Counted from the stretch's first letter, positions 1 to 12,463 are shown. The stretch is 12,463 bases of DNA from an uncultured Spirochaetota bacterium (GCA_963745235.1 CAVUXE010000078.1:1-12463), one strand, 5' to 3'. Program-made: numbers and translations. The notes: generated by a model from the sequence alone, not told the origin.

Positions 1-47
1 ATGTTAGGGTATTCCGGAAATTGTGAAAGCGTGAAATAATCTCTCTC

Positions 48-1539
48 ATGGGAGGGGGCCATAAGAAATTCTCGCGCATCGGGCGCGAGCAAATTCTCAA
101 CGCTTATCGGGCTGGGCCTGATGCCATCGTCTCGTTGATCGACTATCTGCAAGAGACGCTTTTGGGAATCATCGAAGAACACGAAGCACGGATCGAAGAG
201 CTTGAAGCGAAGCTCAACAAGGACAGCCACAACAGCGACAAGCCGCCTTCCACAGATGGACCGAAGCGAAGGTTCACCGCAAAGAATCGAGAGCGCAGTA
301 GCAAGAAACCTGGCGGTCAGGAGGGACACGAGGGCACGACGCTGCGGATGGTAAGCGATCCAGCCCAGGTGGCAGTTCATGAGGTCAAACGCTGTGGGCG
401 TTGCGGCAGATCGTTGAAGGATGTGAAGCCACGAGGCTACCTCCCACGGCAGGTTTTCGATATCCCTCGCATTACTGTGGCGGTCACCGAGCATCGAGCG
501 CAGATCAAACGCTGCCCTCACTGTGGAGAGCTTTCCCGGGGAGAGTTCCCTGAGGGGGTGACTCACACGACCCAGTATGGAACGCGCCTGAGAGCCTTTG
601 CGGTGTACCTGAAGAACTATGGATTTCTCTCCTATCAACGGACCGCCGAAGCGTTGTCAGACTTGTTCGCCATTGCTGTGAGCGCGGGGACCCTCGCCAG
701 CACAGATGGTCGCTGTGCCCAACGTCTGGAAAGGGTGGTGGAACAGATCAGAGAGAAGCTTGTTCGGGCGCCGGTGGTGCATTTCGATGAAACAGGACTG
801 AGCATCAACGGGAAGTTACACTGGCTCCATGGGGCGAGCAACCCAGCCTTTACCTATTACTTTCCCCATCAGCGTCGCGGCCAGGCAGCCACCGAATGCC
901 ATCGGGATTCTTCCGCGGCTGAAGGGCAACGCGGTCCACGACAACTGGCAGCCGTACATGAAGTACCGCTGCCGGCATTCGCTGTGTAACGCCCATCACA
1001 TTCGGGAACTCACCGGCATCTATGAACTTGACGGCCAGCCGTGGGCGCAACACATGATCGGTTTGCTTCTGGAGGGCAGCCAGGCCGTCGAGGGTGCAAA
1101 GAAGGCGGGAAAGAAACGATTGACCGCCGGTGTGTTGCACGGATACATCAGTCGCTACGAGACGATTATTGCCGCTGGAATGAAGGCCAATCCTCCTCCT
1201 ACTCGTCCAGAGGGTTGTTCACGCCGAGGACGTCTGAAGAGAAGCAAGGCCCGCAACCTCTTGGAAAGATTGGCAGAGCGCAAGAAGGAGACACTGCGCT
1301 ACTTGTACGATTTTCGAGTGCCCTTTACAAATAACCAAGCCGAGCGTGACATTCGCATGATGAGAGTGCAACAAAAGGTCTCTGGGGCATTTCGCAGCAA
1401 CGCGGGCGCTCTCGCGTTCTGCCGAATACGAAGCTACATCTCCACCATGCGCAAGCACGGCAAGTCAGTGATTGATGCCCTCATCCGAGTCTTACAGGAG
1501 GATGATCTGACGCTGACAAAGTGCCTTCAAACCAGCTGA
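48..1539 (+). CDS. tnpC: IS66-family DDE transposase (single-ORF, ISBst12-like), split by one +1 frameshift near 890-895
   Basis: ORF 48..989 has an N-terminal coiled coil, KDSHNSDKPPSTD, a Zn-ribbon (CGRC...CPHC), YGTRL and the catalytic HFDETG. ORF 829..1539 continues with AVHD, LCNAHHIREL and PFTNNQAERDIRMMRVQQKVSGAFRS, all typical IS66 TnpC motifs. Removing one base in GCC-ACCG-AAT-GCC joins them as RRGQAA(T)NAIGILP, about 496 aa. Confidence 0.93.
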
Positions 1540-1546
1540 ATAGTTA
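1535..1546 (+). repeat. IS66 right terminal inverted repeat (terminal C displaced to 3568); contains intron IBS1 TAGTTA (1541-1546)
   Basis: It overlaps the transposase stop TGA (1537-1539). The reverse complement of the reconstituted end is GTAACTATTCAGC, matching the IS66 GTAA start. Confidence 0.75.
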
Positions 1547-1754
1547 TCGCGCCAAGCAAAGCTTGGGAAAGGAGGATGCTCAGCATGTAGGCGGAAACCT
1601 TTCATCGTGACCCTGTTGGTAACCAATCCAACACAGCAAAGCTTGGCCAGCAGCTGGAAGTGAGTCTTGCGTGACCACAGGCGACTGTGGCCATGAAGCG
1701 TAGACAACGATCGTAAAAGCCGTGCGATTGAGCCTCGATAGCAGCCATGCGGGA

Positions 1755-1782
1755 GTCTTCGCAGTTAACTATGCGGGGACAG
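1755..1782 (+). other. Intron domain Id3 hairpin with EBS1 (TAACTA, 1766-1771) and putative EBS3 (G1782)
   Basis: The 9-bp stem GTCTTCGCA/TGCGGGGAC (two G-U pairs) closes the loop GTTAACTA. TAACTA is the exact reverse complement of TAGTTA (1541-1546). G1782 would pair with the first 3' exon base, C3568. Confidence 0.82.
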
Positions 1783-2159
1783 CACCGAAGCGTCGTAATG
1801 GCCCGACGTGGAGGTCCCGCCGGGGTCGGAGAACAGGGCAAATACGAATAAGGGTCACCCAGGAACTTGGGAGATCTCGTTGATTCCATGCCTTCGGAAA
1901 CTGGACGAGGGTCACCAGAGAATGAACCCCTGGCCCATGGGCAGAAGCGTCATGATGCCCATGCGGAGCGAAGAACAAAGACGCAGGCTGCAAATGGTAT
2001 TGCCGAGCGAAGGAAACGAAGCGAAGCGAAACGGTCAACGAGAAGTCGTAGCGCCTTCACAGTACCGCTGAAGCGGGGGAACCAAACCCAGCAGGAACCC
2101 CGTGGAGGGAAGGGAGGCGTCGGGTCATAGAGCTGTCGGTGGGACACACGGAGGATGCG

Positions 2160-3471
2160 ATGGAATCCACAGACGTGTCAACGAAACAACGGCGGATAAC
2201 GGAACTCGCGAGGATTCATCCCGAGGTGAGTTTCACGTCGCTGGCGCATCACATCGACCTGCGATGGCTGTACGAAGCTTACCTCCGCACGCGCAAGGAC
2301 GCGGCGGTGGGAGTGGACGGACAGACAGCCGAGGAATACGCAAAGGATCTTGGGGGTAACCTCAGGAGCCTACTGGAGAGGGCGAAAGCGGGAACGTATG
2401 TCGCTCCTCCTGTTAAGCGCGTGTATATACCGAAGGGCACGAAAGGTGAAACACGTCCGATCGGTATTACCTCCTTCGAAGACAAGGTGCTGCAACGTGC
2501 AGTGCAGATGGTGCTGGAACCGCTGTACGAGCAGGAGTTTTTGGACTGCTCGTATGGATTTCGGCCAGGGCGGTCAGCCCATGATGCGTTGCGGGCACTT
2601 CGGGACGGGCTGATGAAGATGGGTGGCGGGTGGATAATTGATCTTGACATACGAAAATTTTTCGACACTCTCGACAAAGGCCACCTTAGAGAGATCCTCA
2701 AGAGGCGGGTGTGTGACGGGGTGCTCCTTCGTCTGATCGGGAAATGGCTGAATGCTGGAGTACTGGAGGAGGGAGGGGTAAGCTACCCTGAGCGGGGGAC
2801 TCCACAGGGCGCTGTGATTTCACCAATCTTAAGCAACATCTACCTGCACGATGTGCTGGACAGATGGTTTGCAGAGGTGGTGAAGCCGCGCCTGAAGGGT
2901 GATGCGTTCCTGATTCGGTTTGCGGATGACGAGGTACTGGTGTTTGCGCGCAAAGAGGACGCCGAGCGGGTGATGGACGTGCTGCCGAAGCGATTTGGCA
3001 AATATGGCCTCACCATTCATCCCGAGAAAACTCGGTTGATATGTTTCGACAAGCCTCAGAAGCGCGAGGGAGGGACGGTTGAACCACCTCGGTGGGCGAA
3101 GTTCAATTTTCTGGGCTTCACACACTACTGGGGGCGGAGTCGATAAGGCGCGTTGGGTCGTGAAGCGAAAGACGGAACCGAGTCGCTTTACTCGGGCGCT
3201 GAAGAGTACCTGTGAGTGGTGTAGGCGTAATCGCCATCTACCGCTTAAGGATCAACAACGTATGCTCACATGGAAGCTCAACGGACACTACGCGTACTAC
3301 GGGATAACTGGAAACTCGCACTGGATCAGCAGCTTCTTCTACGAAGTCAAAAGAGCGTGGCGTAAGTGGCTCATGCGTCGCAGTCGCGGGCAATACATGC
3401 CCTGGGAGCGTTTTCTGCAACTGCTCCAGAGGTATCCACTCCCTGCAGCTCGGATAGCGCACTCTTGTTAA
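2160..3471 (+). CDS. ltrA: Group II intron reverse transcriptase/maturase, split by one +1 frameshift near 3144
   Basis: RT motifs AAVGVDG, RVYIPK...[56 protein letters not shown] and FNFLGFTH. The X/maturase domain continues in ORF 3079..3471 ([23 protein letters not shown]). Junction is CGA-T-AAG-GCG-CGT-TGG. GGAGG (2150-2154) precedes ATG 2160. No HNH domain. About 436 aa when repaired. Confidence 0.95.
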
Positions 3472-3492
3472 GCAGTGAAACTATGGCCCGAA

Positions 3493-3567
3493 GAACCGTA
3501 TGCGTCGAATCGCGCACGTACGGGTCCGTGGGGGCTCTGGGCGAGGGATCGCCCAGAGCTACCCAGC
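3493..3567 (+). ncRNA. Group II intron catalytic domain V and branch-point domain VI
   Basis: The 34-nt DV GAACCGTATGCG-TCGAATCG-CGC-AC-GTACGGGTC has the AC bulge and an AAC triad. The DVI stem GGGGCTCTGGGCGA-GGGA-TCGCCCAGAGCT-A-CCC has the bulged A at 3561. Confidence 0.95.
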
Positions 3568-3650
3568 CCTTTTTTCCTTTTCAATTCATTTATAGACTAC
3601 AGCTCGTGCGCCTACCGATGCATGCCATACTTTCAACTTCCTCCTACAGT

Positions 3651-3805
3651 CACGCGGCAGTCATCCCGTCTGTGGCCAGAAAATGCGTATGGGGTGAGGC
3701 GGCCACAAGGCCGCCGGATCGACAGCGCGCCAGCGGCTGGCGCGCTGTGCATACGCATTTTCTATTCAGCCCCAAACCATGACGGCGGGGGCGGCCGACG
3801 GCGTG
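3651..3805. repeat. Nested palindromic/structured intergenic element of unknown class
   Basis: A perfect 14-bp inverted repeat (3678-3691/3750-3763) encloses a 7-bp hairpin (3698-3715) and a 13-bp perfect palindrome (3722-3748). Imperfect outer pairings are CCGTC/GACGG and CACGC/GCGTG. Confidence 0.7.
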
Positions 3806-3866
3806 GCAAGATTCATAGCTACATTTCAGAGAGACTCGAGTTCAATCCGGTGTCTCGGACGCTAAA

Positions 3867-5000
3867 CTACTCCCACCTTTCTTCAAATGACGGATCTTTT
3901 GCCTTTGCTTCTTGAATCTTCTTTTCCCATTGCGCCTTGAGGCCTTTGTTGTTCCACAAGAGATCCACTGTTTCATACTCTTTCAATGGCTTGGCATTCT
4001 TCAGATCGATATCAACGAGATAGACTTCGATCTTCCCTTCTTTGAGCACCTCGAAGTACAACCCATCCTTGCCAAGGTAATACGAGAAGGAAACTGCTTT
4101 TTTCCCATCTGAATCGTCCATCCCATGCCAGATCGAATACAACGCGTCTTCTTTCAAATCGTAGATCAGGACATGCCAGGGATAGAGAGTTTTCGGAAGG
4201 GTGATAGTAGGATTGCTTCTAAAATTGGACATTAGAACAAAATAAACGTAATTTTGATTTGCCACAGATTGATTGCTAAATGTCAGCATGTGAGTATAGA
4301 TAGGAGAGTAGTTGCTCGTAAAGGGTAGAACAAGATCATGTGTAATGGTTTCTTGTGCCCAATCGAGAACGAATAGCTCAATATCACGATCCGCCTGTAT
4401 ATAGGAGAAATCAGATTTAGTTGCGACTGTTGATGATAGAAAAACCTGATTTGCTCCTGCGTCGACATCTTTGGGGTTCATAATGTACCCCGCCTTCGCT
4501 TTTCCGGCTGACTTAATGATTACTCCGTTGTTTTCCAGATCCAGTCGCATGCCCCCCTTGGATTCACTCTTACGTTTGGTGTAGTATCCCCAGAAATTTT
4601 CATATGCTTGCTTGCTGAGAGCTGTAACGACGTCAATCTTCTTGCTTCGCTTATCGAAAGTAATCCCTGCAATTCCTTGGGCAGAATCACTGTTACCTAA
4701 GTTTTCAAGCGTGTCAAAAAAAAACTTCGAGTCATCGTCGTTGGTAAGTCGTAGAAACTGATAATTATCCTTGAAATGATACGTATTGTACATGAACGGA
4801 TAGCGATCAGTTAGCGGAATTTCCACCAATCTCTTTGCTTCAGCAGTAAGCGAAAACAGTCTCTCCGGAAGATGAATGACTCGCGCGCCGCGAAAAAGCT
4901 CCTCGTATAAATCGGTTAGTGTTGAGGCACTTAACAACGGTCTGGCGAAGACCAAGAGCACTGAGAGCATCAAACCAATAAGGCGTCTTTTTGAACTCAC
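3867..5000 (-). CDS. Exported hypothetical protein (~377 aa, Sec signal peptide); candidate cognate immunity protein
   Basis: Long ORF (track 3867..5057). A better start is GTG at 5000, with GAGGG 7 nt upstream, giving MSSKRRLIGLMLSVLLVFARPLLSA-S (basic n-region, hydrophobic core, LSA cleavage site). It begins 37 bp after the stop of the giant gene and is visibly AT-richer than its neighbours. The immunity role is inferred from context only. Confidence 0.75.
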   Translation of the reverse strand: MSSKRRLIGLMLSVLLVFARPLLSASTLTDLYEELFRGARVIHLPERLFSLTAEAKRLVEIPLTDRYPFMYNTYHFKDNYQFLRLTNDDDSKFFFDTLENLGNSDSAQGIAGITFDKRSKKIDVVTALSKQAYENFWGYYTKRKSESKGGMRLDLENNGVIIKSAGKAKAGYIMNPKDVDAGANQVFLSSTVATKSDFSYIQADRDIELFVLDWAQETITHDLVLPFTSNYSPIYTHMLTFSNQSVANQNYVYFVLMSNFRSNPTITLPKTLYPWHVLIYDLKEDALYSIWHGMDDSDGKKAVSFSYYLGKDGLYFEVLKEGKIEVYLVDIDLKNAKPLKEYETVDLLWNNKGLKAQWEKKIQEAKAKDPSFEERWE

Positions 5001-5037
5001 TATATTTCCCTCGGCTAGATCGCTATCTCCGTTCCGC

Positions 5038-5700
5038 TTATCGTTTGGAAGATTCAATCGTCCACCAGGGCTTTACAGTCGCGAAATTGTAACCTTGGTT
5101 GAATTGTTTTTTCCAATTCGCAAAGTAGCTGCTATTGACCAACATGTTGACGTATTTGTCGTTGCCAGACAAAAGACTAGGGTCTGTCCAACTCCCAAAC
5201 GCATTCTCTCTCGGACCTGCTCCATATGTCGTCCCGCCTAGCGTCAGCCGCGGTGCACTATGTATCAGCAGGTTTTGCCCTTCATCATTGATAGCATAAA
5301 ACCCAACATGCCCCTGCATGAAGACGAGGTCTCCTACCTGAGGGGTGTCGCTCCATGTCTTTCGATCATCTCCATAGGCAAGCAACACGCCCCCCACGTA
5401 CTGGTTCGCCTGCTTCTTGTCGGCAACCATCTGAGGCCACCCGCCATATAGGAAAGTGCGACTTAGCCCATTTGCCACAATTCCCGACTCCGTGTCCAAC
5501 TGAGCAGCATGCGCTGATGCGTATTCCCTCGACCATATGCCAACCTCAGTTTTGTTGCCCTTGACACTGGCATTTAGAGCTTGCCCGGCCTTTAGGGCGC
5601 CGGACGCATACAGCACTGTGTTGACATATCCAATGCAATCCAGCGATGGGGTACTAGTCGGTGAACTAACCCATGGCCCATTGAAATACCCGGTGATCGC
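5038..5700 (-). other. C-terminal NlpC/P60-like (papain-fold) cysteine peptidase domain
   Basis: Catalytic-pattern residues: D-C (Cys codon 5635-5637), GDLVF..GHVG.Y (His 5308-5310) and IH (His 5260-5262). These match the NlpC/P60 DCSG / PGDLVF / HVGIY / IHA signature. Confidence 0.75.
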
Positions 5701-8700
5701 CTGGCCATATCCTGGGCCTTTGAGATTGAAGTTCATGTAGTACTGCGCTCCAGTCAGATCGCCGGCGATGGCCCCAGTCCTGTCGTAGTTAATATTGAGA
5801 TATTCCCCCTCGTACGTCCGCGCCACATCGTTGATCAAATACCCGTTCGCATTTCCCGCTCGTACCACGTCCTCCGATGCGAGATTCGCCAGGAATAACG
5901 CCCCTGAAAGCCCATTCATCCCGTTGCTGCCGCGGAACACGTTTGTCGTGTACTGAAGCATGTCGTGGCTGAGGATGCCTCCGGCAGCAAAGTCCGTGGA
6001 GTCCTTTAACGCATCACGCAGGCCGCCCAGCAGCGCAAACGCACTGCCATAGGCTTCTTCAGACAAAACGCCGGCAGTGAAATTGGAGAATGTACCACTG
6101 TCCCACAGAATGTCAGCTATCTTTCCTTTGTCACCTGATTGAACCAGATAATCCCAAAGCTTGTTGGATTCCGTATTCGTGCTTGTTATAGCCCGTCGCA
6201 ATTGAGTCTGCGCAAGGACCCCGAGGTCCTGTGCCGGCGTCTGGTCGTACACCCTTCCACTTGAGCTGACAGGAAGGCTAGCGATCTGCGCGTCAAGCAC
6301 AAACCCATAGCCGCCGGCCCCTATCTTGCGCAGCATGCTTGCGCCCCAGGCGAGCCCTGTATCCTCGTATCCGGCTCCAGTCACGCCCCACGCCTTCATC
6401 AAATCGGAATACGCACTGGTCTCCGTCATCCGTGATTCGAACTCATCTTTCCCTGCCAGGTGCTTGGCTTCATGAGACATGATTGATGCAACTTGCGCGG
6501 CCCCTTCTTTTCCTCCGCCAAGCAGCTTGGAGTTGACATAAATCGACTTCCCGTCATCTCCTGCATAGGCAAGCGCGGCAAGGTCCTGCGTTGTGACCGC
6601 TGGAGTGGATGCGTTATAGTAAACGACATTCTTGTTCCCGTTCCAAATATCCTCCGCCAACTGATAGTTATCTTTGTTGTCGGTGTAGCCAAGCCCATTG
6701 GCCGAGTTCAATGTCGTAAGTGCAGTCTTATCCCCCTGCAGGTTTTCATACTTCGCCTCGGTGATCTTATACGATTCGCCAACCCCGCCCATGCTCGAAG
6801 CGATTGTTCCCAAGCTGACATTCGTTCCATTACTGCCCAGGTTCATGCTGAACCCTTGCTTTGCTCCCAGGTGCATCTCCAGCAGTCCGTAACCCCTTTC
6901 GCTGCCAAAGTCAGCTATGTTCATCAGGTTCAACGTAGCGTCTCCGGTCATCCCATATTGTATACCCGTTGAGACCAGGCCTCCCGTCAGGTTGTTGAAG
7001 CTACTAATCCCTCTCGTATTGAACACATTACTGCTGAGGATGGTGCCATTCCCATCCACCATGTTCGCCATGCTCATCAGCCCGCTGGTGAACGCGCTTC
7101 CTGAGGCCCCTGCAACGCTCGCCCACGCTCCTGTCCCAAACGACCCCGTGAGGAACGCGTCCTTGTCCCACCCAAGCTTGCCGTTGCTCCAAGAGAACGC
7201 GCTGAGCGCGCTGGTGGCAGTGTTCGTCGTAAAACCTTGCGCCCCGGCCAGCAGCGCCTTCCCGATGGGCGCCTTGCCGAAATCTCCCAAGGCTCCTGCG
7301 ATCCCCCCGACCTCCTTCGGATTGAACCCGTTGAACACGCCCCCTACCGTACTCGTCGCCGCGCTCGTCAGGAAGCTCTTCCCTATATCCAGCCCTGCCT
7401 CTTCCCATGTCTTGTAGCCGCTCACCACATCCAGCGTGTCAAACAGAAGCGTGCTTGATGTGCTTATCGCGGCAGTGGCCGCGATTCCGGCAATCCCCCC
7501 GATCCCTCCCGTTGCCAGGGTCGCTACCACCCCTGCGGCTATCGATCCCACGGTTCTCAAGCTTGGGGCTTTGAACCAGCTGCCCGGTGTCGTCCCAGAG
7601 CGCCTTGTCCCACGTGGGCTTCTGCACCTCCGACCAACCCCGCGCCTCCTTCGTCTGATTCCAGATGAAAGCGCCCATCAGGCGCCCCAATTCCCCCTTG
7701 CCCTGCACAACTATGTTGTCGTTCTGAGACTTGTCGAAGTCAGGTTCGTTGGCGAACTCTGGCGAATACCCCACCCACTGCCCAAACTCCCCCTCCCCCA
7801 GCTCCTTGGTCTTCGCCTCTCCGTTTGCTGTGATTTCGAACACAAGCCCCTTGGCCCTCTTCTCTGCGTCCGTGAGCTTCTTCCCTTCCCCGAAGATCCT
7901 ATTCTGCTGCTCCCCGACTTCCTCCTGCGCTATGCCGACAAGATCCATCACCGCCCCGGCCTCGAGACCGTTCAGCCTCCCCTGGCTCAAATCCACTTTC
8001 AGCTCCAGCCTCGGCATCGCATACCACCGGTACGCCTCTACCCGCTGCGTCTCCATTATGAGACCGCTGATGAGCGTGCTCCGTTTCACTGCCTCCCGCT
8101 TGTACTCTCCTCCGCCCGTCCCGTACCCAACGGTGACAAACACCTCATCCATGCTCTTCTCAAAGCCTTTGTTCGCTTCCTTCACACTCTCAGAAAGCGC
8201 CTTCTTCGCTTCCTCCACGCTCGTTCGGGCATCATCTGCCAACCCCCGAGCCGCCAACGCCGAGAGCTCCTTCCTGCTTGTTGCGATAAAGCGCTTCACC
8301 TCGCTGGCAATCCGCGCGCCACTGGTGTCCGCTCCCAGTTTCCCGCTGGCCACCGTCACCGACTCTGGCGCAATCCCCGAGCTCATCCGCTTCAGCGCCG
8401 TAAGTGACTGTCCGCTCCCTACTTCCGCAAGGAGCGTCTGAACCTTCGTTGTGGCCTCCTTCGGGTCATAACTTATGTCCCCGATCAAAAGCGTGCTCGC
8501 GCTTCGCGAACTGTCATCCGCGCTTGCACCCACCTCGCCGAGAATGGCCTCATTGCCTGCCTTGGCTGCCTTCTCCCGCGTGGCTTGCACCCAATCATCC
8601 TTCTTCTCCACGAGGCCAAGGTAGGCAACGTTCCACGCATCACTCTTGTCGCAATATTCCTGCTGGAAGCCCTCCCGCCACTGTCCAAACGCTTCGAGCA

Positions 8701-11700
8701 GCTTTTGCTGGCTTTCATCCCAGGCGCTGGCCGCCTTGGCCCGAACAAGACCAACTTGTGCGTACCAGGTCTGTTGGCGGCTGCCGAGGTCCTGCACGGA
8801 TTGACCCCACTTTTGCTCCAACTCCGTCTCGCGGGATTTGAGCGCTCCTGAATAAACAGAAAGTACGGCCTGGGCATAGCTTTGAAGCGCGTTCATCCTG
8901 GTGTTGGACTCGGAGTCGTTGAGCAGTACGCCAGCAGAGAATGCAGCGTCACCAAGGACGCCGGACAGGAGCTCTTGGTCAGCCTTTGCGACCCACAGTG
9001 AATCCCTATAGGCACTCTTTGCAGCTGCCAACATGTCAGCTTTCGTCCCGGTCCCCGCGACATAAGCCTCGTAGGCGGATCGATAGGCTTGCTGCGCATC
9101 CGCTGCCTTCGCCTCCGCTGCCTGAGCTGCGAGTACGGTCTTCCCACGAGCGTCTTCAGCATTCACACTTGCCACAACAGTCATCTCTTGCAGCGCTTTG
9201 CTGAAGGACACCTTGTCTTCCGCCGCGAGCACACTCCATGCCGAGCGGAATTGGGCCTCCAGCTCGGAGGAGACCCTCGCCAGGTCGGTTGCAATGCCCT
9301 GGCTCTGGGCGGCTAATTTTCGATACTGCGACAGGAAGTCCTCCACGGAAGTCAAATGAGCCCCGTCAGTCCCTCTCAGCTCGGCAAGCCGTGCGCAACC
9401 GGACTCGTAGTCACGCCTTGCCTGGGTGAACGTTGATATTGAGCTTCCAAGGATGTTTGGAGAAAAGCCATTCAGGAGGGTTTCAATGTCCCCCTTCTTG
9501 TTGTCAAGGGCACTTGCTTGCCCGGTCCAATCCGCGACAGCGTCCGAAATCCAGCCGAATGGAGCACGGCGGTTGGCGCGAAGCCTCTCTATGGTATCCT
9601 GCAACCTCTGCGTAAGCATTCGCAAGGCTGAAGCGCTTGTTCGGGAATTGAACTGGTCAAACTGATTTTCGTTTCCGCCAGCGCTCGCTATGCGGACTGC
9701 AAAATAGAACTCGAATGCGTCCCTTTCATCGGCGTTCTCCATTACTGCCGAGTATTGAGACTGGGCGAATGTCACTGCGGCTCTCAGACAGTCGCGGGCG
9801 GCGCCTCTGAGATCCTCACCGCTGGTGTGGATGTCCAGGTAGTTGTTGTCTCGCATGAATTTGTCGTCACTTTGATAATTTTCGAGATAGCCCAGCGACC
9901 CGCTCCCGTTGCTGTCATACAGCCGCCGCTTGAGGTAATCTGCAGCAAAGCCCCAGCGGTCAATCAGTGCGCTCATGCCGCCGAACTTCGCGGCATAGGT
10001 GTTCACAGTTGTCTGCCATGCTTCCATCTGGCGCTCGAAGTCACTCTTTGCGGCGGCCTCCGCGGGATCCCCGCCCTGAGCTTCTCGGACGTCGAAATAG
10101 TCCTTGACGGTCTGCCACTCATCCTTGGTCTGCTGCGCGTGCAACTTGAAATCGACGGAAATGTCCAACGATAGCCGACCATTCTGGAAAGTCAAATAGC
10201 TGGTCCAGTTGCCTGCTCTTTCTGTTTCGTCATCCGACCATGTGAGGTTTGCATCCACCCGGGACCCGTCAAGAATTGCATCCCTCGCTTTCTGGAGCGA
10301 CTCGAACTGTTCTTCGACCTTTTTCCCCTGTTCCGTGGTTGCCTCATCCAATTCGCCGGTGACTCGCTTCAACCGCAACAGCTCGGCATAGCTCGTTTTC
10401 CATGCGTCATATGCGGCCAGAGTGGCTGCGTCACCAATCGGTCTGTCCGTGACAGGTGACTCGCCGTACAGTTCTTTCAGCGCATCCACCGCCGCTGCGG
10501 CACGAGTGAGCTTCTCGGAAACATCTGTCTGCATCTGCACGGGGCTCTGGTAGCTTTGGGCCGCTTCTCCCCGCGAGGTCAGGTAGCCGTTTGAAGCCCA
10601 GTCTTGTATCTCCTCACTGACCCGAAGCATGAAGCGCGCTTTCTCCAGGCTTTCCGAAGATATCTGCAATTCAGCGTAGGCAGTGTTATAGAGGGCTCCT
10701 TGTCCCTCGAAGTCCCCCAGCGCCGTATCAACCAAGACCTGCTTGTTTGCCACCTTTATTGCAAGATTATCCGCGCTGTTCCTCAGCTCATCCAACTCTG
10801 CCTGGCGCTCTTCACTACCCAGGTCCAGGAACTTCAAGGCTTCTCCGAAGCGGCGTATGTCATCCTTCAGCGACTGCACCTTGGCAAGCTCAGAGCGATA
10901 TGCGCCCTCCGCCGCGTTCACTTCCTGCTCGCTCGACACCGGCAGGTCGCTCGCCTTGGCATTCCCGGCCGCGAAGGCCTCCAGGAATGAACGAAATCGG
11001 GCCACGGAACCGCCATCATCCCTGGTTGCCGCAAGCTGACTCACGAAAGCATTTTCCTGTTGCGCGAGGGAGTTGAACGCATCAAGGGTGACATTCTCTG
11101 CGGAATCCGAAACGCATTGGACATAACCGTTCCCGTCCCGTGTCTGAGCGCTGGTTGCGCTTTCCACAGTCACCGAAGTTCCGACGTTTCCGGTCAGGTA
11201 CACGCGCCAAGAGGTGGCCTGGCTGGGTTGCCGTTCCACCTGACGCCAATAGGACGCTTCGGCTGAATGGACAGCCGACTTGCTGCTAAAATCCACGGAC
11301 GCCAGCGCAAGCTCTTCCAGGATCATCTGCCCTGCAGCGTCAAGCTTCGAAGCATTCATCTGATCGTACCAGCTCAGGTAGTCGGCGTTCGAGCCTGCAG
11401 CAAAAAGATCATCATTCCATTGTCCGGCGGAAATTGAGGCCGCGAGTGCGTCTCGAGACATGAAGTCCCCGCCCAGAGACTGCGCGTAGGCTTGGGCGTT
11501 TCCGTCCAAGGCAGCGACATATCCCCGGACCTTCCCCAGCATTTCCTTGAACTGATTCACTTTCTCAGTAGCGGCTGAGCTCTTGGCAAGTTGTTTTTCG
11601 AGGTCTTCAGGAATCGAAACGCCTCGCAGAACAAGGTTCTTGCACAAGTACTCGACTGCGAGGTCTCCGCTTCCTGAGAAAGCGGTTTGCTCCAGTTGAG

Positions 11701-12463
11701 ACGCTGTGCCCGCGAAATCAGCTGCGTCTGCTACGCCGGTTATCCCCGTCCGATCCAGCAGGAAACTCGCGAGCTGCCCGGCCTGATACAGCGCCACTGG
11801 ATTGCGAGGCGACTGTCAGAGCGATTGCTCGTTGGTAGACCGGTCCCGCAGCTCCCATGGCTGCGAGCGATGACAGACGAGCATCAAAGTCACTTCCAAA
11901 CAAGAATCTGCGGAAAAGGGCATCCCGATCGTCAAGACCATACGCCAACTGCGAGCAGAGCTGCTTGATCTGATCCGATGCGGGACTGCTTTCGCTGAAA
12001 CTTGCAAGGTAGCCGGCGAGGGCTTCGCTCAATAGCTGTTGGCTGGACCAGGTCTTCGAAGCAACTTCGTCCCAAAGTCTCTTCACGTCGGCGGCAAAGG
12101 AGCTCACAGCGAGTCCCGCGATTGCCTGAGACACACTGAGGGTGCTCCAGGTTCGAAAAGCGGCGACCCGCTCGCCTGTTGGTCCTTGACCCTTTTGGGC
12201 ATCAAGCAGTTTCTGAGCTTCAGCAGCGATCTCACTCGCAAGCATGGTTGTCATTCCAGGCGCGAGATCGGCGGCGATGCTCTGAAGGGAAATCGAAGGA
12301 TCAGCAAGCGATCTCTTTGCAGCCTCAATAGCCCCTGAGTCGACGATGAGATCATGGGCGGACGCAGCCGAAGCGGACGGCTTGTCGTTTCGAGTGTACA
12401 ACTCCATGAGCGCCGAAAGGCGGGATCCCCCTTGGAGCTCCTCCGCCAGCGTTCGAAGGTTTG
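5038..12463 (-). CDS. Giant protein (partial, at least ~2470 aa, two +1 frameshifts at ~11795-11810 and ~7584); putative polymorphic toxin with HExxH motif and C-terminal NlpC/P60-like peptidase
   Basis: ORFs 11718..12407, 7439..11797 and 5038..7560 overlap end to end. The first frame stays open to the window edge (NLRTLAEELQGGSRLSALM). Deleting one C of CCC at 7583-7585 gives LWDDTGSWFKAPSLRTVGSIAAG. The body is Ala/Glu/Gln-rich and helical. The C-terminus has LDCIGYVNTVL...PQVGDLVFMQGHVGFY...LIHSAP. Confidence 0.8.
6420..6560 (-). other. Zincin-like metallopeptidase motif within the giant protein
   Basis: SIYVNSKLL strand, then helix AAQVASIMSHEAKH (HExxH at 6460-6474), then DEFESR providing a candidate third ligand Glu. 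Confidence 0.6.

Follow-up and report, generated by a model that had tools for sequence, protein, structure and literature searches.

A group II intron of 2021 nt occupies bases 1547–3567 on the plus strand of the window analysed here, a contig of 12463 nt from an uncultured Spirochaetota bacterium, where it stands between the two outermost bases of the right inverted repeat of an IS66-family insertion sequence, IS-A. This placement had been put forward from the sequence alone, and the position and both boundaries of the intron (5′ UCGCGCC, 3′ ...CUACCCAGC) are now fixed by an empty site on contig C95, by the left end of the element on contig C39, by the target duplication and by the intron-free ends of a paralogous element, IS-B. 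The best overall explanation of these data, to which we assign a probability of about 0.7, is that a mobile intron homes to the tip of the IS66-family repeat. The features involved are collected in Table 1.

Table 1. Features of IS-A and of the group II intron at its right end, in window coordinates
Feature	Position	Strand	Basis or remark
IS-A, single-ORF IS66-family element, element positions 29–1574 of ~1575 nt	1–1546	+	match to contig C5; Pfam
IS66-family transposase gene, TGA at 1537–1539	48–1539	+	ORF list; Pfam/NCBIfam matches of the two halves
First 13 nt of the 14-nt right terminal inverted repeat (AGCTGAATAGTTA)	1534–1546	+	IBS2 GCTG 1535–1538, IBS1 TAGTTA 1541–1546
Group II intron	1547–3567	+	three copies with identical ends and different flanks; Rfam matches
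Domain I core	1623–1835	+	RF02005, 139.6 bits
Candidate EBS2 CAGC (alternative register UAGC 1740–1743 also pairs)	1742–1745	+	variable loop; weak complementarity
EBS1 UAACUA, loop of hairpin 1760–1775	1766–1771	+	6/6 pairing with 1541–1546; covariation
EBS3 G, pairs with C3568	1828	+	pairs with +1 in 8/8 introns
Reverse transcriptase/maturase, no endonuclease domain	2139–3471	+	broken here: TAA 3144–3146, extra T 3153
Domain V, AAC at 3494–3496 where the catalytic triad AGC is usual	3493–3526	+	RF00029 alignment
Domain VI, bulged branch A at 3561; intron end G3566–C3567	3529–3567	+	RF00029 alignment; homologue 3′ ends
Terminal C of the IS right inverted repeat (IBS3)	3568	+	IS-B ends and 8-bp duplications
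Right copy of the 8-bp target duplication CTTTTTTC	3569–3576	+	left copy beside the IS-A left end on contig C39

The ribozyme is IIB-like and of the RF02005 type (group-II-D1D4-6), the match in domain I lying far above the Rfam gathering score of 49. The family RF00029 (domains V and VI) is matched at 3491–3567 with 38.7 bits (E 1.7e-5), slightly below its gathering score of 40, and this 3′ region is kept in the 3′ ends of the intron's homologues. The same genome holds three full copies, on the window's own contig (C78) and on contigs C22 and C44 (the latter two 99.8% identical); all three share the ends TCGCGCC...CCCAGC and have flanks unlike one another outside them, and the start TCGCGCC recurs in 24 of 29 homologue 5′ ends. 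The RNA run X20 yielded small pieces of related introns only.

The protein encoded by the intron is broken in the window and intact in the C22 copy, where its 443 amino acids match TIGR04416 at 329.9 bits (cut-off 300) together with RVT_1, and include no HNH domain. Because three other runs (X1, X3 and X5) also carry the letters of an intact protein, the breaks seen in the window, in this gene as in the transposase gene, may be assembly errors. The protein is approximately 45% identical to the reverse transcriptase of a Sinorhizobium plasmid intron, which we take to be RmInt1-like, and the RmInt1-like relative that was examined matches RF02005 as well. Together, the plasmid relatives and the Rfam family place the intron near the RmInt1-type and Halomonas-type introns, and no closer. 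The reverse transcriptase has the motif FADD, which is said to mark variety g2 (PMC3552965), and one homologue has YADD.

The ends and the catalytic centre of this ribozyme are unusual. Where textbook boundaries read 5′ GUGYG...AY 3′, those found here read UCGCG...AGC, and the first and penultimate bases of the intron change together, being G...A in relatives and U...G here. In domain V, AAC with a G on the opposite strand stands in the place of the catalytic triad, which is given as AGC or CGC in the part of PMC4424553 drawn on here. The AAC is also present in all other UCGCG-type homologues with a recognizable domain V, and AGC is present in four GUGCG-type or RmInt1-like relatives. A ribozyme with 5′ UCGCG, 3′ G-C/G-A and the domain V triad AAC appears to be new. 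If activity is confirmed, the co-varying 5′ UC, penultimate G and AAC triad of these multi-copy, precisely inserted introns may interest ribozyme specialists.

The host element belongs to a group that we take to be ISBst12-like (single-ORF IS66). The contig begins 28 nt inside it, window positions 1–33 corresponding to 11533–11565 of contig C5, on which the left end of IS-A lies at 11505. Three Pfam families, DUF6444, zf-IS66 and DDE_Tnp_IS66, were found in the transposase. Its gene is divided into the frames 48–989 and 829–1539 by one extra base near 895, a point at which the contigs of runs X3 and X5 are one base shorter; the two halves match positions 1–197 and 196–385 of the NF033517 profile with 151 and 149 bits, and it is on account of the split that neither reaches the cut-off of 180 bits.

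The left end of IS-A (GTATCTATTCAGCT) agrees with the inverted right end (GTAACTATTCAGCT) at 13 of 14 positions, and the repeats begin 5′-GTA. A left end of this kind preceded by a copy of the target duplication had been predicted, and it was indeed found on contig C39, which ends with CTTTTTTC followed directly by GTATCTATTCAGCTAAAAT, matching the inverted right tip at 13 of 14 positions; contig C95 represents the empty site, with a single CTTTTTTC. Removal of bases 1547–3567 joins ...GCTGAATAGTTA to C, and the expectation that intron-free elements would end in this way was borne out by IS-B, a paralogue 69% identical to IS-A, whose ends read ...AGCTGAACAGTTAC: all seven of the right ends examined read ...CAGCTGAACAGTTAC and then pass into unrelated sequence. 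The 8-bp duplications of IS-B (AAAGCGTG, CTTTTTCC and AACTTAGC) place the terminal C inside the element. Since the empty site has a C before the duplication, we also considered an element that ends in ...GTTA and has a duplication of 9 bp (CCTTTTTTC); this was ruled out by the base preceding the left duplication copy at the IS-B junctions, which is G or T. For the other copy of IS-A, on contig C5, a search for the right end by means of the expected duplication gave no match. The 14-mer of the repeat tip is kept in diverged elements: 42 occurrences, spread over 15 of the 61 related genomes, were counted, compared with one for the reversed control. The relatives bearing it have near-zero DNA similarity to the body of IS-A (one 63-nt match among five loci), and are elements that share the tip only and not copies of IS-A.

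With regard to the guide sequences, the pairing of EBS1 (TAACTA) with the TAGTTA at the end of the 5′ exon, 6/6 as originally read, is confirmed by covariation: when 28 distinct pairs of homologue and flank are compared, the best partners of exon positions −1 to −4 are columns 1766–1769 (0.96, 0.89, 0.93 and 0.89 paired), with four to five pair types. The same reading had taken G1782 for EBS3, and this must be abandoned, as the G there is invariant in all ten aligned homologues though their +1 bases differ. It is G1828 that forms the single alignment column pairing with the +1 base in all eight introns, the pairs being all Watson–Crick and of three types. The proposed EBS2 is plausible, in that CAGC pairs with GCTG and lies within the variable loop where the homologues' complementarity to −16 to −7 sits, but the complementarity signal is weak, with a mean helix of 4.56 bp in 27 cognate pairs compared with 3.90 bp in 676 mismatched pairs. 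The base following the intron is C in all four copies, while positions +2 to +5 are unlike in all of them (CTTT, AACT, ATCG and AGAA), and all of the paired bases (−12 to −9, −6 to −1 and +1) fall within the 14-nt tip. Pairing at the IS-A tip is the best at any known site (EBS2 4/4, EBS1 6/6, EBS3 paired); the IS-B site shows 4/4 and 5/6 and the site on C44 3/4 and 6/6, again with EBS3 paired in both.

The occupied IS-B site lies in a sister genome (G007), where a matching intron, listed at 100% identity, stands at the same base and the composite of IS, intron and C is bracketed by the duplication AACTTAGC, so that a second, independent IS tip is occupied exactly as the first. This junction is carried by two genomes only. 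The element occurs in soils, sediments and peats. The sequence-only reading had held that the intron recognizes the IS66 end and that the target is potentially present at both ends of the element, and had called for the flanks of copies and homologues to be tabulated for TAGTTA/C (the stroke marks the insertion point); it is supported in part. Two IS species are occupied at the same base, but one of the three copies in the intron's own genome, on C44, lies at the 3′ end of an ordinary gene; the C44 site has CTG-NN-TAGTTA/C in common with the tip, but a related intron with the same EBS1, 88% identical over its first 300 bases, lies close to a caspase-domain gene outside any IS. The copy on C22 is without a 5′ flank, and its partner end was sought among all listed IS flanks without success. 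As one of the three copies is in an ordinary gene and one lacks its 5′ flank, the repeat tip is a preferred, not an exclusive, site. As to the use of both ends, right repeats are occupied in two genomes, whereas insertion into a left repeat is suggested by one metagenome contig. In this contig (record 6 of run X1), intron base 1534 is linked to IS-A base 84 with a change of strand, the pattern that an insertion into a left repeat should give and one that fits the use of both ends; it is a single assembled contig, in which the intron 5′ end and 13 nt of tip meet left-end IS sequence, and the 13 nt on one side of the joint fall short of the 31-nt bridging rule.

Within the intron's own genome, the intron occupies two of the three TAGTTAC sites that have CTG at −11 to −9 and 0/30 of those that lack it (hypergeometric probability 3/528, by hand calculation). 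Eighteen of the 20 sites reading CTG-NN-[CT]AGTTA/C in that genome are IS-like repeat tips, that is, 17 intact tips and the occupied IS-A end. All 16 IS-B ends there, and one perfect solo tip on contig C32, are empty, and the count for the 61 relatives is 42 intact tips against two occupied. Among 72 loci in two public collections that share the first 25 bases of the intron, one has an IS66 tip as its flank, and it shows the same junction as G007. The repeat tip is most likely the cognate homing site of the intron.

These observations suggest a mechanism in which an IS66-family element was already in place and a mobile, endonuclease-less intron entered it by reverse splicing into DNA. The guides of the intron would read the last 13 bases of the inverted repeat that precede the intron and the terminal C, with EBS2 pairing with GCUG (−12 to −9), EBS1 with UAGUUA (−6 to −1) and the EBS3 base G1828 with the C at +1; the target thus recognized would lie wholly in the repeat tip and be independent of the DNA flanking the IS, and, the repeats being inverted, it would recur at the left end on the opposite strand. 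Retrohoming probably took place at replication forks, by analogy with other endonuclease-less introns. The transposase ORF, as was pointed out earlier, is uninterrupted by the insertion, the intron lying on the sense strand 7 nt past the stop codon; the intron could be transcribed by read-through, and transposase production would require no splicing. The terminal C, which would be the 3′ base of the strand passed on by a DDE transposase, now stands 2 kb away, and we infer, at about even odds, that its displacement cripples that end and with it the IS.

An intron of relaxed specificity might instead land at any CUG-NN-UAGUUA/C, the tips being merely the commonest carriers of this 12-mer, in which case it would not be adapted to insertion sequences and its true homing site would be elsewhere or lost. 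This would agree with the copy in an ordinary gene (pairing 3/4, 6/6 and 1), with the related same-EBS1 intron outside any IS, with the low occupancy of the tips and with the freedom with which homologues retarget by a change in EBS1. We consider it unlikely, since the IS-A tip is the best-paired site of all, two IS species, only 69% identical, and probably a left end too, have been entered at exactly the same base, and the 18 IS-like tips among 20 motif sites make the motif in practice the tip. Far more improbable still is a chimeric assembly, or an IS that inserted beside a resident intron. The genome is certainly fragmented (104 contigs), with contigs that break at these repeats, but a junction of the same type exists in another genome, where a separate duplication surrounds the IS, the intron and the C, and in a contig of run X5, of which record 23 bridges 1510–2229. 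Had the IS come second, the right copy of the duplication would be expected between IS and intron; instead, the copies of CTTTTTTC lie on either side of the composite, and neither part is present at the empty site. The IS therefore came first and the intron after it.

Homing to the tip could also have taken place without immobilizing the IS, if the transposase binds inner bases of the repeat and cleaves at the old distance, or makes use of the intact end. The intron would then be a passenger gaining read-through transcription and a multicopy, horizontally moving target. This is a serious possibility, albeit one that we would bet against. The data show no loss of IS mobility, and, after the intron plus C, the contigs of runs X3 and X5 continue into a flank (GATCGATAAAG...) unlike that of the window, with an IS-A right-end junction also present in X5, which could mean that occupied IS copies exist at more than one locus; this flank may, however, belong to another intron copy. 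Against this reading, the transferred strand has had its terminal base moved 2 kb away and replaced by T, DDE transposases are usually sensitive to terminal bases, and the ends listed for IS-A and IS-B include none that reads ...GTTAT and is free of the intron. The reading that we prefer, a mobile intron homing to the IS66-family repeat tip, may be extended to a lineage that has tuned its recognition from −12 to +1 to the 14-nt tip of diverged single-ORF IS66 elements, can cap either end of any member of the family and detach the one base bearing the transferred 3′ end, silences the IS at the DNA level with its gene intact and has changed AAC, U1 and the penultimate G of its ribozyme together; taken as a whole, this extended version is tentative and rather doubtful.

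What appears to be new here is the IS family and the host lineage, together with a target confined to the 14-nt repeat tip. The intron would provide a second, phylogenetically remote case of a retroelement landing on the ends of a DNA transposon, and its geometry is unusually clean, the target being exactly the repeat tip and the terminal base alone being cut off. This sharpens the questions of whether an IS can be disabled at the DNA level with its gene untouched, and of what effect this has on IS copy number in natural populations.

The concept itself is already in print, as set out in the portions of the papers cited here: RmInt2 of Sinorhizobium meliloti GR4 homes to the inverted repeats of ISRm17, as shown with assays (PMC4615759), and introns that limit the spread of insertion sequences are discussed in PMC5894124. 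In RmInt2, EBS2 pairing is relaxed and EBS3 is able to pair with base 1 of the intron itself, giving rise to head-to-tail copies (PMC4615759, PMC5894124), and a head-to-tail array of this kind was seen in a relative of our intron in the genome G059. There are also clear differences. ISRm17 belongs to the ISNCY family (PMC10194956) and the element described here to IS66; RmInt2 has an ORF of class D with the C-terminal motif LX3AX3PXLF[V/A]HW, as quoted from PMC4615759, which the tail of our protein did not match in a comparison by eye. The minimal target of RmInt2 extends from −16 to +7, according to the same extracts, whereas nothing past +1 is conserved among our four sites, and all seven RmInt2 copies lie in repeats, compared with one of three own copies in a gene here. 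The boundaries also differ, being UC...GC in place of the GU...AY of RmInt2.

Class C (IIC) introns are guided by a stem-loop motif; their EBS1 is short, and they are not known to use an EBS2. Those at terminators and attC sites resemble our intron in having non-coding, repeated DNA motifs as targets (part of PMC4424553), but the ribozyme here is of the RF02005 type and its target would be read by base pairing through EBS1, EBS3 and probably EBS2. RmInt1 in ISRm2011-2 and Sr.md.I1 in an IS66 transposase ORF, like our intron, live in IS elements (PMC4615759, PMC5894124), and the insertion of RmInt1 is stated in the relevant section of a review to block the spread of its IS (PMC5894124). Both of these interrupt the transposase frame, so that the block depends on poor splicing, whereas the intron described here leaves the ORF untouched and interrupts the DNA end. 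The closest annotated proteins are those of plasmid introns from Halomonas sp. PA16-9 (57% identity) and Bradyrhizobium japonicum (52% identity). Their 5′ ends are GUGCG and UUGCG respectively, compared with UCGCG here, and the Halomonas intron has AGC as its domain V triad and a 3′ end of ...GAC, where ours has AAC and ...AGC. Both share with our intron the Rfam domain I family and a similar protein tail, and both adjoin genes of another insertion sequence family, IS21.

The intron of the window separates the last base, the 14th, of the right terminal inverted repeat of an IS66-family element (IS-A) from the 13 before it, and the stop codon of the transposase gene is 7 nt upstream of the intron; the IS is the earlier arrival and the intron the later. 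To delimit the element we used IS-B, a paralogue with 69% identity (1601 nt, at least seven copies in the window's own genome, G000). The sequence-only reading had placed the IS end one base beyond the intron, and the intron-free copies bear this out, as the right ends of IS-B read ...CAGCTGAACAGTTAC followed by unrelated DNA in all seven examined. The final C is inside the element, because 8-bp duplications at IS-B junctions (CTTTTTCC in contig C34 and AAAGCGTG in C5) place it so, and ahead of the left duplication copy stands a T or a G, never a C. IS-A itself is approx. 1575 nt long, and the left repeat that had been predicted for it was found in C5 as GTATCTATTCAGCT, which matches the inverted right tip (the 14-nt terminal repeat) at 13 of 14 positions. 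This second IS-A copy is cut by an inverted IS-B, with AAAGCGTG duplicated on either side of it.

For the IS-A copy of the window itself, the left junction was located where contig C39 ends (...CACGATTTCCTC CTTTTTTC|GTATCTATTCAGCTAAAAT). An uninterrupted site on C95 has 97.8–99% identity with the C39 flank and 98.4% with window 3568–4013, and the two matches overlap on one single CTTTTTTC. The predicted 8-bp duplication therefore exists, and it brackets the composite of IS-A, intron and C. Filled and empty alleles of this site, 98–99% identical, are thus both in the assembly (104 contigs, completeness 85.74%, contamination 5.87%), which suggests that the bin contains heterogeneous strains or a duplication of this region. 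To the right of the IS, the spacer contains a nested inverted repeat and is followed by four successive long minus-strand ORFs, for which no Pfam match was found at E 0.001.

Three full copies of the 2021-nt intron unit are present in G000 (in the window, C22 and C44), all starting with TCGCGCC and ending with CCCAGC, with flanks that diverge outside those ends. They differ in five alignment columns, every one within the ORF, and their ribozyme parts are identical. An open reading frame in the C22 copy encodes a 443-aa reverse transcriptase/maturase (the intron-encoded protein, IEP; TIGR04416 329.9 bits, cut-off 300; RVT_1 match), in which a domain profile search found no endonuclease domain. 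The window IEP contains a TAA and an additional T, the C44 IEP lacks one T from a T-run, and the window transposase gene is broken by one additional base near 895. Contigs from sequencing runs X1, X3 and X5 (three studies) have A at 3144, G at 3149 and one base fewer at 3153, i.e. an intact IEP, and those from X3 and X5 have one base fewer at 895, giving an intact transposase. The window-copy defects are located in short homopolymer contexts and could reflect mutations private to this copy or errors in the assembly.

Coordinates of the element, the intron and related loci
Feature	Location	Remark
IS66-family transposase of IS-A	window 1-1546	Pfam DUF6444, zf-IS66, DDE_Tnp_IS66; NF033517 matched as two halves
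Group II intron	window 1547-3567	
5' boundary	window 1547-1548	UC
Domain I core, RF02005	window 1623-1835	139.6 bits, gathering score 49 (Rfam)
Probable EBS2 loop	window 1738-1748	CAGC or UAGC
EBS1	window 1766-1771	UAACUA, within hairpin loop
Column pairing with +1 (EBS3)	window G1828	context GGGGUC-G-GAGA
Stop codon in IEP	window 3144-3146	TAA
Additional T in IEP	window 3153	
Domains V/VI, RF00029	window 3491-3567	38.7 bits, E 1.7e-5, slightly below gathering score 40 (Rfam)
Domain V triad	window 3494-3496	AAC
3' boundary	window 3566-3567	GC
Nested inverted repeat	window 3678-3763	outer arms 14 nt, 100% complementary; inner 20 nt, 85%
Four long ORFs	window 3867-12461, minus strand	396, 840, 1452, 247+ aa
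C22 intron copy	G000:C22 129018-131037	99.8% identity to window copy
C44 intron copy	G000:C44 59933-61951	99.8% identity to window copy
Second IS-A copy with nested IS-B	G000:C5 11505-13967	IS-B at 11566-13167
Empty IS-A insertion site	G000:C95 4002-4900	
Perfect unoccupied tip	G000:C32 766-779	GTAACTATTCAGCT
Three head-to-tail introns	L022, G059:C1 ~1581-7556	...CCCGGA|TCGCGCC...
Palindromic flanks	L012, G026:C390 348 onward	...TTGTACAACACGTA| ... |CGTGTTGTAC...
Interrupted homologue	G008:C11 120277-122867	

All that the intron demonstrably reads is within this 14-nt tip. The EBS1 that had been proposed from sequence pairs 6/6 with 1541–1546, and a covariation scan of 28 distinct homologue/flank pairs supports it, the best-pairing columns for exon positions −1 to −4 being 1766–1769 (0.96, 0.89, 0.93 and 0.89 respectively, with four to five pair types). 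Partner columns for −5 and −6 were not recovered in these 28 pairs, probably because of variable loop lengths. EBS3 had been assigned to G1782, but this base is invariant in ten of ten aligned homologues whose +1 bases differ and was rejected; instead, a single alignment column, that of G1828, pairs with +1 in eight of eight introns, always by Watson–Crick pairing (G-C in four, U-A in two and C-G in two). For EBS2, the variable loop is the probable location, opposite GCUG at −12 to −9. The CAGC proposed earlier is complementary to these positions, although UAGC is also possible and the signal is weak (mean helix 4.56 bp in 27 cognate pairs compared with 3.90 bp in 676 mismatched pairs). Site use adds support to the EBS2 reading: the 31 intact TAGTTAC sites in G000 include one with CTG at −11 to −9, whereas both occupied sites whose 5' flank is visible have it, so that occupancy is 2/3 with CTG and 0/30 without (hypergeometric probability 3/528, calculated by hand). 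The +2 to +5 bases differ among all four copies (CTTT, AACT, ATCG and AGAA).

Other copies speak both for and against homing to the tip. In its favour, an intron listed as 100% identical occupies the same base of IS-B in the sister genome G007, where the duplication AACTTAGC flanks IS-B, intron and C. The IS-A tip offers the best pairing (EBS2 4/4, EBS1 6/6, EBS3 paired), with one pair fewer at IS-B (4/4, 5/6, EBS3 paired) and at the C44 site (3/4, 6/6, EBS3 paired). A run X5 contig spans 1510–2229, and a 2655-nt X1 contig reads bases 2600–1534 and then opposite-strand IS-A 84–148, 306–341 and 555 onward. Such a contig, a single one with 13 nt of tip and below the bridging rule, is expected if the intron had entered the left repeat of a diverged IS-A relative; of the earlier suggestion that both IS ends are usable, occupation of the right repeat is seen in G000 and G007, and that of a left repeat is suggested by this contig. 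The tip 14-mer AGCTGAA[TC]AGTTAC was found in 42 places, distributed over 15 genomes of the 61 relatives and seven of 24 genera, compared with one place for the reversed control. Since five fetched loci have nearly no DNA in common with the IS-A body, the tip is kept across diverged elements, and some of these loci are left ends with a perfect target.

Against tip homing, the C44 copy lies in sense inside the final codons of a gene for 532 aa in which an acyltransferase-type (AAT) domain is weakly matched, and a relative with the same EBS1 (88% identity in the first 300 bases of the intron) adjoins a caspase-domain gene. Tips in G000 also stand empty, namely 16 of 16 IS-B ends and one perfect, isolated tip in C32. 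On the C32 contig, the IS-B transposase had no match by tblastn, and the tip there may stand alone or terminate another element. In two public collections, one of 72 loci having the intron's first 25 bases shows an IS66 tip flank, and as its junction is the same as that of G007 we counted the two as one event. The expectation of the sequence-only reading that such introns would be flanked by IS66 ends is upheld for IS-A in G000 and IS-B in G007, but not by the C44 gene, the caspase-adjacent relative or the other public loci. The C22 copy lies 36 nt past a convergent HNH/DUF222 gene, its 5' flank missing at the contig end.

The intron displaces the terminal C, at 3568, by 2 kb and a T takes its place. 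From DDE transposases in general, we take this C to form the 3' end of the strand to be transferred; to our knowledge, little is known of the IS66 transposition mechanism. The odds that an intron-bearing end would have lost its function are about even. The flank behind the intron and the C in X3 and X5 differs from that in the window, and occupied IS copies could exist at several loci.

Homologues are present in 20 of the 61 relatives, and the 29 recovered 5' ends read TCGCGCC (24), GTGCGCC (four) or TTGCGCC (one). According to a 2015 review, the triad is as a rule AGC or CGC and the boundaries are GU-AY (PMC4424553), from which the subfamily of the window intron departs in three features together: 5' UC for GU, penultimate G for A and AAC (opposite G) for AGC (opposite A). 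The UCGCG-type introns (window, L003, L008, L009, L010, L011, L014, L025, L026 and L033) finish with ...G-A or ...G-C, and wherever their domain V is recognizable it has GAACCG...CGGG(U/A/C)C, i.e. AAC in place of AGC, whereas four GUGCG-type or RmInt1-like relatives (L013, L015, L117 and L118) have GAGCCG...CGGAUC, with ...AC at the 3' ends read. From sequence, this covariation of ends and triad looks like a compensated active-site variant, and the presence of several nearly identical copies inserted at EBS-matched sites argues for functional variant ribozymes.

Among annotated IEPs, the nearest are encoded by Halomonas (57% identity) and Bradyrhizobium/Rhizobium (52–54%) plasmids, where IS21 genes adjoin them; a Sinorhizobium plasmid intron reverse transcriptase, presumably RmInt1-like, is ~45% identical. 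All three plasmid relatives examined match RF02005. Homologue targets change along with EBS1 and comprise genes and intergenic sites, together with a recurrent GCGGATAAGCG-type motif at differing loci in Terriglobia/Acidobacteria records. Many close relatives from Terriglobia/Acidobacteria and soil metagenomes (L039, L041, L044, L049, L050, L059, L062, L063, L087, L091 and others) have in common an upstream GCGGATA(A/G)GC..., which may be a repeated extragenic element. A sister lineage, ~85% identical over the first bases, follows ...GGCTTTAGC or ...GGTTTAGC in three relatives' loci (L007, L017 and L029) and one collection locus (L045), probably three events because L045 has the flank of L007. 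The EBS1 of this lineage (GCUAAAG) matches. At L045 the insertion falls 27 nt beyond an IS200-type Y1 transposase gene, beside a hairpin, a further IS end serving as an intron target. In one relative (G008), a homologue is interrupted at approx. base 826 by ~1.2 kb of other DNA. The palindromic DNA flanking L012 may not mark a true target, because its 3' boundary, from a motif search, is without a recognizable upstream domain V and is probably false. At L022, three head-to-tail introns lie behind one 5' exon; as EBS3 is G and intron base 1 is U, re-invasion of the occupied site is possible via a G-U pair.

This array resembles the head-to-tail copies that RmInt2 of Sinorhizobium meliloti GR4 forms according to its description, in which every RmInt2 copy lies within ISRm17 inverted repeats, both repeats are used, EBS2 mismatches are tolerated and retrohoming is demonstrated (PMC4615759). 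According to a review, insertion of RmInt1 prevents ISRm2011-2 from spreading; the review also discusses intron control of IS spread (PMC5894124). Among the papers listed by our literature search on group II introns with IS66 or terminal inverted repeats, none described an intron within an IS66 repeat, which is not proof of absence. ISRm17 is assigned to the ISNCY family in PMC10194956, whereas the present host element is of the IS66 family and in Spirochaetota. Given the RmInt2/ISRm17 precedent, an intron in an IS repeat is already known, and what appears to be new is the IS family, the host lineage and the confinement of the target to the repeat tip.
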